Shown here: positions 1 to 64,000 of the stretch, piece after piece | Numbering within the stretch: position 1 is the first letter of the stretch | How the letters are laid out: the number at the start of each line of letters is the position of its first letter | Sequence record: NC_042081.1 | Strand: one strand, 5' to 3' | DNA length: 64,000 nucleotides | Position numbers and translations under genes: made by a program | Notes under the pieces: model-generated | Told to the model about the DNA's origin: nothing | Seen by the model: the letters and a program-made list of their open reading frames with translations, nothing else | Database searches by the model: none

Positions 1-117
1 CGATTAATTTGGATTATGTACATCTCAATGCATCCTTTCCAAGATACATTGAGATGGGGTCTCCTAAGAGACCCATCTTTTAACCTAGATTGAGTTCATC
101 CAATCGACCTTCCGTTT

Positions 118-486
118 TTATACAGCAGCTTCGGGTGGCCGAGGATAATTTACAACACGCAGATTATCTTCAGAAGTATAGTTCCAAAGGACCTTACCAT
201 AGGTAATTCCATCTAACCATATTTCTATATGTTCTTTCTTAAGATCTGGAATACCCTGATTTATTTCTTCACCAATAATATCTTTATTGGCAGTAAGGTG
301 ATATAATGGTGTACCGTCGCAATCACGTCCATACCCAAAAACATAAAGACGGATGCCTGAATACACATTTTCTACCAACTCACCAATAGCGATATTATGG
401 GTTTTAGTCAAATTATTCTCACGTACAGTTTTGCCATTCTCTTCAACAAGATCGCTGACATTAATGACTACATTATCTTTAAGCAT
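118..486 (-). CDS. hypothetical phage protein
   Basis: 122-aa ORF on the dominant strand, followed by a hairpin at 54-76. Confidence 0.75.
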   Translation of the reverse strand: MLKDNVVINVSDLVEENGKTVRENNLTKTHNIAIGELVENVYSGIRLYVFGYGRDCDGTPLYHLTANKDIIGEEINQGIPDLKKEHIEIWLDGITYGKVLWNYTSEDNLRVVNYPRPPEAAV

Positions 487-512
487 AATTATTCTCCATT
501 TAATAGCGGTGA

Positions 513-668
513 TTATTTGGTAACGATAATTTCAACGCCATTAGGGGCGATGCGATGACCGAGGATAACTTCAGTGTCTTTCTTTACTTTAGGTACTTCG
601 TAAGTCCCACCATAAACAATAGTGGCACCCATAACCATACCAGTAATAATCATTGTAATTGCTTTCAT
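513..668 (-). CDS. small protein with hydrophobic N-terminus (51 aa)
   Basis: Hand-translated MKAITMIITGMVMGATIVYGG...; first ORF after the TATATTAC motif at 714-721; not in ORF track. Confidence 0.65.
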   Translation of the reverse strand: MKAITMIITGMVMGATIVYGGTYEVPKVKKDTEVILGHRIAPNGVEIIVTK

Positions 669-713
669 TTGTATATCCCTTTTTACATTAATTGAAGGTT
701 AAATATCAAGTTA

Positions 714-741
714 GTAATATACTGTTAAAATATGTTTGAAT
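714..741 (-). promoter_or_regulatory. putative phage early promoter
   Basis: TATATTAC (+ strand GTAATATA 714-721); 711-741 is identical to 49915-49945. Confidence 0.75.
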
Positions 742-761
742 GTATTATCGGTAGAGGAGGG

Positions 762-1175
762 TTACCATTTTAACTTTTTAATACTATTGGATAAGTACAT
801 GACACTACGGAAAATTTTGAATCTTGAAAAGTATTCACGTACTTCTTTTTTAGTCAATACAAGTCTTCCATCTTTGTTTACATTATCACCAAAGACAATT
901 TCCTGAGTATTCTTCCATAAAGATCTATAAAGATAACAGCCGTGTGGTGCATCACACCAATCATAGATCTTAAGTTCAAATTCAACTTTGTCGACAATAT
1001 CGTCATCAAATAAAATAGTATTTCCTTTACTATTTAATTCCATTAACTCATTTGCACAATTTATTGCAAACTCAACCGCTGCCCAGGTTCTACCACCGCT
1101 GAACATATCTTTACTTAACTTACTTAGATCGATAGCATTATAAGTTGTTTTCTTAGGGTTTTTCATGGATTGCAC
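762..1175 (-). CDS. hypothetical protein
   Basis: 137-aa ORF downstream of the promoter motif at 1218. Confidence 0.7.
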   Translation of the reverse strand: MQSMKNPKKTTYNAIDLSKLSKDMFSGGRTWAAVEFAINCANELMELNSKGNTILFDDDIVDKVEFELKIYDWCDAPHGCYLYRSLWKNTQEIVFGDNVNKDGRLVLTKKEVREYFSRFKIFRSVMYLSNSIKKLKW

Positions 1176-1217
1176 TCCTCAATAATAAATAGAATAATCT
1201 ATATTTAATTCACCTTT

Positions 1218-1248
1218 GTAATATACCCTTTAAATACATTTGAATACA
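1218..1248 (-). promoter_or_regulatory. putative phage early promoter
   Basis: TATATTAC at 1218-1225 with upstream TATTCAAA...TTTAAA as in other copies. Confidence 0.7.
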
Positions 1249-1257
1249 TGACATAAA

Positions 1258-1277
1258 GCCTTCCCCTGGGGGAAGGC
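1258..1277 (-). terminator. intrinsic terminator after DHFR
   Basis: GCCTTCCC/GGGAAGGC 8-bp stem followed by TTT on the - strand. Confidence 0.65.
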
Positions 1278-1282
1278 TATTA

Positions 1283-1807
1283 TTATGTTTTAATCCAATG
1301 GGTATATGTACATAGGTCAGTTTCTTTAATAATGGTTGATTTCCATTTATCCCATTTAATGATTTCTTTAGGGAAATAAACACAACTACTATTATCGATT
1401 TCCATCTTGACAGTAGTAATGTACATTTCGTCTAAAATATCCTTTTCAATGACTTCTTTATAAAGTTGAGAACCGCCAATGATCCATACATCCTTTCCAG
1501 TTTCTTTATTGAAATGAGTGGCATAAATAACAGCTGCACTTAGATTAGGGAGTACACCTAATTTATTATCACAGGATACTGGGTAATTACCGTTACGATA
1601 TAAACTTGATGATACAACAATGTTATTACGATTAGGTAACGGTTTACTACCTAAGGATAAGAAAGTATTTTTACCCATGATAACACAGCAACCAGTTGTC
1701 ATTTCTTTAAAGAAAGCTAAATCCTCAGGTATATGCCAAGGTAATAGATTATTATATCCAATGACACCATTTAGGTCATGGGCAACGATTAATTTAATAG
1801 CCATCAA
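1283..1807 (-). CDS. folA: dihydrofolate reductase
   Basis: IGYNNLLPWHIPEDLAFFK, VIMGKNTF, PLPNRNNIV and WIIGGSQLY motifs. Confidence 0.97.
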   Translation of the reverse strand: MMAIKLIVAHDLNGVIGYNNLLPWHIPEDLAFFKEMTTGCCVIMGKNTFLSLGSKPLPNRNNIVVSSSLYRNGNYPVSCDNKLGVLPNLSAAVIYATHFNKETGKDVWIIGGSQLYKEVIEKDILDEMYITTVKMEIDNSSCVYFPKEIIKWDKWKSTIIKETDLCTYTHWIKT

Positions 1808-2310
1808 TTTTCCTTAGGCCAGAATTTACAAGATACTTCATTATCTTTAAATTCAATAGCCCAACTACAGCAAGTGAAATTAGTTTTAAACTTAAATGTA
1901 GACGCTAATAGGTAATTAATTTGAGCCATTTGTAATAGCGTTAATTCACCATATACTTTCTCATCAATTAATACACCAGGTCTTTTATGTTTAATAACTA
2001 ATTCATTCAACTTAATATCTTGTTCAATATAGAGGTATTCCACTTCGCCTTTTTCTAGTATGGGCATGTCCCAAAGAATCAGACTAATCTGCTGTGTGAA
2101 TTCCTCAATATTAGTTGTAATATCTAGTCCTTCATAACCTATCAATAGATTTATAAGTACTTGTAGGCTAATCAGATTAACAGGTAAGTCTTTTAAATCG
2201 TCTTCTTTAATAGTTGTTCTAAAATAAACAGTGCCATCTAAGTTTTTAACTAATAATCTATTTAATAGATGATTGACTTCTGATTTAATCTGATAATCCA
2301 GTTTGATCAT
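1804..2310 (-). CDS. hypothetical protein
   Basis: 168-aa ORF overlapping the DHFR start. Confidence 0.7.
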   Translation of the reverse strand: MIKLDYQIKSEVNHLLNRLLVKNLDGTVYFRTTIKEDDLKDLPVNLISLQVLINLLIGYEGLDITTNIEEFTQQISLILWDMPILEKGEVEYLYIEQDIKLNELVIKHKRPGVLIDEKVYGELTLLQMAQINYLLASTFKFKTNFTCCSWAIEFKDNEVSCKFWPKEN

Positions 2311-2869
2311 TAGCTAACTCCTTGAGTCTAGTCATGCCATTACTAACTTCAATAATGTAACTAAAGTCAAAACTATATTTCATCATTTTGAATTCTTCTT
2401 TAAAGTTAGCGATATTTCCAGACAGAGCAATTTGTTCAAATCGACTAAAATCAGTAATAGTTTCATCGAACATTAGTTCTCTTGCGGTAATATCTGGATC
2501 ATAGTTAGGATGATCAATTACAGTACCTTCGTGATTTAAAGTACCTTGAAAATTCAAAGTCTTTTTAACATGGTCTACAGTTATTTTCCAACTAGTTGCA
2601 ATATACCGAGCTTTAACTAAATTAGGAGCATACCTGTAAATACACCATTGTAATGGAGTGCCAACAGTTTGCGTATCATGCGTGGCTTTTATAACTTTAA
2701 TAAAATTCTCAAGTTGATCAAATGTAACATTCCTAGTTACACCATCATTAGTGGTTATATTAAGAGATGGTCGAAGACCAGTACCAAGATCATTGGTGAT
2801 GATTATATCCTCAACTAAAGCCTCATATAACTTTAGTCCTTCTTTTCTGGATCCAACATCATTACCCAT
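2285..2869 (-). CDS. hypothetical protein
   Basis: 194-aa ORF in the operon; true start may be slightly downstream. Confidence 0.7.
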   Translation of the reverse strand: MGNDVGSRKEGLKLYEALVEDIIITNDLGTGLRPSLNITTNDGVTRNVTFDQLENFIKVIKATHDTQTVGTPLQWCIYRYAPNLVKARYIATSWKITVDHVKKTLNFQGTLNHEGTVIDHPNYDPDITARELMFDETITDFSRFEQIALSGNIANFKEEFKMMKYSFDFSYIIEVSNGMTRLKELANDQTGLSD

Positions 2870-3222
2870 TGTTTAGCTTCCTCTTTTGTTACCAGTTGAT
2901 AAAGTTTATTAAATTCACGTTGACGCATTAATTTGTAATCTAGTATACGCCCATTATTTTTACGAATTAAAATAATAAAATCACCCGGACAGACAATTTT
3001 ATCTTTATCTGGGCCTACACGTAAAATACCATGACTAGATTCAGTTAGATTACATAATGGGCAAATCGCATTACTAAGAGTAGACTCTTTAGTAGGTATA
3101 GCATAACCAACAATAGCACCTTGGTTGATATTATTGATAACGCCATCACCAGGTATATCACCGTTCTTTTTCCATTCGATTGCTTCAATTGGATCGGTGT
3201 ATTTCGGTAGATAAAAAGACAT
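2833..3222 (-). CDS. conserved phage hypothetical protein (CxxC...HG...VCPGD)
   Basis: EAIEWKKNGD...CPLC...HGIL...VCPGDFI pattern. Confidence 0.7.
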   Translation of the reverse strand: MSFYLPKYTDPIEAIEWKKNGDIPGDGVINNINQGAIVGYAIPTKESTLSNAICPLCNLTESSHGILRVGPDKDKIVCPGDFIILIRKNNGRILDYKLMRQREFNKLYQLVTKEEAKQWVMMLDPEKKD

Positions 3223-3566
3223 TCTTAATTAACTCCGATAAATAATAGTAGTATAGTAAAAAGCACTTAGGTATATTTCTATTTTAAGCTATATTGCTGA
3301 TAAAATAAAACCTAAGGGTACATAGCGGGTTATTGTTTAAAGCTCTTAAATAGCACGGTAGAACGATATTGGACTATATAGCTGTAACCCTTATGGCACT
3401 AAGGCTACATAGGTTTTTAAGATAAAGATATCCAATGTACCATAATATGCTTTTACAATAGATCAACTAAATTCATTTAAAATGGGTCGTAAAAATACTT
3501 AGTTGATCTAAAGATATGTTGAATACTTTTTCACATGAACTTACGACTCACAATTGGAAATTAACA

Positions 3567-5855
3567 ATGTTAAAAACTATCATTAAACTAGACGGTACTG
3601 AAGAAGCATACTCACCTGCTAAGATTAATGGTTGGGGTGAATGGGCAGCCCAACATCTTGGCGATAAGGTGGATTGGAGTAGTGTTGTAATGGATGCTGT
3701 TCAAGCTCTTGGCGATAAAACTTCATCACAAGAACTACAATTACAACTTATTGAAGAATGTCTAAATCGTAAGACATGGTCTTATTATCTAATGGCTGGT
3801 CGACTATATGCGATTTATCTTCGTAAGAAGTTCTATGGTCTAAATGGTATCCCAACTGTTAAAGCGCTTCAAACCAGGATGCGTAAAGATGGTATCATTG
3901 TTAAATTAGATTATAGTAGTAAAGAATACGCCCAGATTGAAAAGATCATTGATCACGATCTTGACCTACTTTGTCCACATTTCTCACTTCATCACATTCG
4001 TGGAAAGTATGCTCTACGTAATCGTAAAACTGGTCAAGAATATGAGACTGCCCAGTTTGTGTATATGCGAATGGCAATGGCTCTAGCTGAAAAAGAGCCA
4101 GCTGAAACTCGCATGACTCATGTGGAGAATTACTATAAACTACTTTCTAATAAAATTCTTAGTGCGCCAACACCTAACTACGTTAACCTAGGTACTAAGC
4201 TTCGTGGTTTTGCATCATGTTGCCTATTTGCTTCTGGTGATAATGGTGTATCACTGGCAATGGGTGATTATATTGCTAACATCATGACCCAATCATCAGC
4301 GGGTATTGGTGTTAACTTAATGACTAGGTCAATTGGTGATCCTATTCGTAATGGTCTAATCATTCACCAAGGTAAGAAACCATACATCGATGTAATGGGT
4401 AAAGCAGTACGGGCTAACCTACAGAATGGTCGAGGTGGTGCTGTTACGTGTTACTACAGTGCTTTCGATCCTGAAGCAGATATGATTACTCAGCTACGTA
4501 ATCCACGTTCTACTGAGGATAGGAAGAACCGTGATCTTCACTATGCATTCCTAAGTAATAAGTTCTTTGCTAAGAAAGCGGCGCAGAAAGATGGCATGAT
4601 CTTTGTATTCAATCCATTTACTGCACCAGATCTACATGAGGCTTTCTATAGTGGTAATATTGATAAGTTTATTAAGCTTTATGAAAAATATGAAGCAGAT
4701 CCTAAATTTGAGAAAACCTATGTAAATGCTCGGGATCTTCTCAAATCAATGCTAGTTGAAGCATATGAGACTGGAACCATCTATTCAGCTCAAATTGATG
4801 AACTCAATCATCATACACCATTTAAAGAACCTATTTACAGTTCTAACCTCTGCCTTGAAATCGCAGAACCCACTAAGCCTTACTATCGAATGGAAGATCT
4901 TTATTCTAGTGAGGATCATGGTCGCGGTGAAATTGCTACTTGTTCACTGGCTGCTATTGCAGTGGATAATGTTCCTGATAAGCAAACTTATGAAATGGCA
5001 GCTTACTACGCACTTAAGATGATTGACTATTGTATCCTTAATGCAGAGTATGCTTTCCCACACCTTGCACTAACCGCTAAGAATCGAATGAGTGCTGGTG
5101 TTGGTATCATGGGTCTAGCTACGCATATGGCACGTGCTGGCCTTAAATATAGTAGCGATGCTGGTAAAGCTGAAATCCACTTCATTGCTGAACGGCATAT
5201 GTACTTCCTTATTAAGGCGTCACTTAAGATTGCTAAAGAACGTGGTAATGCGCCTTGGATTCATAAGACTAAATGGCCAGAGGGATGGACTCCACGTAAG
5301 ACTTATAATAAGTCAGTGGACACTATCATTGAAGGTGGTTTTGAAGAACTTTATCCATGGGATGAGCTAGAGAAAGAGATTAAGGAGAATGGTGGTATTG
5401 CACACTCCGTACTAGCTGCATACATGCCGGGTGAGGCGTCATCTAAAGCACTAGGATCAACTAATGGTCCATATCCGGTACGTCGTCTAATTCTTAATAA
5501 GACTGATAATGGCGCACGTGTACTATGGGCTGCTCCATATGGAGATGATGATTCTTATGTGTATGAATCAGCTTATGATATCCCCACTAAAGATCTTATT
5601 GATTGCTATGCCATTATTCAAAAGTGGACTGATCAAACAATCAGTGCGGACCTCTATCGACGCATTGTAGGTTCTGAAAAGATCTCTTCTAATGAAATGC
5701 TAAGTAATCACTTCTACATGGTGAAACGTGGAATGAAAACCCGGTATTATGTAAATCTAGAAACAGCAGCAGGACTTGATATTAAATCACTCGAACGTGC
5801 TGTTGAGGTAACTAATGCCGAAGTTGGGTGTGCAGGCGGTTCGTGCACTCTTTAA
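3567..5855 (+). CDS. nrdA: ribonucleotide reductase class Ia alpha subunit
   Basis: N-terminal ATP-cone (IIKLDG), APTP, ASCC, SNLCLEI, TCSL, KTRYY and C-terminal CAGGSC; start placed at ATG 3567 (track starts at 3516). Confidence 0.97.
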   Translation: MLKTIIKLDGTEEAYSPAKINGWGEWAAQHLGDKVDWSSVVMDAVQALGDKTSSQELQLQLIEECLNRKTWSYYLMAGRLYAIYLRKKFYGLNGIPTVKALQTRMRKDGIIVKLDYSSKEYAQIEKIIDHDLDLLCPHFSLHHIRGKYALRNRKTGQEYETAQFVYMRMAMALAEKEPAETRMTHVENYYKLLSNKILSAPTPNYVNLGTKLRGFASCCLFASGDNGVSLAMGDYIANIMTQSSAGIGVNLMTRSIGDPIRNGLIIHQGKKPYIDVMGKAVRANLQNGRGGAVTCYYSAFDPEADMITQLRNPRSTEDRKNRDLHYAFLSNKFFAKKAAQKDGMIFVFNPFTAPDLHEAFYSGNIDKFIKLYEKYEADPKFEKTYVNARDLLKSMLVEAYETGTIYSAQIDELNHHTPFKEPIYSSNLCLEIAEPTKPYYRMEDLYSSEDHGRGEIATCSLAAIAVDNVPDKQTYEMAAYYALKMIDYCILNAEYAFPHLALTAKNRMSAGVGIMGLATHMARAGLKYSSDAGKAEIHFIAERHMYFLIKASLKIAKERGNAPWIHKTKWPEGWTPRKTYNKSVDTIIEGGFEELYPWDELEKEIKENGGIAHSVLAAYMPGEASSKALGSTNGPYPVRRLILNKTDNGARVLWAAPYGDDDSYVYESAYDIPTKDLIDCYAIIQKWTDQTISADLYRRIVGSEKISSNEMLSNHFYMVKRGMKTRYYVNLETAAGLDIKSLERAVEVTNAEVGCAGGSCTL

Positions 5856-5861
5856 GTGTAT

Positions 5862-5887
5862 ACACCCTCCCTTAATTGGGAGGGTGT
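5862..5887 (+). terminator. hairpin between nrdA and nrdB
   Basis: ACACCCTCCC-TTAATT-GGGAGGGTGT; 22-bp core identical to 7541-7562. Confidence 0.55.
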
Positions 5888-5955
5888 TATTCCCAATTTA
5901 TACTAACCTCTATTATTTATTGTAAGAAATATTTTTAAATTGTAAAGGAACTGAC

Positions 5956-7119
5956 ATGTCTACTAAATCACAACTACCAAAGAAAATCTTCAATGCGGCT
6001 AAGAGTGATTATCATCTACCAGAAATTATTCTTGGAGATGACCCAGGTCTACTAGATTCAATCCACACTCATTATCCTAAAATGTGGGACCTATATAAGC
6101 GTCTAAAAATGCTTGATTGGGATGAGTTAGAATTTGACTTTTCTACTTGTCTAGTAGAATTTGAAACATGTGATAAATCAACTTATGACATGATGATTAA
6201 GACACTGGCGTGGCAATGGGAAGCTGACTCTGTAGCCAGTCGTTCCATTGTTAATATTCTATCACCTGTCATGACTGATTCACGAGTATGGGCAGGATAT
6301 GTACGTATTAATGATAATGAAGACGTACATGCTTTAACTTATTCTGAAATTGTACGTAATAGCTTTAAAGATCCTAAAGTTATTCTAGATGAAATTCTTA
6401 GGGTAGAAGAAGCACAAGAACGGATGGTTGCAGTAGCCCGCACTATGGGTGAAGCACATGACGCAGTTCACGCGTATGCTCTTAATCAGGTACCCAATGA
6501 TCAAGAACTTTACAATAAGGTATTCATGTTCTTCATCGCTCTATATTTCCTTGAGCGTATTCAGTTCATGGCATCCTTTGCTGTGACTTTCGCTATTGGT
6601 CGCACCGGTGCATTCCAGCAAATTGCAGCTGCTGTTAAGAAGATTGCCCAAGACGAATTCGAAATCCATGCGCAATATGGCCAAGAAGTTATTCGTGCAC
6701 TACTAGCAACTGAACGTGGTAAACTCGCTTATAGTCAATGTAAAGATAAAATCATTGAACTACTATGGGAAATTGTAAAGACTGAAGTCACCTGGGTTAA
6801 TTATCTATTCTCTGAAGGTCGTGAACTAACTGGCGTTAATGCGACTAAACTTATTAACTGGGTACTTTTCAATGCTAATGCCGCAGCAACATTCCTAAGT
6901 GTTGAAAATGATATTGTAGAACAGTATCAAGTAGAGTTTAAAGAATCGGCTGGATTTGATTTTGTTTGGCCAGAGAAGAACCCACTTCTTTATATGGAAG
7001 ACTACCTAGATATTTCATCAACCCAAGCATCTCCTCAAGAAGAAGAGAAACCTGATTACATGGTTAACGTTGTGAATGATGTTGGCGAAGAAGAAGAATT
7101 CGAAGTGGATTTCATGTGA
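5956..7119 (+). CDS. nrdB: ribonucleotide reductase class Ia beta subunit
   Basis: WEADS, EDVHALTY, LERIQFMASF and DEFEIH di-iron ligand motifs; acidic C-terminal tail. Confidence 0.96.
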   Translation: MSTKSQLPKKIFNAAKSDYHLPEIILGDDPGLLDSIHTHYPKMWDLYKRLKMLDWDELEFDFSTCLVEFETCDKSTYDMMIKTLAWQWEADSVASRSIVNILSPVMTDSRVWAGYVRINDNEDVHALTYSEIVRNSFKDPKVILDEILRVEEAQERMVAVARTMGEAHDAVHAYALNQVPNDQELYNKVFMFFIALYFLERIQFMASFAVTFAIGRTGAFQQIAAAVKKIAQDEFEIHAQYGQEVIRALLATERGKLAYSQCKDKIIELLWEIVKTEVTWVNYLFSEGRELTGVNATKLINWVLFNANAAATFLSVENDIVEQYQVEFKESAGFDFVWPEKNPLLYMEDYLDISSTQASPQEEEKPDYMVNVVNDVGEEEEFEVDFM

Positions 7120-7532
7120 TGAATAAATTAATTCTTGTACTATCCTTAGTACTCGCATCTATGATTCTTGAAGCCAGTGAAATTAAAACAACCACTAATG
7201 GGATTATTAAACAAGTCGATTGCCAACTTGTAGCTAAAGATAATAGTATCGCTGGTGCAACTATTGGAGGTACCGTAGGAGCTGCTGCCGGTGCTGCGGT
7301 AGGTAAAGCACTTCTTGGTAAATCGGGTAGTTGGATTGGAGGTCTGATTGGTGGGGCAGCTGGCGGTGCTATCGGTAATAACATGGCTGCAACAGAAACT
7401 TACCAATGTAAGATGATCATTGAAGATCATGGTAAACTGTACATGAATCAAATCGTCACAAATAAGAAGTTAGAACCAGACATGTCTGTAACTATTGTAG
7501 AAATGTCTGATGGTACCTACGAAATAATGTAG
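7116..7532 (+). CDS. exported glycine-zipper protein
   Basis: N-terminal hydrophobic signal; GATIGGTVGAAAGAAVG and GGLIGGAAGGAIG GxxxG repeats. Confidence 0.8.
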   Translation: MMNKLILVLSLVLASMILEASEIKTTTNGIIKQVDCQLVAKDNSIAGATIGGTVGAAAGAAVGKALLGKSGSWIGGLIGGAAGGAIGNNMAATETYQCKMIIEDHGKLYMNQIVTNKKLEPDMSVTIVEMSDGTYEIM

Positions 7533-7540
7533 CCATAATG

Positions 7541-7562
7541 ACCCTCCCTTAATTGGGAGGGT
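7541..7562 (+). terminator. intrinsic terminator of the nrd operon
   Basis: ACCCTCCC-TTAATT-GGGAGGGT followed by TTATG. Confidence 0.65.
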
Positions 7563-7617
7563 TTATGCTAACAATTCTATAGCACTCTTATTAACAGTCA
7601 TCAACGAGAGAGTAGAC

Positions 7618-9510
7618 ATGAATAAAATGCTAAACTTCCTAAACCACACGCTATATAGCGGTACTGAAAAAGTATCTTCAAAAGCTACGCCGAGTCTAGA
7701 ACACTTTAAAACAAATGTTGAGCAAGTCGATAAAAAGATTCTACAACCCTTTAGTACTAAATTTAAAACCATTCTAAAAGAATGTTACAGTAATGAAGAG
7801 TGGGTTGAAGAACAGTCATTTATTGAAGAACCTATTGATCTTGGTTCAGCTGCACGCGGTCTTACCGAGCGCGGTATTATGCGTGGTGATTGGGGACGCT
7901 TAGCGCATTCCACTATTAAAGAAGCAGAAGGTATGATGCGTACTTATAGTGGTCGTCTAAATGAAGATATGGAGGCATCTGAAATTAATGAAGTAATTCA
8001 AGATATGCCTTATAACTTCACAGCTGGTTCAGCTAATACCAGTCGTTTAGAAGAAGATGATTCTATTTTTGTTGAGGCTGATACAACTGTAGTTGAACCT
8101 CTATCTAAGCAGACTCTGCCAAAAGTAGCAGAGCTTACTAATCAATTAGTGGAAGTCTATAATCGAATTACCGAAGAATTTACAGAAACTGGTATTGCTA
8201 AAGTTGAACAAGTTGAGCAACCAGCAGTACTTGTAGCACTTGGTGAGATCATTAGTAGTTTTAATAAACTAATTGATTTATCGTGCGGTGCTCTACCAGT
8301 GGAAGAAACTGTTATTGTAGAAGAAGATCCGTTACCTGCTATTGTTACTGGTCCAACTACTGAACCCATTGATGGTGAAATCCCACCGGTTGATGCTATC
8401 AATAATACCGCATTAGAAGAGTTTATTGAAGAAGTACTAAGTACTAATCCAGAATTTATTAAATACCAAAGTATGGGTGATAGTAATATTGATTCATATC
8501 TAACTGGGGATGACTGGATTATACTAAAATTTAAAGATGGCTCTTATTATTTATACAATGCCCAAAGTGCTGGTGAAACGAATATAGAAATCATGAAAGA
8601 TATGGCCGAAACTGGTAGTGGTCTTAATGGTTTTATAAATCGCGTTGTCCAGGGTGGCTATGTAGAGAAGACCATCGTTAATGAAATCGATAATAATCCC
8701 GGCTTTATGTATGTCTCAAATGAAGGTCTTATCGACACCATTAAGAGTATCTTCAACTCTGGCCCTGAGATCAATCTCGATAAAAAGAAGAAAGCTATTG
8801 CTACGCTGAAAAGTACCTATGGTGACGCCAAATGGGTGGCAGAAGCAAAGCTTAAAACCGGCGAAGTAAAAGTATCGAGTTACGAGACGTTCGCGTCCAA
8901 TGATCCTAAGGCCGCAAAAGCCAATATCACTAATGCTGTAGCTAAAGCTGATCGTCACAACCAGAAAGTTCTAGATGAGAACAGTAAGATGCTAGCTCCC
9001 GTGGTTAATCTGTTCAAAGGGAATGATTGGCAAGACCCTAAGAAAGTCGCTACTCTTTTGGCCGAATGGAAACCTGATGTAAAGACAAACTTCCAAGAAC
9101 CCAAATGGCCCGATAATGCTGGTACTAAGATTAAGTTACTTGATGCTACCGGTATTGTGGAAGCAGCTAACGTTATCATTGATGTTCTGTCTAACAACAC
9201 TAAGACTATTGCGGACGCTTGGTTAGCCCAGTATCCTGACCTATCTGTCAATGGAGATATCTACAAACATAAGCTATCCACTATTAAAGATAAAGACGCT
9301 CTTGAGGACGTATATCTGCTGGCTAAACGGGCCGATAATATCATTCTTAACATTCATGCAGCGTACGACGATGCTAAGGTCGAATCTACCTATCGAGTAT
9401 TTGCTATCGATATGTTGAAACTAATGCAAGCGTCTATCAGTAGCTTCCCAAGTGGTTCATCCGTAGAGAACACTAATGAACGCAATACGCTCATTGGTAT
9501 TGAAGAATAA
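7618..9510 (+). CDS. putative virion head protein, probably protease-processed, with internal KTSC-like domain
   Basis: 630 aa; acidic N-terminal half; S/A/G-x-E sites (PSLE, TALE, VSNE|GLIDTIK) typical of phiKZ-type prohead processing; SNIDSYLTGDDWIILKFKDGSYYLY...GSGLNGFIN segment. Confidence 0.6.
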   Translation: MNKMLNFLNHTLYSGTEKVSSKATPSLEHFKTNVEQVDKKILQPFSTKFKTILKECYSNEEWVEEQSFIEEPIDLGSAARGLTERGIMRGDWGRLAHSTIKEAEGMMRTYSGRLNEDMEASEINEVIQDMPYNFTAGSANTSRLEEDDSIFVEADTTVVEPLSKQTLPKVAELTNQLVEVYNRITEEFTETGIAKVEQVEQPAVLVALGEIISSFNKLIDLSCGALPVEETVIVEEDPLPAIVTGPTTEPIDGEIPPVDAINNTALEEFIEEVLSTNPEFIKYQSMGDSNIDSYLTGDDWIILKFKDGSYYLYNAQSAGETNIEIMKDMAETGSGLNGFINRVVQGGYVEKTIVNEIDNNPGFMYVSNEGLIDTIKSIFNSGPEINLDKKKKAIATLKSTYGDAKWVAEAKLKTGEVKVSSYETFASNDPKAAKANITNAVAKADRHNQKVLDENSKMLAPVVNLFKGNDWQDPKKVATLLAEWKPDVKTNFQEPKWPDNAGTKIKLLDATGIVEAANVIIDVLSNNTKTIADAWLAQYPDLSVNGDIYKHKLSTIKDKDALEDVYLLAKRADNIILNIHAAYDDAKVESTYRVFAIDMLKLMQASISSFPSGSSVENTNERNTLIGIEE

Positions 9511-9522
9511 CTTACTGAGTAT

Positions 9523-9688
9523 GTAATGATATGTAGAAATGATCCCTCCCCCTCGTTTCTACATTAGTCATAATAAATCGGAGCCAGTCCCCCTTCCAAC
9601 TGGCTCCCAGAGAGTAAAACTCTTTGCTGGGCATTAATGACGATATATCGCCTCCCTTCGGGGAGGCTTTATATTTTTTTTGTTTTTT
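9523..9688 (+). ncRNA. putative structured small RNA with two C-rich loops
   Basis: 12-bp stem 9531-9564 (loop TCCCTCCCCC), 9-bp stem 9580-9607 (loop CCCCCTTCCA), further stems, then a terminator; TATG late-promoter-like motifs at 9520 and 9530; no ORF. Confidence 0.55.
9650..9688 (+). terminator. intrinsic terminator
   Basis: GCCTCCC-TTCG-GGGAGGC plus long T tract. Confidence 0.85.
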
Positions 9689-9735
9689 ACTAGTGTACCT
9701 TAAAATATGTATAAATAAAATAGAGTAATTATAAC

Positions 9736-10188
9736 ATGATCAAAAATGAACTTTTACCAGGGCTAATCTATGCCCAAAAAGAATTTGATAAAATTGCAGC
9801 TAATGTAAAAGACTATGATAAGTATAAAAGACGCGAAGCTGGTAGGGCAAGTGCCGTTTTAAGAAGTCTAGTGAGCAATATTGTAAATCAGAATAAACCA
9901 TCCTCACTTGAACATGAAGGCAAAGTTAGTACTACTAATACTAATGAATATTTAGAAGAAGTTAATAATTACTTCTTTAACATTAATAATATTAAATTAA
10001 TTTCTCCTAAACTCATAAAAGAGAAATTAACAATTGATCTAATGAATATTTATGTTAAATGGAATATGATTGGAGTGGCTGGCCGAAATGATGTTCCAAT
10101 TATTGAACACAGAATTAATGATTGGTGCGAAGTGACCGATGTCTACATTAATGGTAATAAGATAACTTCTTTACAATGGCCACGTTGA
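9736..10188 (+). CDS. hypothetical protein
   Basis: 150-aa ORF. Confidence 0.7.
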   Translation: MIKNELLPGLIYAQKEFDKIAANVKDYDKYKRREAGRASAVLRSLVSNIVNQNKPSSLEHEGKVSTTNTNEYLEEVNNYFFNINNIKLISPKLIKEKLTIDLMNIYVKWNMIGVAGRNDVPIIEHRINDWCEVTDVYINGNKITSLQWPR

Positions 10189-10246
10189 ATTTAAAATAAG
10201 TTGTAATAAAATACCTAGCATTACATGTTATGTATTGAAGCACAAT

Positions 10247-10331
10247 GCCCGAATGGTGAAATTGGTAAACACAGAAGACTTAAAATCTTCCGGCTACGGT
10301 CTTGTCGGTTCGAATCCGACTTCGGGCACCA
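10247..10331 (+). tRNA. tRNA-Leu (TAA)
   Basis: GCCCGAA/TTCGGGC acceptor, GAAGA-CTTAAAA-TCTTC anticodon arm, long variable arm, GGTTCGAATCC, CCA. Confidence 0.95.
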
Positions 10332-10340
10332 ATTTAAATA

Positions 10341-10416
10341 CGGAGTGTAGCGCAGTTGGTAGCGCGCCTGCTTTGGGAGCAGGATGTCGGGAGTTCGAGT
10401 CCCCTTGGGCGCGCCA
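10341..10416 (+). pseudogene. chimeric tRNA-Pro (TGG) with unpaired acceptor stem
   Basis: D and anticodon arms normal; 5' CGGAGTG cannot pair with 3' TGGGCGC (1 Watson-Crick + 2 wobble of 7); T stem has an A-C mismatch; ends GCCA. Confidence 0.75.
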
Positions 10417-10422
10417 TTTAAT

Positions 10423-10498
<76 letters not shown>

Positions 10499-10504
10499 TA
10501 TTCT

Positions 10505-10530
10505 AAAGAGTAGCTTCGGCTACTCTTTTA
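10505..10530 (+). terminator. terminator of the tRNA cluster
   Basis: AAAGAGTAGC-TTCG-GCTACTCTTT. Confidence 0.8.
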
Positions 10531-10582
10531 TGTTGCCATGGGTTATCTTATGAATTAAAATGATTTACTTGAGAGCACACTC

Positions 10583-11590
10583 ATGTTTGAATTACTATTA
10601 TCGCCAGATATAGGCGAAGAGTTACCCTTGGTTGGATTTAATGAAATTATTAAATTAGGTGATCTACCTGTAGCGTTAGCTGGTACAATGTCATATGTGG
10701 ATGGAAATACACTGTATGTTGGATCTGGTCATCATACTGAAGGACAAACAGCTGCAACTGTGTTCAGACGTTTTACCATATCGCCATTTGCCGATATAGG
10801 TGCAACTGCTTCTGGAACATTCTTACCAGGGGTATCTTTAGGATTTGGGACATTACATAAGAATAACTTTATTGTTTATGGCGGTATTACTGGATGGAAC
10901 TCGGCTGGTAATGGTGGTACGGGAACATCTAACTTTATACAACATTTTGATATAGCTACAGGCAATAGGGTTGAGCGATATAGTGGTCCCGTACCACTTT
11001 GGGGCACAGCCTCCGCATCAGATGGTAATGATCTTATTATGTGTGTTAACCCAGTTAGGGTAAATGCAATGCGGTTAAAACCATCAAGTAAGTCTTGGCT
11101 TAGCGGGCAAGACTATTCAGGTGGTGCTCGTTCAGGTCAACAGTTATTCTTTTATAATGGTTACTTTTACCATTTTGGTGGTTGGGATAATACAAAGAAC
11201 ATACCTAATCTTGAAGTTTATCGATATAATGCAACTACCTTAATATGGGAGCAAACACCTTGGATGATTATACCTGCTGATAAAGGAACAATCTGGCAAG
11301 GTAATGGTTATGTAGATGGGGACTATTTTAATTACCTTAACGCTGTTGATGTCGGCGGTGTAACTAAAATGTTTGCACAACGTTTTAATATTAGGCGCCG
11401 GAAATGGGCTGAACCATTTGAACTAGGTATCGGATTCCTTAATATTTCATCTATAGCTAAAGGTCCGGATAATAGCATGATCATTGTAGGTGGATCTAAA
11501 ATGCCAGTTGGTGGTGGAGCATATATGTTGAAAAGCCAATTGTTATCAGGTATCTATCAGGTAAAACTAGCGCCATTAATCATTGATTAA
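10583..11590 (+). CDS. Kelch-like beta-propeller protein, possibly virion-associated
   Basis: Repeated hydrophobic-GG...Y/W units (LYVGSG, FIVYGG, FYHFGGWD...VYRYN...W, MIIVGG). Confidence 0.75.
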   Translation: MFELLLSPDIGEELPLVGFNEIIKLGDLPVALAGTMSYVDGNTLYVGSGHHTEGQTAATVFRRFTISPFADIGATASGTFLPGVSLGFGTLHKNNFIVYGGITGWNSAGNGGTGTSNFIQHFDIATGNRVERYSGPVPLWGTASASDGNDLIMCVNPVRVNAMRLKPSSKSWLSGQDYSGGARSGQQLFFYNGYFYHFGGWDNTKNIPNLEVYRYNATTLIWEQTPWMIIPADKGTIWQGNGYVDGDYFNYLNAVDVGGVTKMFAQRFNIRRRKWAEPFELGIGFLNISSIAKGPDNSMIIVGGSKMPVGGGAYMLKSQLLSGIYQVKLAPLIID

Positions 11591-11624
11591 AATAATAATA
11601 TTTATAACTATTTAGATAATTATA

Positions 11625-11748
11625 CTGGCACGATGATATTATGTAAGAGTACTATAATAAAGTATTCTTAAATCTATCCACTAAACACACTCGGTGGTAG
11701 AACTTATTATAGAGTGTGTCTAAATGCCAGGGGTTTGCCACCCCTGGC
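11625..11748 (+). ncRNA. putative structured RNA element
   Basis: CTGGCA/TGCCAG closes two hairpins (11644-11670, 11685-11719); alternative GCCAGGGG/CCCCTGGC hairpin at 11726-11748; strand uncertain. Confidence 0.4.
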
Positions 11749-11875
11749 TATATTCATTGTTACTATTATAAATTCATTTATAGATGAGAAAAGGTTTTAT
11801 CACCTTTTCAAAATCGGCATTTGATTCTAGTTAAAAAAACTGAATCTATGCTACATTGTAATAAAGGAGTCTATT

Positions 11876-12388
11876 ATGACTAACTCTAATCCGTTTGTAA
11901 GAACTATTGTAAAGTACCAAGATATCCTAGATGCTTTAATTCAAAAAACGAATGAGAACTGGGTTAATTATCGATCTAATTCTATTGGCCATATTGTTAT
12001 TCGTGAATACAGGACTGTTGGATTATTTGTAGGTCGGCAATGTGGTAGTACAACTGCATTGATTGAGTTTGCTAATCGTCATCCTGGCGAATGTCTAGCT
12101 GTATTTGTAGAAGATAAAATTAAACAGGCTGTACTGGCTAAGTTCCAGAATGCTAAAGATAATATTGTTTCTTGTTTAATTACACACCAACTCCGTAAAT
12201 ATATTCATCAACCTGAAGAATCATCTATTCAAAAAGATATTAAAGAAGAATTAATATCGTCTGTAAAATATATTCTTGTTGACAATGCCTCATTTAATCT
12301 GAACCTACGCGGTATCACTGATAAAGAATTTAACCAGTGGGTTGCAGATACTTTTGGTACAGAGGTAATGGTGGTTCGTTTTAGTTAG
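11876..12388 (+). CDS. small P-loop-like protein with degenerate Walker A
   Basis: LFVGRQCGSTT and KYILVDN motifs. Confidence 0.55.
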   Translation: MTNSNPFVRTIVKYQDILDALIQKTNENWVNYRSNSIGHIVIREYRTVGLFVGRQCGSTTALIEFANRHPGECLAVFVEDKIKQAVLAKFQNAKDNIVSCLITHQLRKYIHQPEESSIQKDIKEELISSVKYILVDNASFNLNLRGITDKEFNQWVADTFGTEVMVVRFS

Positions 12389-12549
12389 AATTAGTAACTT
12401 TGATAGTTTCTAATAAGATTAACTACACGTTATTTACATAATGTCATAACAAGAAATAAATAATACTCAGATTGTAATAATATGTAGTTATTACATATCT
12501 ATATTAGGTTGTCAGTAACTCATCTCTAATATAAAATCGCCATAATTCT

Positions 12550-12625
<76 letters not shown>

Positions 12626-12669
12626 ATTCATAGTTTTAGATTTAGTTATATTTCACCACTATGTAAACT

Positions 12670-12695
12670 ATAAAGGCAGCTAATGCTGCCTTTAT
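12670..12695 (+). terminator. terminator after tRNA-Asn copy 2
   Basis: ATAAAGGCAGC-TAAT-GCTGCCTTTAT. Confidence 0.65.
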
Positions 12696-12756
12696 GTCGT
12701 CTTGTAAAAGTACCCAATAGTTGAATCTTATAGTTGAATACAAATAGGGTAAAGAC

Positions 12757-12942
12757 ATGTCACTTAAAGCATTGCAAGATATAGTTAGTAGTGTTCCTAC
12801 AAATGAACGAAAGGAACGATTAGCTAAAGTTCGGAAAACGATGGAAGAGCTAAATGAGTCTATTAAGAATCAGATTCGTAATAAACGACCTAGTCAAGCT
12901 CTTCTCAACAAAACGATAAACTGGGGTACTAAGTATGGCTAA
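12757..12942 (+). CDS. small hypothetical protein
   Basis: 61-aa helical ORF overlapping the next gene. Confidence 0.6.
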   Translation: MSLKALQDIVSSVPTNERKERLAKVRKTMEELNESIKNQIRNKRPSQALLNKTINWGTKYG

Positions 12943-13225
12943 GACATTAGTTCGTGCAAAGCTGATTACTGAGGCTGGTCAATGGATGTCGTCTGACTGG
13001 GAACGTGGTTTCCGTGCATGTCGATTCGTGAAACTTGGTAATGCTCATATAAACATAAAAGACTTTGAGTCTATGATCACGACATTCGAAGTTGGTGATA
13101 TGTTAGTGATTTGGCCAAATGGACTTAGAACTTCGTATAGTGTGGATAATTTCAATAAGTACTTTTCCCATATCAAAGATGAATACTACGAGACTGATTT
13201 TCGTCTACTCTTTTACCCCAAGTAG
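12935..13225 (+). CDS. hypothetical protein
   Basis: 96-aa ORF; terminator-like hairpin at 13278-13296. Confidence 0.7.
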   Translation: MAKTLVRAKLITEAGQWMSSDWERGFRACRFVKLGNAHINIKDFESMITTFEVGDMLVIWPNGLRTSYSVDNFNKYFSHIKDEYYETDFRLLFYPK

Positions 13226-13425
13226 TTGAGCTAGTGCATCTAGGTATTGTATCACTCACCTATCTAAATAACATATACCCTCCCGCAATGGGAGGGCTTT
13301 ATGCCGTTATCTTATGAAGCTGTATTACCATAGCGATTACAAAGTACGCATATGCGAAGTCATTTTAATGGCTTTGCATATGCCATTAACTATAAATTAT
13401 AGTAATTTTTAGAAGAGGCATTTAA

Positions 13426-13584
13426 ATGTTTGAGGCGCTATTATTTACACCACTTGTTAATTTAAAACCTGTTGTGGACGCTATAGACATATATGAAGGT
13501 AGTTTACCACCATCAGCAAGTTTCCAGGTTATCGATTTAGATAATACTGTAACTGAACCAGAGGTTACATCGGATGATAATTGA
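13426..13584 (+). CDS. small protein (52 aa) starting MFEALLFTP
   Basis: Hand-translated; GAGG upstream; overlaps the next gene by 11 nt; N-terminus resembles 10583 (MFELLLSP). Confidence 0.55.
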   Translation: MFEALLFTPLVNLKPVVDAIDIYEGSLPPSASFQVIDLDNTVTEPEVTSDDN

Positions 13585-14548
13585 ACTTAAATGGCTTGAT
13601 CCTAATAAAACAAAATATCATTCCACTGAAATATATCGAGCTAGTCATGAATTTGATAATATTGAAGATGCTGAATTAATTGCTACAGTAGGGCCAGGGA
13701 TAACATCTTATCAGGATACGTCTGTAGAATATAAAAAAACATACTATTATCGTTTTAGATTGATTTATGGATCACAAAAATTTGAAGCATCTGATATGTT
13801 CACATTTTCGGCTATCCCGTATACTGGACCTGGGCCGGCTATTTTCCAATTTGGGGATGAACGTTTTGGTTATTTTGGAAAGTTTCCAATGGACCTGCCA
13901 TCAATACCATCATTTAATATGATTCGTGGCGTATTTGGTTTAGAGCCAATTACAGGTAACTATCTAGAAGTAACCGAACTTCATAAATTTGCAATAGGGG
14001 GTACTATCAGAGGTACTTTCCCATATCCATTGGCAATTGGGTCAGAACTACCAAGAAATAGTGAAATCATACAAACATTGATTAATGGTGGTGCACTTCC
14101 ATTAACAATAGGTTTACATGATTGGAAAATAATAATACCTTCAGCCGAACATCATGATAATCCAAATCACAATGTACAGCATTTCCCAGGTGAATTGCGA
14201 TCAATGATGGCAGTTATTACAGAAATGTATGCTCGTGTTGAAGATGCTGAAACAGGCAACAGAACTGGCGGTAGACTTACATTAAACAATGGTTTAAATA
14301 TGTTCTACGATCCGTTAAGTACCAGATTTCCAGATACCGAAATAAAATATATAATTAGTTCAGATTGGACTGATAATGAGTGTACAGCTATTAATTGGAC
14401 AAATAGAGATGCGACATACCCATTAAGGGCAAAAGAACTCCATACTGAAGTTGTTAATGTATCTACAGATGACATATGGAATAGAATGCTTATTTGGCCA
14501 GTTCTAGTTTACACAGGTCTAACTAAACCGAAGGAAGTACAGCCGTGA
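13574..14548 (+). CDS. putative virion/tail protein with N-terminal FN3-like domain
   Basis: IELKWLDPN...EIYR...SYQD...YYYR...YTGPGP; paralogous N-terminus with the next two genes. Confidence 0.6.
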   Translation: MIIELKWLDPNKTKYHSTEIYRASHEFDNIEDAELIATVGPGITSYQDTSVEYKKTYYYRFRLIYGSQKFEASDMFTFSAIPYTGPGPAIFQFGDERFGYFGKFPMDLPSIPSFNMIRGVFGLEPITGNYLEVTELHKFAIGGTIRGTFPYPLAIGSELPRNSEIIQTLINGGALPLTIGLHDWKIIIPSAEHHDNPNHNVQHFPGELRSMMAVITEMYARVEDAETGNRTGGRLTLNNGLNMFYDPLSTRFPDTEIKYIISSDWTDNECTAINWTNRDATYPLRAKELHTEVVNVSTDDIWNRMLIWPVLVYTGLTKPKEVQP

Positions 14549-16494
14549 GAATTGAATTGACTGACTATAATTCAGATCCATCTACAACTATAAAGATTTA
14601 TAGGCATTATTATCCATTTGACGTAGATAATTTGCCGCCCGTACTAGTTGAATTACCTGGTGATGCAAGTAGCTATACTGATGAGACTCTTATCCTCAAT
14701 ACCATGGTTTATTACAGGATATCAGTTGTACATAATGGCAATGAGGTAGTTGGTCCTTTGTACACCACAATGAAGCGGTACTACACTGGACCACAGATAA
14801 ACAAAGATAGACCTGACCAGATTCTTCGTGGAGACAACTATATTGGTCGTTATGGAACCCTTCCCTTAGACACAGTGTTATCGCTGAATGTAGCGAAACA
14901 GCTAGTACCGTCATGTACAGTTATCGATGGGATCGTCCCTGAGACGATTGAGGTAGAGAAATGTAGTTATCACGGGAACGTGTTGTTCATTTCTACCGTC
15001 CCAGTTTTCCATGGTAGTCCAGAAGATCTATATAACGACGGAGCATTGTTGTCACATGGGGACGGTTCCGGTATTTTGAGTTCGGCGTTATATGATTCCA
15101 TCGCAACTAAAGTCAACCAGGGTAAACCAATAACCTATAATAACTACTCATTCAAGTTTAGGCTGATGACGACTAGTGAGTATGCCGAACTCTATGTCAA
15201 GTTATATCCTGAATCACAAATGGGTCTAGCCTGTGAACGGGTTATCAGTAATTGTAACACGCATCCATTCAAATCACCGGTTGTTAATATCGGTTCTCAG
15301 GGTGAAACATTTAAGACTGTAGGTTTGGACGGCAGTTCTATAGATACTAACTGGACGACTAAAGGACCTTTATACATGGTCGTCGAGCTAATGAATCGCG
15401 GTGATATGGGCTGGCCTAATCCAGAGGTTAGTGTCACTCTTGCAGATCCGACTGATCGGATGATGTTTTGCCAATCAGAGATCGTCAATGGACGTGCCCA
15501 CTTCTTTGGCGGTATCTATAGTAAGTTTAATAGTTACTCATCCGCCATTAATAAACATATTAGTGTGAATCTAGATGGAACAGATCGACAGGTACATGCC
15601 GATATGCCAGTTGGAGTGTATAACGCTTGCACCTGGGTACATGGTAATAAGATCTACTGTTTAGGTGGTGCTAAGAAGATAGGTAGTGGCGAATATACAT
15701 ATTCTGAACTGTATAATGACATTCAGGTATGGGAAGATAATGGTACCCAAGAAGGTATATGGACAACGATAACTAATAGTCTACCATTTTATTATGGCGC
15801 AAGCGTCACCACATACCAAGATATGAAATCAGATAAGAAACGTCTCTTGTATATTGGCGGGTATAACGATGTAGTACCATCTGGTAAAAATAACTTCGCT
15901 ACGGCTGATTTGGATACATTCGATGGTACGTTCACCGTTTATGATAGGGCGACCTTCTATAGCGGTGGTGGTGGTGGACCTGTAACGCAATATGAAGATT
16001 ATTTTCTTTGGGTCGGTCCAGAAACTAGAACAAATAACTATACGAATGCGACATTTAGTTTCACGATTCCCGAGAACGTAGACGACTTTATCTATACAAG
16101 TGGGATTAAACAACAAGGGACTGAATTACCCACAACCAAAGGTGGTAAGATACATGTTTGGCGTGATACGATCTTTATGTTCAGCGAGGCGTCGATTGAT
16201 CAAAAGCAAGGTGAGTTATATCTATATCAATTCGTACCAAGCGAAAGCAGGTGGCTAAAAATAACTGTACCTATACCTGGATTAAGTGAAGATACCCGCG
16301 CATCTATCAGTGGTGCATTCCATGAAGGTAAGTTAGTCCTTATGTTAAATCAACCGTGGACTAATGCTTCATATGTTTCAAGTTTCTATTCCATTAGTCT
16401 AATTGATCCAATCGATGCTCCGATTGTTCCAGTAACTGATGTTGTAGTCGGTAATAGTCGAATATTCACAACATACGCCGAGGTTTCGATATGA
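14545..16494 (+). CDS. putative virion/tail protein, FN3-like N-terminus plus C-terminal Kelch repeats
   Basis: KIYR...SYTD...VYYR...YTGP; RAHFFGG, KIYCLGG and LLYIGG repeats. Confidence 0.65.
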   Translation: MRIELTDYNSDPSTTIKIYRHYYPFDVDNLPPVLVELPGDASSYTDETLILNTMVYYRISVVHNGNEVVGPLYTTMKRYYTGPQINKDRPDQILRGDNYIGRYGTLPLDTVLSLNVAKQLVPSCTVIDGIVPETIEVEKCSYHGNVLFISTVPVFHGSPEDLYNDGALLSHGDGSGILSSALYDSIATKVNQGKPITYNNYSFKFRLMTTSEYAELYVKLYPESQMGLACERVISNCNTHPFKSPVVNIGSQGETFKTVGLDGSSIDTNWTTKGPLYMVVELMNRGDMGWPNPEVSVTLADPTDRMMFCQSEIVNGRAHFFGGIYSKFNSYSSAINKHISVNLDGTDRQVHADMPVGVYNACTWVHGNKIYCLGGAKKIGSGEYTYSELYNDIQVWEDNGTQEGIWTTITNSLPFYYGASVTTYQDMKSDKKRLLYIGGYNDVVPSGKNNFATADLDTFDGTFTVYDRATFYSGGGGGPVTQYEDYFLWVGPETRTNNYTNATFSFTIPENVDDFIYTSGIKQQGTELPTTKGGKIHVWRDTIFMFSEASIDQKQGELYLYQFVPSESRWLKITVPIPGLSEDTRASISGAFHEGKLVLMLNQPWTNASYVSSFYSISLIDPIDAPIVPVTDVVVGNSRIFTTYAEVSI

Positions 16495-17351
16495 TCACAT
16501 TTAAAATTCGGAATCCAAACTCTAGATCTATTACGAGTATAGAGGTGTATCGAGAACTGACGGGGGTGCCAATTCCCGATGTACCGGTTAATCCACCACT
16601 CCAGAAACTAGATGGATTCACTACTGCCATTATTGACTATGATGTTGTAACTGGTAATATATACGACTACCGTATTAGGACCGTACGTGAAGGTGGTGAC
16701 TCTGCAATGAGTCCTGTATTTACGTTCAAAGCTGTATCACCTTACGGACCAGGTGGTTTCTTAGAACCTATGGCTCAAACCGTAGGTGCCGCGCTCCTGG
16801 ATAAAGTAACTAGCCTAGAAGAACTACCCAGCTTACAAGAACTCTTGGCGCTGTTTGACGGACAACCAAATAACGCTATTAACTGGACGGATAAGTGGGT
16901 TAAAGTTAAACAAGGCTCAGATATCTATTTCTTCCCGAGTATGGGTTACATTGAAGTACCCAAGACTAATATAGCGGCCCTACTCAGTCGTATAAATGCT
17001 ACCCCTACAATAACCAAAGGGGATTGCAAATATTCTTTTAGGGCCAGTGATTTACAAGAAAGATCATACATGCCGGTACTAGACGGTAGATTTGTATGTA
17101 AGTACCCACTGCCAACTGAATATCCTCGGAAGTCTATGGCGTCAGCTATTAATGATATCGTCGGTAAGAATATAGATAACGTTAGGGTATTCATGACTGT
17201 ATCCGAATCAACGTCTACTGTAAAGGTTTATAAAGATACACAAAAATATGGATCATCCGTGGCGTCTATAGTCAATCCTGTTTCAGATAGCGGGACAGAT
17301 TGGTATTGGAAACCTATACTGAAATTCGTACAAGAATCGGGGGTGGTTTAA
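16491..17351 (+). CDS. putative virion/tail protein with FN3-like N-terminus
   Basis: RNPN...IEVYR...IIDYD...YDYR...YGPGG. Confidence 0.6.
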   Translation: MITFKIRNPNSRSITSIEVYRELTGVPIPDVPVNPPLQKLDGFTTAIIDYDVVTGNIYDYRIRTVREGGDSAMSPVFTFKAVSPYGPGGFLEPMAQTVGAALLDKVTSLEELPSLQELLALFDGQPNNAINWTDKWVKVKQGSDIYFFPSMGYIEVPKTNIAALLSRINATPTITKGDCKYSFRASDLQERSYMPVLDGRFVCKYPLPTEYPRKSMASAINDIVGKNIDNVRVFMTVSESTSTVKVYKDTQKYGSSVASIVNPVSDSGTDWYWKPILKFVQESGVV

Positions 17352-18211
17352 TGTATATCACTACTAATAATGTTAGGGGTTGGCCAGGTTCTACACCAAT
17401 CGTTACCTTCTGGTCCTATTCGAATGATATACCTTGGGACTATAATAATCTACCACCTCATTACTACCATGACTGGGATCTACTGAGCGGGTTTTATCCA
17501 GGTAGAATACCTGATGACAAATGTATCTGGTTAAATCTCAAGTATAAAGATATATTTGGTCAATTAGCTTACACTGGTCCAATGCGCTCAGTAAGTATCA
17601 GTAGTGGATGGAAAAAGGTATTGGGGTATGCTGATCTAGAGGCTGGGGACGGTATCTACGCTCGATTAACTAAGTCTTATAAAGCAGAGAATCGACCGAC
17701 TCTTAAATCAATCTCAACAACACCATACCTTATCCCAGAAATGAATGTAGATGAAGCACCCACGCCTTACTTCATCGATAACGAATATGTTGCATTCCAT
17801 GATAAGTCTAGTATTAAAACCACAGCAGCAGTTGCCGTTTATCATGCAGGGTATATGGCTAGTTCAGGTGATATGACAGGCGTCTGGCCTCCAGAGTTAA
17901 TTGAACAGATTGGCGGTAATATACAACAAGGTAGGGTTATTGATCTCTTGGATGTAAAATGGTCTGTTTATGTACCTACACTTGCAGAATTCAAGCGGTA
18001 TATGGGTACAGCTTTCCAGACTGGGATAATGTCAGACCAGCCACCAGTAACGAATATAACTCTACCAGATAACATCAAATTCATCACATCAACCCCCTCA
18101 CCGAGGAATGTGAGAATGTTGGTTGCGATTGATAATACTGGGACAGAATATGATGTCGACCCAACTGATGAAGTAGACGTAATGTTTGTATTTAGACCTA
18201 CACTAAAATAA
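17351..18211 (+). CDS. putative virion/tail protein, diverged paralog
   Basis: Start moved to ATG 17351 (TAATG overlap); YTGP motif. Confidence 0.55.
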   Translation: MYITTNNVRGWPGSTPIVTFWSYSNDIPWDYNNLPPHYYHDWDLLSGFYPGRIPDDKCIWLNLKYKDIFGQLAYTGPMRSVSISSGWKKVLGYADLEAGDGIYARLTKSYKAENRPTLKSISTTPYLIPEMNVDEAPTPYFIDNEYVAFHDKSSIKTTAAVAVYHAGYMASSGDMTGVWPPELIEQIGGNIQQGRVIDLLDVKWSVYVPTLAEFKRYMGTAFQTGIMSDQPPVTNITLPDNIKFITSTPSPRNVRMLVAIDNTGTEYDVDPTDEVDVMFVFRPTLK

Positions 18212-18225
18212 CTTTATATGCCATA

Positions 18226-18249
18226 AGACCCCTCTATATAGAGGGGTCT
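18226..18249 (+). terminator. terminator of the structural cluster
   Basis: AGACCCCTCT-ATAT-AGAGGGGTCT. Confidence 0.65.
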
Positions 18250-18370
18250 ATTTATAAGTAAAATTATACATAGAGTCAATATTATTTGTAGATTAGTTCT
18301 ACACATAACTCAACTTGAAACCGGGTGTTAATAAAATTTAACACTACGGAAAACATAAAGGTGTATAAAA

Positions 18371-18955
18371 ATGGCTTTTCATTTTACTGAATTAGATTTA
18401 AATGATTTTATCAATGAATCAGGTAAAGACTTAAAAATAAATGTTGGTAAACAAACACTAGCAGTTTATGATGTCAATAGACTAAATATTGTTAATTCGG
18501 CTATTAATAAACTAGTTTATAATGAACCTATAAGTGAAAAACACATAGACGCATCACTTACAGATAATTCATTAAAAGAGCTTAATGATTATTTACTAAA
18601 TGTTGGTGTTACTGAAAGCGCTAAAATGATGATTGATGCTGTGTTAGAATTAAGCGATTATCATAAAAGTGATGAATACTTTAACCCAGTGATGTATAAA
18701 TTAAAAAGTATGCACACTAAAAATACAGATGGTGTTTATTTGATATTTTTACCAACACCTACTATCGATGATCAAATTAACACCATGCAAGGATATATTA
18801 TCAATAAATCCGGTAATCTCATTAGGACTACCGTACAGTCATGGCGATTTGAGAAAATTGAATTCAAAGACTTAGCCAAACATGATAGACGTTGGTTATT
18901 TATTGAATATTACATTAATGTTAAACAAACGAAAAATAATATAATCAAAGAGTAA
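18371..18955 (+). CDS. hypothetical protein
   Basis: 194-aa ORF with AAGGTG upstream. Confidence 0.7.
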   Translation: MAFHFTELDLNDFINESGKDLKINVGKQTLAVYDVNRLNIVNSAINKLVYNEPISEKHIDASLTDNSLKELNDYLLNVGVTESAKMMIDAVLELSDYHKSDEYFNPVMYKLKSMHTKNTDGVYLIFLPTPTIDDQINTMQGYIINKSGNLIRTTVQSWRFEKIEFKDLAKHDRRWLFIEYYINVKQTKNNIIKE

Positions 18956-19022
18956 CAAGATGAATTAACTAAATTTATTTATTATAGTACTCCAAGTTAA
19001 AATAAATAAAAAAATAAATATA

Positions 19023-19049
19023 AGAGCTAGCCCCTAATGGGCTAGCTCT
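19023..19049. terminator. bidirectional terminator between convergent genes
   Basis: AGAGCTAGCCC-CTAAT-GGGCTAGCTCT with an A-tract on the left. Confidence 0.7.
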
Positions 19050-19057
19050 ATGTTATC

Positions 19058-19195
19058 TTACTCTGCTACATCTTTTACATCAGGTTTATTATTCCCACGT
19101 ACTGCTCTCGCAATACCATACGTAAGAATAAGAGCACCCACGGTGCCAATAGTGGTGCTAATAATAATGCCAAGAGTTTTTGGGTCGATATTCAT
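19058..19195 (-). CDS. small membrane protein (45 aa)
   Basis: Hand-translated MNIDPKTLGIIISTTIGTVGALILTYGIARAVR...; AGGA upstream. Confidence 0.7.
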   Translation of the reverse strand: MNIDPKTLGIIISTTIGTVGALILTYGIARAVRGNNKPDVKDVAE

Positions 19196-19237
19196 ATTTA
19201 GTTTCCTATTTACAATTAATAGAAAATATTACTTTTA

Positions 19238-19280
19238 GTAATATCAAGTTAATGATATACTGTTTAAATATGTTTGAATA
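19238..19280 (-). promoter_or_regulatory. variant early promoter cassette
   Basis: Closely matches the 702-742 block (AATATCAAGTTA...ATATACTGTT.AAATATGTTTGAAT), with TATATCAT in place of TATATTAC. Confidence 0.55.
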
Positions 19281-19343
19281 TAACTTTATTTATTATAATA
19301 AATTAAAATAATACTTTCATATACACTATATGTAGAAGATTCC

Positions 19344-19420
19344 GCCGCTATAGCTCAGCTAGGTAGAGCAACGCACTTGTAATGCGTAGGTCCTCCGTTC
19401 GATTCGGAGTGGCGGCACCA
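19344..19420 (+). tRNA. tRNA-Thr (TGT)
   Basis: GCCGCTA/TGGCGGC acceptor, CT-TGT-AA loop, CGTTCGATTCG, CCA. Confidence 0.95.
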
Positions 19421-19498
19421 AATTTACTGAGGTTTAAACTATTCTTAAATATATTAGTTAGGATGGGATTGAACGCGAAAGACTCAGTAAATCATATT

Positions 19499-19520
19499 GC
19501 CCCTCCATATGGAGGGGCTT
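19499..19520 (+). terminator. terminator after tRNA-Thr
   Basis: GCCCCTCC-ATAT-GGAGGGGC-TT. Confidence 0.65.
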
Positions 19521-19549
19521 ATGTTTGTCATTAATCAGGAAAATATAAA

Positions 19550-19726
19550 ATGAGTCATCTATTATTTATCATCCAAGAATACATTACTAATAAATTTGAG
19601 ATAACTCGAATTGATATGAAGCCAGGCAATAGAATGTTACGTGTATGTTTATACGGTCAACATGAGGGAAAAGGTTTCGTCCGTGTAGATTTATGGTCAG
19701 TTGGTTATCGCATTACAAAGAAATAA
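19550..19726 (+). CDS. small hypothetical protein (58 aa)
   Basis: Hand-translated MSHLLFIIQEYITNKFEITRIDMKPG...; AGGA upstream. Confidence 0.6.
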   Translation: MSHLLFIIQEYITNKFEITRIDMKPGNRMLRVCLYGQHEGKGFVRVDLWSVGYRITKK

Positions 19727-19768
19727 TACTCCAGATTATTTAATATGTATTAATAAAAGGAGTTTATA

Positions 19769-20179
19769 ATGAGTAATGAAACTAACTATCTAGGTTATGA
19801 ATGGAAAACAGATATAACTACTTCAAATCTTAATAGAGTGGTTGATTTATATACACTTGAATTAGCATGGTTAAAAGAAGATTTTAATGATACTCTTTTC
19901 ATAAAGTCTTATAAAGTGCTAGAGGGTCTATTAGAGGAACCGTCTAGGGCAATCCATGATGATACAGTAACCATTCAAGATCAATTAGATGAATTAAATA
20001 CTGCTTTTAAATTAGTATTTGGAAAAGATAATGACGTAGAGTTATCAATTAATAATGATTCAATTATTGTGATCGGTGCTACAGATGCAACTAAAGAAAA
20101 GTTAGAAGCAGAGGTGCGTGAGTTTGCATATAGAAAATCATTAATTGATGAACGTTATCCAGACATTGTAACGGATTAA
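19769..20179 (+). CDS. hypothetical protein
   Basis: 136 aa; AAGGAG RBS. Confidence 0.75.
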   Translation: MSNETNYLGYEWKTDITTSNLNRVVDLYTLELAWLKEDFNDTLFIKSYKVLEGLLEEPSRAIHDDTVTIQDQLDELNTAFKLVFGKDNDVELSINNDSIIVIGATDATKEKLEAEVREFAYRKSLIDERYPDIVTD

Positions 20180-20259
20180 AATACTTACAGCTATCTAGTA
20201 TGTAACTAGGCGGATTGCCATTTGTAAATTATCTATTTAATCAAACTGAGGAAATACTA

Positions 20260-20649
20260 ATGAAACAATTCTTTCAACTAATTCTAAACCTGCTTTTCAA
20301 ACTACCGGTTCTATCATATTTTGCTGAGAAGAAACGACTAGAGAAAGAGAAAAAGGAAGAAGAAAAGCGTCAGCAAGAACAACGTCAAAAAGAACTACTT
20401 GATGAACAACGTCGCGAACAAGAAGATCATTATCGAAAGACAGCTTATGATCGCCTAGCAAAACTTATTCATACTCGGTGGTATGATGAGTTTAACGCAT
20501 ATGAAAAGAAACTAGTTGATCTTGCCGTGTCGAGTGGTAAAGCAGTTAGTGTTAAGTATGGTAAAGTCACTAAGATGCAACACCCTCAGCAATTTAAACT
20601 ACTTAATGATTGGCTGGATGATATCCCAGTAGAAGATTATTCTAAGTGA
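20260..20649 (+). CDS. hypothetical protein with hydrophobic N-terminus and coiled coil
   Basis: Start moved to ATG 20260 (GAGG RBS); charged E/K/Q run. Confidence 0.7.
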   Translation: MKQFFQLILNLLFKLPVLSYFAEKKRLEKEKKEEEKRQQEQRQKELLDEQRREQEDHYRKTAYDRLAKLIHTRWYDEFNAYEKKLVDLAVSSGKAVSVKYGKVTKMQHPQQFKLLNDWLDDIPVEDYSK

Positions 20650-20676
20650 GTTTAAATAAAAAAAAATAAAGACATA

Positions 20677-20700
20677 GCCCCTCTCCATGTGGAGAGGGGT
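20677..20700. terminator. bidirectional terminator at the strand switch
   Basis: CCCCTCTCC-ATGT-GGAGAGGGG with T tracts on both strands. Confidence 0.75.
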
Positions 20701-20711
20701 TTATGCCGTAA

Positions 20712-21392
20712 TTATACACTTACTTTGATAAGATTTTTAATATCAGTGAAATGGGTATATGTTGCCTTTTTATCTTTGTGAACCAGTAGGCAACAGGTGC
20801 CTTCATTTACGGTATTGATTTGTTTTAATGGGATATTTAAAGCATATTCAAATAGATCATCCATCCAGTTAAATGCCATGAACTTATTGATAAGGACATG
20901 ATCGAAATCAATTAATCCAATAAATGAATCTATCTCAGATTGATAATACTCTACAACCATTTTAGACCATTCTTTGTTTATTGCATCAATGACATTGGGA
21001 TTATTTATTTTATTAAATAACTCAGTGCGTTCCTTAGTAGGTAAACTGAGATAATAATTAATATTACTTCTAACGATATCTGGATTAGTGATATCTAATT
21101 TTTCTGGTAAGTTATGTTTACTATCTACATATTTCTTGGTTTCTGGAGTCATCCTCCAGCAACCATAATCAGCAGTAGTGCTCGATAGATCTACTCTAGC
21201 CTCTACTACTTTAGAAAATACATTTACATATAAATTAACAGATTCACATATATCAGGTCTGATTAAATTAAAGTTTAAACTTTTAATAAGACCCCTAACT
21301 GGTCGAGTACCAATTAGACTATGCAATTCAAGCTTAACATTTTCCTCTTTAGCCATCTTAAATATATCAGCAAAACTGAGCTTTACTTCCAT
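20712..21392 (-). CDS. hypothetical protein
   Basis: 226-aa ORF. Confidence 0.7.
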   Translation of the reverse strand: MEVKLSFADIFKMAKEENVKLELHSLIGTRPVRGLIKSLNFNLIRPDICESVNLYVNVFSKVVEARVDLSSTTADYGCWRMTPETKKYVDSKHNLPEKLDITNPDIVRSNINYYLSLPTKERTELFNKINNPNVIDAINKEWSKMVVEYYQSEIDSFIGLIDFDHVLINKFMAFNWMDDLFEYALNIPLKQINTVNEGTCCLLVHKDKKATYTHFTDIKNLIKVSV

Positions 21393-21542
21393 TTAGAATA
21401 TACCTTTTATTAATTGGACAAATAGATTAGATACACATAGCAATAGAATAAACCATAAACCTAGTCTTTGTAATTTATCTATACGCTTAGCTTTTTGTTT
21501 CCTCTTTAATCTAACTAATAATGTATTTTTAATATCATTCAT
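21393..21542 (-). CDS. small membrane protein (49 aa)
   Basis: Hand-translated MNDIKNTLLVRLKRKQKAKRIDKLQRLGLWFILLLCVSNLFVQLIKGIF. Confidence 0.55.
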   Translation of the reverse strand: MNDIKNTLLVRLKRKQKAKRIDKLQRLGLWFILLLCVSNLFVQLIKGIF

Positions 21543-21560
21543 TAAATTATCTCAGATTTT

Positions 21561-22091
21561 TTAGACGGTGTATAAACCCTCAGTATTACATGTTGTTATG
21601 ATATTGTAAAGACGATGCCAATAGCGATCATACGTATTTTTACGTTTGTAGCTATTGGTGCGGATAATTAGATTGGCGACCCAGTGATTCTGATCAATGG
21701 TCTCATGTAGATGCCCGAAATAAGCCCCCAGTTCAATTTCGAATGGGATCTTACACTCACGCCCCTTACACATTGCTTCACGCAATAAACGCATTGCAGA
21801 ATTTTCTGCATTGGTATCTTTAAATAAAAGACTAATGTATCCAGGGCTACCACCAGTTTCTTCATCAACATGGCCTGAACAGCAATAAATAGTTGCAACA
21901 TTGGTAAATTGATTAAACCATTTAATTAATGGTCTACATGCTTCATCAATAAGATCTTCATATTCAGGTTTATACATTACTTTAACAGTATCATCTGCAC
22001 GTTGTTTCACATGATGAAAATATTGCTCCCAATTTACATTAGTGTAATATAGCATATCCATATTAGAATTACTCATACAAATCAATCCCAT
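21561..22091 (-). CDS. hypothetical protein with D..C.PL...N....T..CCSGH motif (TYW3-like fold candidate)
   Basis: IDEACRPLIKWFNQFTNVATIYCCSGH. Confidence 0.5.
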   Translation of the reverse strand: MGLICMSNSNMDMLYYTNVNWEQYFHHVKQRADDTVKVMYKPEYEDLIDEACRPLIKWFNQFTNVATIYCCSGHVDEETGGSPGYISLLFKDTNAENSAMRLLREAMCKGRECKIPFEIELGAYFGHLHETIDQNHWVANLIIRTNSYKRKNTYDRYWHRLYNIITTCNTEGLYTV

Positions 22092-22813
22092 ATGTTATTG
22101 GCATATTCACGGTCATTGAAAATGCGGGTAAGATCCATCCGCTTTTGAATGCGCGCTAGAATCCATTTTAGTTGTTTAGTTGATAGTTCTTGATTTTGCT
22201 TGTACTCACCTGTAGCATGGATGTAATAATCAAATTTACGACTTACAGTAGTAGTATGTGCACATGCAATAGCAAATGCTTCAAGTGCAGTTAGTTTGGT
22301 TGATCCATTATCATTACAATTAGGGATAAACTCAAGTACACTATTAACTGCATCTACACCACTACCCAAATGAGCCCAATCTTCCTTGGTGATGTTGATA
22401 TCCTTATCTTTAAGAATAACTGTATATATGTCACCATTCTCCATAGTGAACATCATAGAAGTATTACCATTAAACAACCTGCGTTCTATGATTGGTAAGA
22501 TATTTACTTCAACTTTGAACCAATCATCTAAATCAACACCTGCGGTAAGGGCATTCAGTAAATCATAAACATTATCTATAGTTCCAGCAAAAGCCATAGT
22601 TTTAACACGTTTGCCTTGCCAAGTAACTGTCGGATGAAAAATTATCTTGTGGCAATCATTGTAGTATACATCTACACCTTCAGCTTTAGCAGTTAGATCA
22701 ATATAACCGTTATCTAATACTGGAAGTCGCCCAATGCTATTAGTTGCATTATTCCGCTCAATTAATAGACAGTCTGCGATCATGACTTTGCCATCATTTA
22801 CGATATATGTCAT
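22082..22813 (-). CDS. Ntn-hydrolase / proteasome-beta (HslV)-like protein
   Basis: AAGGAG RBS places the start at ATG 22813, giving MTYIV.DG.VMIAD; GSG motif; A.EA..IA...TTTV C-terminal pattern. Confidence 0.55.
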   Translation of the reverse strand: MTYIVNDGKVMIADCLLIERNNATNSIGRLPVLDNGYIDLTAKAEGVDVYYNDCHKIIFHPTVTWQGKRVKTMAFAGTIDNVYDLLNALTAGVDLDDWFKVEVNILPIIERRLFNGNTSMMFTMENGDIYTVILKDKDINITKEDWAHLGSGVDAVNSVLEFIPNCNDNGSTKLTALEAFAIACAHTTTVSRKFDYYIHATGEYKQNQELSTKQLKWILARIQKRMDLTRIFNDREYANNIWD

Positions 22814-22852
22814 TTTCACTCCTTATAATAAAATAAATAGGCTTAAGCGAAA

Positions 22853-22880
22853 TAATGCCCTCCCCGAAGGGAGGGCATTA
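22853..22880 (-). terminator. intrinsic terminator
   Basis: TAATGCCCTCCC-TTCG-GGGAGGGCATTA. Confidence 0.8.
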
Positions 22881-22979
22881 TCAATAGGTGGGATCTCGGC
22901 GGCACCTTCATTTGCGGACGGGAACGCTGAAGGGAGATAGTCCGGGAGATCCCGATTTGGGTATTCTTTACATATGGTA

Positions 22980-23360
22980 TTACTGCAAGTATTTGTTCCC
23001 CGCAGTATACTCACCATTGATCCAATTTTTGATTACAACACTGATCCATTCATTTTCTTTAACGGTAACCCCCAACTCAAGATCGATTGATTGATAAGCT
23101 ACAGCCGCTAGTGTTAACCGAAGATAAACGGATCCATCTTTTTCGATATCGTAGGATACTACGAACCCGTCTTGTAGATTTTGTAGCTGGAATGTATTAG
23201 CATGTTGCGGGTGGAGACGATCCATATTGTACTCGACGACATCCATTAGATATTGCCGAGCTTCAGCAGCATTATCAAATCCGAGATCGCATAGACCGAT
23301 CGGATAACGAGCTTGCGTGCATGTAACTTTCATAGATACGACGCGGTGTTGTTTGCACAT
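22980..23360 (-). CDS. hypothetical protein
   Basis: 126-aa ORF with GAGGA RBS. Confidence 0.65.
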   Translation of the reverse strand: MCKQHRVVSMKVTCTQARYPIGLCDLGFDNAAEARQYLMDVVEYNMDRLHPQHANTFQLQNLQDGFVVSYDIEKDGSVYLRLTLAAVAYQSIDLELGVTVKENEWISVVIKNWINGEYTAGNKYLQ

Positions 23361-23502
23361 TATATTTTCCTCTTAGATGTCAAAAACCCTCCCCGATCAG
23401 GGGAGGGTATCTCATTGGTACTTCTTCAGCAAAACTGAAACTAAGATAAAAGAGCAATCGTAAAGGAACTACATAGAATAGTGTATTTATTTTACTATTT
23501 TT

Positions 23503-23916
23503 TTACACAACCTCTTTAGATGGGGGTTCTTTATGAATCCAGTCTAAAGTTGTTGGTAAACTATTATCTGATCTGAAGGTACACACCGTCCGGAACCGAG
23601 AGTGATCAACTACAGATAATTGCCCGTTAATCGCAGCCTCATATTGCTTACACAACTTCACACACCTTTTCTCTAGATCAGTTGGTTCGTAACCTTCTTC
23701 TCTTGGTTCAGTGTATGGTCCATCCCAAAAGAATATTAATCTAAGATCAATCCCAGATTTATACTCCGCTTGGTATGAATATTGATGAACATCAAAATCA
23801 TCTAATTCTTCAACTAGATGCGATGTTATTGTTCTAGGATGTTCATGAGTTAATTCACTGTATATATGTTTATTTCTAGGATTTTGTAAATCAACTACGA
23901 TAAGTTGACTAGTCAT
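23503..23916 (-). CDS. hypothetical protein
   Basis: 137-aa ORF. Confidence 0.65.
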   Translation of the reverse strand: MTSQLIVVDLQNPRNKHIYSELTHEHPRTITSHLVEELDDFDVHQYSYQAEYKSGIDLRLIFFWDGPYTEPREEGYEPTDLEKRCVKLCKQYEAAINGQLSVVDHSRFRTVCTFRSDNSLPTTLDWIHKEPPSKEVV

Positions 23917-23918
23917 AT

Positions 23919-24572
23919 TTAACTTTTATCCTGGTGTCGATTACGAGTGCGTTCTACAGCTGTAGGTTCGACAGTGGCTAGCGGTAGATAAGTAATCTCT
24001 GGGAAAGTCTTATTAAGAGCATCTTCAATTAGCTCTTTGGCAATTTCTGCATCGATGTAATGATTTAGAATAATACCACGATGGTACAGGAAGAAGTTAT
24101 ATTCTTCATAACCATGGCGAAGACTTACTTTACCACGATACCCACCATAGGTTAGAGTATCTTCGTTAATTTCATTCCGATAAATATCAAGTTGAATATT
24201 ATTTTGAAGATGCATTTGAATGAAGTCATTACTATCACCGCCGAATAGGGTTGGTCGTTTCCGACCAGTAACAACATCTTGGATGGAATCCATTAGTCGG
24301 TTAATGTCTGTTTCTAATCGTTGGATATCACATTGAGAATTCATTGCTTCATGGAAACGAGTTACAACTGCATTGAATTCTTCTTCAGTCCAACCACTGG
24401 TACGTTTTTCATAATCAACAATGATAATACCGAACCAGGCATAACCGTTAGAATGTTTTACTTTAACACATAGATGAGGTACATTATCAGCACCTGACTG
24501 ATGGTTAACAGTGTAATTATTATTACGGCTGATTACTAGTTTGATAAAAGGTAGACTAATGATTGACGCCAT
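23919..24572 (-). CDS. hypothetical protein
   Basis: 217-aa ORF with AAGGA RBS. Confidence 0.7.
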   Translation of the reverse strand: MASIISLPFIKLVISRNNNYTVNHQSGADNVPHLCVKVKHSNGYAWFGIIIVDYEKRTSGWTEEEFNAVVTRFHEAMNSQCDIQRLETDINRLMDSIQDVVTGRKRPTLFGGDSNDFIQMHLQNNIQLDIYRNEINEDTLTYGGYRGKVSLRHGYEEYNFFLYHRGIILNHYIDAEIAKELIEDALNKTFPEITYLPLATVEPTAVERTRNRHQDKS

Positions 24573-24720
24573 GGAAATATTCCTTTTGTATTTTTTAAAT
24601 TAAAGTAGGAGTTATTATTGAGTTTCAACTCAATACATCAATAACTCCAGTATGTTTTCAAAATTAAATACATGTATTTACAGTTACATTGTAACCAGTT
24701 AGTTTTGCCAACAATACAAA

Positions 24721-24909
24721 TTAGCGAACCTGTTCGATTTTTTCAGAAACAATGAAAATATGTGCAATACGATCCTCATCAACATACCGATATCGAAATG
24801 AGGTATAACTAGATGACACATCCGTATCGTTTAAATAGGTGATATTAAAATCATCTACTTCCCTACCATTAGCAGCCGCAACGGTATTTAGAATGTTGAG
24901 TAGACTCAT
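24721..24909 (-). CDS. small hypothetical protein
   Basis: 62-aa ORF with AAGGA RBS. Confidence 0.6.
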   Translation of the reverse strand: MSLLNILNTVAAANGREVDDFNITYLNDTDVSSSYTSFRYRYVDEDRIAHIFIVSEKIEQVR

Positions 24910-24932
24910 TTTACAGATTCCTTTTTAGTATA

Positions 24933-26456
24933 TTAATATTTCAATAGACTATTGATAAAAGCATTAGGGTCATAACGGTTATTTGAAAAAGCCGCCATTA
25001 CATCACACCCTGGCTGATCTTTAAATCTGATATCTTCAGGAATATCGAAGTCAGGGAACATTAGTTTAATATACTCCCTAACTTCTTGATCTCGTAGATA
25101 TGGAATCTCCACCATGTAATCAACGCGACCTTTCCTTAGAAGTGCTTTATCGATATTCTCAGGATGGTTTGTAGTTAGAATGGTCATAGTCTCATCTAGT
25201 GGAACAATGCCATCTAGCCCATTTAATAGAGCTGACAAAGTTAATCCATTGGTTGACTGTTCATTTACTGTTCCACTTTTCGCAAAATTCTTTAATTTCC
25301 ACCATCGCCTAATAGTGGTAAATAATGGGTCATTTTCATCCGCCCATTTCGAAACCCCAAATTCAGCCAGGAGATCGCCACTTAACCCATAGCCTTCGTC
25401 AATACCTTCTTCATTAAAAATATAAATAGTATCGTTCACCCCAACCATTGCAAAACCATCATAATCATCTTTGAGGTCATTCCATGTAGCTGGGTATTTT
25501 TCAGCCAGATCAACAAACGAATACTCTTTTTCTAATGATTTTATCTCTTTATCTATTTTGACTGGATCACTTAAAACGCGATCTTTAACTGCCGGCGTAT
25601 CGTCAAAGTCTTCGATTAAAAGAATATTTCCTTTAGGTAATGTAGTAAATGCCCTTCTAAGACTATCGTTAGTCATCGAGGCTAGTGATAGCGCACTAAC
25701 ATTTTTATTGAAATGTGAAGCAATGGCTTTACTGATAGATGTTTTACCAGTACCAGGAGGACCTGTTAGAACACAAGTGAATTTATACGGTAATCCACGA
25801 TCATCGTACCATTTCCGATCAGAATAAAATTCTTCGATTTTGCTAAGAAATTCTTCCTTGATGTCTTTACGTAGAATTACCGTATTGATGTCACGTTTAG
25901 TAACTTCAATCTCATTGCCCCAACGATTACCGTCCCAATGTGAAATAGTCAAACCCCTTTCACTTGGGCGCCAATGATAAGCATCTACTAAATCAATAAT
26001 TAGTTTACTACTCCTAGACAATCCTCGAATAGTAATATCCATTTGATCTCTACTGGCAATTTGACTATCCCGACGTGCTTTTACAAACCAGAATAACCTA
26101 CCTTTAAATAGAAAGAAATGTAAGCCAAAACCAACACCAATTTTCTGTTTAGTTGCACTATAACTTTGCTCATCAACGTTGGTTGAAAAACGGCGATTAA
26201 ATCCAGCTAATGGTTGTTTAATATACCACTCCATAAATGAGTCAAAGTTTTTCTCATTTAAACCATTACCAGTATTAGTGATATGTAAACTAACTGTAAA
26301 TTGATTTAATGTGAATCTAACTATCTTACTTGGTAGACCTCGGATAGTGGTCCATAATACACCACCAATCGCCATACCAATCGCACCACCCATCACCATG
26401 TTCTTTTGAGAGATATCAATAAACATGGCATAATAGTTAATGAATGTATCAATCAT
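24933..26456 (-). CDS. membrane-anchored BCS1-like AAA+ ATPase
   Basis: N-terminal TM (GGAIGMAIGGVLW); GPPGTGKT; ILLIEDFD; TLSALLNGLDG...TTNHPENIDKALLRKGRVD. Confidence 0.85.
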   Translation of the reverse strand: MIDTFINYYAMFIDISQKNMVMGGAIGMAIGGVLWTTIRGLPSKIVRFTLNQFTVSLHITNTGNGLNEKNFDSFMEWYIKQPLAGFNRRFSTNVDEQSYSATKQKIGVGFGLHFFLFKGRLFWFVKARRDSQIASRDQMDITIRGLSRSSKLIIDLVDAYHWRPSERGLTISHWDGNRWGNEIEVTKRDINTVILRKDIKEEFLSKIEEFYSDRKWYDDRGLPYKFTCVLTGPPGTGKTSISKAIASHFNKNVSALSLASMTNDSLRRAFTTLPKGNILLIEDFDDTPAVKDRVLSDPVKIDKEIKSLEKEYSFVDLAEKYPATWNDLKDDYDGFAMVGVNDTIYIFNEEGIDEGYGLSGDLLAEFGVSKWADENDPLFTTIRRWWKLKNFAKSGTVNEQSTNGLTLSALLNGLDGIVPLDETMTILTTNHPENIDKALLRKGRVDYMVEIPYLRDQEVREYIKLMFPDFDIPEDIRFKDQPGCDVMAAFSNNRYDPNAFINSLLKY

Positions 26457-26486
26457 TGTAAATTCCTATTGAATAAAGAAAAAAAT

Positions 26487-26510
26487 AAAGGGCTCCGAAG
26501 AGCCCTTTAC
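26487..26510 (-). terminator. intrinsic terminator
   Basis: TAAAGGGCTC-TTCG-GAGCCCTTTA plus T tract. Confidence 0.8.
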
Positions 26511-26513
26511 TGG

Positions 26514-27362
26514 TTAAAGTTTTACAGAATAGGTTTTCTCGAACTCTTGGTGAACAAAACGATTTGACGCATTATCCCAATTCTCACGACCATCTACACC
26601 AAAATAGTGGAACTCTAGTTCAGTTGGTCCACCAACAAAATCATTTTTAGCAAAGCTGATGACTTTACCATTAGTGAACTTAACTAAAACATCTACATAA
26701 AAACCATTGCGTGCCCATGCATTGGCAATTAGTGCAGATTGCCCACTAAATTGATTTTTGTAAAAATTACGGATAGCAAGCATTGTCCTAAAATTAAAAT
26801 TGCCAGTTCGGATAGAGGTAGAGATAATATTCGTTAGTTTATTAGCTCGATTTTCCTCACCAATAAGGTAGATACCTGAAATATCATTATCCAATACCAT
26901 GTGATCAGTAAACGCCATATTGGACAGTGGTTTAGCCCCATATTCATCAGTGAAGAGAGTTTTAATAACTTCTTTACCTTCTCGCCGTACTAGCATATGA
27001 AGATGATCATCTTCAATATAAGACATATGACTAGGTTGGATATATTCACTGGCATCTACTACGACGTTGGTTGCGCCTAGATTAACCTTTAGGTGATTTA
27101 CCAGATCATAGATCTTTTTAAAACGAGCGGATTGTTTTGCTGTGTTGAGATTTACATGTACCACAGCGTCGATGTAGTTGGGCACTACTGAACTATTACA
27201 TTCATCAATAATAGTGTCAATATGCACATAGTGATCGCCGCCCAGACCAAAACAAGCCATGATGCTCTTACGTAGTTCAACTACATCATTGCTGTGAACT
27301 GGTGTTCCAGTATTATTAATAATGTTGAAGCCAATGCGAATTTTATTAGAACGACGTGCCAT
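26514..27362 (-). CDS. hypothetical protein
   Basis: 282-aa ORF. Confidence 0.7.
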   Translation of the reverse strand: MARRSNKIRIGFNIINNTGTPVHSNDVVELRKSIMACFGLGGDHYVHIDTIIDECNSSVVPNYIDAVVHVNLNTAKQSARFKKIYDLVNHLKVNLGATNVVVDASEYIQPSHMSYIEDDHLHMLVRREGKEVIKTLFTDEYGAKPLSNMAFTDHMVLDNDISGIYLIGEENRANKLTNIISTSIRTGNFNFRTMLAIRNFYKNQFSGQSALIANAWARNGFYVDVLVKFTNGKVISFAKNDFVGGPTELEFHYFGVDGRENWDNASNRFVHQEFEKTYSVKL

Positions 27363-27403
27363 GGTTATATCACCTATGTTAAATTAATGAATTATTTATT
27401 CAA

Positions 27404-27766
27404 TTACCGTACTACATCTGTGATTAGAATAAGTTCATCATCACTATTGATAACACTATAGCTTTTTACAATTTCGATGCGCTTACTAATAATCTTATTC
27501 TCTAGATCTACTTTTACGATATTAACACGAATTACCTTATTTGATTGATCATACATTTCTTTAAAAATGCATTCGATATTTTTACCAATGACAGCTTTTA
27601 ATTTTTCAATGCTGTCAATGGATGAATATTTAAAACTATATGCTTCTGCCAGGGTTTTTGCATTACCCACAACCGTAGTTAGGGTACCCCAATAATCATA
27701 AACATACAACGCAGTATCACTATTGGGATTATCGATAATTTCAATTATAAAATCCACTTGTATCAC
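27404..27766 (-). CDS. hypothetical protein
   Basis: 120-aa ORF after the promoter motif at 27794. Confidence 0.65.
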   Translation of the reverse strand: MIQVDFIIEIIDNPNSDTALYVYDYWGTLTTVVGNAKTLAEAYSFKYSSIDSIEKLKAVIGKNIECIFKEMYDQSNKVIRVNIVKVDLENKIISKRIEIVKSYSVINSDDELILITDVVR

Positions 27767-27793
27767 TCCTATTAGTTTATTGATAGTACACTT

Positions 27794-27815
27794 GTAATAT
27801 AGATCTTAAATAAAT
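27794..27815 (-). promoter_or_regulatory. putative early promoter
   Basis: TATATTAC at 27794-27801 with upstream TTTAAGA. Confidence 0.65.
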
Positions 27816-27821
27816 TATGAT

Positions 27822-28286
27822 CTAACCATTTAAAATAGATAAAGCCTCTATATGCCAATGGTGTATTAGTTCTTCTTTACTAATAATATTATTGAAGTAG
27901 TTTAACCGATGTGATACCATTAATTTAGAATGCATATCGACTTCACTACTTACCTTAATCACCCCAGTCTCTAATAATCGCAGAGAGCCAACATACGTAA
28001 ATAAAGTTGGTTTTAAATACCAGTGTTCCCTATATTGTTTTTGATCAGGTACATTTCCTACAATGTAGTCAGTAGAATTACTTCGGTATGCGTAAATAGT
28101 TGATTTAGAACCAAGTAAATTAAGATCAATATCGTAACTCCCGCTTTTAGCTGCAATACATTCAATAACTGATGGAGCCACACATATACGGTTGGTTACA
28201 CTGTCTTCGCCATCAGCTCTATTATTTGGAATATATGGCCTTAATAAAACATAATCCCCAAGGTATACTGTCGATATGTGATACAT
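27822..28286 (-). CDS. ADP-ribosyltransferase-like protein (candidate)
   Basis: YHIS...RICVAPS...VPD....EHW pattern. Confidence 0.45.
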   Translation of the reverse strand: MYHISTVYLGDYVLLRPYIPNNRADGEDSVTNRICVAPSVIECIAAKSGSYDIDLNLLGSKSTIYAYRSNSTDYIVGNVPDQKQYREHWYLKPTLFTYVGSLRLLETGVIKVSSEVDMHSKLMVSHRLNYFNNIISKEELIHHWHIEALSILNG

Positions 28287-28301
28287 AATTAACCTATTTA
28301 A

Positions 28302-28817
28302 TTAAAACAGATAACGCTCTGTTACTGAACGGTACTGTGACATGATGTTTAATGGGTCAACATCAACTGGCGCTTTAGTGACAGTTAAGCGAGCACCTTT
28401 TAAAAATTCACCAATATCTAGTTTCTTTACAGTAACATCATGGATAGTGTTTTTCGTAATCCACTCAGTGTCAATGCTATTATGAGGATTATTATTCTTA
28501 ATCCATTTGTCAGAGTCCCTAAATGGAATGGTATAAACATACACAACTATTTTTAAAATATCACTTTTATCAATATTATTTTGACAATAGATTGTAATAT
28601 CCCTATCAACAGTAGCGTATCTATCACTATCAAATAACTTTTCGATAGCGCTGCCAATACCTAAATAAGATGCATCTTTTTCAGATGACGTTGCATATAG
28701 GTACTGGTTAGACTCAATACCATCCCACATAACAAGTTCACCAGATCTTTTAAATCCGGGCATTAATTCATCTTGTTTATAAAGAGAACCATGATAAAGT
28801 AATTCTGGTTTATTCAC
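28302..28817 (-). CDS. ADP-ribosyltransferase-like protein (candidate)
   Basis: LLYHGS...YLYATSS pattern. Confidence 0.45.
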   Translation of the reverse strand: MNKPELLYHGSLYKQDELMPGFKRSGELVMWDGIESNQYLYATSSEKDASYLGIGSAIEKLFDSDRYATVDRDITIYCQNNIDKSDILKIVVYVYTIPFRDSDKWIKNNNPHNSIDTEWITKNTIHDVTVKKLDIGEFLKGARLTVTKAPVDVDPLNIMSQYRSVTERYLF

Positions 28818-28917
28818 TGTAAATTCCTTTTAGTAAATCTATATTGTGGACACTATTAATAATATCCACAATATAAAATCCACTATGCCTTATAAGGGTT
28901 ATAGTTATAAATTAACT

Positions 28918-29304
28918 TCAAAGTAGCGGTATGGCTGTATTGAAGTGATTGGTTACTGCTTCGATCAGCATATGTTCGATGTTGATTTTGTAGTATTCTG
29001 GTTCTTCATCCAATTCCCAAATGACAGTCGCACGTAATAGCGAAGGCGCTATGAATCTAACTACCTTGCCATGTGAGTCAAACTCTACATTGAACATTGC
29101 ATATTGTTCTTTAGTATCTTTTCTGTAGAAAATGAAATTACCAGCGTGACTGCGAACCTCTATTTCACCATGAATACTGGAGTAAACTTCCTGGTGGAAT
29201 ACTTTACCTTTAAGGCGTGTATTCTCTTCAATGATATTTACTAATTCTTTCAATTGGTCTTTATTTAGTTGCATTTGTAAGTTCCTCTTAATAAATGTAT
29301 ACAA
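28918..29304 (-). CDS. hypothetical protein
   Basis: 128-aa ORF; start may be MQLNK. Confidence 0.65.
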   Translation of the reverse strand: MYTFIKRNLQMQLNKDQLKELVNIIEENTRLKGKVFHQEVYSSIHGEIEVRSHAGNFIFYRKDTKEQYAMFNVEFDSHGKVVRFIAPSLLRATVIWELDEEPEYYKINIEHMLIEAVTNHFNTAIPLL

Positions 29305-29314
29305 TGGATATCTT

Positions 29315-29677
29315 TTACGATTTCCGGTGACTATTCATATCTAGTTTTACATTAGCAAATATCTTGAATCTATTAGATAGACTATCCATATCTACACGCA
29401 GTGCGCGAATATGCATGTGAGTATCTTTTGGTTTGCCTTCAGACTCCCATACAGCTTCTGCGATAACAAATGCTACATTGTTCAAATAGTATTCGACTTC
29501 ATATTCAAAAAGTAAAAGAGCATCATGGAAACCAATACGTGATAAAATGGCATAATCACGCTGATTAACATCTTTCCAACCTTTACGTACTAAATAACTT
29601 TTACCAATTTTACCTTTACCACTTTCACTAATAATTTCTACAATGAACATACCATGCCATTTATAATCCACAATCAT
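29315..29677 (-). CDS. hypothetical protein
   Basis: 120 aa; AAGGAG RBS. Confidence 0.7.
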   Translation of the reverse strand: MIVDYKWHGMFIVEIISESGKGKIGKSYLVRKGWKDVNQRDYAILSRIGFHDALLLFEYEVEYYLNNVAFVIAEAVWESEGKPKDTHMHIRALRVDMDSLSNRFKIFANVKLDMNSHRKS

Positions 29678-29684
29678 TACTCCT

Positions 29685-30197
29685 TTATTTAATCAGCTTC
29701 ATCACTAGAGGAATGGATAGGCTTATGCCATTAGCCATTTTAGCTAGGATACTATGGACATCGTTTGCTTCTTGGACATTGGTGCAAGGTATAGAGATAG
29801 CGTCACCATAGTAAGGACTGTAGTTAATACGGTTGCCATATACACCACTTACAAAACTATAATCTAATCCATCCGTAGTGGTCATAATAACTACAACATG
29901 ATCATCCCCAACCATACCAGATTCTAGATAGTCACATAGTTCCAGTTTTTGTTGCACACCTCGTTGACAGATCCACACTTCATGGTATCGGTGATAATGA
30001 TATGGAGTATATGCTACATCATTTTCACTAACGAAGTACATAGTCCCCCAGTTGTAAGATTGGAATTGGGTTGTTTGTTTATAGGCTTCCCATACCTCCT
30101 CCATACAAAAGGTATGTTTATTAACCCATAGACCATCGTTATTAAGACTATCAACGATCCCATCGCGAACACGTACTACATGGAGTGTTTTTGCCAT
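29685..30197 (-). CDS. hypothetical protein
   Basis: 170-aa ORF. Confidence 0.7.
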   Translation of the reverse strand: MAKTLHVVRVRDGIVDSLNNDGLWVNKHTFCMEEVWEAYKQTTQFQSYNWGTMYFVSENDVAYTPYHYHRYHEVWICQRGVQQKLELCDYLESGMVGDDHVVVIMTTTDGLDYSFVSGVYGNRINYSPYYGDAISIPCTNVQEANDVHSILAKMANGISLSIPLVMKLIK

Positions 30198-30229
30198 TTT
30201 TAATTATCCTAAACTCGTAAAGGAATCAC

Positions 30230-30691
30230 TTAGTAAACACCATTAACAATAGCTTCGCGGAAACGAGACCATTCGGTTTGTCCAACTACGAATACACGTT
30301 CTTTAGGACGCCATAGATGATCACCACAGTCAAGACCCAAGTAAAGCATATTGGCTTTCCAATGATTGCGATGAACACGTAAATTAGCTGATATACTGAA
30401 CTCACGCATTACTTCTTTTACATCAAGATGAACCAGAGTTTCACTGGTCATACCGCTCATACTGATGCCGAGCGCTTTACGCACTCGGATCAGATCTTCG
30501 GTCATCGTCCGCCACGTCTGGATATGAGCATAGTACTCATCTGGGGTCATGCTGTTCTTGTAGTACAGGCCACCCGGAGTCATTGCCATCCAATCCGGGA
30601 ACTGCGGAACCATGTAATACATCCAATCACTATTGTGACGGAGTTCGTTCAGCTTTTCTTGAATCACGGGGTTAGTGGTTGCCTTAGCCAT
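30230..30691 (-). CDS. hypothetical protein, paralog of 30691-31149
   Basis: EKLNEL...FPDWMAMTPGGLYYK aligns with NKLREL...FPAMMRTMPSGLNYK. Confidence 0.75.
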   Translation of the reverse strand: MAKATTNPVIQEKLNELRHNSDWMYYMVPQFPDWMAMTPGGLYYKNSMTPDEYYAHIQTWRTMTEDLIRVRKALGISMSGMTSETLVHLDVKEVMREFSISANLRVHRNHWKANMLYLGLDCGDHLWRPKERVFVVGQTEWSRFREAIVNGVY

Positions 30692-31149
30692 TAGACTGTT
30701 ACCTCGCGCAGGTACTCGATAACGTCTTCCTGGAATTCCAACCAGACAGCACGCATATCGACATCATTCGGTTGACGAGCACGCCATACATCCGACTCAC
30801 TCGGAAGCTCCAGGGCTTTGCAGATATCGCGCCATTGGTGCAGGTACTTACGGATACCAGCGGGAGTGTAAACTACTACCACCATCGCATCGACGGTGGC
30901 CAGTTTGACGAAAGCTTCGTCTTCGTTCGGCATACCACCCCAGCTAACATCGATGTCACGAACGACATCGTTCAGTTCAGCCAGGCGATTGTGGAACTCG
31001 ATCACGCCTTCGCGACCCGGCTTGTAGTTCAGACCAGAAGGCATGGTGCGCATCATGGCCGGGAACAGTTCAGTCAGGACAGCGTAGTAACGTTCATCCT
31101 TGACCAGTTCACGGAGTTTATTTTCGAGCATGGAGTTTACTTTAGACAT
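30691..31149 (-). CDS. hypothetical protein, paralog of 30230-30691
   Basis: GAGGA RBS; GC-rich codons. Confidence 0.75.
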   Translation of the reverse strand: MSKVNSMLENKLRELVKDERYYAVLTELFPAMMRTMPSGLNYKPGREGVIEFHNRLAELNDVVRDIDVSWGGMPNEDEAFVKLATVDAMVVVVYTPAGIRKYLHQWRDICKALELPSESDVWRARQPNDVDMRAVWLEFQEDVIEYLREVTV

Positions 31150-31176
31150 TACTAATTCCTCAGGGCTTGATGGAGT

Positions 31177-31335
31177 TTAAACAGTTGCAGTGTTGGGATG
31201 TACCGGCTTGGCCATTTCGTTGTAGGTCATCCAGTTGTAGTTGGTGAAGAACTTCGGACGATGTATCTTCAACCATTTAACGAACTTATTCAGTTCGACT
31301 TCACGCACGTGACCGTTCCAATGCTTCGGCTTTAT
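31177..31335 (-). CDS. 52-aa ORF with apparent ATA start
   Basis: AAGGA, 5 nt, then ATA; reads (I/M)KPKHWNGHVREVELNKFVKWLKIHRPKFFTNYNWMTYNEMAKPVHPNTATV. Confidence 0.5.
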   Translation of the reverse strand: MKPKHWNGHVREVELNKFVKWLKIHRPKFFTNYNWMTYNEMAKPVHPNTATV

Positions 31336-31349
31336 TTTGTTCCTTATAC

Positions 31350-31787
31350 TTAGCCATTTACGTAACCCTCGTCAGATACATAAGTGCGTTCAGGGCTGAA
31401 TACATACTTGATTTTATTGATCACAGCTGTAATATAAACCTGATATTCTTTTGAAATAGATTCCATCAGTTCAATAGATACGGAATTTGAACTCTGAATA
31501 AGCTTACTTACCTTCTCTAGTTCATCAAGGTCACTACCGCAAATTACACCAACATCACTGAAGCTGATAACTGGATAGTGTTTCCAAATATAACAATTCA
31601 GTTTACCAAGATGAATTACTTGAATTGTTTCATCGCACCATTGTTTCTTTTTCTTATTGTAGTATTCAACACGACGTTCGATGAAGACGCGAGTACCAGA
31701 AACAGAGGTGTACGCATTCAGTTCATAACCATACTTATGGTCAACGTTATTTGGATCTTGGCGCCATTTTGGAATGAATGCTTTCAT
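31350..31787 (-). CDS. hypothetical protein
   Basis: 145 aa; contains an internal TATATTAC at 31429-31436. Confidence 0.7.
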   Translation of the reverse strand: MKAFIPKWRQDPNNVDHKYGYELNAYTSVSGTRVFIERRVEYYNKKKKQWCDETIQVIHLGKLNCYIWKHYPVISFSDVGVICGSDLDELEKVSKLIQSSNSVSIELMESISKEYQVYITAVINKIKYVFSPERTYVSDEGYVNG

Positions 31788-31814
31788 TTGTATTTTCCTT
31801 TTTACGAAATAGAA

Positions 31815-31832
31815 GCCCTCCCGAAGGAGGGC
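31815..31832 (-). terminator. intrinsic terminator
   Basis: GCCCTCC-TTCG-GGAGGGC. Confidence 0.7.
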
Positions 31833-31845
31833 AATTATACCATTA

Positions 31846-32145
31846 TTAAATTACGAGTCTATATACTTCTTTTAATTTTTCACCAGGGGTAGCTAGATAA
31901 TCTACATTATATTTAATAGCAATTACACCCACAAGTTCTTTTCTCAGTAGCTGTTCTACCTGATCGCATAATTTATCAATAGCTCCATCTTCTACATCCT
32001 CGTATAATGGATATTGACTATAAATATTATCAGGTGTAAGTACAGACAGTTTCAATTCCCCATCTTTACCAATGACTGGGTGATATGTCTGTTTAAGACC
32101 TTTACAATGATAGTGATAGGTAATGCGCTGTTGTTTAGTGGTCAT
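31846..32145 (-). CDS. hypothetical protein
   Basis: 99-aa ORF. Confidence 0.65.
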   Translation of the reverse strand: MTTKQQRITYHYHCKGLKQTYHPVIGKDGELKLSVLTPDNIYSQYPLYEDVEDGAIDKLCDQVEQLLRKELVGVIAIKYNVDYLATPGEKLKEVYRLVI

Positions 32146-32156
32146 GTAAAGATACC

Positions 32157-32678
32157 TTAAATAAACCGTTGGGTAGTTCCGTCTTTAAAGACAGTTAGTT
32201 GATTAACATCTTTCAATGAATTATCTGCAATATTCTTAGCCAATAACAATAGATCATCGTGATATGTTTTAATGAGAACTTTAAGCCTCTCCCTTTGTTT
32301 ATATCGGAAACCTTTATTAATCACAGTAACTCCATCTGGATTATTTTTATAATTCAGTACAGTGATTGGTGTATTCGGTACAAAGACGGCTAGTTCGTCA
32401 TCGAATACAATGTAAACCATCACTTTATAATTATTAACCGATTCTTGGAATTGTTGTGTGATTACATTATAGTCTTTTGTGCGATGGCTAAGAAACAGCT
32501 CACTATTAGCTCGGCAGAAACTATGTCGCGCTTTTTTATCAGCACTCATAACAGCGATACCACGGATAATGAATTTATTATCTAAGGTATATTTTCTTTG
32601 AGACATCGCATAGTCGACTACATCAACATCGCCGCCAAATAGCACGGCATTTTCACCGTATCCACAAATAAGAGCCAT
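32157..32678 (-). CDS. hypothetical protein
   Basis: 173-aa ORF. Confidence 0.65.
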   Translation of the reverse strand: MALICGYGENAVLFGGDVDVVDYAMSQRKYTLDNKFIIRGIAVMSADKKARHSFCRANSELFLSHRTKDYNVITQQFQESVNNYKVMVYIVFDDELAVFVPNTPITVLNYKNNPDGVTVINKGFRYKQRERLKVLIKTYHDDLLLLAKNIADNSLKDVNQLTVFKDGTTQRFI

Positions 32679-32692
32679 TTATAATTACCTGT

Positions 32693-33052
32693 TTAAAAAT
32701 TATATTCAATAAATTGAAGAGTGAATAGTTCACTACATTCCCATGTACGACTTGCTAATTTATATTTACCTTTAACAGGTAAGTCAAAATAACGTAATGC
32801 TTTTTCTACTGAACCAGCCTCATGATTAACCAATAGAACATTCCTAGCCTTCAGAATATTTGAACAATTTACAAGTTCATAATCATCTCGCTTAGGTGTC
32901 AACATAGCTACATTAGTGCCTGGTTTTCTAGCATACCAGAGCACCTCATGACCCTCTGGATTAATAATAGAGATATATAGCTGACGTTCAGCGGGTAACC
33001 ACAAGTTACGTGGATCATACTCTCCATTAACATCAAAGAATTTAAATATCAT
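32693..33052 (-). CDS. hypothetical protein
   Basis: 119-aa ORF, ATGA-coupled. Confidence 0.65.
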   Translation of the reverse strand: MIFKFFDVNGEYDPRNLWLPAERQLYISIINPEGHEVLWYARKPGTNVAMLTPKRDDYELVNCSNILKARNVLLVNHEAGSVEKALRYFDLPVKGKYKLASRTWECSELFTLQFIEYNF

Positions 33053-33288
33053 AGAGTTGGAACCGGTTTTGATGGATCAGCAATTAGTGCAGATTCTTCT
33101 ACATAAACCATTGCGAAGTTTTCACCTTCTTTACGAATACCAGTAGAAGGTGTTTTCGATGGATCATAAACGATAATTTGGCACTGCTGTCCAGCTGTTA
33201 AATAAGTTGGGCCAGTTAATGCATTGGGTTTTGGATGAGGGATATCAATTTTAGTAATACAATATTGACCAGTACGAAACTCACGCAT
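33049..33288 (-). CDS. small hypothetical protein
   Basis: 79-aa ORF with GAGG RBS. Confidence 0.65.
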   Translation of the reverse strand: MREFRTGQYCITKIDIPHPKPNALTGPTYLTAGQQCQIIVYDPSKTPSTGIRKEGENFAMVYVEESALIADPSKPVPTL

Positions 33289-33300
33289 TATATTAACCTC

Positions 33301-33987
33301 TTAATGAATAACTGTTGCAGAAGGACGACATTTCATAGTTTTAAAAATGTCAGTAGGATAGATATTACCAGCTTGTCCGAAAGGTTTATCGGCTAGAAGA
33401 AACTGCGGGCAAACTGTTTGTAGATAACCACTATCGGTAGGTAGGAATCCTTCAATATCACTGATGAGGATTTGCCAGATTGGCAATTGGTTATAGTAGT
33501 CATCCATATTGTAGTATGCATGGAGTTTGCCACCGAATCCATATACAAACTGATGGGTATCAATTAGACGAATACCAAATTTAGGCTGCCGTCCCATCCT
33601 TTGATCTTCTTCAAATGCACTCAGCAAATCTGCAATCTCTACGCCACCCGTGATCTGTTTCACTTCTTTTAATTTTTCAAAAATGGCGTAAAAGGTATTT
33701 ACTGCCGATTCCTTAGTAATGCAGGCAGTGATCACCAGTTCAGGAAAGAGTGGATCTTCTTTATTACATCCACACGTGTAATAAACAACATTGGAACCAA
33801 TATCACCTTCTCGCTCAACCACGGCAAAAGGCTTTTTGGATAGTTTCATTTGCTTTTCAATTAACTGTCTGCTATTCTCACGAATAGATGCATATTCGTG
33901 ACTGGCCTTAAAAATAGGCGCTTTGTAATCTATCTCTTTTGGTTCTACTAGATCACTTGCCGATTTGATAACTAATGGGTTACTCAT
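33301..33987 (-). CDS. hypothetical protein
   Basis: 228-aa ORF with AAGGA RBS. Confidence 0.7.
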   Translation of the reverse strand: MSNPLVIKSASDLVEPKEIDYKAPIFKASHEYASIRENSRQLIEKQMKLSKKPFAVVEREGDIGSNVVYYTCGCNKEDPLFPELVITACITKESAVNTFYAIFEKLKEVKQITGGVEIADLLSAFEEDQRMGRQPKFGIRLIDTHQFVYGFGGKLHAYYNMDDYYNQLPIWQILISDIEGFLPTDSGYLQTVCPQFLLADKPFGQAGNIYPTDIFKTMKCRPSATVIH

Positions 33988-34033
33988 TGTATATTTCCTT
34001 TTCTCATATAAGAAAAGGGAGGTATTACCCTCC

Positions 34034-34369
34034 CTAATTAAGCATTAGATATTTAGGTTCAGTGGTGGCTCGGATCTTAGCAATAAGTGCTTTCTGATCA
34101 CTAACCTTACTAATGGGGTATTCTAATAAACGTAAATCCATGTCCCGATGTACTAAACCCAACATTGCCTTATTTTGATGACTATTATTACGTAATGCAG
34201 CGATATGTTTATCAACTTCATTACTAACAGTCTTTGAAAGCCCTACTAAATACTTCCCAGTTGCAATGTGTTCAATAACATAAACACCTGCTCCAACTAT
34301 TTCGCTTCTTTTCCCACGACCGTGCGAAGTACTTGACCAACTATAACACTTATCATCAACTATAAACAT
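34034..34369 (-). CDS. stand-alone GIY-YIG-like domain protein
   Basis: GVYVIEHIATGKYLVG...H...L..NSHQNKAM. Confidence 0.6.
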   Translation of the reverse strand: MFIVDDKCYSWSSTSHGRGKRSEIVGAGVYVIEHIATGKYLVGLSKTVSNEVDKHIAALRNNSHQNKAMLGLVHRDMDLRLLEYPISKVSDQKALIAKIRATTEPKYLMLN

Positions 34370-34412
34370 GGTTAATTCCCGTCCTATAACTATCTAATTG
34401 GACGGTCAAGTA

Positions 34413-34778
34413 TTAGCTACCAGTCCATGAATACTTATCATAAACTAACCACATTGAATGGATCTTATTGATGATATTGAAAATAGGTTCTTGGACATCT
34501 TCAAAATCACCTAGATCAGCTGCCAGATTGGCCATATATTGGAATAGCCGCTCAGTTGATACATCCACCAGATTGGCAAATGGAATACTGGCATATGGGA
34601 TTTGCTTTAACATACCAAACTTATAAATTTTAGCAAACCATGCATCCAACATTGCAACATCTGCTTTAAACATCCAATAAGTTTCAGCTGGATATGTGCC
34701 GTCATGGATAGAGCAGAACAAATCACCAGTAATCGTTTCAACAAGCATTTCCACTTCAGCAGAATTAATTTCGATCAT
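34413..34778 (-). CDS. hypothetical protein
   Basis: 121-aa ORF. Confidence 0.65.
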   Translation of the reverse strand: MIEINSAEVEMLVETITGDLFCSIHDGTYPAETYWMFKADVAMLDAWFAKIYKFGMLKQIPYASIPFANLVDVSTERLFQYMANLAADLGDFEDVQEPIFNIINKIHSMWLVYDKYSWTGS

Positions 34779-34779
34779 C

Positions 34780-35157
34780 TCAACCCACCTTTAGTTTACT
34801 GCAATATAGTCTAAACTTAAGAATATCCTCTACTAAGTTAGACCATAGAGTATACCTATTTCGTGATGCATTTACTTCTTCAATCTTAGCATTTATATTT
34901 TGGCGAAGAACTTTGTAATGCTGATACGCATTAGTCGCATGTTTAGAGAATAAGATAATAATATCATCAGGACTTTTATTTAGCACATCAGCTAGTGAAT
35001 CATCATCATATATTTCAATAAGCGCATTAACGATACGATGATGAAGATGGGTTAGTAATTGGTAAATATGATATTCGCTACCAATATAATTACCTTTTAT
35101 AAAAGCTCTTTTACTGTAGAGGATCTGTGCAGTATCTCTTACGCATTCAAGTTTCAT
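34780..35157 (-). CDS. hypothetical protein
   Basis: 125-aa ORF, ATGA-coupled. Confidence 0.65.
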   Translation of the reverse strand: MKLECVRDTAQILYSKRAFIKGNYIGSEYHIYQLLTHLHHRIVNALIEIYDDDSLADVLNKSPDDIIILFSKHATNAYQHYKVLRQNINAKIEEVNASRNRYTLWSNLVEDILKFRLYCSKLKVG

Positions 35158-35366
35158 TGTGCATTAACCTGATGTAGATGAACATAAAATCCATTACTAG
35201 GACCGCTATTAGATGGATATACTAACAGATGGTCTCCATTAACAGATTCGATTATAACTACAGTACCAGCTTTGCATAGTGTAAGATCATAGTCGCATTC
35301 ACCAGTGCTATTAATAATATCTGTGTTGACTACAACTTTGTCACCGGCTTTAAATGAATTTGACAT
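35154..35366 (-). CDS. small beta-rich (SH3/KOW-like) protein
   Basis: FKAGDKVVV...KAGTVVIIESV. Confidence 0.55.
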   Translation of the reverse strand: MSNSFKAGDKVVVNTDIINSTGECDYDLTLCKAGTVVIIESVNGDHLLVYPSNSGPSNGFYVHLHQVNAQ

Positions 35367-35374
35367 ATATCACC

Positions 35375-35677
35375 TCAGTTATAGGCGTGAAGAATATCAT
35401 CCATATCTGTACATTGTACAGTTTCAATTTGATTATAATTGTCGGCATTTAAAACTCTAAAGCCGCCTTCGGGATTACCCTCATCAACACCTAATACGGT
35501 TAGGTCATCACCTTCATTAGCAAACTTCCATTCTAAATAACCATTCTTTTTACAAGTACGCATGATCCAAATATCCTGTGTTGCTTGTAGAATCATACCT
35601 ACTTGAACTTTATTCTTAGCGATAAGACTAATACCATTAGCTAGCACGTTTGCTAGACAGCTCACTGTTGTACTCAT
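35375..35677 (-). CDS. small beta-rich hypothetical protein
   Basis: KVQVGMIL...EGDDLTVLGV. Confidence 0.6.
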   Translation of the reverse strand: MSTTVSCLANVLANGISLIAKNKVQVGMILQATQDIWIMRTCKKNGYLEWKFANEGDDLTVLGVDEGNPEGGFRVLNADNYNQIETVQCTDMDDILHAYN

Positions 35678-35969
35678 TTCTTTTTACCTCTTTACCACTT
35701 TTATCTTCAGTTAACCATGACTTGTTAAAGATACTATTTATGATGGGATTGAATTTCGGTGATTCTTTCTTTTTCTGATCTATATCCATCGATATCACCT
35801 ATACTAATAATTTTATTAATACCAACTAATGTACTACTTAAAATAGCTATAATCAAAAACAGTGCTACATATTTGATTCCTTCCATTTTGAGTACCTCAA
35901 ATAATGATTATCTAACTTAGCATGGTTATTATATATTTTTAAATTTACTTATAATAAACCATTTATGCA

Positions 35970-36272
35970 TTATGGCAATAGTTCACTGTATTTAGAATAG
36001 TTGTCAATCACCCATTGATTAGACATATACTTAGGAGTATCACCTAGTAGTTTAGTATAGGTTAGAAGATAGATTATTTGTGCTTTATTAAAGTCTAATC
36101 CAGCCTCTTCCCAACCATTACGGTACTGCTCCACCTTATCACCATGTGCGCTAATGAGCCCAGTACAGGACTCAATATACCGGTCTTCACCAGCGAATAC
36201 AGTACTAATGAACTTATCGGTATTAGCCAACATATACGACGCCGAGTCAATTACCTTATTATTCATTTTCAT
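35970..36272 (-). CDS. hypothetical protein
   Basis: 100-aa ORF. Confidence 0.65.
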   Translation of the reverse strand: MKMNNKVIDSASYMLANTDKFISTVFAGEDRYIESCTGLISAHGDKVEQYRNGWEEAGLDFNKAQIIYLLTYTKLLGDTPKYMSNQWVIDNYSKYSELLP

Positions 36273-36306
36273 TTGAATATACCTGTTTATATAAAGGGAT
36301 ATAAAA

Positions 36307-36324
36307 GCCTCCCCGAAGGGAGGC
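36307..36324 (-). terminator. intrinsic terminator
   Basis: GCCTCCC-TTCG-GGGAGGC-TTTTA. Confidence 0.8.
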
Positions 36325-36334
36325 CATTATGACG

Positions 36335-36766
36335 TTACATTGTGAAACGAATTGACACACCACAAATAGGACTATTAGAATCTGTCCAAATTTTAGCTGT
36401 ACCATCATTTTTAATAGTTACACAATAACCCCAGCGAAGGTTATTTATTTTAGTGGTATACCCACTTTTAAATACAGTCATGTCTTTATAAAGCTGTGGG
36501 ATAGTTGGTACTTTTTTAGACTGCATTTTACCAGATAAATCACGATAGTAGAGTTTATCTACAATCACATTATCGAATTTTTTATAATCACCAAAGACTT
36601 CAGATAGATTGAACTCTACCCCATCTGTTTTTAGTGGGGCAGTCATAAAACTACCTTGCTCAGTTGTAACCATGCTGATAGCAACATCATGGTCTAATAG
36701 AAATCGAGTTTCACCATTAGTTTTCTTATATACTGGGAAACTTCCTAGCTGTTGTAGAACACTCAT
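36335..36766 (-). CDS. hypothetical protein
   Basis: 143 aa; AGGAG RBS. Confidence 0.7.
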   Translation of the reverse strand: MSVLQQLGSFPVYKKTNGETRFLLDHDVAISMVTTEQGSFMTAPLKTDGVEFNLSEVFGDYKKFDNVIVDKLYYRDLSGKMQSKKVPTIPQLYKDMTVFKSGYTTKINNLRWGYCVTIKNDGTAKIWTDSNSPICGVSIRFTM

Positions 36767-36802
36767 TATTAACTCCTGATTGATGGTCTATAAAATTGAC
36801 CA

Positions 36803-37249
36803 TTATAAACCTTTATAGCATTCTACACTAATTTTCTTTATGACCATATCAAACTCACTATCAACATACTCATTGTCATGATAGTACTCATCTGAATAAC
36901 CGATGAGTTTTTTCTGGTTATGATAATTTAAAAAGAAAATAACACGCATTACAATACAAGCATGTTCGGGATGATTAAGATATAATTCTTTCTTATCTAG
37001 GTCTAAATAAAGTGTTTTTATTTGAACTGGTTCATTAGTGAAAACTAGTTTTACAGGGTTATCCAGCTGTATTACTTTGGGTTCACTATTAAAAAATGTA
37101 TCACCGGATTCACCTAAGTAATACGTAATTGATTTAACATAATAGGCTATATCTTCGGTTTTCTCTAACCGGGTTATACAATAGCCGGTTATGACTGAAA
37201 GAACAAACAATGATAAAATAACTAATATTATCTCAGTCACATTGACCAC
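36803..37249 (-). CDS. membrane-anchored hypothetical protein
   Basis: N-terminal TM IILVILSLFVLSVITGYCI. Confidence 0.65.
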   Translation of the reverse strand: MVNVTEIILVILSLFVLSVITGYCITRLEKTEDIAYYVKSITYYLGESGDTFFNSEPKVIQLDNPVKLVFTNEPVQIKTLYLDLDKKELYLNHPEHACIVMRVIFFLNYHNQKKLIGYSDEYYHDNEYVDSEFDMVIKKISVECYKGL

Positions 37250-37529
37250 CTATGTAAAGTGTTGTTATATCGATACACTGTGAAACAGAATGTTTACGTG
37301 GAATAAATATTTCATCGATGGTTAAATCATCATCAATGGGTTGAATACTTTCTAATCTACCAAATCCATCACAGTTAAATTTAAGTGCTGGATAACCTTC
37401 AATACCCATGCTAACCCAGCTATTATTCTGTTTAGTTACATGGTTGAATTTAAAATTACGCATCTTTCCTAGAAATTCAATTGTCCATGTAGCATCCTTC
37501 TGTTTCTTCAAATGGTAATATTTATTCAT
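37233..37529 (-). CDS. hypothetical protein
   Basis: 98-aa ORF. Confidence 0.6.
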   Translation of the reverse strand: MNKYYHLKKQKDATWTIEFLGKMRNFKFNHVTKQNNSWVSMGIEGYPALKFNCDGFGRLESIQPIDDDLTIDEIFIPRKHSVSQCIDITTLYIGGQCD

Positions 37530-37607
37530 TAGTATTCACCATTATTAAGATTAGTTTCATTCTATTAAATAGATAGGGGGTCTTTAGACCCCCATTTTCA
37601 TAATTAA

Positions 37608-38027
37608 TTAGAATGCAGAAATGGCCAACTCATTGCATTTAACGGCAGCGAGTTTTTCCCAATCTTCTTCATGTTCCATCAAGCATTCAATTACAACATG
37701 CATGGACCATGACTCGCCATCAATATTTGCAAATACAAAGAAACCATCATCAAGCTCAGTGATACCACTAATCAGATTATTTTTGATCAGGTAGACCAAT
37801 TGATCATTAACGATTTTAACTTCATTATCAATGAGATGGCTGACATATTTGCTAGTGATATCAAACACTTCTTTTGATGAAAGTGACCCATCCCGTTTGA
37901 CAGCAGTTAGGCTCCAATTAACCAAAGACGGTGAATACCAATGAAGACCATGTACATTCATCAAAACTGGATGTTTGTTATCCATAGCTTTTACAGAATA
38001 AGCCCAATACTTTTCATCAAGATACAT
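37608..38027 (-). CDS. hypothetical protein
   Basis: 139 aa; AAGGA RBS; hairpin at 37576-37593 downstream. Confidence 0.7.
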   Translation of the reverse strand: MYLDEKYWAYSVKAMDNKHPVLMNVHGLHWYSPSLVNWSLTAVKRDGSLSSKEVFDITSKYVSHLIDNEVKIVNDQLVYLIKNNLISGITELDDGFFVFANIDGESWSMHVVIECLMEHEEDWEKLAAVKCNELAISAF

Positions 38028-38051
38028 TTATATTTCCTTTTTCCAGATTGA

Positions 38052-38330
38052 TTATTTTATTACAATGCCTTCAGCATTGCGTACTGCTTCTTTAGCAAAT
38101 TGAACATCTCCAAATACATGTTCAATAAACTTTGATGCATCTGACCCAGCTACATCGCTTGATAGTAGTTTCACAGTCTTGGTAATCTTACCAGGATAAT
38201 AGAGGATGATATCCCATCCATCACTTTCTTTAACAGAGCGAATTTTTAGAATAGGCTCTTCTTTACCAAGGTGTTCAAGACTAACACCACTTTTAACGGC
38301 GGCTTCAAATACTACATCAGAGATAGACAT
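38052..38330 (-). CDS. hypothetical protein
   Basis: 92-aa ORF. Confidence 0.65.
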   Translation of the reverse strand: MSISDVVFEAAVKSGVSLEHLGKEEPILKIRSVKESDGWDIILYYPGKITKTVKLLSSDVAGSDASKFIEHVFGDVQFAKEAVRNAEGIVIK

Positions 38331-38357
38331 ATTAGTTACCTTCTTAAAAGAAAGCGG

Positions 38358-38591
38358 TCATGCGACCGCATCTTTAATCAGCGAGATAATTCGCGCTGAT
38401 GGTTCGCGCCAAAATTCAATACGTACATTATTGAACTGGCTATCGTGATGCATAAAAGCTGATGATTGCTTTGCTGCATCGTGATTCATAATAGAACGTA
38501 GCTGAATAATATTTTTGTCTTTGAGTCGGATACCATCCAGATCAATGACTTTCAGTCCAGAGTTCATAGTTTTTACAGTTACATGTTGCAT
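38358..38591 (-). CDS. hypothetical protein
   Basis: 77 aa; AAGGA RBS. Confidence 0.6.
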   Translation of the reverse strand: MQHVTVKTMNSGLKVIDLDGIRLKDKNIIQLRSIMNHDAAKQSSAFMHHDSQFNNVRIEFWREPSARIISLIKDAVA

Positions 38592-38643
38592 TTACAGTTT
38601 CCTTTTAGTTGGATTAAAAAATCTGTTAAACTTCTTTTATAAG

Positions 38644-39066
38644 TTATTTCGGTTTTGCGATGGCTTTGATGAGTTCCTGTTCAAGTTGTACGAGTTCATC
38701 ATCTGTGATGTCGCGGGAAACACACATACACCGTCTTGGTCTTTTATACCACGTAATACAGATATCACGCCAAACCAGAGCCCCTCCATCTGCACCTGGA
38801 AGCCTGAATGTTTCAAGTTCGTCAGTGTTAAGAGAAGGACCACCAAGATAAGGATAAAATCTTTCGTAATCAATTCCACTATATTTCATCACTAGGTCAT
38901 ATAGTGGTAGTTGGACCATTTTCCAATATGAAGCTAATTTAATATCCTCACTTGGTACAGATGCCCAATACTCTTTTACAGCATCATCCATTTCTTCTGG
39001 CTTGGGAAGCCCACCAACCAGAAAATAAGCGTATGCTGCTACTTCAACTAAGCGTGTATTTTTCAT
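38644..39066 (-). CDS. hypothetical protein
   Basis: 140-aa ORF. Confidence 0.65.
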   Translation of the reverse strand: MKNTRLVEVAAYAYFLVGGLPKPEEMDDAVKEYWASVPSEDIKLASYWKMVQLPLYDLVMKYSGIDYERFYPYLGGPSLNTDELETFRLPGADGGALVWRDICITWYKRPRRCMCVSRDITDDELVQLEQELIKAIAKPK

Positions 39067-39086
39067 AGCTTAATCCTAATTAAATT

Positions 39087-39617
39087 CTAGAACATCAAAA
39101 TGCCTACATCAGTATCCTTAAGTGTTGGCAGGCTAGTAACGATGACTAATTTGATATTACGTTTGGTAATTCCTTCACTAGCATTAATGATAGCTGACAT
39201 AACCCCATTACCACCTGTACGTGCACGCACTGCTTTATCAACATCTTCGGTAATAATAACAGATCCATTTGGAAAACCTCTAATGAGATCAGCGAATTCA
39301 GGATGTTCTAAAATATCGGACCGATCAGCTAAATAAATTTTATCATCCCAGCCTCGATGATTCAACATTTCTCTAGCGAAGTTTGACTCACTGGTATCGG
39401 GTTTACCAAAAATAATTAGTACATTAGAACTAGATTCAAAAAATATATCCCAAAGTTCCGCTGGTGTAAAATTGAAGTAAGGATAGAACTTGTGGATATC
39501 ACTAACTGGTTGATATTCTAGACATGTTTCTACAGTTGTAGCCAATGTACCATTTGCTGTAAGATGAATCCTCTTAAGATATTTGGATGGTTTATTATTT
39601 AAATAATCATTAGGCAT
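39087..39617 (-). CDS. degenerate, truncated AAA ATPase-like protein
   Basis: LIIFGKPDTSES in place of Walker A; VIITEDVD Walker B; GNGVMSAIINASEG; ends before the arginine finger. Confidence 0.55.
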   Translation of the reverse strand: MPNDYLNNKPSKYLKRIHLTANGTLATTVETCLEYQPVSDIHKFYPYFNFTPAELWDIFFESSSNVLIIFGKPDTSESNFAREMLNHRGWDDKIYLADRSDILEHPEFADLIRGFPNGSVIITEDVDKAVRARTGGNGVMSAIINASEGITKRNIKLVIVTSLPTLKDTDVGILMF

Positions 39618-39662
39618 TATATTTTCCTTTTTAAATAAATAAGGAAATTAACTATAGTGTTA

Positions 39663-40022
39663 TTATTTACCAATAGATACAATTACCTCTTTTAATTTAC
39701 CATGGTCATTAATTGCCATTTGACAAGTGGGACACGGATATGCATCTAATGGCCTACCATCAGAACCGACTCGCGCAACATAGATCCTATATCCTTTTCC
39801 CTTGGAGAGGATGATAGAACGCAACTCACTATGCATCTCACAACGTAGATCAGACAATCCTGCTTTTAGAGAATAACGTTTCTGAACAGGATGTGTTTTA
39901 CCATACATATTTTGGCTTTCACTAATAATCCTGCCACGCTTATCAGTAATGACTGAATAAACACGTTGACGATGTTTTACATAAGGGATCTCGCGACACT
40001 TTTCCAAAGCATAATCCAACAT
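39663..40022 (-). CDS. zinc-dependent cytidine/dCMP deaminase-like protein
   Basis: MHSE...PCPTC motifs; start moved to ATG 40022 because a promoter motif lies inside the track's 5' extension. Confidence 0.75.
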   Translation of the reverse strand: MLDYALEKCREIPYVKHRQRVYSVITDKRGRIISESQNMYGKTHPVQKRYSLKAGLSDLRCEMHSELRSIILSKGKGYRIYVARVGSDGRPLDAYPCPTCQMAINDHGKLKEVIVSIGK

Positions 40023-40065
40023 AATTGATTTACCTATTTGAAATTTAGATAGTTTTATCACATTT

Positions 40066-40095
40066 GTAATATACTGTTTAAAATGCTTTAAATAC
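40066..40095 (-). promoter_or_regulatory. putative early promoter
   Basis: TATATTAC at 40066-40073, downstream of the terminator hairpin at 40113-40133. Confidence 0.75.
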
Positions 40096-40146
40096 AAAAA
40101 AATAAAATATAAGCCCTCCCGCAATGGGAGGGCAATATAATAACTA

Positions 40147-40581
40147 TTACAATTTATTCGCCATTTTACCTGGTACTATAACCCAGTGTAAATTACATTT
40201 AATGTGTTTATTTTTAAGAGACATTCCTGAGATACACACATCCTCTTTGGTTATGCTAATTTTAAATAAAGCTTCCCATTTATTAGCTGTGATGATTTCA
40301 TCAACAGTGTGATGGAATTTAAGTGTGTTATCTAATACTGAAATATAAAAGTCTTTATTGGGTTGACCTTTAGTTAAATCAATTATTAACCTATTATTTA
40401 ATTTAGGTGAAAAAGTTGTTAATGTACCATCTTCATTATTTTCAGATATATAAGAGCAACCAGTAATAATGAAGACATTATCATTTACACTATTGGCATA
40501 AATTATTTTTGGGTGTTTAAAAATATTAATTAGATAAACAATAATTGCTGACAGGATTAGTGCAATTACTATATCAGCCAT
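40147..40581 (-). CDS. membrane-anchored hypothetical protein
   Basis: N-terminal TM IVIALILSAIIVYLINIF. Confidence 0.7.
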   Translation of the reverse strand: MADIVIALILSAIIVYLINIFKHPKIIYANSVNDNVFIITGCSYISENNEDGTLTTFSPKLNNRLIIDLTKGQPNKDFYISVLDNTLKFHHTVDEIITANKWEALFKISITKEDVCISGMSLKNKHIKCNLHWVIVPGKMANKL

Positions 40582-40583
40582 TA

Positions 40584-40958
40584 TTAACCCCTATTAACAA
40601 AGATAAAATAATCTCGTAGTTCACCAGCTAAATCTAATGGTTGATAATTATCACTACCATCATCATAAGGGATATAATCAGCACCTGCTTCTACAGCCGC
40701 TAAATATTCTTCCTCACCAACTGCTGGAATTAAATGAAACGCTGGGCAATCGTCATTATTGCCATCTAGTATATCTAGCATGCCTGTAATGACACTATCT
40801 GCTACAGCCCTGTCCCGATCAGCTGGCTCTGTAAATTGATCAAGTTTAGAGTTATTGATAGCATTATCACGCATATTGACAACACTACTAATAAATAGTT
40901 CTTTAACTTGTTCCTGTGTTACAGGTTTAACATTACCATCGCCTTCAAAATAGATCAT
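40584..40958 (-). CDS. hypothetical protein, paralog of 41003-41689
   Basis: LDGNNDDCPAFHLIP...DLAGELR. Confidence 0.7.
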   Translation of the reverse strand: MIYFEGDGNVKPVTQEQVKELFISSVVNMRDNAINNSKLDQFTEPADRDRAVADSVITGMLDILDGNNDDCPAFHLIPAVGEEEYLAAVEAGADYIPYDDGSDNYQPLDLAGELRDYFIFVNRG

Positions 40959-41002
40959 AATTACATACCTTGTTATCAGTAGCTTATAAATTTATTAGTT
41001 CA

Positions 41003-41689
41003 TTAACGCATTATTCGACTGATATCATCAGCTATTTGTGATTGTATCTTTTCCGCTTTTTCTTTAGCTTTTTCTACTAACATAGCAAGTTGCTCTTGCG
41101 TAAAATTACCCGAGTAATACTTAACAGGTTTCTCACCTGCTAAACTAAGGAAATGGTTCAATAGTGCATGTGGTCCTTTGAAAGGTTCCGTAAATGTCTT
41201 AGAAACTTGATAACGTAGATTACCAGAAATATCAACTGCATCACACTTTGCACGGATATTATCTTTTAAATTTTCAACTGGGTTTACTGGCCAATAATTC
41301 TCACCAATACTTATTAGGTAGTCAATATCCTCTTGAGTAACATTAGGTATAAGTTTGAATCCGGGTATATTTGGATCATTGCCATCTAGGCCAGCTGCGA
41401 TGCTATATATAAATCCATCAAGCATATCTCTGATAGATAGTGCCTTATCTGTATTTTGAGTATCGGTATACTGTTTATGCCAGTAATTACGTGTGCTTTG
41501 AAGCCAATTTACAAAGAGAGAAGTTTGTTCCTCTTTTGTATATTCTCTCGGATCATCTACTTTCTCCCATTCTTTTTGTTTATTTATCTTAGGAGTCTTA
41601 GTTTTCTTTACAGGTTGTTCAATCGGTGAATCTGAAACCTTTGTTTCAAATCCTATACCAACTATAGTTTTATCGGTTGTATTGATCAT
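41003..41689 (-). CDS. hypothetical protein, paralog of 40584-40958
   Basis: LDGNDPNIPGFKLIP...DISGNLR. Confidence 0.7.
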   Translation of the reverse strand: MINTTDKTIVGIGFETKVSDSPIEQPVKKTKTPKINKQKEWEKVDDPREYTKEEQTSLFVNWLQSTRNYWHKQYTDTQNTDKALSIRDMLDGFIYSIAAGLDGNDPNIPGFKLIPNVTQEDIDYLISIGENYWPVNPVENLKDNIRAKCDAVDISGNLRYQVSKTFTEPFKGPHALLNHFLSLAGEKPVKYYSGNFTQEQLAMLVEKAKEKAEKIQSQIADDISRIMR

Positions 41690-41916
41690 AGAACATGAAA
41701 CCTTTGTATATAGTTTGGTTTTATGCGTTTAGTAAATTGCGCTGAATGCTCAATGTAATAAATGCATTTATCATTAAGTGAATACACTGTATAATAGGTT
41801 TTAGCACATATATGTCGTATGCCAATAGTAACACATATTTCCCAACCGATCTTTGTAAATACATAACCTAACTGATTAGGCTCTATTTCTAAACATCTTT
41901 TGTCGAAGTTAACCAT
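41686..41916 (-). CDS. small hypothetical protein
   Basis: 76-aa ORF, overlap-coupled. Confidence 0.55.
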   Translation of the reverse strand: MVNFDKRCLEIEPNQLGYVFTKIGWEICVTIGIRHICAKTYYTVYSLNDKCIYYIEHSAQFTKRIKPNYIQRFHVL

Positions 41917-42356
41917 TGTGGCTTCCTCGGAATAGTTCGCAAGTACTGAACAATAAGTCGCGCGAATTCATCCATATCGTCTTCAACTAGAATTAACTCA
42001 TCCAATGTATACCAGCCATCATCAGTTGTTTCAATTAGATTAGAATCATCTTTGATTTCTCTATCTAAGATGGCGTATAATCTAGTTGGTCCAAAATCAG
42101 GCTCTTCTATAACCCCAAGATGTATCAAAGAATTTCTATTATTAGTATCATCTGTGATAGTTGGCTGAACACTAATATTGGAAGTTTCCTCTGGGAAGTT
42201 ATAACTATCTAAAATAGCAAAATCAGTTAATTGTCTAATAGCCTTTCTAGTGAAATCATAAACCTTCACTATGGGATGAATCACATAGGTTAGTTTATCA
42301 TTAACTAAACGTTGCCTTAAATTAATAAATGCGCAGTTATTCATCGACATACTCAT
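41889..42356 (-). CDS. hypothetical protein
   Basis: 155-aa ORF. Confidence 0.65.
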   Translation of the reverse strand: MSMSMNNCAFINLRQRLVNDKLTYVIHPIVKVYDFTRKAIRQLTDFAILDSYNFPEETSNISVQPTITDDTNNRNSLIHLGVIEEPDFGPTRLYAILDREIKDDSNLIETTDDGWYTLDELILVEDDMDEFARLIVQYLRTIPRKPQWLTSTKDV

Positions 42357-42711
42357 GTACCATTTTAATAGTTTTCAAAAATACTTCTTGATTATTACTA
42401 TCATCTGCTTTTAGAATAACAGGATGACACATAAATTCATTTTCCAATGATACTCGATAATATTCATTAATTGTCTGAATGAAATCAAGCGGGGGATAAA
42501 TAATAATATCCTTATCTGTTTCGGCGTAATTAACTACATTTGGTTCATGTTTAAATTTGGATTTATTTAATTTATAAACAAAGTATTTTATATCATTTTT
42601 ATCTACTTGTGATACAAATACAATTCGTTCATACATTGATAAATCAATATCTTTACCAATATTGATAGACAGTGGCATACCAATAAATGAGCGTTTAATA
42701 TTTTCATTCAT
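42337..42711 (-). CDS. hypothetical protein
   Basis: 124 aa; after the promoter at 42751. Confidence 0.65.
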   Translation of the reverse strand: MNENIKRSFIGMPLSINIGKDIDLSMYERIVFVSQVDKNDIKYFVYKLNKSKFKHEPNVVNYAETDKDIIIYPPLDFIQTINEYYRVSLENEFMCHPVILKADDSNNQEVFLKTIKMVHEYVDE

Positions 42712-42750
42712 TTTTTAATTACCTATTTAATAGTTTAATGTTGTATTAGT

Positions 42751-42779
42751 GTAATATAGATTTCAAAAAAAATTTAATG
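42751..42779 (-). promoter_or_regulatory. putative early promoter
   Basis: TATATTAC; 29 bp identical to 58408-58436. Confidence 0.75.
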
Positions 42780-42814
42780 TAAAAGCCCTCTCCTTTGGGA
42801 GAGGGTTTATGACT

Positions 42815-42922
42815 TTATTTATATTTTTTCTTATGAGTGTGATAAATATAGCTAAATAGCATACCGATTGACATTGATACAGCTACCATACCCACATAGA
42901 AAAGTTCATTACTAAGTTGCAT
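42815..42922 (-). CDS. small membrane protein (35 aa)
   Basis: Hand-translated [35 protein letters not shown]; GAGGA RBS; hairpin at 42785-42806 follows. Confidence 0.6.
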
Positions 42923-42982
42923 TAGATTTCCTCAAATAGTTTAATTTATCCCACCTAGTTTTAACCGTCCAGTCGGTTAAAA

Positions 42983-43002
42983 AGAGGACCCGAAGGTCCT
43001 CT
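42983..43002 (-). terminator. terminator of the periplasmic-protein operon
   Basis: AGAGGACC-TTCG-GGTCCTCT-TTTT. Confidence 0.8.
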
Positions 43003-43004
43003 AA

Positions 43005-43244
43005 TTATTTCTTATAACTCTCAGGGCATCCCATTTTGAGTTTGCCATCCTTTGGGTCTTCAGCGAATAATACTTCATCTGGACACTTCTTAACAGGAGT
43101 GTCCTTCGCCTTATCTTCCCATTCTACAACAGGCATTTCTAATTTCTTACGAAATTGATACGTATCATAAAGAACATACGTAATCATTCCCATAAGAGAG
43201 ATTACCCATACCCATGCAACAATTAGGATGATTCTAGTTATCAT
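43005..43244 (-). CDS. small membrane-anchored protein
   Basis: N-terminal TM; C-terminal C...C pair. Confidence 0.7.
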   Translation of the reverse strand: MITRIILIVAWVWVISLMGMITYVLYDTYQFRKKLEMPVVEWEDKAKDTPVKKCPDEVLFAEDPKDGKLKMGCPESYKK

Positions 43245-43611
43245 ACAACTCCTCGCCGACTATATTGAAACACCCATTACTGAGTTTTTCAGTCAGCATC
43301 TCACCAAGATCACTTCCCTCGCTCTTTGCCAAAAGCTTAAGTGCGGGATCAGTGAGATTTTGGTATATTACATCGACATTATCCAATGCGATATTAATAG
43401 CGAGTGCCTTATCACTCTGGTTTTTATCTATGGCAATGGATAGTTCATCTTGCAGTATTGCATACATCTCCAATGGCTCACCGCCATTAGTGTAGAATTG
43501 AACCATATTCTTTGCCAAGCTGTGCAGCACGTAGCAAGATGACACGGTTACGGGTTGTGCATTAACCGACATTGCTACCATAGTGATAATGAGCGAGAAG
43601 ACGTATTTCAT
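43234..43611 (-). CDS. secreted two-Cys helical protein (family member)
   Basis: Signal ...SVNA|QPVTVSSC; C-terminal NGCFNIVGEEL. Confidence 0.7.
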   Translation of the reverse strand: MKYVFSLIITMVAMSVNAQPVTVSSCYVLHSLAKNMVQFYTNGGEPLEMYAILQDELSIAIDKNQSDKALAINIALDNVDVIYQNLTDPALKLLAKSEGSDLGEMLTEKLSNGCFNIVGEELYDN

Positions 43612-43643
43612 CCTATTTTCCTTTTGAAAGTATTCGATATGAA

Positions 43644-44099
43644 TTAAATGAGTTCAACAATTACCATGTGAGTGAATTTCTCACCAATATGCTTCATGCA
43701 GTAATTGCCATAATACCCGCTGATAAAAGCTGCCAGATTAGGAGTAGTCACATTGTAACCTTGACTACGGATATAATCATGGATCTCTTTACTGTTAAGG
43801 TCATTATTGATTTTATTAAGACTATTGAATACGAATGTTAACGCAATCCAATTATTGGTATCCAACTCATCTTTGAGTTTAGCAGAGTTGTTGAGCATAA
43901 GCACACCAACTTCATCTGCGCTATGACCTTCACTCATTCGAAATACAGCTTGTTTAGTAATGGTTTCAACCATTGCACACGACTGCACAGTGAGTTGAGC
44001 ATCTTTTTTACCAATCTTGATTTCAGCCATTGCGGTATTGAACATGATACCGGTAATGGCAATGAGACCAGCGAAAGCTGCTGCAATTACATTTTTCAT
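43644..44099 (-). CDS. secreted two-Cys helical protein (family member)
   Basis: Signal ...TAMA|...LTVQSC; C-terminal NYCMKHIGEKF. Confidence 0.7.
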   Translation of the reverse strand: MKNVIAAAFAGLIAITGIMFNTAMAEIKIGKKDAQLTVQSCAMVETITKQAVFRMSEGHSADEVGVLMLNNSAKLKDELDTNNWIALTFVFNSLNKINNDLNSKEIHDYIRSQGYNVTTPNLAAFISGYYGNYCMKHIGEKFTHMVIVELI

Positions 44100-44116
44100 T
44101 TTAAATCCTTCTTCAT

Positions 44117-44500
44117 TTATTTAATGGTAAGAATAGTAATTTTTTCAGGATTTACTGGAACTTTAATTTTAGATTTATGTTGGAGAAACTCAACAACCAC
44201 CATAGACTTATCCATTTTATACACTTCACATACTTTGACAAGCCTATCTACTACGCAACCAATTTTACCGGCATTTTGAGAAAAGAAAGATTTTGCTTTT
44301 CTAATAGCCTCGCGTTTCTCAAGCATTTCCATATGCATATTTTCAATATGTTTATCGCGTTGAACACGATTAAACTTACGCATATGTCGTTCGATCTTAC
44401 TAATTTCAGAAGAGTGTAATGAATAAGCAGCAGCTTCTTTCAGTTTCTCATATACTTCCACTGCCATTACCACGTGATCATCTTCAAAATTTCTTTTCAT
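44117..44500 (-). CDS. hypothetical protein, coiled coil plus SH3/KOW-like C-terminus
   Basis: 127-aa ORF. Confidence 0.6.
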   Translation of the reverse strand: MKRNFEDDHVVMAVEVYEKLKEAAAYSLHSSEISKIERHMRKFNRVQRDKHIENMHMEMLEKREAIRKAKSFFSQNAGKIGCVVDRLVKVCEVYKMDKSMVVVEFLQHKSKIKVPVNPEKITILTIK

Positions 44501-44513
44501 ATCTATGCCTTTT

Positions 44514-45308
44514 TTACTGTTTGATTAAATTTGACACTGCTTCTTGTTTACATTGAGTATTCATCCATAATGCAATGTCTTTGGGTTCTTGTCCAGTTTC
44601 CACCATATCGATAATGATACGGGTATTACGTTGTGCTTTCTCACGGGCATTTAACATATCAGGATCATTAATAATGAATTCCCTACCCATAACTGGATCT
44701 AATCCAATATAAGCTTTAGATGCAATAGTTCTCACCATTGCTTCATATTGGTCACATCCACGTTCAGTTAATACAAGGTTATCTGCATTGGCACTACCGC
44801 CAAATAGCAAACCTAGGAATCCATAGAAAAAAGTGTGACGTATTGTCTTCCAACAAATACGCATCTCTTCATTTTTTGTATAAAGCTTTTCCCAATCAAA
44901 CATTAAATAGAAACTTTCTTTTTGGATAGAAGGGTGTAACCAAATAGGTTTAATACTTACTTCAAGAAGTTTACTATTTGGATTCTTACCGATAAAGATA
45001 ACTTCAACAATGGCTCGTGCTAAAGCATCTTTTTCTTTACCATTCCATCCAAATTTTATTTCATCAGCCGTAATGTAAAGACGTATTCCATCACCCACGT
45101 ATTTGGGTAACCAAACAGCTTTACCTAGTTGCACTGGAACATCATTAGGGATTCCCCCAACCATCCAGGTGGCCTTGGTGAAATGAATAGCAACATCATC
45201 ATTCAACCATTTTAGAATAGCTGGCCTTACCCAACTATCTACCAAATTACCACATGTCAATGCAGCTAGCATAGCCATGAGCATAATGACAATATAGATA
45301 CTAATCAT
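44514..45308 (-). CDS. membrane protein fused to a secreted two-Cys family domain
   Basis: N-terminal TM; internal signal-like segment ...GGSANA|DNLVLTERGC; C-terminal NTQCKQE. Confidence 0.6.
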   Translation of the reverse strand: MISIYIVIMLMAMLAALTCGNLVDSWVRPAILKWLNDDVAIHFTKATWMVGGIPNDVPVQLGKAVWLPKYVGDGIRLYITADEIKFGWNGKEKDALARAIVEVIFIGKNPNSKLLEVSIKPIWLHPSIQKESFYLMFDWEKLYTKNEEMRICWKTIRHTFFYGFLGLLFGGSANADNLVLTERGCDQYEAMVRTIASKAYIGLDPVMGREFIINDPDMLNAREKAQRNTRIIIDMVETGQEPKDIALWMNTQCKQEAVSNLIKQ

Positions 45309-45311
45309 AGT

Positions 45312-45671
45312 CTACTCCAAGTTAAATTTAGTACCAATTGCTTCAACACAATTTTCAGCTAACCTATCTAGGATAGCTCCATTGGTAAATCCTTTTCGTT
45401 TATTTACTCGAATATCAACTAAGTTTAACTTGGCATATACCGCACCTGCATAGAACTCCAAGTCATCCATATCCTTACGAGAGATCATGTCTAACTGCAT
45501 CATTATCTCAAATTGGGATAGGTTCTTATCATAAAGCTCAGTTGCTTTTTGTGAAAGATTTACTGCCACATTACATGATTTCTTAGTAATACCCACTTCT
45601 ACAGCGTGGGCAGGCTGACATGCAATGGACAGGATTGGCAGGAAAAGGAATAATAGCCAATTCTTAAGCAT
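45312..45671 (-). CDS. secreted two-Cys helical protein (family member)
   Basis: Signal ...PAHA|VEVGITKKSC; C-terminal ENCVEAIGTKF. Confidence 0.7.
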   Translation of the reverse strand: MLKNWLLFLFLPILSIACQPAHAVEVGITKKSCNVAVNLSQKATELYDKNLSQFEIMMQLDMISRKDMDDLEFYAGAVYAKLNLVDIRVNKRKGFTNGAILDRLAENCVEAIGTKFNLE

Positions 45672-45683
45672 GTTGTACCTCCA

Positions 45684-46091
45684 TTATTTTAGAGTAAGTG
45701 GTTTTGCTTCAAACGCACCTGCCGCTACACAACGCTGGAAATAACCATCAATGATGAATTTCTCAGGAGTGGTCTTATAGACTTTAGCAGCATTTGTTGC
45801 ACGTGGCAAACTTGCCTCAATTGCCATTTTATCTACCTTAGACCATAGGTAAAATAGACCAGTGAGTTCTTCAACTTTAGACTGGTTGGTCTTTAGATCT
45901 TTAGTGTTATTAAGGGTATAATGAATCCTTTCATAAGTCTTCATTTGCACTTCAGTTACAGATGCACCTTTTACAAACAATTCATCTGCCTGTTTTACAA
46001 ACTCGATGCATGAATCACGATTAGTGTACATGACAGCCGAGTTAGCAGTGATAGTTACAATAGACAACATAAATGCAATTACATATTTCAT
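45684..46091 (-). CDS. secreted two-Cys helical protein (family member)
   Basis: Signal ...TANS|AVMYTNRDSC; C-terminal QRCVAAG. Confidence 0.7.
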   Translation of the reverse strand: MKYVIAFMLSIVTITANSAVMYTNRDSCIEFVKQADELFVKGASVTEVQMKTYERIHYTLNNTKDLKTNQSKVEELTGLFYLWSKVDKMAIEASLPRATNAAKVYKTTPEKFIIDGYFQRCVAAGAFEAKPLTLK

Positions 46092-46117
46092 AATGAATTA
46101 CCTCAAAATTAATTTTA

Positions 46118-46381
46118 TTAACTATTGGTTTCACCACGAGTATTGAATTCTAAATCCAATACAACTTTAGTAAATTCTTCCAGTGCACCACCCTCGTAGA
46201 TGAGTGGGTCACTGTCACCCCGGTACATGCTACCTACCGGTACTTGACCACGAAACACCATCAGCATATCGTTTTTTACTATGACATGATGTTCATCCCC
46301 GACAGCAATGTCTTGGATGTGTCTCCAGCGTTCACGCAGTAAGCTGCAAGCGCACCATACGGATTTCAAACGTTCAGTCAT
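46118..46381 (-). CDS. hypothetical protein
   Basis: 87 aa; first gene after the promoter at 46415. Confidence 0.7.
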   Translation of the reverse strand: MTERLKSVWCACSLLRERWRHIQDIAVGDEHHVIVKNDMLMVFRGQVPVGSMYRGDSDPLIYEGGALEEFTKVVLDLEFNTRGETNS

Positions 46382-46414
46382 TGTATTGCCCTCTTGGTTA
46401 TTAAATTCATATTT

Positions 46415-46445
46415 GTAATATAGCTTTTTAAATAGTTTAAATACA
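46415..46445 (-). promoter_or_regulatory. putative early promoter
   Basis: TATATTAC at 46415-46422, downstream of the terminator at 46462-46481. Confidence 0.75.
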
Positions 46446-46499
46446 AAAAAAGATAAATAAAACCCTCCCCGAAGGGAGGGTGTATATTAAGTAATTATT

Positions 46500-47156
46500 T
46501 TAACATACAATTTCATTATCAGAAAATAGTTTATTATATTCTTTTAGTGCATCCCCACCAACCATAGTACACCTGCCATAGAGAACAGATATAGCCAGAT
46601 CTTTAATAGCGGGGTGACAATTATTTAACTTACTGATTAGTTGAGCTTTCTCAGTCAGATACAGTTCAGCAAAATCAGGCTTATCATTAACAATCGACCA
46701 CATGTTTGAAATGGAATCTAGTAACTTAAGAGATTGACCACTCCATGAAATGCGAGAAAGTCTTTCATGTTGTAAACTAATCCTAGTTTTACGATTACCT
46801 TCGTAAGTTACATTTGTTAGTTCAGTTACTAAATTAACAACAGGGATTGAGAATAGTTTAGTTAGATCAGAAGCAGTTACAGCAGTATCCTCAATTACAT
46901 CATGTAACCATGCTGCTTTATAAGCAGCGTGAGATAGGTCGAATAATTGCGCCATCTCAGCTACTTGTAATAAATGATGCCAGTAAGGTTTTCCTGAACC
47001 ATCTCGCAATTGACCAACAGCAGTATGTGCCGCAATGGCATATGATGCAGCCATTGCATTACCCGCATTGGAATATTTGCCATTACCTAGATGGTTAGTT
47101 AAGAGAATATTCTCTTTCCCTCCTTCTAGAATATCGATAATTTCATTCATTAGCAT
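46500..47156 (-). CDS. HD-domain small alarmone hydrolase (Mesh1/SpoT-HD-like)
   Basis: AIAAH..Q.RDGSGKPYWHH...V; AAWLHDVIEDT; LKLLD.ISN. Confidence 0.8.
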   Translation of the reverse strand: MLMNEIIDILEGGKENILLTNHLGNGKYSNAGNAMAASYAIAAHTAVGQLRDGSGKPYWHHLLQVAEMAQLFDLSHAAYKAAWLHDVIEDTAVTASDLTKLFSIPVVNLVTELTNVTYEGNRKTRISLQHERLSRISWSGQSLKLLDSISNMWSIVNDKPDFAELYLTEKAQLISKLNNCHPAIKDLAISVLYGRCTMVGGDALKEYNKLFSDNEIVC

Positions 47157-47186
47157 AGCTATATTCCTATTTAAATTATTGGAAAC

Positions 47187-47621
47187 CTAATATAGGTCTT
47201 CACTAAATAAATATTTAGTTACTAATCTATTTTCTAATTCAGCTCGATATAACTGATTATTATTCTTAGCGATAATTCCTGCTTCTTCCCTAGAGTGGAA
47301 GTTTTCATACTGATCAATAAAACCTTGTTCATGATCATCTCCTGCATATTCATGCAATACCTTAAGACCACCATACATTAGCTGTTGTTGAGTCATTATG
47401 ATTGATGAATGCCTCGCTGCAATGAAATAAACATCCTTCCATCTATTGCAGGCGGCAACTATCCTTAATTTCACATCGGGATGTTGTTCCCACCACCATA
47501 GACCAGTTTCCTCATTCCAATACCTTTCTTTCATTTGAGTTTTTCTAAACTCACCTTGTATGTCTAAAAGTCTAAATGCCTCTTCTTTAGACATAGCTTG
47601 TAGAATAGGATACTTATCCAT
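47187..47621 (-). CDS. conserved phage hypothetical protein
   Basis: IVAAC...ARH...QGFIDQYENFHSREEA pattern. Confidence 0.7.
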   Translation of the reverse strand: MDKYPILQAMSKEEAFRLLDIQGEFRKTQMKERYWNEETGLWWWEQHPDVKLRIVAACNRWKDVYFIAARHSSIIMTQQQLMYGGLKVLHEYAGDDHEQGFIDQYENFHSREEAGIIAKNNNQLYRAELENRLVTKYLFSEDLY

Positions 47622-47650
47622 TTAATACAGATACCTAATTGCGAAATAGA

Positions 47651-47670
47651 AAGAGCCCCGAAGGGCTCTT
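47651..47670 (-). terminator. intrinsic terminator
   Basis: AAGAGCCC-TTCG-GGGCTCTT-TC. Confidence 0.75.
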
Positions 47671-47671
47671 A

Positions 47672-48028
47672 TTATACAAGTAGCTTTTCAATAGTGAAGC
47701 TTGTCCAGACCATTGCCCTATAACCAACACTCTCTTCAGTATAAGTGATATCATCAAACTTATTAGGTGGCATGAAACCACGTTGTGTACTAGCATCAGT
47801 CACAACAAGATTAGAATCTTTTAAAGTTTCATTTAGAGCCTTAAGTTTATCCTTACTAATTGATCCCTTAACATGGAACTTAAAATAAGCATAGCCTTTA
47901 TGATTGATACGACAATTGTCAAGAACAGTTTGTTTATCATTCATTTGACTCATCAGATCACTAATAACTGCATCATCTTCAGGAGTATCGTCATTGACAA
48001 TATTGATTAATTCAATATAAGTTGGCAT
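47672..48028 (-). CDS. hypothetical protein
   Basis: 118 aa; AAGGA RBS. Confidence 0.7.
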   Translation of the reverse strand: MPTYIELINIVNDDTPEDDAVISDLMSQMNDKQTVLDNCRINHKGYAYFKFHVKGSISKDKLKALNETLKDSNLVVTDASTQRGFMPPNKFDDITYTEESVGYRAMVWTSFTIEKLLV

Positions 48029-48085
48029 TCTTTTTGTTTCCTTAATTAGATAAACTACATAAGATAATTTTTAATTGATATTCTA

Positions 48086-48982
48086 TTAAATTTTCAATAG
48101 GAACCCATTGTGATTAAATGAGATAATACAGTTATGCCCCATCATGACAGTATGATAAGATACTATATTGTCACGTGTATTATTTGAAATCTTGTTCACC
48201 TTAAATTCATTCATGATAGCATTATGAATGGCTAAGTCTTTTTCTCGATACTGATTTGAAAAAATAATAACAGCAGGGTTAATATTGATAGTATCCATTG
48301 CATTAAGAAAATATTCAACATCAAACTTTTTAATAGTTTCAGATTTTCCAACACAACCCTTAGTTTCATCAATTAATGAAAAACCAATAGTTCTAATTGG
48401 TTCGTCCTCATTATGGAAGTCATAATTGGTAATGCTCATACCTATCAATAGTCCATTTTCATCTACATTAACTACTTTAGAATCAGTGTACTTATAAATA
48501 TCATTGATTGCATAACCAGCTGAATATAATACATCTTTAAAATGACTAGTTACTTTATCAATAATAAAGTTTTGATAATCTGATTGATATAGTTTATCAC
48601 TATATTCAAGCTTTTTGATAATATCACTTAGTTCATGATACACGTTGGTAAAACTATTCGAAAAATAATTATCTTTTATTCCTAACCTAGTTAACAGATC
48701 TAGCTGGATTTCTTTTTTAGATAGTTTCGTAGAATTACTAAGTTTTTCAATGACGGATGTAATTGTACGTAGATCAATTGCTAGTGAAAGTGATTTAAAG
48801 ATATTATTAATTGGTGTATCAGATAGCTTTGAAATAGCTATTAGTAGATTATCTAATTCATCATTAGTAATTTTCAGTTCTTTCACAATATCATTATATT
48901 CAATTAGTTTACCATCAATAATATTACAGATTAAAAGTTTATGTAATTCTTTAATAGTGGTATTAACTTGTAGATTATTCAT
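48086..48982 (-). CDS. hypothetical protein
   Basis: 298-aa ORF. Confidence 0.7.
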
Positions 48983-49002
48983 TTTTTTACCTTTTAGTTA
49001 AT

Positions 49003-49440
49003 TTAAAATTTATTTACAGCTCTAAGAAAATATTCAGATGGATCATCGAAGAAGACAATACTATCAACAACACTATTTTGTCGAGTACACCTTACTTTGA
49101 TAAGATTATATTCTCTGAATTTATTAAGCCCCCAAGCTTCTTTAGCACGATGGCGTAACCCACTACCAACAATAGCCCCATACCTAGTTTGTTCAACAAA
49201 TAAATAAACATCCCAGCCATGATGATTATCATGGTATTTTGCGTAGTATTTATTGTCTTTAGTTTTGTTTAAACTAAGACTATACCTTTCTGTCTGTAGT
49301 TGATTAATATTCGATTTAATCATTTCATTTAATTTGGGTTCCACTATATGAATGACATCGCCAGCAGTAGTGGCCATTACCTTTAGTTTGTGATGCACGT
49401 TCGTAAGAACGTCCTCCCAAATGTTAGTAACTACGTCCAT
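49003..49440 (-). CDS. hypothetical protein
   Basis: 145 aa; after the promoter at 49486. Confidence 0.7.
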   Translation of the reverse strand: MDVVTNIWEDVLTNVHHKLKVMATTAGDVIHIVEPKLNEMIKSNINQLQTERYSLSLNKTKDNKYYAKYHDNHHGWDVYLFVEQTRYGAIVGSGLRHRAKEAWGLNKFREYNLIKVRCTRQNSVVDSIVFFDDPSEYFLRAVNKF

Positions 49441-49485
49441 CTATTAAAACCTCGACAAATTAATTTGATTTTGTAATACACACAT

Positions 49486-49515
49486 GTAATATATATCTCA
49501 AATAAAATTTAGTGC
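49486..49515 (-). promoter_or_regulatory. putative early promoter
   Basis: TATATTAC at 49486-49493 after the terminator at 49520-49539. Confidence 0.7.
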
Positions 49516-49551
49516 AATAGCCCTCCCCGAAGGGAGGGCCATATGCTCTTA

Positions 49552-49881
49552 TTATCGATTAACTACACGATAATTATCAATGATAAACTCGATGTACTGC
49601 TCGACATCATGTAAGAAGCAGTTGTAACTATACCGATCAAGTTTATTTAAAGCTTCAGTTAGAACTGGTTCGATATAGATATTTATTTCAGCTATTGATG
49701 GAATCTCAACATACTTGTTTTCATATTCGGTAAGCTGCTCCTTTACCTTAGCCATTTGCTTTTTGTAAATGTATTCCATCGACCATTCTTTATAAATGGA
49801 ACGTGCCCCATCAAAGAGATGGTAACCAAATGCAATACCACCAAGCACCAGAACACCAGTGGAAATAGTTGACATATTCAT
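49552..49881 (-). CDS. membrane-anchored hypothetical protein
   Basis: N-terminal GVLVLGGIAFGYHLF. Confidence 0.7.
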   Translation of the reverse strand: MNMSTISTGVLVLGGIAFGYHLFDGARSIYKEWSMEYIYKKQMAKVKEQLTEYENKYVEIPSIAEINIYIEPVLTEALNKLDRYSYNCFLHDVEQYIEFIIDNYRVVNR

Positions 49882-49914
49882 GACATATCTCTTTTTTTCA
49901 AGATTGAATTCACA

Positions 49915-49945
49915 TTAGTAATATACTGTTAAAATATGTTTGAAT
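49915..49945 (-). promoter_or_regulatory. putative early promoter
   Basis: 31 bp identical to 711-741; terminator hairpin at 49967-49982 upstream. Confidence 0.75.
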
Positions 49946-50010
49946 ACAAAAAAATAAAATATAAAGCCTCCCCGAAGGGAGGACTTTATGGTGACTTTGT
50001 AAAAGACTTA

Positions 50011-50493
50011 TTATAGTTGAAAGTCTTTATCTTCTTCAATGATTTCATGACCTGGTGAATTAACTATATTTTTATTTAAACGAACTCGTTCATCTACTAA
50101 GTATTTAACTACTTTAAGTAATTGACTTATCGACAGGTCATTATTTTCATCAGTATCTGATTTAAAAATACGACCACTGATAGGTGAAGCATTTGTAAAA
50201 CAAATACCTTCATTATCTTTATAAATATCATAATACCATACGACATATGGACTATTGGTATTACTTATGACAAATACTAAAAATAGATCTTCATCATCGC
50301 CTTGACCACTCAGGATCCCGATATTTTTTCGATGCGTTATACCACCTGTAATAACTAGGCCGTTGGCGTCATCACTGAATTTAAATATATCATACCCACC
50401 TTCAAGTTTACCATTTTCAAAATACTGTAATAGCGCACCACCTACTACAGCACCCCATGAAAAGAAGTTATCTTTATTTAAATGCTCAACCAT
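50011..50493 (-). CDS. hypothetical protein
   Basis: Start moved to ATG 50493 (GAGGA RBS). Confidence 0.65.
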   Translation of the reverse strand: MVEHLNKDNFFSWGAVVGGALLQYFENGKLEGGYDIFKFSDDANGLVITGGITHRKNIGILSGQGDDEDLFLVFVISNTNSPYVVWYYDIYKDNEGICFTNASPISGRIFKSDTDENNDLSISQLLKVVKYLVDERVRLNKNIVNSPGHEIIEEDKDFQL

Positions 50494-50634
50494 CTTAAAA
50501 ATCCTCTTTAGGTTCAGTGATCCGAGAATAAAGAACAAACATATCAGTTAGGATATTTCTATCTAGAATGGTACGTGTAAATAAGATTCCATATTGAAAT
50601 ATACCTGTAGTCTACAAATTATAAAACAGCATAA

Positions 50635-50663
50635 AAAGAGAGAGGATAAATTCCTCTCTCTTT
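50635..50663 (-). terminator. intrinsic terminator
   Basis: AAAGAGAGAGG/CCTCTCTCTTT 11-bp stem. Confidence 0.7.
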
Positions 50664-50679
50664 ATGCAACTAAATAGTT

Positions 50680-50802
50680 TTACTCTTTTTGTTTCTCTTT
50701 AGCTTCACGTTTAGCTTTGAGTTCTGCATTATTAAGCCGCCAAGCAGCTTGCATAGTAGCTAGATTGACAAACTTAGGCTGTTGCTTATTTTTAACTTTC
50801 AT
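50680..50802 (-). CDS. small basic protein (40 aa)
   Basis: Hand-translated MKVKNKQQPKFVNLATMQAAWRLNNAELKAKREAKEKQKE. Confidence 0.55.
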   Translation of the reverse strand: MKVKNKQQPKFVNLATMQAAWRLNNAELKAKREAKEKQKE

Positions 50803-50873
50803 TTGCTAATTCCAAATTTATTTCGAATGGTTAATCTAAACTATTAAATTGCTTCATATTCTTCATGCATAAT

Positions 50874-51167
50874 TTAATCCTCAGCCAGCGTAGTATAATC
50901 TACATAAAGATCATTGAGTTGCTCTTTTAATGAAATATTTATTTTTAATTCATTAAGAGTAATCCTATTCCAATGTTTACGCGGATTACCACATAGCATA
51001 CAACGAGACCTACCGCAGTTAAACGGATTATGTTTACGCCATTTACCTTTAGCCTTTGCTGAAGGATTAGTGTCATTATAACGACTCGCGGCTAGTGAAA
51101 CATAATAATTAACTATACGAGTATTGTGATGACGATTAAGTTGTGCAGATAGTTTGTTGCTTGACAT
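50874..51167 (-). CDS. small basic Cys-cluster protein
   Basis: CGRSRCMLCGNPRK; start moved to ATG 51167. Confidence 0.65.
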   Translation of the reverse strand: MSSNKLSAQLNRHHNTRIVNYYVSLAASRYNDTNPSAKAKGKWRKHNPFNCGRSRCMLCGNPRKHWNRITLNELKINISLKEQLNDLYVDYTTLAED

Positions 51168-51266
51168 ATTTATACCCCACCTTAATACCCCTACCCCAAT
51201 ATGGAGTAGGGTAAAGTATGTAGTAGAGTAAATTGAATACATTAACTTTTAACATTCTAAACTTCA

Positions 51267-51767
51267 TTAATTTTCCACAATATCCTGGATGGTAAGTAGA
51301 CGTTCACGCATCGCCAGTAAGTAATTACGATTAGGCATCCAGCCAGCCCAAAAAGGTCGCATGTTTAACCTATTAGTAACCTCTTCTAAAAATTCTTTAT
51401 ACTTATAAAGATTAATAGTGAATTTATTACAATCTGGATCAGTAGTAGTTGGGATAATATAATTACGAATAACGTAGTCAAGATGAATATTACCGATAGG
51501 TTCAACTAAAGTATAAGGATTATTATCAATGAATTTCTGTGCTTCTTTTTCTCTTAGGGCGAAATCTTCTCGTTCAACGATTTCATGAAGTAGTGGCCCT
51601 AAGAACTGCATTGGAATCACACCATACGTTTTAGTGAACTTCTTAATATCCTTATACATTACTTCTGGATTAGGATATACCTCACGAGTCCGACCAATAT
51701 TTTTAACTAGATATAGTTTTTCTTTTACTAAGATATTTTCGATGCATAGTTCATCTTTAAATAGCAT
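51267..51767 (-). CDS. hypothetical protein
   Basis: 166 aa; AAGGA RBS. Confidence 0.7.
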   Translation of the reverse strand: MLFKDELCIENILVKEKLYLVKNIGRTREVYPNPEVMYKDIKKFTKTYGVIPMQFLGPLLHEIVEREDFALREKEAQKFIDNNPYTLVEPIGNIHLDYVIRNYIIPTTTDPDCNKFTINLYKYKEFLEEVTNRLNMRPFWAGWMPNRNYLLAMRERLLTIQDIVEN

Positions 51768-51816
51768 AAAATATTTTCCTTTTAATAAGATGGTATTAAA
51801 CTTTTTTCTTTATTGA

Positions 51817-52650
51817 CTAATATTTTCTTCGTTCGATGCCCTGTAGTTTCGCGAATGTGTCGATCTTGTACTGGTCAACAAAATGCCAGGCTAGATCGGT
51901 AAGTGCATAGATGTCCGGACGTTCGTATTTACCGAAGTCTGGTTTCTCACGACTCAATTGAAAATCGATGAACTGATCTAATATAGGGCAACGATCTATC
52001 AGATCCTGTTCAGTAGCCCCAACCTTATCATTAACCAGTTCTTGGATACGTTTATAAAGGATAGGATCTGTTAGAAGAGGCAGTAGATCATGGAATACCA
52101 TCGGTGGATGTTCCAGACTTTCACGGACCCACATTGCAGCCAACAGAGGACGAAGAGAATAGAAGTATTTCTTCATCCGGACTTTCTCATCTGACAACCA
52201 ACGCATTTTGGTTTGTTTGGCCATCGAGATATAATGCATATAACTCGATTCAGGAATGAAGTGCTTTAGTGCAGCATCACGGATTAACTTGTAGTCACAA
52301 TCAACCTTACGGTAAACGATTGGGGAGTTTAGCCATTCCAAGAGAGTGGGATTAGATTTGTAAGCAAGTTGAAGAGTCTTAGTGATGTTCCAACCAGCAA
52401 GGTCTAGTTCTTTAGACACCATCTCTTCAATAGTATCACGTGCTTTATTATCCACACGAACGTAATGTCTCGGATGGTTAACATAAATGAAGCGAACATC
52501 ATAATCACTATTAGTAGAAGCGAAACCCCAACCACGACTACCGGACTCACAGGCATAAATAACCTTTACACCATACTTCTGTTCAATTCTAGTTAGTTCT
52601 GTATCAATGACTGAACGCATCTCATCACTAACCGGATGACGTGGATCCAT
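51817..52650 (-). CDS. DNA pol-beta superfamily nucleotidyltransferase (RlaP/Nuc-transf-like)
   Basis: ACESGSRGWGFASTNSDYDVRFIY; DLAGWNITK; SNPTLLEWLNSP; KKYFYSLRPLLA. Confidence 0.85.
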   Translation of the reverse strand: MDPRHPVSDEMRSVIDTELTRIEQKYGVKVIYACESGSRGWGFASTNSDYDVRFIYVNHPRHYVRVDNKARDTIEEMVSKELDLAGWNITKTLQLAYKSNPTLLEWLNSPIVYRKVDCDYKLIRDAALKHFIPESSYMHYISMAKQTKMRWLSDEKVRMKKYFYSLRPLLAAMWVRESLEHPPMVFHDLLPLLTDPILYKRIQELVNDKVGATEQDLIDRCPILDQFIDFQLSREKPDFGKYERPDIYALTDLAWHFVDQYKIDTFAKLQGIERRKY

Positions 52651-52707
52651 TATTCGCCTACCTTTTCAAAAAGCAAGAAGTTCATTATTCCACCAAGGGA
52701 AAATAAA

Positions 52708-52725
52708 GCCTCCCCGAAGGGAGGC
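52708..52725 (-). terminator. terminator after thyA
   Basis: GCCTCCC-TTCG-GGGAGGC-TTTATTTT. Confidence 0.8.
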
Positions 52726-52732
52726 GTTTATG

Positions 52733-53035
52733 TTAAACAGCAACTTTACCAGCAATGTGTGGATGATATTCATAGTTCTCGATAACAAAATCATCTACAC
52801 CAATTTCCCGAATATCTTTACCAATAGCTTCTTCTTTAAAACGGATGGTAGGTAGAACCTTCGGTTCACGAGTTAATTGAAGATCAGTTTGTTCTTGGTG
52901 GTTAGAGTAAATATGTACATCACCACCAGTCCAGATAAACTCTTCAGCAATCATATTCATTTGGTTAGCTAACATGTGAGTCAGCAGACTATAGAACGTG
53001 ATGTTAAAGGGTTTTCCTAAGAAAGTATCGACACT
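52733..53035 (-). CDS. thyA: thymidylate synthase exon 2
   Basis: SVDTFLGKPFNITFYSLLTHM...GDVHIYSNH...YHPHIAGKVAV; in frame after splicing. Confidence 0.93.
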   Translation of the reverse strand, partial: SVDTFLGKPFNITFYSLLTHMLANQMNMIAEEFIWTGGDVHIYSNHQEQTDLQLTREPKVLPTIRFKEEAIGKDIREIGVDDFVIENYEYHPHIAGKVAV

Positions 53036-54126
53036 CTCCTATGTTCACCCAGGGTCGTTAATCCTGAGCCGTTTACTTAAATGACTTTATAACCAGAATA
53101 CTTTGGATTCTTGCTGTTAATTCGGTATGTTATTGTACCCTGTGATACCCCGAGAGCCTTAGCTGCATCGGCCTGGGATAAATAAACAACACCGTCCACT
53201 TCAAGTTTGTTTGAGTTAGTTGGCTTTATACCGCGTTTGTTATCTGCCAACTTTTTTCTGGTTTCTTCGGAATGTGTTTTACCGTAGAATGGATTACGTT
53301 CGCCTGTTCTCTGAGAAGCTATCTCCGACATCCTGGCTCTTGTCTCATCACTAGCTTTAATGCCAAGACGGTAAGTGTTACCCGTATGTAACTCGGATAG
53401 AGCTACCTTAACTTCTTCTGTGTGAGTACGACCGTACATCCCATTCTGCTCACCTGGTCGACCATACTTTTCCTGACGTGCCTCAGCTCCAATCTCATCA
53501 AGTCTGATACGTAATGTATCACTCCGCTTCTCGATGATTTGTTCTTTGAGGCTATGCCTGGTTAAGTTATCACCACCCTTGGAGTGTCTACCAATATTAA
53601 GAAGGTTACCTTCTTCTTCATGCTTGGTAATCCACATCTGTTCGAGCGTAAATGCTGATTCCCGACTTTCACAACGATAATACTTTAACGATAATCTCTC
53701 ACCGTTATCGTATTCTTGTTGTAATGGGTAGTTATGGTGCTTGGAATTACTAAGGTCTCTGAAATGTCGTTGAACGCGCTTAACTAAATCTCGCGCACTT
53801 CCGACATATACCTTTCCATCTTTGGTGAATAGGCAATACACATAAGCTACGTCATTAATAACACCCTCCTTATCTGGCGGAGTCATTAAGTAAACTGCTG
53901 CATGTCGCCATGCAGGACAGACTATATCACAATCTCTTAAAAAAGAGACCCCTACCTTTTCGGATCACTTGACCCTACTCTACTCCCTTCCTCTTCTCAG
54001 AGTGGTTTCGATAGTCGTTAGGCATTTATGACCGTAGTCAATTTAGCACGGGATTGTCTCATAGAGAGTTTCCCCGTTTAGATAGGTTATTCGACTAGGA
54101 TTTCTCCTAGAAGGCGCTAGTATTTA
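53036..54126 (-). mobile_element. group I intron (1091 nt) in thyA
   Basis: 5' site CAGCGT|TAAATA with P1 U-G pair; P4 CGGGGAA/ATCCCG; R AACGACTA (54012-54019); S GATATAGTC (53920-53928); P9 GCGA-loop hairpin (53898-53915); ends in G at 53036. Confidence 0.92.
53077..53886 (-). CDS. intron-encoded GIY-YIG homing endonuclease (I-TevI-like)
   Basis: YVY...VYVGS...KRVQRH; NUMOD3-like GRTHTEE and GKTHSEET; C-terminal HTH (AAKALGVSQGTI); start codon uncertain. Confidence 0.9.
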   Translation of the reverse strand: MTPPDKEGVINDVAYVYCLFTKDGKVYVGSARDLVKRVQRHFRDLSNSKHHNYPLQQEYDNGERLSLKYYRCESRESAFTLEQMWITKHEEEGNLLNIGRHSKGGDNLTRHSLKEQIIEKRSDTLRIRLDEIGAEARQEKYGRPGEQNGMYGRTHTEEVKVALSELHTGNTYRLGIKASDETRARMSEIASQRTGERNPFYGKTHSEETRKKLADNKRGIKPTNSNKLEVDGVVYLSQADAAKALGVSQGTITYRINSKNPKYSGYKVI

Positions 54127-55203
54127 ACGCTGATAGAGCTGGCAACTCAATGCACGTTTAGGAACACCAAGTTTATCCCACAGTGCGTAATCAGTTTCCG
54201 GTTGCTCACCTTCAAGGAAAATACGTTGAGCTTCGGTGTCATTAAGTTGGGCCCAGTCATACCGTTCTTCTAACGTCAGTTCACGAGTCCAGAACTGGAA
54301 AAAGCTATGGCACGGTGGGAGTGACTGTTCATCGACAAGTTGTGGTGCCCATGCACAAACGATGATCCGACGAGAATCAGGGTTAGTCTTAAGTTGATTA
54401 ATCACGTCTTGAATCTGATCGATACGTCTAGTAACAACACACCGATCATTCTCCATGCAAGTACCTGGAATATCAACTACGAAGTCAAAGCCACGTGCCT
54501 CGTAATCAACCCACTCGTGTTTTGGGATCACACGAGTATCTTCAAGATCACGCCAAGTCTTACCGTAAACAGCACCTAGATCGCCGCCGACCAGGCGTGC
54601 TGGTTCTTTATGCGTCAAAGCACGATACAGCCGTTTGTTATATTCAGTATGAATACCTTCAGGATTTTTGGCTTCATCGAATCCTTCAGTAGCGTGCCTA
54701 TTCCACGACTTTTCACTAACTCCAATGACGTATTGGATTTCCTCACGGTTAACTGGATGTTCATCCCAGAAAGCCTGAATAGTCTCTGGGGCCATACCCG
54801 ACTCGAACTCCGCTACAGTCTCGATGATTGGAGTAGAGTCATCGTTCATGCAATGGACGTACATTACGAATGGGGCACCAATGAGGGTAGTTACTGCTTT
54901 GAGAACGGCCTCATCAGTCATCGGCGCATATAACGCGGTATTTGGTTTAACCCATTCATTCCAAATGCGTACACCATTTTCAATTAAATAATCTACACGA
55001 GTATCACCAGAAAGCATCCAGAATAATTCATGGATAACAGATGGAAGATGAATTTTCTTAGTGGTTACTACGGGTAGAACGTTGTTACGTAAACTGTAAC
55101 GTTCTTGTTGACCAAAAATACTCTGAGTACCAGTACCAGTGCGATCACCTTTATGTACACCGAGTTCTTTAACTAAACGAATTGAATTAAGATATTGTTC
55201 CAT
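54127..55203 (-). CDS. thyA: thymidylate synthase exon 1, with large insertions
   Basis: DRTGTGT, TTKKIH, IWNEW, DLGAVYG, NPDSRR, LPPCH, SCQLYQR. Confidence 0.95.
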
Positions 55204-55403
55204 TACTTGATCCTTGGATTGTCTACTAGTCCACAGTTGAACCAGAGATGTTTATCATGGCGGCGATCATCGCTAATAGACATGATCGTGCCCTTACCAT
55301 CTTTAAAGTTAATAATCAATGCTCGAACTCGGCCATTGGCGAGAGCATTGAAAATTTTATACGACCTTACACTGAATGCGATTCTTTCATCAAGATGATC
55401 CAC
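55203..55403 (-). CDS. small hypothetical protein
   Basis: 66 aa; TAATG-coupled to thyA. Confidence 0.65.
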   Translation of the reverse strand: MDHLDERIAFSVRSYKIFNALANGRVRALIINFKDGKGTIMSISDDRRHDKHLWFNCGLVDNPRIK

Positions 55404-55430
55404 ACTTCATTCCTCCAATCTTATTGGTAA

Positions 55431-55724
55431 TCACAGATCAACCTCTATCCGTTTGTATTTGATATTAACTGAAATACCTAATTCATTTTTTACAAGATTA
55501 AATGAGTTTTTCGATGGAGTGTATGTAGCAACTATAACGGCTTGGCTATCAGCTACAACTACATCTCGCCATTCCATGTGCATGTTATCGAAATCATCTT
55601 TACCCATAATCAAGTAATAAGACGTATCATTATGCGTAATGGTATTTTCAAACGGTCTAATTACAAAAGCACTTAAACTAGACTGTATACGGTGTCCTAC
55701 TTGTTCAAGTGTAACTGTATACAT
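55431..55724 (-). CDS. hypothetical protein
   Basis: 97 aa; GGAGG RBS. Confidence 0.65.
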   Translation of the reverse strand: MYTVTLEQVGHRIQSSLSAFVIRPFENTITHNDTSYYLIMGKDDFDNMHMEWRDVVVADSQAVIVATYTPSKNSFNLVKNELGISVNIKYKRIEVDL

Positions 55725-55745
55725 AAAACCTCCTAGACGGTATAC

Positions 55746-55765
55746 GGGAGTCCCGAAGGACTCCC
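55746..55765 (-). terminator. hairpin/terminator
   Basis: GGGAGTCC-TTCG-GGACTCCC. Confidence 0.6.
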
Positions 55766-55829
55766 TAAGCGCAACTAACCAATCGGCTAGTATCTTACCT
55801 ATATTATTAGTCTATAAGAAGTATTTTTA

Positions 55830-56537
55830 TTACAGACCAATACGTGTCAAAATTTCAGCCCAACCTTTCTCTTTAGCATATCGCAATAGGCTATTTTCAA
55901 TATGGGTCTCACTATAGACAATAGGCTCATGACCACCTTGCACATGATACATTGTTAATGGTTCCACCACATGTTGACTAGACCAAGCATCGTATAAACG
56001 ATCATTGATTTTAATCACCACATATACCATCAATTTATCGTCGATGTCAAGATCAATACCTGCTACAAATGCATTAACATTGGAACGCACTTGGTCAGCA
56101 GTTAGTTGCACTTGCAGCCCGCCATGTACTTCAAATTCGATATCACAGATATTCTTATTTAACCAAGTATACACTGCCTGATTAGCATATGTCTCAATTG
56201 GATCACTACTACGTAAATCTATTAATGGACCATATGTTTCTAATGATGAGACACTGGTATCAACTAAGTCATTCAATGAGTATTCGGTACTAGAACAACT
56301 ATCTAAAACACAGATAGTGTTATCCTCGATATGGATAGGTAATACCTTGAATACCACATTAGCAACATTAGGTAATGAGGTACCTGGTTCAGAACTATTG
56401 AATGGAGTATAAAATAATCGATCAGCCACTTCATTATCAATAGTTGATACATCCATTGGAACGAATCCATTAAGATCTTGTTTGATTACGTCATTGTGTC
56501 CAATTCCAGAAAAAGATAAATACATTTTCTCAGACAT
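55830..56537 (-). CDS. hypothetical protein
   Basis: 235-aa ORF. Confidence 0.7.
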   Translation of the reverse strand: MSEKMYLSFSGIGHNDVIKQDLNGFVPMDVSTIDNEVADRLFYTPFNSSEPGTSLPNVANVVFKVLPIHIEDNTICVLDSCSSTEYSLNDLVDTSVSSLETYGPLIDLRSSDPIETYANQAVYTWLNKNICDIEFEVHGGLQVQLTADQVRSNVNAFVAGIDLDIDDKLMVYVVIKINDRLYDAWSSQHVVEPLTMYHVQGGHEPIVYSETHIENSLLRYAKEKGWAEILTRIGL

Positions 56538-56545
56538 ATCCGTAC

Positions 56546-56803
56546 CTATTTATTTACACAGATTAGAGTATGTTCTACTTTACTAGTACTAGAAGAAAAA
56601 TAACGTAATAGAACACCATCACTGATTTTTACAGTCTCTACATTATTACGAATAGCACTTGCTTTAGCTAGTTTTTGAATGCGCTCAATCGCGCTAAAAC
56701 AAGTAGCCATGTCAGAGAACTCAGCGGTTGACTGCGATGCACCATTGGCTTGATAACCAGCGATACTGATACTACTAAAAAGAATTGCTAAAGTTGCATT
56801 CAT
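56546..56803 (-). CDS. small exported protein with a Cys pair
   Basis: Hydrophobic N-terminus; EFSDMATC.SA...LICVNK. Confidence 0.6.
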   Translation of the reverse strand: MNATLAILFSSISIAGYQANGASQSTAEFSDMATCFSAIERIQKLAKASAIRNNVETVKISDGVLLRYFSSSTSKVEHTLICVNK

Positions 56804-57708
56804 TTCTTACCACCTTTAATAACAGTGAGTTTTGGTGTACCGGTAGGACGAGAAGGTTTATTAATAATAACCTGCGAATTGGAAGAATTATTGAAATCCT
56901 CAACCATCTTATTTACATCATTGTCAAATGAATTAGATGTATTATCACCCGAGTCCACAGTTGATTCACTAACCACATTTGAAATAGGGTAACTGAGGAG
57001 TTCCATCATAAGTACATTGATGTTATCCTGATAGTTTTCATTACGTGTACAATTAATAACCCGCTCACACCAATCCATAATTAATTCTGGTGCATTCTGT
57101 TTAATTACAGTTACCGCTACTCTAATATGTGCATCTAATTCTGGATTACTAAATTCAGTTACTCTGTTAATGGCGCTTTCAATCATCTGATCATGCTCAT
57201 TCTCAGATGTATTCCTTACAACTAACTTACCATTAGTGGTATCGGCTTTATTTTTAAAATTAACCTCAGTGACATTACCTACGGTAGTTAATACTGGGTT
57301 TTTGTCAACTACATTATTAACAGTTCCTTCTAATGTTGCACGAATAGTATCTGCATTGAGATATCTATCTACTAGTGGCATTTCAAAGAATGCGTTAGAA
57401 TTATCATCAATAGGTGTAACTACACCCAATACTGCATAAAGAGGAAGTTTAATACTGACCCCAACTCCATTTACTGTTACATTGAAAGAGATATATTCGT
57501 CACTGATATAAAAATTCTTTGCACAGCGTGGATGGATATTGAAAGTGATAGTGTGATCTTCTTTCGCATGCTTTAGAGCTACCTCAGATAAATCAGGTAC
57601 TAATTGAGTATGTGCTACAATTAGAATATCTCTGAAGTTATTTTCAAGAAACCAATCATAGGTAGCTCGAAGAATATGGCCAGTGAGTAATGATTTTACC
57701 TTTAGCAT
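56800..57708 (-). CDS. sspB: SspB-like ClpXP adaptor protein
   Basis: LRATYDWFLEN...TFNIHPRC..N..ISDEYISFNVTVNGV...IKLPLYAVLG; C-terminal PKLTVIKGG resembling the ClpX-binding tail. Confidence 0.75.
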   Translation of the reverse strand: MLKVKSLLTGHILRATYDWFLENNFRDILIVAHTQLVPDLSEVALKHAKEDHTITFNIHPRCAKNFYISDEYISFNVTVNGVGVSIKLPLYAVLGVVTPIDDNSNAFFEMPLVDRYLNADTIRATLEGTVNNVVDKNPVLTTVGNVTEVNFKNKADTTNGKLVVRNTSENEHDQMIESAINRVTEFSNPELDAHIRVAVTVIKQNAPELIMDWCERVINCTRNENYQDNINVLMMELLSYPISNVVSESTVDSGDNTSNSFDNDVNKMVEDFNNSSNSQVIINKPSRPTGTPKLTVIKGGKK

Positions 57709-57730
57709 ATTTGTATTACCTTTAAATAAA

Positions 57731-58198
57731 TTATAGGAAGATATCTTCTACTGAGGGCACTATATTCTTTTCTTTTACAAGTTCAGTAGATTTGGTATAA
57801 TGTGCATTAAATAGTTTCTTTAAATCTGCTTTTTCATATTTTACAGTATCTGCTAATTTCCAAATAGTAAGACCTAGATGAATACTAACTGAATTAACAT
57901 GTTTTACGCATAGATCAATTAATTTGTTAAACTCTTCTAATTCATTTTTAATCAACGTTGCATCTAAAGCTTGGTGCAAACGATTAGATAATTTAACTTT
58001 ATCTTTGTCAATTGTAAAGTTATTTTCAATATCCTTAGCACTCATCGGTGGTTCAACTTTATACCACACATTGGTTAGTTTACCGTCCACACGCGTCGTG
58101 ATGGGATGTTTATAATCAGTCCAACTTCTATGTAGATTATGTTTATCATCAAGAACATCTACAGTAACTTTCTCATTACCTGTAAAGAATGGATACAT
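57731..58198 (-). CDS. hypothetical protein
   Basis: 155-aa ORF. Confidence 0.65.
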   Translation of the reverse strand: MYPFFTGNEKVTVDVLDDKHNLHRSWTDYKHPITTRVDGKLTNVWYKVEPPMSAKDIENNFTIDKDKVKLSNRLHQALDATLIKNELEEFNKLIDLCVKHVNSVSIHLGLTIWKLADTVKYEKADLKKLFNAHYTKSTELVKEKNIVPSVEDIFL

Positions 58199-58371
58199 TA
58201 GGTTGCCTTTATTTTATCAATGAGTAATTTTAATAGTTCATCATTAGTTAAATTGTCTTTATTTTTAATAATGTCTTTTAGTTTAAACATATTGAAAGTA
58301 TACCACAACCACTTATGAATTATATAACAAATCACTATAACTAATAATAGTAGTGAATGTAATGCTAGCAT
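58198..58371 (-). CDS. small membrane protein (57 aa)
   Basis: Hand-translated MLALHSLLLVIVICYIIHKWLWY...; TAATG-coupled to the next gene. Confidence 0.65.
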   Translation of the reverse strand: MLALHSLLLLVIVICYIIHKWLWYTFNMFKLKDIIKNKDNLTNDELLKLLIDKIKAT

Positions 58372-58407
58372 TGTAACTACCTATTTTGATATGACTTGAC
58401 CAAATAT

Positions 58408-58436
58408 GTAATATAGATTTCAAAAAAAATTTAATG
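58408..58436 (-). promoter_or_regulatory. putative early promoter
   Basis: 29 bp identical to 42751-42779; hairpin at 58443-58464 upstream. Confidence 0.75.
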
Positions 58437-58472
58437 CAATAAAGGAGAGCTAAATAGCTCTCCTATTTATGC

Positions 58473-58763
58473 TTATTTATTTTTCTTTCTTGACTTATCT
58501 TTAATAACTAAGTCTAATGCTTCAAACATTTTAACAGCAGTTAAATGGTCGATAGAGTATGCCTTTTTACGTAAACGTCCAATAGCTACTGTATACTGGT
58601 ATTCAGATAAACCATCACTCATATTGTCAATAATTGATAGTGCTTCTTTATAAAGCTTGTTACATTTTATCGTGTGTTTGATGGCATAATAACCCCAATT
58701 AATTAAAGCCATCATTATAATCATAAACAAAATACCTATAATTACTGTCATGATATCATTCAT
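58473..58763 (-). CDS. membrane-anchored protein, paralog of 58756-59073
   Basis: TM followed by IDNMSDGLSEYQY. Confidence 0.65.
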   Translation of the reverse strand: MNDIMTVIIGILFMIIMMALINWGYYAIKHTIKCNKLYKEALSIIDNMSDGLSEYQYTVAIGRLRKKAYSIDHLTAVKMFEALDLVIKDKSRKKNK

Positions 58764-59073
58764 TTGCTGTTTCCCTATTATTACATTTTAATATAATCAA
58801 TGAGTTGATATCGTAAATAAAAGATGTAAAAATATGTTGATTTGTTATTTTAGATGATTCTTTATCTATAATGTCTTGGACAGCATTTTGATAGAAAAAA
58901 TAACTTATGCCATCGGGCATTTTATCTAATACATATCTAACCTTATAAACACCAATCCAGTGAATATAATGATTTTTTATATTAATAATGAAAGTTACAC
59001 ATGTTGATATAGCTGTTAGTGTTATCATTGATATAACAAATACTTTATACATTTGCAACCCACAGATTCTCAT
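58756..59073 (-). CDS. membrane-anchored protein, paralog of 58473-58763
   Basis: TM followed by LDKMPDGISYFFY. Confidence 0.65.
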   Translation of the reverse strand: MRICGLQMYKVFVISMITLTAISTCVTFIINIKNHYIHWIGVYKVRYVLDKMPDGISYFFYQNAVQDIIDKESSKITNQHIFTSFIYDINSLIILKCNNRETANE

Positions 59074-59086
59074 CTAGATGAAATAA

Positions 59087-59106
59087 ACCAGCCCCGAAGG
59101 GCTGGT
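59087..59106 (-). terminator. intrinsic terminator
   Basis: ACCAGCCC-TTCG-GGGCTGGT-TTATTT. Confidence 0.8.
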
Positions 59107-59108
59107 AT

Positions 59109-59477
59109 TTATTTTACAACCACAGCTTTACCGTAGTTGTTATCCATGCAGGTTTTAAATGATGTAACGTATGCATCACGTGGGCTTTGTCTACGTGAAT
59201 ACACAACGTGCACCTCTTTAATTGCTGCTGGGAGAACATTGTAAAGAACGTTATCTTTGTTCTTCACGCCGTACCCTTTTAGGGATCGTAGGTTTTCTTC
59301 CCATTGTAAAATGGGTGTTTTACGTTGACGTGCTTCTGCTGTGGCATGTGCTATAAGTGCAACACCATTACAGTAATTCTCATCAACTACCAACGATGCA
59401 GCTAGTGGGTTTGATACGTATAACAACGTACTTAATATGGCCACTAACTTCATTACGTGTGTTAAACATTGCATCAC
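59109..59477 (-). CDS. secreted two-Cys helical protein (possible distant family member)
   Basis: Signal ...NPLAA|SLVVDENYC; C-terminal FKTCMDN. Confidence 0.6.
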   Translation of the reverse strand: MMQCLTHVMKLVAILSTLLYVSNPLAASLVVDENYCNGVALIAHATAEARQRKTPILQWEENLRSLKGYGVKNKDNVLYNVLPAAIKEVHVVYSRRQSPRDAYVTSFKTCMDNNYGKAVVVK

Positions 59478-59530
59478 GTTGTACCTAGGTTGCTAAGATC
59501 AGAATATAAAGCTAATAAAATAGCCTTAAA

Positions 59531-60130
59531 TCATTCTACAACCTTAACGTTACCATCTTCAATAACTAGATCTTTACCTACAACATCGGCAAGATCTAAC
59601 TTATCTTTTACTTCCAGTTTCTTGATACTGTGTACAAAACGGAATACAGATAGACGAAGAATTAGTTCTTCTGGTACATCAACAACATCAATAAAGTATT
59701 CTGATGGGTTGATATCACAATTGACATATTCCCAACTTTGTCTTAGTTCAGTTTCATTCTCAGTTACTTGTGCATTAAGAACTTCTTCAAAGTCAATATT
59801 GGCAATATTAGTATCATTGTCATTTAGATAAGTAAATTGAAGACTAGCATTATTAATGAATTCTTCTTCAACTACAGTTAGTGCACGTTGAGCGTGAATG
59901 GGTAGATGATATCGAATACACCCATTAATAATAACCTCATTTGCCTTTTCAATATAACGTTCTTCTTTGAATTTTACATTAGATGCGACATAATCTAGGA
60001 TTGCCTTGTAATATTCTTTATGATCTGGATGGCTCTTTTCAATCCACTGTCGGCTACTTACGCTAATTTTTTTCTCGGCTAGAAAATCTCGGAATTTAGC
60101 ACGATCGATATAAGCGGTACGTTTTTTCAT
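59531..60130 (-). CDS. hypothetical protein
   Basis: 199 aa; AGGA RBS. Confidence 0.7.
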   Translation of the reverse strand: MKKRTAYIDRAKFRDFLAEKKISVSSRQWIEKSHPDHKEYYKAILDYVASNVKFKEERYIEKANEVIINGCIRYHLPIHAQRALTVVEEEFINNASLQFTYLNDNDTNIANIDFEEVLNAQVTENETELRQSWEYVNCDINPSEYFIDVVDVPEELILRLSVFRFVHSIKKLEVKDKLDLADVVGKDLVIEDGNVKVVE

Positions 60131-60142
60131 CAGTAGTTCCTA

Positions 60143-60670
60143 TTATTTAACATTTCTAGGTGTTAGTTCGATATGTGAACAGATCACATAAGATGCACAT
60201 GCCAGTACATCTAAACCATAATACTCATCATAATGAAAATATCCTCTGAGATTACCTTGTTTAGTAAAGGTGTATTCATCAGCTAAATCTAACTCGTTAC
60301 TTGTCTCTAGCACATTGATTAATTTATCATATTCAACTTTTAGTGCTATATCAGTACAGATTATTTGCTTGATATATTTATCAGAGTTAGGATCATTTTT
60401 ATAATCTAAAGTATCAGTTAATACAGTGGTTAATGCTAGAATAACATAGTCATGGTAACTTTCCGGTTGTTTAATCTCACCTTCAGGTATTTCAATCCAT
60501 TCCCAGCCATGCCGTAATATATTTAGCATTACATGCCACTTACTGGTTTCATTACTAACCACAGCTATTGGTGAATCACTATAAGGTTTATACAAACCTG
60601 TTGTTTTTAAAAGATCTTTTTTAATAGCAGCTATATACAACGGGCGGTTTTCTGACATTTTATAACTCAC
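60143..60670 (-). CDS. hypothetical protein
   Basis: 175-aa ORF. Confidence 0.65.
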   Translation of the reverse strand: MSYKMSENRPLYIAAIKKDLLKTTGLYKPYSDSPIAVVSNETSKWHVMLNILRHGWEWIEIPEGEIKQPESYHDYVILALTTVLTDTLDYKNDPNSDKYIKQIICTDIALKVEYDKLINVLETSNELDLADEYTFTKQGNLRGYFHYDEYYGLDVLACASYVICSHIELTPRNVK

Positions 60671-60996
60671 ATATATTTTAAATGTTTGCCAATTGGTCTA
60701 TTAGGGTTATTCATATAACCACGGCCAGCCGCTGCCCTAATTACTACTTTCTGTATATCTGTTAATTTTCTATAATTATCACCAATTAATTTAAGTATGA
60801 TACTTTCTATAGAATCATTAGTTAATTCAGAAGGATCTGTTACTTTGAAATAATTATATACTAATTCTCTTTTAACTAGAAAATCAGCTCTTCGTTTTTC
60901 TTTAATTCGTTTATAACGTTGAGATACATGGATAAATGAAAATAAAACAACTATCCAGAATAAGGTCAAAAGTAGGTACTCATCAACTACATTCAT
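60667..60996 (-). CDS. membrane-anchored hypothetical protein
   Basis: TM YLLLTLFWIVVLFSFIHV. Confidence 0.65.
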   Translation of the reverse strand: MNVVDEYLLLTLFWIVVLFSFIHVSQRYKRIKEKRRADFLVKRELVYNYFKVTDPSELTNDSIESIILKLIGDNYRKLTDIQKVVIRAAAGRGYMNNPNRPIGKHLKYM

Positions 60997-61321
60997 TTTT
61001 AATCCCTATCTTTTTTTTCAAATTATCTTGTAACTCAACTAGTGTTCTGTTTAATAAACTAATTTGTTTCTGTTGTTCACATACAAGTTCACTTAACGTA
61101 TTAATCTGTGCCTGTAGTTCTTTAGTATTAGTATCAATAACATCAAGAATATATTCTTTATTTTTCTTAGGCATTCTTTGCTTCCTCAACATTAATTCAC
61201 CGAACGGCAGAAAAGATGACTGGGCAGCCAACACTCTTTTAGAATGTCTTTTGCCCAGTCTTTTAAATGTCTTACGAAGTTTAATTGGTATAAGCATTAA
61301 ATAATATCTCTTGATGCCCAT
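60983..61321 (-). CDS. coiled-coil protein; true start probably downstream
   Basis: Heptad-like LQAQINTLSELV...LQDNL. Confidence 0.55.
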   Translation of the reverse strand: MGIKRYYLMLIPIKLRKTFKRLGKRHSKRVLAAQSSFLPFGELMLRKQRMPKKNKEYILDVIDTNTKELQAQINTLSELVCEQQKQISLLNRTLVELQDNLKKKIGIKNECS

Positions 61322-61731
61322 GTACCATCTACAGAGTCATTTACAAATGGTGCACGATCACCAGGTATTGCTTGAGCCCATAAATCCACCTCAAGTAATA
61401 TCCGACGACATGCGTAAAAAGGCTCCACTTCTACCCTATACGAATTATCTTTAGGATTAATATACACAGTAGCAACTAGCTTAGGGTGGGCTCTACGCCA
61501 TTTGTCCCATACTTTAAGAATTACTTCACCTTCCATTCTGACTATACGTGGAGTTATCTTTACTTCACTAATTATTAGTCCATCAGGACCTACCACTCGT
61601 TTAGGGGATAGCCATTTATGATAACCAATATCATTAATCCCATTCTTTGAAAATACCGAGTCTTCAAGATATCCTCTCACACCAGGGTATAACGGAACCA
61701 TTGTAAGCATATGACACCTATAGTGATCCAT
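61297..61731 (-). CDS. hypothetical protein
   Basis: 144-aa ORF. Confidence 0.65.
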   Translation of the reverse strand: MDHYRCHMLTMVPLYPGVRGYLEDSVFSKNGINDIGYHKWLSPKRVVGPDGLIISEVKITPRIVRMEGEVILKVWDKWRRAHPKLVATVYINPKDNSYRVEVEPFYACRRILLEVDLWAQAIPGDRAPFVNDSVDGTWASRDII

Positions 61732-62116
61732 TGGATGTCCATAAAACTGAATAAGGATTTTGAGTTAATTGGAATCTAATTGCAAAGTTTTCGATTTCCC
61801 AAAAACGATCAGTCTTATTCCACTCTAATTCCTTTTTCGCCAGATCAACATTAATTGTTGATATAATACGATTACGCTCTTCTTCAAATACAGTAAACCT
61901 GACGATTGCTGGAAATACGCAATCTCTTTCTTTATAAAAGTTTAGAGTATTCTTATCGATATAACCTGGTCCTGGAATAATTTCAAGGATATTAAAATCA
62001 GTCCATCCTAAGTCTGGTGTACCTAGATCAGGTAAATGTTTTAAAACCCCATTGCGTATAAAGGGTTTTCCATATTCTAGTGTGACTTCATGAAAAGAAG
62101 AACCATAGATTTTCAT
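61718..62116 (-). CDS. hypothetical protein
   Basis: 132-aa ORF. Confidence 0.65.
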   Translation of the reverse strand: MKIYGSSFHEVTLEYGKPFIRNGVLKHLPDLGTPDLGWTDFNILEIIPGPGYIDKNTLNFYKERDCVFPAIVRFTVFEEERNRIISTINVDLAKKELEWNKTDRFWEIENFAIRFQLTQNPYSVLWTSNGSL

Positions 62117-62276
62117 ACAACCACCATGCGTTTTAATTCATAGGGTTAGTATGTTTAGTACTGTTTGAATTTTATTTCATTACAGATGATCGCTTTGTTA
62201 TGACTGGTGTTTGAATATTTTAGACTAGTTTCAATAAATGCTTTCTTTTTCATATATACACTTACGCAAAATAAAT

Positions 62277-62299
62277 AGGGACTCTCATTAAGAGTCCCT
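62277..62299 (-). terminator. hairpin/terminator
   Basis: AGGGACTCT/AGAGTCCCT followed by ATTTATTTT on the - strand. Confidence 0.7.
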
Positions 62300-62304
62300 T
62301 AATG

Positions 62305-62637
62305 TTAAACGAATAATAACTCCAGTACTAATACTGGAAATTTATGCCGATATTGTGGATGTACATACGTATGAAATTTATGTGTACCTAAATGAAATTC
62401 AACGTATAATACAATAAAATCTTTAGCTGCATTTCGATCATGTACATAAATAGTGAGTATTTCACCATCATCATCTTTCTTACGTCCATAATCAAAATAG
62501 TAATTTTTGTTATCAGCTATCCCTTCAGCATTTAATTGAATGCCTCTTACATCGACAACATTTAAACTAGAATCTTCATCAAATAAAGATCTAGTGCTGC
62601 CATGGTAAACCATTAATGGATCTAATTGAATCTGCAT
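62305..62637 (-). CDS. hypothetical protein
   Basis: 110 aa; GAGGA RBS. Confidence 0.7.
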   Translation of the reverse strand: MQIQLDPLMVYHGSTRSLFDEDSSLNVVDVRGIQLNAEGIADNKNYYFDYGRKKDDDGEILTIYVHDRNAAKDFIVLYVEFHLGTHKFHTYVHPQYRHKFPVLVLELLFV

Positions 62638-62706
62638 GTGTTAGTCCTCTACTATGTAGTGAGGCACATGCCTCACTTATATTTTTTTTAATTTTCATAT
62701 TAATGA

Positions 62707-63054
62707 TCAATTAAAGTTAACAGTGCTATAAGCTTTACCTAAAGCTGTAAATAGTTCTTCATTAAGTTCATCAAATTCTAACCAACCATTCATTTCACCT
62801 AAGATAGTTTTAACAATCGTAAGATTAACAATCTCAGAGCTAGGAATGATATCTCGAATTCGCTCATGGAAATTGACTACTTGCTGAATACTTACTTTAG
62901 TATCATTGACTGAGATATCATCATCAGTTAACTTATTAATAGCCATCATCGCTATACGTGAGAATAGATCAGTATGTTCTTCCTTAACAATTTCCCATGC
63001 TGCATTAAAGGAGTCAAGAACATCTAGATCATCAGAATTTAGTTGCTTTTGCAT
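62707..63054 (-). CDS. hypothetical protein
   Basis: 115 aa; GAGG RBS. Confidence 0.7.
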   Translation of the reverse strand: MQKQLNSDDLDVLDSFNAAWEIVKEEHTDLFSRIAMMAINKLTDDDISVNDTKVSIQQVVNFHERIRDIIPSSEIVNLTIVKTILGEMNGWLEFDELNEELFTALGKAYSTVNFN

Positions 63055-63156
63055 TTTAACCTCTTAAACATTATAACACATATACCCCACAACATAAGTC
63101 ATGGAGTATATGCCTCGAAAGGTACGTAATAGAAATACTACTACATAGTATTGTAT

Positions 63157-63627
63157 TTACTCATTAATAACAGATACTTTGTTATTCTCAGCTTTACTTT
63201 TAGCCGATAGCGCTAAATAGAGACAACTATACCAAGTGAAGTAGTCTCTTGGGAAATAGCCCTTTAAAAAAGTAGCCATATTTTTAGCACACGCTTTATT
63301 AATATTCTTATTAATGATTTTCCTCTCATTCATTATTTTACAAGCTAACAATGAATAATGTAGTTGATTATTAGTACTTAGGTCTTCAAGGAATAGTTCT
63401 TTCACTGCTTGTGGCTTAGAACTTAGACACATTATAATTTCTTGAACAATATAGTCATTCGTCACTGAATGAATGAGTTCAAGATAGAGTGAAAGATTAA
63501 TTGAATACAGGTCTTGTTTATTATTGAAAATGTACCCATTTCTATCTAATGTAACTAATTTCTTATATGTGGGAGACATCTTTTCATTAACTATTTTATA
63601 AAAAAGACTAATCACTAATTTAATCAT
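63157..63627 (-). CDS. hypothetical protein
   Basis: 156-aa ORF. Confidence 0.6.
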   Translation of the reverse strand: MIKLVISLFYKIVNEKMSPTYKKLVTLDRNGYIFNNKQDLYSINLSLYLELIHSVTNDYIVQEIIMCLSSKPQAVKELFLEDLSTNNQLHYSLLACKIMNERKIINKNINKACAKNMATFLKGYFPRDYFTWYSCLYLALSAKSKAENNKVSVINE

Positions 63628-63857
63628 TTTAATAAACTTCCATCTACTCTATAAAAACCATGGACATCACGTTTACCATTTAGACTAGGTATCTCATATG
63701 GATCAGTTGATGGATTTATCAGTTTGATTTTGCATTTATCTAAACGATCACGCAAGCTGATATTACCAGATAATGTTAAACCACGATACTGAATATCGAC
63801 ATTATCTAAATCAACAATGAGCGTACTAAGCTCCCCATTTGTTAAGTATGGTACCAC
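63624..63857 (-). CDS. small hypothetical protein
   Basis: 77-aa ORF. Confidence 0.55.
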   Translation of the reverse strand: MVPYLTNGELSTLIVDLDNVDIQYRGLTLSGNISLRDRLDKCKIKLINPSTDPYEIPSLNGKRDVHGFYRVDGSLLK

Positions 63858-64000
63858 AACCGAGTCAATTACTTTTGCAATTGTTTTAGCTTCAATATGT
63901 ATCCAGTTTCCAATATGATTAACAATCTCTGGAAACTTATCTAGATTTAATGTGATGCTATAGTCACACCTAATTTTGATAATTCCATTACTTGACCAAT

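Follow-up and report, generated by a model that had tools for sequence, protein, structure and literature searches.

A late small RNA of Pseudomonas phage SL2, the probable ortholog of phiKZ TU237, belongs to a structured RNA family with an invariant loop in three phage genera

In Pseudomonas phage SL2 (NC_042081, genus Phikzvirus) a gap of 225 nt separates gp011 from gp012, with no gene annotated between 9510 and 9736, and the question raised by this locus is whether it encodes an RNA in its own right and, if so, what such an RNA might do. Our analysis covered a window consisting of the first 64 kb of the phage, with coordinates identical to those of the record, whose annotation does not include the small RNA described here. 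A sequence-only reading of the gap had proposed a late small RNA that uses two C-rich loops to occlude G-rich ribosome-binding sites or, were the other strand transcribed, a sponge for RsmA/CsrA. Its structural elements, namely two stems with C-rich loops, a third hairpin (9608-9626), a terminator with a UUCG loop and two TATG motifs (9520-9523 and 9530-9533), were all recovered at the positions it had given by reading the sequence, by RNAfold and by scanning. Regulatory RNAs with a known function are, to our knowledge, very few among strictly lytic phages, and we know of none in the nucleus-forming jumbo phages, in which the phages' own polymerases transcribe and the RNA is exported to the cytoplasm.

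A discrete RNA has already been mapped at the corresponding place in phiKZ. Through 5'-end-selected long reads, Putzeys et al. (2024, Microlife, PMC10914365) described a small intergenic transcript of 141 nt upstream of PHIKZ302, abundant and confirmed by northern blot, with its 3' end at T131. The start, P144 (TSS 274148, minus strand of the phiKZ record), is classed as a 'late promoter' and is enriched in 5'-triphosphate-selected libraries, while T131 (274007) is classed as intrinsic; the unit between them is TU237, of 141 nt (PMC10914365). SL2 and the PHIKZ303-PHIKZ302 interval of phiKZ are 90.5% identical in this region (blastn), the covariance model described below scores 180 bits in SL2 and 179 bits in phiKZ, and by alignment the phiKZ start and end fall at SL2 9534-9675 (phiKZ locus positions 3016-3157). 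Late promoters of phiKZ consist of TATG with the G as +1 (Yakunina et al. 2015); the G of the second SL2 motif, 9533, is one base off the mapped phiKZ start, and the SL2 start is taken as G9533 or U9534. Spacing from that G to the terminator tail is consistent with 141 nt, the same as in phiKZ. Both TATG motifs had been put forward as late promoters: the one at 9530-9533 matches the position of P144 and is kept in every relative aligned, whereas the one at 9520 is TATC in phiKZ and is not conserved.

Locus, strand, promoter motif, terminator and length are all common to TU237 and the SL2 element; they differ in that a discrete, abundant transcript was observed in phiKZ, whereas the SL2 copy is known here from its sequence. 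The published gradient-sedimentation study does not list this RNA. On these correspondences the SL2 element is almost certainly the ortholog of TU237, a discrete late plus-strand small RNA that is real, conserved and already published. The sequence-only reading had allowed that a discrete transcript of about 150 nt might not exist; the phiKZ ortholog, mapped at 141 nt from the P144 start to the T131 end and seen on a northern blot, bears out the late plus-strand RNA that it proposed. New here are the extension to a family in three genera, a fold supported by covariation, the invariance of the second loop, the decoupling from PHIKZ302 and a negative scan of the phage genome for targets. The features of the locus are listed in Table 1.

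Table 1. Coordinates of the small RNA, its parts and its neighbours in SL2
Feature	Position	Strand	Basis
gp011, virion structural protein, PHIKZ303 homolog, upstream gene	7618..9510	+	annotation
Conserved promoter block ending in late-promoter motif TATG (9530-9533, +1 = G9533)	9519..9533	+	alignment, TATG rule, phiKZ P144
Small RNA, about 141-143 nt, probable ortholog of phiKZ TU237	9533..9675	+	mapped phiKZ ends, 90.5% identity, fold z = -7.5
Hairpin 1, 5' end, 10 bp, loop 9543-9552 UCCCUCCCCC	9533..9562	+	RNAfold, covariation
Closing helix, 9567-9571 with 9637-9641, around hairpins 2 and 3	9567..9641	+	individual folds
Hairpin 2, 9 bp, loop 9589-9598 CCCCCUUCCA, core CCCUUCCA	9580..9607	+	RNAfold, alignment
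Hairpin 3, 8 bp, 3-nt loop	9608..9626	+	RNAfold; compensation at one pair; pairing in 93% of cells
Intrinsic terminator with UUCG loop (stem 9650-9656/9661-9667), followed by T-run	9650..9681	+	terminator scan, RNAfold, phiKZ T131 'intrinsic'
TATG equivalent to phiKZ late promoter P143, own promoter of gp012 and tRNA genes	9706..9709	+	phiKZ P143; conserved in Phikzvirus
gp012, PHIKZ302 homolog, downstream gene	9736..10188	+	annotation
tRNA-Leu(UAA), first gene of downstream tRNA cluster; tRNA-Asn next	10247..10331	+	ARAGORN

Following the phiKZ precedent, the phage non-virion RNA polymerase would initiate on the G of TATG 9530-9533 or one base later, and the strong intrinsic terminator would release an RNA of ~141 nt with its 3' end near 9675. 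That terminator would also end the gp010-gp011 mRNA, and a minority of transcripts would continue into gp012 and the tRNA genes. Start, release, shared terminator and read-through are shown in phiKZ; for SL2 we infer them from the 90.5% identity. In phiKZ, the PHIKZ304-303 mRNA (TU238, P145 to T131) ends at the same terminator as TU237 (PMC10914365), and the small-RNA sequence therefore also serves as the 3'UTR of that operon. Sharing of the terminator with TU238, and the frequency of TATG in these AT-rich genomes, would agree with an element that has no function of its own, the gp010-gp011 operon simply ending in a structured 3'UTR and terminator in which a TATG occurs by chance. We hold this to be very improbable and already largely refuted, given the 5'-triphosphate enrichment and northern-blot abundance of the phiKZ RNA, the covarying helices and invariant second loop documented below, and the preservation in three genera of the TATG and the block upstream of it, unlike the 3' end of the upstream gene. 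The gp303 homolog is itself the constant upstream neighbour; its 3' end is unalignable between phiKZ-type and SL2-type phages, and similarity returns at 9519.

By blastn, 47 Phikzvirus records contain the region (90-100% identity), and eight Pawinskivirus phages of ~300 kb (PA1C, PS119XW, phiLBG22, phiHQ, BRkr and others) contain its 5' half (72-74% identity). From five distinct Phikzvirus sequences, together with the predicted structure, we built a covariance model; it gives the Pawinskivirus versions 55-59 bits and picks up a third version in PhiPA3 (Miltoncavirus), in the region after its gp303 homolog, with a score of 49 bits (E = 6e-9). In PA1C and PhiPA3 the corresponding species would be about 177 and 156 nt long. 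In SL2, Pawinskivirus and PhiPA3 alike the element directly follows the stop codon of the gp303 homolog on the same strand, and every carrier found infects P. aeruginosa. Exact-pattern scans for hairpin 2 covered IMG/VR and metagenomes: a strict pattern returned only phage PA7 itself, a loose pattern gave chance matches, 120 metagenome loci among its returns, and the covariance model, applied to the IMG/VR loci, confirmed none of these. The syntenic gap of 201phi2-1 and Phabio holds only a short unit from TATG to terminator, with neither sequence similarity to the SL2 RNA nor C-rich loops in common with it. Within the window, the sole extra match to the covariance model, at 52700-52800 on the minus strand, was rejected as a second copy, being a repeat of the terminator. 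The terminator at 9650-9681 is a member of a repeated phage family, and its sequence recurs at 52700-52730 on the minus strand and elsewhere.

What follows the element depends on the genus. Phikzvirus has gp302 there, PhiPA3 has gene 374, and in Pawinskivirus tRNA-Leu comes immediately after; the PHIKZ302 homolog is absent from this place in Pawinskivirus and located elsewhere in PhiPA3. A separate late promoter of phiKZ, P143 (TSS 273977), is located past T131, 26 nt ahead of PHIKZ302 (PMC10914365), and was also seen by Wicke et al.; from its position beyond the terminator it follows that gp012 and the tRNAs do not depend on P144. With a promoter dedicated to gp012 and a downstream neighbour that changes from genus to genus, the element is not simply a PHIKZ302 leader; the link to PHIKZ302 is not conserved, and the label 'leader of PHIKZ302' is weakened.

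The discoverers of TU237 regarded it as the product of premature, 'conditional' termination in a 5'UTR, and full-length read-through was also present on their northern blot, with read-through units TU233-236 starting at P144 (PMC10914365). Accordingly, P144 and its terminator might act in cis to meter how much late transcription reaches gp012 and the tRNA cluster, with the short RNA as an aborted by-product. In all three genera the tRNA region is found downstream of the element, and the short units of 201phi2-1 and Phabio, after the gp303 homolog, keep TATG and terminator in the absence of C-rich loops, which indicates that the promoter-terminator arrangement outlives the sequence. Promoter-proximal-terminator RNAs have been described in jumbo phages, with 17 candidates in phiKZ and 11 in 201phi2-1, where one immediately precedes a tRNA, and they show the same pattern as the SL2 RNA, in that a TSS is followed by a terminator within 250 nt and by partial read-through. 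A metering role is nevertheless rather unlikely. Late promoter P143, behind the terminator, serves gp012 and the tRNAs; the gene to be metered is not conserved; and metering has no need of an invariant 8-nt loop or of three covarying helices upstream of the terminator. There is also no competing fold: a structure denied the 3' arm of the terminator is 18.9 kcal/mol worse, and in the nascent RNA nothing longer than a 4-bp helix engages the 5' arm. An intramolecular helix between loop 1 and the 3' arm of the terminator was rejected likewise, the register tried giving no pairing and the terminator winning by those 18.9 kcal/mol. No Rfam leader or riboswitch matched SL2, PA1C or PhiPA3 at threshold.

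The RNA itself is predicted to be highly structured. RNAfold assigns -55.9 kcal/mol to 9533-9675, against -30.6 +/- 3.4 for shuffled sequences (z = -7.5; 0 of 200 shuffles as good), and the minimum-energy structure is also the centroid structure: a 5' hairpin, a three-way domain and the terminator. Two more hairpins lie within the three-way domain, and the predicted RNA displays two single-stranded C-rich loops. At the DNA level the first stem (9531-9542/9553-9564) has the 12 bp originally reported for it, including one G-T pair; with transcription starting at G9533 or U9534, the RNA begins with hairpin 1, which is thereby reduced from 12 pairs to 10. The second stem (9580-9588/9599-9607) has 9 perfect bp. 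A closing helix is present, as had been proposed, with a core (9567-9571/9637-9641) that is narrower than the 9567-9574/9633-9641 first suggested. Each of nine distinct sequences, folded separately, adopts the same architecture, and the closing helix emerges from each separate prediction for the eight versions of Phikzvirus and Pawinskivirus (8/8) and, in a shifted position, in PhiPA3.

Comparison supports this fold, compensatory changes being found in every helix. Pairs were counted on MAFFT alignments, because model-based alignment misplaced hairpin 3 and the closing helix in Pawinskivirus, and the closing helix was read from individual folds. In an alignment of eight sequences, pairing holds for 98.1% of the cells of hairpins 1-3, compared with 38-49% when the partners are slid by 1-3 columns; four pairs are changed on both sides, and no column shuffle reached the observed covariation score. 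Two pairs of hairpin 1, in which 100% of cells are paired, show compensatory changes. In hairpin 2, six of the nine stem pairs never vary, and two loop-proximal pairs change in compensation. The closing helix, as read from the sequences and folds, differs in sequence by genus, its pairing being preserved by exchanges of G-C for A-U and of U-A for C-G, and the addition of PhiPA3 brings a G-C to C-G exchange to hairpin 2 and an A-U/G-C/U-A series to hairpin 3. The depth of this covariation is three lineages only, making it supportive and not overwhelming. A lack of conserved stems and loops, which the sequence-only reading had named as evidence that would count against it, was not borne out, the stems covarying and the loops being kept in three genera.

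Transcription of the opposite strand, giving an RNA with GGA-rich loops that sequesters RsmA/CsrA, finds some agreement in folding energies, as the minus strand of the 175-nt stretch also beats its shuffles (z = -4.3); the plus strand folds better (-60 kcal/mol, z = -6.2). G-U pairs occur at seven helix positions and become A-C mismatches when read on the minus strand, and their frequency argues that selection acts on the plus-strand RNA. The mapped transcript, its promoter and its terminator are all on the PHIKZ302 strand, and no terminator with a proper T-run was called on the minus strand, hairpin 2 itself excepted. We therefore reject the sponge, whose probability is very small.

Among the conserved parts the second loop stands out. 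Its core, CCCUUCCA, is identical at 8 of 8 positions in all nine sequences from three genera, against only 4-6 of 17 identical positions in the linker between hairpins 1 and 2. Loop 1 varies, being UCCCUCCCCC in SL2, altered by one C-to-U change in phiKZ and shorter, with CUCC, in the other genera; CUCC or UUCC is present in loop 1 of all versions. The predicted unpaired probability is 0.84-1.0 throughout the homologs (0.84 for loop 1, 0.91-1.0 for loop 2). Stretches of ten bases with 8 or more C are found at only 3 places in 128 kb (both strands of the window, which is 35.6% GC), and loop 1 is one of them. The Pawinskivirus versions have two additional, partly exposed C/U-rich tracts containing CUCCUU, and PhiPA3 has the stretch CUCCUUGUUGUGUUGAUG in common with them, although partly paired in its predicted fold. 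The likeness to the 16S 3' tail that had been drawn from 'GAUC' includes a G that is the base of a stem and covaries from G-C to A-U in phiKZ-type phages, and this part of the resemblance is accordingly a structural accident.

We compared the C-rich loops with the ribosome-binding sites of the phage. For the 87 annotated genes in the first 50 kb of SL2, the commonest words at -18 to -4 are AGGA, AAGG, AGGAA and AAAGG; these purine tracts are A-rich, not G-rich, and fit poorly to runs of C. Duplex energies at ribosome-binding sites (-25 to +10) are -5.6 kcal/mol for loop 1, against -4.5 at gene-internal positions (p = 3e-5), and -5.3 for loop 2, against -4.9 (p = 0.02); the gain of ~1 kcal/mol would be expected of any CCUCC-containing sequence, and the best duplex at a ribosome-binding site (-14.9) is surpassed by internal controls. 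Throughout the SL2 genome, loop 1 has 96 perfect complements of 7 nt or longer; 63 of them form the 3' arm of a terminator-like hairpin, where they are already paired, and only two real ribosome-binding sites, those of an internal head protein gene and of thymidylate kinase, hold a 7-nt match. For loop 2 the whole genome contains 151 matches, about the chance frequency, with none at an annotated ribosome-binding site or start, and the longest, of 9 nt, falls on the other strand from the genes annotated there. These data do not support the occlusion of G-rich sites that was first proposed: the ribosome-binding sites are mostly AGGA, AAGG or AGGAA, the energies are only marginally better and loop 2 has no extended match. 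The phage genome offers no convincing specific target, which leaves many weak contacts of 4-6 nt, a host RNA or a protein.

In S. aureus RNAIII and in RsaE/RoxS, C-rich loops pair with Shine-Dalgarno regions. Like these RNAs and ar14, the SL2 RNA is short, ends in a terminator and exposes at least two C-rich loop motifs; it differs from them in its host and phage lineage and in the poor fit of the phage ribosome-binding sites. RsaE and RNAIII gave no Rfam match at E up to 10. The alpha-proteobacterial ar14 (Rfam RF02344, with CCUCCUCCC loops) gave a weak match over hairpins 1-2 (19.9 bits, E = 0.17), but membership was rejected, the gathering score being 58.8 and the match being absent from the Pawinskivirus and PhiPA3 versions; the match is a matter of shared CCUCC-type loops and not of homology. 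A sub-threshold match of PhiPA3 to the ErsA family (Rfam Pseudomon-1; 22.9 bits) falls mostly over the terminator and was likewise discarded. DapZ and MicL of enterobacteria are 3'UTR-type small RNAs with their own promoter and a terminator shared with the upstream mRNA, and they are Hfq-dependent, with a long U tail and a single-stranded seed. The SL2 RNA resembles this class in having its promoter just past the gp011 stop codon and a terminator shared with the gp304-303 mRNA (TU238), and departs from it in its short UUUAUA tail, in having its conserved bases in loops, and in the read-through downstream. A UUUAUA 3' tail makes a poor Hfq site. Two further candidates fell away: a small protein, as the only ATG (9539, with a 32-codon ORF) is ATA in phiKZ-type phages, and mimicry of a tRNA, tmRNA or CRISPR repeat, with no ARAGORN call in 9500-9700 and no Rfam match to CRISPR-DR, tRNA or tmRNA at E up to 10.

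Alternatively, the ligand could be a protein, hairpin 2 and the C-rich loop 1 being recognised by a host or phage RNA-binding protein that the RNA titrates or recruits. The six invariant pairs of hairpin 2, retained beside a linker of so little identity, suit protein recognition as well as pairing, and the phage mRNAs hold no extended complement. Moreover, the 63 terminator-like hairpins of SL2 whose 3' arm is complementary to loop 1 have 5' arms that resemble loop 1; since loop 1 is the 5'-arm sequence of the commonest phage terminator, a protein might read such arms. Against this, the two loop-proximal pairs of hairpin 2 change compensatorily, keeping shape rather than sequence where a protein would read bases, and there is no candidate protein. 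We judge recognition by a protein to be unlikely.

The account that we favour, tentatively and at less than even confidence, is one of loop pairing in trans, by analogy with the Gram-positive small RNAs whose C-rich loops act at ribosome-binding sites. The RNA would act as a stable regulatory RNA devoid of Hfq-type features, and its loops, chiefly the invariant CCCUUCCA of hairpin 2, would contact a G-rich partner by loop-to-strand pairing. Since long complementary stretches are lacking in the phage mRNAs and all the carriers found are P. aeruginosa phages, that partner is likelier to be a host RNA, or many short sites of Shine-Dalgarno type, than one phage mRNA. An anti-Shine-Dalgarno mechanism is unproven, and is one hypothesis among three. 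We consider quite improbable a further reading in which the RNA is a late decoy, the invariant loop 2 and the terminator-arm-like loop 1 capturing a host-specific partner; this could be a G-rich RNA of the host or, instead, a protein recognising the C-rich 5' arms of ~60 look-alike terminators. If a protein does read terminator arms, one small RNA would tune termination, or the stability of mRNA 3' ends, across the late transcriptome.

The practical gain is modest, and consists in annotating the element in SL2 and its relatives and in dropping the PHIKZ302-leader name. As an object of study, a small RNA kept in three genera, abundant late in infection, with a covariation-supported fold, an invariant 8-nt loop and a single host species, is a good entry point.

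Around the late small RNA of SL2, the flanking sequence (window 7116-7532 and 9300-9519) is, as judged from sequence comparison, a product of mosaic recombination. The upstream gene gp010, which encodes a small glycine-zipper protein homologous to PHIKZ304, occurs as two alleles that are only ~56% identical to each other. In KTN4 and AttikonH10 the small-RNA region is 100% identical to that of SL2, and their gp010 shares only 56.5% identity with the SL2 gene, as is the case for phiKZ. The last ~220 nt of the gp303 homolog cannot be aligned between SL2-type and phiKZ-type phages, and alignable similarity returns at 9519, which is the promoter of the small RNA.

The Pawinskivirus and PhiPA3 versions have in common an additional stretch, CUCCUUGUUGUGUUGAUG, which is absent from Phikzvirus. 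Together with the terminator, the PhiPA3 stretch gives an Rfam match to the ErsA family of P. aeruginosa that is sub-threshold: it scores 22.9 bits, where the family's gathering score is 50.

For the C-rich loop of hairpin 1 (loop 1), the top predicted duplex (-14.9 kcal/mol) is with the ribosome-binding region of the virion structural protein gene gp021, although it contains an internal mismatch and is not better than the best gene-internal controls. Over the whole SL2 genome, loop 1 has complements in the 3' arms of 63 hairpins. A single terminator family is repeated throughout this genome, its members often readable on both strands, with a C-rich arm, a loop of 4-6 nt (often TTCG), a G-rich arm and TTTAT in succession.

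Downstream, in SL2, tRNA-Leu is followed directly by tRNA-Asn, whereas phiKZ carries between them ~1.5 kb more, comprising tRNA-Pro, PHIKZ301, tRNA-Met, PHIKZ300, 299.1, 299 and tRNA-Asp. ARAGORN found three tRNA genes here; the RefSeq table for SL2 lists zero in this stretch.

Features in SL2 and related phages
Feature	Location	Strand	Remark
tRNA stretch	window 10188-10583
tRNA-Leu	window 10247-10331
tRNA-Asn	window 10423-10498
Third tRNA gene	window 12550-12625
Second short TATG-to-terminator unit	window 11643-11755	+	3' of gp013 (PHIKZ298 homolog)
Its TATG	window 11640-11643
Its terminator	window 11726-11748
gp021 ribosome-binding region	window 17321-17350		includes an unusually G-rich run, CGGGGGUGG; gp021 starts at 17351
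Terminator family copies	window 5865-5884, 7542-7561, 13278-13296, 22858-22875, 23387-23407, 40114-40132, 46463-46480, 49521-49538, 52709-52730		among others
Extra stretch CUCCUUGUUGUGUUGAUG	L003:3125-3165, L004:1625-1665, L164:3325-3350 (Pawinskivirus and PhiPA3)		between three-way domain and terminator
TATG and terminator hairpin	L166:4800-4890		201phi2-1, after gp303 homolog
TATG and terminator hairpin	L165:4710-4790		Phabio, after gp303 homolog

The unit after gp013, in which ~111 nt separate TATG from the terminator, has no C-rich loops; it corresponds to the published phiKZ ncRNA '3'UTR_PHIKZ298 / 5'UTR_PHIKZ297' (270595-270485, ~110 nt). In 201phi2-1 and Phabio, which infect other Pseudomonas species, the TATG has a terminator hairpin within 60-80 nt on its 3' side. 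Since these two units retain the TATG-terminator arrangement with neither sequence similarity to the SL2 small RNA nor C-rich loops, the position of a short unit after the gp303 homolog seems to be older than its content.

Follow-up and report, generated by a model that had tools for sequence, protein, structure and literature searches.

The window analysed here is a stretch of 64,000 nucleotides from sequence record NC_042081.1, and the 451 bases around the element under study match the genome of Pseudomonas phage SL2 (MF805716 / NC_042081) with 100% identity and unchanged coordinates. SL2 is a phiKZ-like jumbo phage obtained from hospital sewage in Germany. The locus consists of gp012 (the homologue of PHIKZ302), an intact tRNA-Leu(UAA) at positions 10247..10331 of the plus strand, a tRNA-like element at 10341-10416, an intact tRNA-Asn(GUU) at 10423..10498, also on the plus strand, and gp013 (the homologue of PHIKZ298). 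The tRNA-Leu gene was called by ARAGORN and matched the Rfam tRNA model over its full length (62.7 bits), and the tRNA-Asn gene was likewise called by ARAGORN, with an Rfam score of 69.3 bits and two nucleotides in its T loop that differ from the phiKZ copy. Nothing was called by ARAGORN between these two genes. The corresponding locus of phiKZ includes, in this order, PHIKZ302, tRNA-Leu, tRNA-Pro, PHIKZ301, tRNA-Met, PHIKZ300, 299.1, 299, tRNA-Asp, tRNA-Asn, and PHIKZ298. This same layout, with intact Pro and Asp genes, was found in about 40 phiKZ-like genomes and in FBPa36, and it is also kept in U1B, a Phikzvirus that is ~90% identical in the tRNA-cluster region. Since phiKZ, FBPa36, and a phage as distant as U1B share it, the phiKZ layout is the ancestral one and the element found in SL2 the derived state.

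The element at 10341-10416 reads CGGAGTG-TA-GCGC..GCGC-G-CCTGC-TTTGGGA-GCAGG-ATGTC-GGGAG-TTCGAGT-CCCCT-TGGGCGC-GCCA. Its D arm and its anticodon arm (UGG in a 7-nt loop) are intact and identical to those of phiKZ tRNA-Pro. The T arm, with stem GGGAG/CCCCT and loop TTCGAGT, shows four of five pairs, one of them the wobble G49.U65, whereas A52.C62 is a mismatch. At the acceptor stem, the opposing strands CGGAGTG and TGGGCGC form three of the seven pairs (G3-C70, U6.G67, and G7.U66), two of them G.U, and a CCA is encoded at the 3' end. The sequence-only reading had described a tRNA-Pro(UGG) that is canonical as far as the T loop and then continues into an unpaired, foreign 3' part, and had noted that the CCA and the anticodon arm are retained; both descriptions agree with the sequence.

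Alignment to phiKZ revealed the origin of the two parts. The first 61 nt of the element (10341-10401) are identical to tRNA-Pro(UGG) of phiKZ (PHIKZ_t06), whereas its last 24 nt match tRNA-Asp(GUC) (PHIKZ_t04) in an identity that, from 10393 to 10425, includes the 3' end of the Asp gene and continues along its downstream spacer. Nine nucleotides, GTTCGAGTC, are common to the T arms of both genes and are counted in both matches. The last Pro-specific base is A10392, where tRNA-Asp has a G, and the first Asp-specific base is C10402, so the crossover must lie within 10393-10401. Three segments can thus be delimited along the plus strand. The unambiguous Pro-derived part (10341..10392, identical to L001:4192-4243 of phiKZ) spans the acceptor 5' strand, the D arm, the anticodon arm, the variable loop, and the T-stem bases GGGA, with the fifth base of that strand, G10393, already within the shared 9-mer. 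The crossover interval (10393..10401), defined by three-way alignment, holds the single remaining copy of GTTCGAGTC. The Asp-derived 3' end (10402..10416, identical to L001:5701-5715) provides CCCT of the T-stem 3' strand CCCCT, whose first C (10401) belongs to the 9-mer, followed by the acceptor 3' strand TGGGCGC, the discriminator G, and the CCA. As both parts are identical to phiKZ tRNA genes, the likeness of the element to a tRNA is not a matter of chance, and the absence of any substitution relative to either parent gene in the three-way alignment shows that the event is recent.

These results confirmed the crossover at the shared 9-mer that had been proposed from the sequence, with Pro sequence up to it and Asp sequence after it, and also the AGGGG T stem foreseen for the partner, as phiKZ tRNA-Asp has AGGGG/CCCCT. 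The 5' end predicted for that partner, GCGCCCA, is actually GCGCTCA, which pairs with TGGGCGC through a U5.G68 wobble. A tRNA-Arg had been considered as the donor of the 3' end; this candidate was discarded, given the identity of that end to phiKZ tRNA-Asp(GUC), the phage's own gene. The comparison of relatives for separate Pro and Arg genes led to the same result: in phiKZ, FBPa36, and U1B, the 3' end TGGGCGCGCCA was found exclusively on tRNA-Asp(GUC), and no tRNA-Arg is present in their clusters.

The junction itself was found in SL2 records only when 50,697 phage records were searched, and a 28-mer across it gave 0 matches in IMG/VR. A single match to this 28-mer was obtained in a metagenome collection, on a GC-rich bacterial soil contig unrelated to the phage. 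This contig (Ga0210406_10026054) carries, on the minus strand at L007:269-340, a degenerate Arg(ACG)-like tRNA remnant that includes the 3' 28-mer of the hybrid and gave no ARAGORN call; it may be the remnant of an integration site. The Arg-type likeness perceived in the 3' end has, therefore, a counterpart in this remnant, but it is irrelevant to the donor in the phage.

In phiKZ-like phages other than SL2, the match to the SL2 sequence stops at window position 10404 (query position 255), inside the T arm of the element. The starts of the two phiKZ copies of GTTCGAGTC (L001:4244-4252 and 5692-5700) are separated by 1448 bp, and the copies are inside a 26-nt stretch of 77% identity, and SL2 lacks exactly these 1448 bp, which in phiKZ comprise the 3' end of tRNA-Pro, ORF301, tRNA-Met(CAU), ORFs 300, 299.1, and 299, and most of tRNA-Asp. 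Both repeats and the DNA between them are thus present in the relatives, one repeat remains at the junction, with collinear sequence on either side. The loss of intervening DNA proposed from the sequence did take place, although the genes involved were not adjacent, as had been supposed, but separated by ORF301, tRNA-Met, and ORFs 300, 299.1, and 299. For the four deleted ORFs, PHROGs returned families of unknown function only and Pfam nothing significant, and none of them has a nuclease domain. Taken together, we consider it highly probable that the element is a pseudo-tRNA, which arose when 1448 bp were deleted from the SL2 tRNA cluster and the front of tRNA-Pro was thereby fused to the tail of tRNA-Asp.

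We also considered that the junction could be an artefact of the assembly or of the library, made in silico or on a chimeric template, while the SL2 virion would carry a full cluster of the phiKZ type. The junction is known solely from the SL2 records, and the deletion rests on a single short-read assembly (Nextera XT, 2x150 MiSeq reads, SPAdes). Moreover, no public sequencing run contains more than 0.85 of the sampled words, no RNA run contains the stretch, and none of the four runs examined (X1, X2, X10, and X14) includes the junction. In runs X2 and X10, one contig holds both flanks at a distance of ~1.43 kb, as in the undeleted layout; in run X14, a contig extends from the left into the right flank over the same distance (~1.43 kb), consistent with that layout too, and run X1 yielded short pieces only, with no junction. 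However, the exact repeat measures just 9 nt (26 nt at 77% identity), far below the k-mers of the assembler, so a collapse of the repeats would be unexpected. Such a collapse would also have left the unique 1.4 kb behind in a contig of its own, and the authors of the SL2 genome report one complete genome. In addition, the two parts meet in perfect tRNA register, as fits a biological crossover. An artefact is, thus, improbable.

A further possibility concerns the route to the deletion rather than its product. A single unequal crossover between co-infecting genomes, one FBPa36-like on the left and the other phiKZ-like on the right, would generate the same hybrid, and can be regarded as a variant of the deletion proposed above. 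SL2 shows 99.9% identity to FBPa36 over the 6 kb to the left, up to 10404, and 93.6% to the right, whereas its identity to phiKZ is at most 97.7% on the left and 99.2% on the right. The nearest relative switches between the informative sites 9735 and 10499, and the junction falls inside this interval. Nevertheless, there are just two informative sites near the junction (10499 and 10500), the heavy divergence from FBPa36 does not begin until 10660, and the mosaic boundary could have arisen by ordinary homologous exchange, separately from the deletion. Because of this scarcity of informative sites, a mosaic boundary followed by a later deletion within one genome is equally possible, and the single crossover is put forward as a tentative route that we hold to be somewhat doubtful. 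Whatever the route, SL2 is a mosaic across window positions 9735-10660.

Covariance-model and folding analyses were in agreement with the deletion reading. Rfam RF00005 matched the hybrid at model positions 8-63 only, with 40.9 bits, and the intact phiKZ parents over their full length, with 70.8 bits for tRNA-Pro and 68.4 bits for tRNA-Asp. The minimum-energy fold of the hybrid (-27.7 kcal/mol; z = +0.32 vs shuffles) contains no canonical acceptor helix, but a weak, shifted pseudo-acceptor that sequesters the CCA, whereas the fold of the intact tRNA-Pro is a clean cloverleaf (-35.0 kcal/mol; z = -2.87). The centroid fold of the hybrid is not a cloverleaf either, with the 3' GGCGCGC paired to GCGCGCC of the D/anticodon region, and the ensemble is heterogeneous. 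Compared with PHIKZ_t06 and PHIKZ_t04, the hybrid completes neither parent; it has lost the acceptor stem and has an A.C mismatch in the T stem. The view that the product cannot be a normal tRNA is, thus, well founded on the loss of acceptor pairing, the partial Rfam match, and the missing ARAGORN call.

The published description of SL2 lists five tRNAs (Leu, Pro, two Asn, and Thr), and its supplementary table places a tRNA-Pro at 10343..10416, a call made in 2017 by PHAST or tRNAscan-SE. Our Rfam scan of the whole SL2 genome gave four full-length tRNA matches plus the partial match of the hybrid, from which it follows that the published tRNA-Pro is the hybrid. In a shifted register, five of seven acceptor-like pairs can be formed, so a tRNA finder run at low stringency can accept the element. 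The RefSeq record of SL2 has no tRNA features in the hybrid stretch.

Regarding the mechanism, the deletion could have occurred by recombination of the illegitimate or short-homology type, or by replication slippage, between the GTTCGAGTC 9-mers of tRNA-Pro(UGG) and tRNA-Asp(GUC). The event removed the 3' end of tRNA-Pro, ORF301, tRNA-Met(CAU), ORFs 300, 299.1, and 299, as well as three-quarters of tRNA-Asp from its 5' end, so that 61 nt from the start of tRNA-Pro are now followed, in register, by the final 15 nt of tRNA-Asp. Lying between tRNA-Leu and tRNA-Asn, the hybrid would still be transcribed as a passenger, from a promoter upstream of tRNA-Leu. The middle promoters of phiKZ consist of an A-rich repeat followed by TACT ~22 nt ahead of the start site, and PHIKZ301 is among the genes that carry the motif (Wicke et al., PMC8244752); in phiKZ, PHIKZ301 is the gene immediately downstream of the Leu-Pro pair. 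The leader upstream of tRNA-Leu in SL2 (10203..10246, plus strand) is conserved and, by eye, shows an A-rich run and then TACC (10212-10215). It resembles the motif of the PHIKZ301 unit and constitutes a putative middle-type promoter for the tRNA unit. A comparable leader is found upstream of tRNA-Asp in phiKZ and has been lost in SL2. At the other end, a terminator-like hairpin, AAAGAGTAGC-TTCG-GCTACTCTTT followed by T, was recognized by eye at 10505..10529 of the plus strand; it was negative in a simple terminator scan and is also visible in the SpF41 alignment. As the leader upstream of tRNA-Leu is conserved and promoter-like, the hybrid is probably carried along in a Leu-hybrid-Asn precursor terminated by the 10505-10529 hairpin.

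Once transcribed, the hybrid would not be processed to a mature form by RNase P, nor would ProRS charge it. At the acceptor end, the ProRS identity elements are G72 and A73 according to the E. coli rules, and the hybrid has C72 and G73 in their place, both from tRNA-Asp. This replacement, together with the lack of an acceptor helix, argues against both maturation and charging, and an RNA that is neither matured nor charged would be without function. On these grounds, the hybrid is very probably dead, and it probably represents a recent, neutral pseudogene, that is, an ordinary deletion scar of a single isolate.

In contrast to this, the hybrid could be a functional RNA, acting as a decoy or sponge that draws an anticodon nuclease or a modification enzyme to its intact Pro(UGG) anticodon arm, or as a spacer for the processing of the flanking tRNAs. 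To our knowledge, no anticodon nuclease specific for tRNA-Pro(UGG) has been described. In favour of a role, the hybrid keeps whole D and anticodon arms, most of its T arm, and an encoded CCA, and it very probably lies inside a transcribed unit; phage tRNAs are, in addition, known counter-measures against tRNA-targeting defences (PMC12409363). Against a function, the hybrid occurs in one isolate only, with no conservation and no compensatory change, its fold does not exceed shuffled sequence in stability and its ensemble is heterogeneous, and the event that originated it also destroyed three tRNAs. A functional role is, therefore, extremely improbable, and the decoy for anticodon nucleases suggested in the sequence-only reading found no support, the junction being exclusive to SL2 and free of any sign of conservation.

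Another case of tRNA loss in the same cluster was found in phage 124.01 (PQ758385), in a background otherwise ~99-100% identical. This deletion differs from that of SL2 in that it comprises 186 bp with respect to phiKZ, takes away both tRNA-Asp and tRNA-Asn cleanly along with half of the terminator hairpin, and generates no hybrid gene. Its endpoints (L003:4587-4590) lie outside the tRNA T loops, unlike the SL2 junction. The 124.01 deletion shows a second, independent loss in the cluster and, with it, that the tRNA genes of the cluster are dispensable. Viable deletions are likewise known in the tRNA cluster of T4 (psu-b mutants), where laboratory growth tolerates them, although T4 is unrelated to SL2. 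Conserved tRNA segments constitute short direct repeats in phage clusters. The T4 homing endonuclease SegB, which acts on tRNA genes, shows that double-strand breaks and recombination can take place at the conserved GGTTCRANTCC motif in the T arm of such phage genes (PMC2330249). In SL2, there is no evidence for an endonuclease at the junction, and the deleted ORFs contain no nuclease domain. A joint reading with two alternatives, in which the hybrid, transcribed as part of the Leu-hybrid-Asn precursor, would persist as a stable, uncharged tRNA-like RNA whose Pro(UGG) anticodon arm is intact and titrate a host factor such as an anticodon nuclease, a modifying enzyme, or RNase P, or else the junction would result from a T-arm break by a tRNA-gene homing endonuclease during the co-infection of two phiKZ-like phages, is in our opinion very unlikely. 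The origin of the hybrid by a deletion between short repeats is the reading maintained here.

Variation was also detected at the Asn genes of these phages. The second tRNA-Asn(GUU) of SL2 (window 12550-12625) is uninterrupted, as it is in PA7, Churi, and many other phages. In phiKZ (L004:551-1400), 124.01, 2PS, 6B, and Brmt, this gene is split right after the anticodon (GACTGTTA|) by a cassette of ~774 nt that contains, in this order, a type II tRNA of 84-87 nt (with a long variable arm, G73, and anticodon GUU), a hairpin, and the HNH endonuclease PHIKZ296. A group I intron was discarded as the cause of the split in phiKZ, as there was no Rfam match and the insert does not end in G. The insert resembles a homing-endonuclease cassette of the free-standing type, interrupting a tRNA-Asn gene and bringing along its own structurally odd GUU tRNA. 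A full-text literature search found no paper naming PHIKZ296. In U1B (L005:2177-2306), it is the first tRNA-Asn, after tRNA-Asp, that is reduced to its 5' half, ending in GACTTTTA; through the same CGATTTCA linker, this half runs into the type II GUU tRNA; the HNH gene is absent, and the normal Asn terminator comes directly after. The presence of the type II GUU tRNA at the first locus of U1B behind the same linker indicates that it has changed places from one Asn locus to the other, presumably by way of recombination in the 5' half that they share.

The T loops of the Asn genes differ as well. The first tRNA-Asn of SL2 has AC at 10481-10482, vs GT in phiKZ, so that its loop reads TTCGAAC. The loop TTCGAGT is found in phiKZ tRNA-Asn and in the second Asn copy of SL2, and TTCTAAC in the 3' half of the split second copy of phiKZ. 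The distribution of these variants suggests gene conversion between the two Asn loci.

With respect to the gene content of SL2, our analysis leads to a correction of the published set of five tRNAs, as the phage has four intact ones (Leu, two Asn, and Thr) plus a Pro/Asp hybrid that is very probably dead, and lacks the tRNA-Pro, the tRNA-Met, the tRNA-Asp, and the four small ORFs that are present in phiKZ. For its CCA, GAU/GAC, and AUG codons, SL2 would depend on the tRNAs of the host after the deletion. In the long ORFs of the window, CCA accounts for 46% of the Pro codons and GAT for 81% of the Asp codons. SL2 is a productive lytic phage (PMC5707522), and its host range is broad. Since SL2 is viable and lytic despite this codon usage, the three lost tRNAs are likely dispensable for its growth, and the phage represents a natural knockout in which tRNA-Pro, tRNA-Met, and tRNA-Asp, together with ORFs 299-301, appear dispensable. 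More generally, the conservation of the T-arm motif makes phage tRNA clusters prone to in-register deletions of this kind, leaving hybrids that gene finders can mis-call as tRNAs.

Follow-up and report, generated by a model that had tools for sequence, protein, structure and literature searches.

Does a phiKZ-type jumbo phage devote part of its very first transcription to the envelope of its host, and what would the proteins do there? This question is raised by a cluster of small genes, PHIKZ246.1 to 253, found in a stretch of 64,000 nucleotides (the window) from Pseudomonas phage SL2, which is phiKZ-like. An initial annotation, made from the sequence alone, had read the cluster as an early operon of paralogous periplasmic disulfide-bonded proteins. 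phiKZ is a model nucleus-forming jumbo phage, and close relatives such as OMKO1 are studied for phage therapy. Most work on phiKZ has so far dealt with nucleus, vesicle and cytoplasm; the envelope side has hardly been studied.

An immediate-early transcription unit

The eight open reading frames of the cluster were recovered where the initial annotation had placed them and match annotated genes in both phage SL2 and phiKZ. They lie on the minus strand, as do all the features described below. An intrinsic terminator (46462..46481), made of an 8-bp GC-rich stem followed by a T run, closes the upstream unit after gp246, an HD phosphohydrolase. Next to it, an early promoter (46415..46444) is predicted from the sequence, with a TATATTAC core (46415-46422) and an AT-rich upstream element. 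The extended motif GTATTYAAA..ATTT(T)AAA..TATATTAC was also found at 49918, 40066, 1218 and 714, and in the relative L007 the promoter element is located directly 5' of gp247. AT-rich early promoters are used by the phiKZ virion RNA polymerase (PMC8244752, PMC10914365).

Published RNA-seq data (PMC10914614 supplement) bear out the early operon by a step-up at 2 min post infection, when RNA rises from 35 at gp246 to 207 at gp246.1. From gp246.1 to gp253.1, RNA was 0 at -2 min and reached 207-495 at 2 min, a level that resembles that of known early genes. The other boundary had to be moved. The unit had been thought to end at 42983, but the hairpin located 3' of gp253 (42983..43002) is accompanied by no decrease in RNA (214 for gp253 and 324 for gp253.1 at 2 min) and is at most a leaky or partial terminator. 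Transcription continues through gp253.1 (42815..42922), which encodes 35 aa with a single TM segment, to a second hairpin (42786..42805). Past this terminator, which closes the early unit, RNA drops more than ten-fold, from 324 (gp253.1) to 26 (gp254) at 2 min. The data strongly support that this phiKZ-type jumbo phage transcribes gp246.1 to gp253.1 together as a single immediate-early unit, from an AT-rich early promoter that is active no later than two minutes after DNA entry.

In SL2 and phiKZ the unit begins with gp246.1 (46118..46381), which encodes 87 aa without a signal; both gp246.1 and gp253.1 are missing in L007. The protein gp246.1 belongs to a function-unknown PHROG of its own. The most conserved gene of the unit is gp253 (43005..43244), with 96% identity in L007; its 79-aa product is predicted to have an N-terminal TM segment and a two-Cys C-terminal tail. 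Sequence comparison indicates purifying selection (dN/dS 0.07-0.23).

Predicted signals and a recurrent two-cysteine architecture

Five units of the cluster had been described as a Sec-type signal followed by one cysteine near each end of the mature domain. This architecture was found again in gp247, gp248, the C-terminal domain of gp249, gp251 and gp252, each with a signal-like segment and exactly two cysteines, one near each mature end. The 135-aa gp247 (45684..46091) comprises a signal peptide and a five-helix domain with cysteines at mature positions +9 and +102 of 116. In gp248 (45312..45671; 119 aa), a lipobox signal (L-S-I-A-C-Q-P) precedes a 96-aa domain that is modelled as a disulfide-stapled helical bundle, with cysteines at +10 and +85. 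The largest product, gp249 (44514..45308; 264 aa), starts with a TM segment, continues with a middle domain of about 125 aa of no assigned fold and an internal signal-like segment (residues 149-175, 44784-44864), and ends with a family domain (residues 176-264, 44517..44783). Counted in the unit that follows internal Met149, the cysteines of this domain are at mature +10 and +78 of 89; T-E-R-G-C occupies +6 to +10 and the second cysteine lies 11 residues before the end. A signal peptide is likewise followed by a 126-aa family domain in gp251 (43644..44099; 151 aa; cysteines at +16 and +109) and by a 107-aa one in gp252 (43234..43611; 125 aa; +8 and +96). Between gp249 and gp251, gp250 (44117..44500; 127 aa) has no signal and is a putative soluble partner, the N-terminal 80 residues of which match phrog_18482 (E 7e-13).

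Two short motifs noticed earlier were also recovered: T-x-x-[SG]-C in four of the five units, and the tail C-x3-[IV]-G-x-[KE] in gp248, gp251 and gp252. When each mature sequence was shuffled, the cysteine placement gave p = 0.03-0.05 apiece and a product of about 8e-8, values that are nominal since the position windows were picked after the data had been seen. Hydrophobic N-termini were present in 6 of the 8 unit genes versus 6 of about 107 other ORFs (Fisher p = 6e-6). It is unlikely that the cysteine placement and the signal enrichment arose by chance.

Signal peptides were judged by inspection and hydropathy only, which makes export a prediction. By inspection, gp247, gp251, gp252 and the internal segment of gp249 show the Sec/signal peptidase I features, namely a basic n-region, an h-region of 10-15 residues and small residues at -1 and -3. 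The signal of gp248 is of the lipoprotein type: the lipobox pattern was found in 13 of 16 full-length relatives and the [GA]-C-Q-P core is retained in 14 of them. The Phabio orthologue is named 'Lipoprotein' in UniRef, and gp248 is probably a lipoprotein. The pattern, modelled on the PROSITE rule, is loose and also matches gp252, where the lipobox was rejected as the cysteine concerned is the conserved one of helix 1.

A separate internal start for the gp249 C-terminal domain was considered as well and rejected, for a suitably spaced ribosome-binding site is lacking in both SL2 and L007. Every real start in the unit has a Shine-Dalgarno sequence at the usual distance and Met149 has none; the domain is therefore probably translated as part of full-length gp249.

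Family relationships and predicted fold

Plain BLAST among the paralogues gave results close to noise. By HHalign, the gp248 family aligned over its full length with a merged profile of gp251, gp252, Psa21_333 and PS119XW_301 (89.6%, E 1.9e-6), and gp251 aligned with gp252 (89.6%, E 2e-6); reversed decoys reached 1% or less. Judged by these profiles, gp248, gp251 and gp252 are homologous. In the same way, gp247 paired with PS119XW gp302 (55%, E 1e-4), with which it is, at the profile level, a subfamily of its own. The profiles of gp247 and of the gp249 C-terminal domain were unlinked to gp248, gp251 and gp252, with scores at decoy level. Of all members, gp248 is conserved most widely; its orthologues, with 25-39% identity, were found in phiPA3, Phabio, Psa21, PS119XW and D6. 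Exactly two cysteines per mature domain were counted in all family sequences (17, later 21), and across 21 relatives with 17-41% identity both cysteines and one glycine are the only invariant columns.

The AF2 model of gp248 is confident (pLDDT 95.2, pTM 0.85) and contains helices at 7-25, 30-44, 48-69 and 74-87, flanked by strands 2-4 and 92-94. In BFVD it matches a 151-aa gp251-type entry (TMq 0.74, probability 1.00), Psa21_333 and further jumbo-phage proteins, as well as a 264-aa entry (85 columns, rmsd 1.7 A, TMq 0.72) that was assigned to gp249 by length and not by name. The model of gp247 is weak (pLDDT 66), and its best non-self BFVD matches are gp251-type and Phabio proteins. The description of the set as paralogous thus stands by all-vs-all HHalign for gp248, gp251 and gp252, extends by predicted fold to the gp249 C-terminal domain, and is at most suggestive for gp247, the membership of which is only weakly indicated by its architecture and its weak model.

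Taken together, there is strong support for a phage-specific helical bundle of 90-130 residues, in which two short terminal strands close off the first and the last helix; most probably, one disulfide joins the two invariant cysteines. With this family, the known periplasmic folds would gain a new helical variant stapled by a disulfide. Among solved structures, the top five Foldseek matches of the gp248 model in the PDB all have the saposin fold (TM 0.5-0.69, probability up to 0.93, E 0.6-1). With saposin A the superposition gave TM 0.60/0.69 and an rmsd of 2.9 A over 77 columns, with an E-value that is not significant. This nearest solved fold suggests lipid handling over protein blocking, which counts against the exclusion role proposed below.

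Distribution, products and dispensability

The initial annotation had recognised no described family, and the database searches agree: none of the eight proteins had a match in Pfam (E up to 0.1), NCBIfam, PADLOC or PDB sequences, nor a PHROG function label. All members of the family belong to phiKZ-like jumbo phages of Pseudomonas, each of which carries between one and five copies. Word-index protein searches returned close relatives only, and tblastn with gp251 found a second site in none of the phage genomes searched. An exhaustive scan of 1.84 billion representatives added two more gp248-type proteins; a eukaryotic ankyrin-repeat kinase from the same scan was discarded as a false positive. 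In the literature, no mention of the genes' locus tags was found in the paper texts searched, and the 201phi2-1 transcript paper does not mention an orthologue. The words periplasm, lipoprotein, signal peptide and superinfection are all absent from a 2026 review of jumbo-phage biology.

Six products, gp247 to gp252, were detected by mass spectrometry in infected cells (10-30 min pooled), and the Churi homologue of gp248 was seen at 15 min (PMC11849849). In Grad-seq, much of gp248 and gp250 (71% for the latter) was found in the pellet; gp247 and gp251 sediment like small soluble proteins. Every gene of the unit carries 4-33 transposon insertions (PMC12676376 supplement). The genes are dispensable for laboratory growth on PAO1, which fits an accessory role.

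Proposed function and alternative explanations

The anatomy of the operon and its family of predicted exported proteins is very probably as described above. As to function, our best guess, drawn by analogy, is a toolkit that would act in the envelope to exclude superinfecting phage or shut down receptors. Early exported phage proteins with superinfection-exclusion roles include T4 Sp and Imm, T5 Llp, Cor and TP-J34 Ltp. Judging from the predicted signals, the members would be exported to different envelope layers: gp247, gp251 and gp252 as soluble periplasmic proteins, gp248 as a lipoprotein that probably sits in the outer membrane, and gp249 as an inner-membrane protein whose family copy would form the periplasmic end, with the middle domain facing the cytoplasm. 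By the same analogy, the set may work on the host envelope soon after infection and shut the cell against further attack. Its members could bind to type IV pilus and flagellar machines, the Phikzvirus receptors, at their periplasmic portions, or could neutralise the wall-degrading tail enzymes of incoming phage, and targets may differ between paralogues. Type IV pili and flagella are indeed used by a Phikzvirus that is 99.9% identical across the region (PMC12915314). The roles put forward by the initial annotation, namely exclusion, receptor or pilus blocking and protection from lytic enzymes, are plausible candidates. None of the homologues and structural neighbours found has an exclusion role. 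Envelope action closing the infected cell to further attack is a tentative proposal to which we would give clearly less than an even chance; anatomy and function, stated jointly as the best explanation, come out just short of even.

Several other roles can be considered for the same proteins. In saposin-like lipid handling, the stapled bundle would open and bind or extract phospholipid, lipid A or lipoprotein acyl chains, and would remodel or reseal the envelope after tail puncture or change the make-up of the outer membrane. The saposin fold of the five best matches to the confident gp248 model speaks for this role, together with a predicted disulfide that would tie the first helix to the last as in saposins, the predicted lipid anchor of one member, gp248, and the lipid-bounded vesicle that starts phiKZ infection. 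However, small helical bundles readily match one another, the Foldseek E-values are only 0.6-1, there are two cysteines and not six, and Pfam returned no saposin match, and we regard lipid handling as unlikely. A bolder form of this reading, in which saposin-like proteins for lipid handling would be met for the first time in a bacterial virus, is judged quite unlikely; exported to the periplasm within minutes, they would bind or move envelope lipids and so reseal or remodel tail-breached membranes or change the outer membrane in composition, with gp248 active at the outer membrane and gp249 as the link to the cytoplasm. An immunity-like function is another unlikely candidate: periplasmic inhibitors would guard the infected cell when competitors or the host itself attack its envelope (wall-degrading effectors, pyocins, envelope-acting abortive-infection effectors), and the long jumbo-phage cycle could then finish. 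Several diverged paralogues in a non-essential accessory region rich in host-interaction genes, the immediate-early timing and the predicted periplasmic address are what would be seen in such a case, but the proteins match neither PADLOC models nor known immunity families, and T6SS-immunity and lysozyme-inhibitor folds are absent among the 50 best Foldseek matches.

The predicted export may itself be doubted. The N-terminal hydrophobic segments could be membrane anchors or targeting helices by which the bundles stay at the early infection vesicle or at the inner membrane, on its cytoplasmic side; the two cysteines would then be structural or metal-binding instead of forming a disulfide. Export is a prediction, gp248 and gp250 are largely in the Grad-seq pellet, and the lipid vesicle adjoins the site where early phiKZ proteins are made. 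Yet the segments are organised in the classic way into n-, h- and c-regions, small residues occupy -1 and -3, the gp248 lipobox is conserved, gp247 and gp251 sediment as small soluble proteins, and exactly two invariant cysteines at adjoining helix ends are the usual signature of an oxidising compartment; we find retention inside the cell decidedly unlikely. A role in lysis timing is very improbable. Here the periplasmic proteins, like the T4 antiholin RI, would alert the lysis machinery to damage of the envelope or to secondary adsorption, with gp249 as a membrane-spanning relay. It is true that gp249 is predicted to span the membrane between its family domain and a second domain and that lysis-inhibition-like control was proposed for phiKZ (PMC12894885). 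Nevertheless, the phiKZ lysis cassette (gp141-144) is located elsewhere, the periplasmic part of the holin is small and its regulator gp143 is cytoplasmic, and an antiholin is not expected to be immediate-early or present in five copies.

Returning to the envelope toolkit, part of the phage's very first transcription goes to a set of proteins with a predicted envelope address, the family copy number of which varies across phage lineages. The operon is a small, defined and structurally tractable way into the early effects of jumbo phages on the host envelope.

Comparison with known systems

Small two-Cys periplasmic proteins had been named for comparison, but neither the 50 best Foldseek PDB matches nor the Pfam, NCBIfam and PADLOC scans contained lysozyme inhibitors, HdeA or T6SS amidase-immunity proteins. 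The nearest solved structures are saposins (human saposin A and C, Na-SLP-1; PDB 4uex, 2dob, 2gtg, 3s63), which are likewise four- or five-helix bundles of about 80-100 residues with the first and last helices side by side and disulfide-tied, as predicted for gp248. Saposins have six cysteines in three pairs, whereas the phage family has one pair, extra terminal beta-strands and no sequence or Pfam match; no saposin appeared among the PDB sequence matches. Their locations differ as well, the lysosome or secretory granule for saposins and, by prediction, the bacterial periplasm for the phage family. With two cysteines and not six and an E-value around 1, gp248 is thus a saposin analogue and not a member. 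'Lipoprotein' entries of BFVD, from Burkholderia jumbo phage BcepSauron, a Sphaerotilus phage and an uncultured siphovirus, match gp248 weakly (TMq 0.37-0.62, E at least 0.3).

Sp, Imm, Llp, Cor, Ltp and Sim were found neither among the 50 best Foldseek PDB matches nor in the PDB, Pfam, PHROG and NCBIfam searches. Early expression, which marks the superinfection-exclusion class, was observed for the unit (207-495 units at 2 min). T4 Spackle (Sp) and Imm act in the envelope as early superinfection-exclusion proteins. They resemble the family described here in being early products of a large lytic phage that laboratory growth does not require, and in their signals for export or membrane insertion, which in the family are predicted; they are single genes, however, and the phage family is multi-copy. 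TP-J34 Ltp, the all-helical exclusion lipoprotein of a Streptococcus phage, resembles gp248 as a lipid-anchored, all-helical, phage-encoded envelope protein, but it serves in a Gram-positive host and is built of helix-turn-helix repeats without a disulfide staple. T5 Llp and lambdoid Cor are phage lipoproteins that block the phage's own receptor. Like them, gp248 is a small, early phage protein, with a predicted lipoprotein signal, a predicted disulfide and a probable outer-membrane location, although there is no homology and gp248 is predicted to be helical. The receptors differ too, Phikzvirus using pili and flagella and not an outer-membrane transporter as with T5 Llp and Cor.

An early transcription unit

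The window matches Pseudomonas phage SL2 without any difference, and phiKZ at 99.2% identity over this stretch. The genes lie on the minus strand at about 42786-46444, in the order PHIKZ246.1, 247, 248, 249, 250, 251, 252, 253 and then 253.1. All are annotated as hypothetical protein and no broken gene was met in the analysis. The preceding gp246 unit ends in a GC-rich hairpin (46462-46481, minus strand), next to a TATATTAC core with an AT-rich upstream element (46415-46444, minus strand). This extended motif is common to four other sites of the window and also stands directly before gp247 in L007, a divergent phiKZ relative from Logan run SRR33991144.

In RNA-seq of phiKZ-infected PAO1 (PMC10914614 supplement), the unit genes were at zero before infection. 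At 2 min, the values were 207 for gp246.1, 214-495 for gp247 to gp253 and 324 for gp253.1, with 35 for gp246 upstream and 26 for gp254 downstream (PMC10914614 supplement). The absence of RNA before infection and the high levels from gp246.1 to gp253.1 at 2 min therefore characterize the unit as immediate-early and co-ordinated, and the early operon proposed in the initial annotation is borne out. Its proposed terminator at 42983 is not, since the hairpin at 42983-43002 is leaky at best and the unit ends at a hairpin located at 42786-42805.

Another TATATTAC site precedes gp254, with an upstream element of another kind, and is accompanied by weak early expression. Sites of this second class, with ATTAAATTTTWTTTGARATC as upstream element, were found at 42751-42758, 49486-49493 and 58408-58415 on the minus strand. 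The expression of gp254, behind a ATTAAATTTTWTTTGARATC-type site, is weak at 2 min and rises ten-fold by 10 min. We infer two promoter classes, of which the ATTAAATTTTWTTTGARATC-type sites may be the later one.

Several observations concern the surroundings of the unit. The gene gp246 (46500-47156, minus strand) encodes an HD_4 domain that is variously annotated as metal-dependent phosphohydrolase, (p)ppGpp synthetase or GTP pyrophosphokinase-like; in phiPA3 and PS119XW, it remains adjacent to the homologue of gp248, and in phiKZ it forms a separate, weaker transcription unit. L007 retains the promoter, both hairpins and the genes from gp247 to gp253 and is devoid of gp246.1 and gp253.1 (L007 1862-1993, 5102-5315); these two small genes at the margins of the unit have therefore been gained or lost recently. 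Within the unit, gp250 (44117-44500, minus strand) matches through its N-terminal 80 residues phrog_18482, a 195-residue PHROG of unknown function (E 7e-13), and is the fastest-evolving gene (60% identity and dN/dS 0.23 compared with L007).

Products, dispensability and constraint

Mass spectrometry of lysates pooled from 10, 20 and 30 min revealed the products of gp247, 248, 249, 250, 251 and 252. Upon sedimentation, gp247 and gp251 were recovered in light fractions, half of gp248 in the pellet, and gp249 was somewhat heavier. The homologue of gp248 in phage Churi was detected at 15 min (PMC11849849). Transposon sequencing of phiKZ found insertions in every unit gene, with counts of 4-15 and 8-33 in the two tables, compared with zero in essential genes, and the unit sits within a long non-essential arm (PMC12676376). 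Compared with L007, a 72-96% identical relative known from a sequencing run, dN/dS is 0.07-0.23, similar to neighbouring genes. The unit genes are therefore real and constrained.

Signal-like N-termini and paired cysteines

By inspection, the N-termini of gp247, gp248, gp251 and gp252 contain a basic residue, a hydrophobic stretch of 10-15 residues and small residues at -1/-3; in gp249, a membrane segment at the N-terminus is followed, after Met149, by a second segment of this signal-like type. Exactly two cysteines follow each predicted cleavage site, one at +8 to +16 and the other 11 to 17 residues before the C-terminus, as had been noticed for five units in the initial annotation. The first lies within T-x-x-[SG]-C in four of the five. 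The C-terminal tail described for three proteins was recovered as C-x3-[IV]-G-x-[KE] in gp248, gp251 and gp252. Shuffling gave p = 0.03-0.05 per protein for the cysteine placement, and the concentration of signal-like N-termini in the unit gave a Fisher p = 6e-6, all nominal values because the position windows were chosen after seeing the data. Independent evidence for the pattern comes from relatives at 17-41% identity, in which both cysteines are conserved.

In the gp248 family, the signal itself holds a further conserved cysteine, within the motif [LM]-x-[VTSI]-[GA]-C-Q-P. The lipobox pattern is matched by 13 of its 16 members and UniRef labels the Phabio orthologue 'Lipoprotein', so that gp248 is probably a lipoprotein. 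From the Q-P-[AS] after the cysteine and known Pseudomonas lipoprotein sorting, it is expected to reach the outer membrane. For PS119XW gp300 (L006:3908-4336, the PS119XW locus), the annotation places the start 24 codons ahead of a Met that opens a canonical lipoprotein signal resembling those of all orthologues; this annotated start is probably wrong.

As for gp249, a GGAG-type site is found 6-10 bases 5' of every real start in the unit and none before Met149 in SL2 or L007; its C-terminal domain is probably produced as part of full-length gp249. Basic residues before the internal segment and acidic ones after it would make this domain periplasmic and the 125-residue middle domain cytoplasmic, and gp249 a putative membrane-spanning family member.

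Elsewhere in the window, a 137-aa ORF (7119-7532, plus strand) directly 3' of a 387-aa ORF (5956-7119) combines a signal peptide with a glycine-zipper domain. It matches Pfam Gly-zipper_Omp above cut-off (E 4e-7) and TraT weakly, below cut-off, and represents another type of envelope-addressed phage protein, unrelated to those of the early unit.

Family relationships and distribution

The mature domains of gp251 and gp252 are homologous (HHalign 89.6%, E 2e-6, 103 columns), as are over their full length the gp248 family (17 sequences) and the merged gp251/252/Psa21_333/PS119XW_301 profile (89.6%, E 1.9e-6; reversed decoys at most 1%). Thus, the paralogy claimed for the five units is secure for gp248, gp251 and gp252. 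It does not extend by sequence to gp247 or the gp249 C-terminal domain, whose HHalign comparisons with the rest of the family stay at decoy level. gp247 forms its own subfamily with PS119XW gp302 (55%, E 1e-4), with which it shares the tail C-x5-F-[DE]-x-K-P-[LF]-T.

Predicted structures were also compared. Mature gp248, folded with 21 family sequences (pLDDT 95.2, pTM 0.85), is modelled as helices 7-25, 30-44, 48-69 and 74-87 flanked by strands 2-4 and 92-94. Its BFVD matches include orthologues (TM 0.8-0.93), Psa21_333 (TMq 0.64), additional proteins from 201phi2-1, Phabio and PS119XW, and two entries of 151 aa (TMq 0.74) and 264 aa (85 columns, rmsd 1.7 A). Going by length and related accession numbers, these two entries would be gp251 and gp249, respectively, of phage PA02, and the gp249 C-terminal domain is a probable family member. 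The weak gp247 model (pLDDT 66) shows the same order of helices and carries its cysteines in the first and the last of them. Self hits aside, its top matches across the whole viral library are again the 151-aa and Phabio proteins (probability 0.97-0.99, TMq 0.56-0.59), which is suggestive of membership.

Relatives of gp248 at 25-39% identity occur in 16 other records, all from Pseudomonas jumbo phages, and gp251 has none beyond Phikzvirus, even at E = 1. In every phage examined, signal-plus-two-cysteine proteins are encoded beside the homologue of gp248; in three phages, they lie downstream of the HD phosphohydrolase. The clusters examined contain one copy in phiPA3 and Phabio, two in Psa21, three in PS119XW and five in phiKZ and SL2; outside them, BFVD matches one further Phabio protein (157 aa) and one PS119XW protein (121 aa). 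Scanned exhaustively, 1.84 billion representative proteins yielded only seven matches, one of them false, and no cellular homologue was seen. Many "partial hypothetical proteins" entered under Klebsiella pneumoniae on 200-400-base contigs are 85-91% identical to phiKZ-unit proteins (P0011-P0016, P0021-P0023, P0044, P0045, P0053-P0061), and look like jumbo-phage reads carried into Klebsiella assemblies. Small single-TM proteins follow family genes in PS119XW (gp303, L006:5348-5518) and Phabio (363, L004:4351-4506, the Phabio locus); they share the tail C-x-[KR]-Y-P-L-[SG]-C and occupy the position of gp253 in phiKZ, with no evident sequence relation to it.

Proposed role

The family proteins are predicted to be exported to the envelope right at the onset of infection, and the set would close the envelope of the infected cell. 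This tentative best guess draws on predicted early export, laboratory dispensability, copy numbers that differ between lineages, and the precedents of T4 Sp and Imm, T5 Llp and Cor. Infection by a Phikzvirus with 99.9% identity over this region depends on type IV pili or flagella (PMC12915314), and periplasmic parts of those two machines are therefore natural candidate targets.

Other readings are each considered less probable than this closing of the envelope. That the proteins handle lipids is unlikely, and their use as counter-weapons is equally so. Somewhat more doubtful is that the proteins are not exported at all, and a part in sensing lysis timing appears the least plausible.

Comparison with known folds

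The lysozyme inhibitors, HdeA and T6SS immunity proteins initially cited as analogues are absent from the 50 best PDB matches listed for the gp248 model, and so are T4 Sp, T5 Llp and Ltp. The top five belong to saposin A, saposin C and a saposin-like protein from a nematode (TM 0.5-0.69, probability up to 0.93, E 0.6-1). The likeness is one of architecture, a small bundle in which the first and last helices are tied together. However, the gp248 family lacks the six defining cysteines and any tie to the saposin sequence family, and its fold is therefore a saposin analogue rather than a member.
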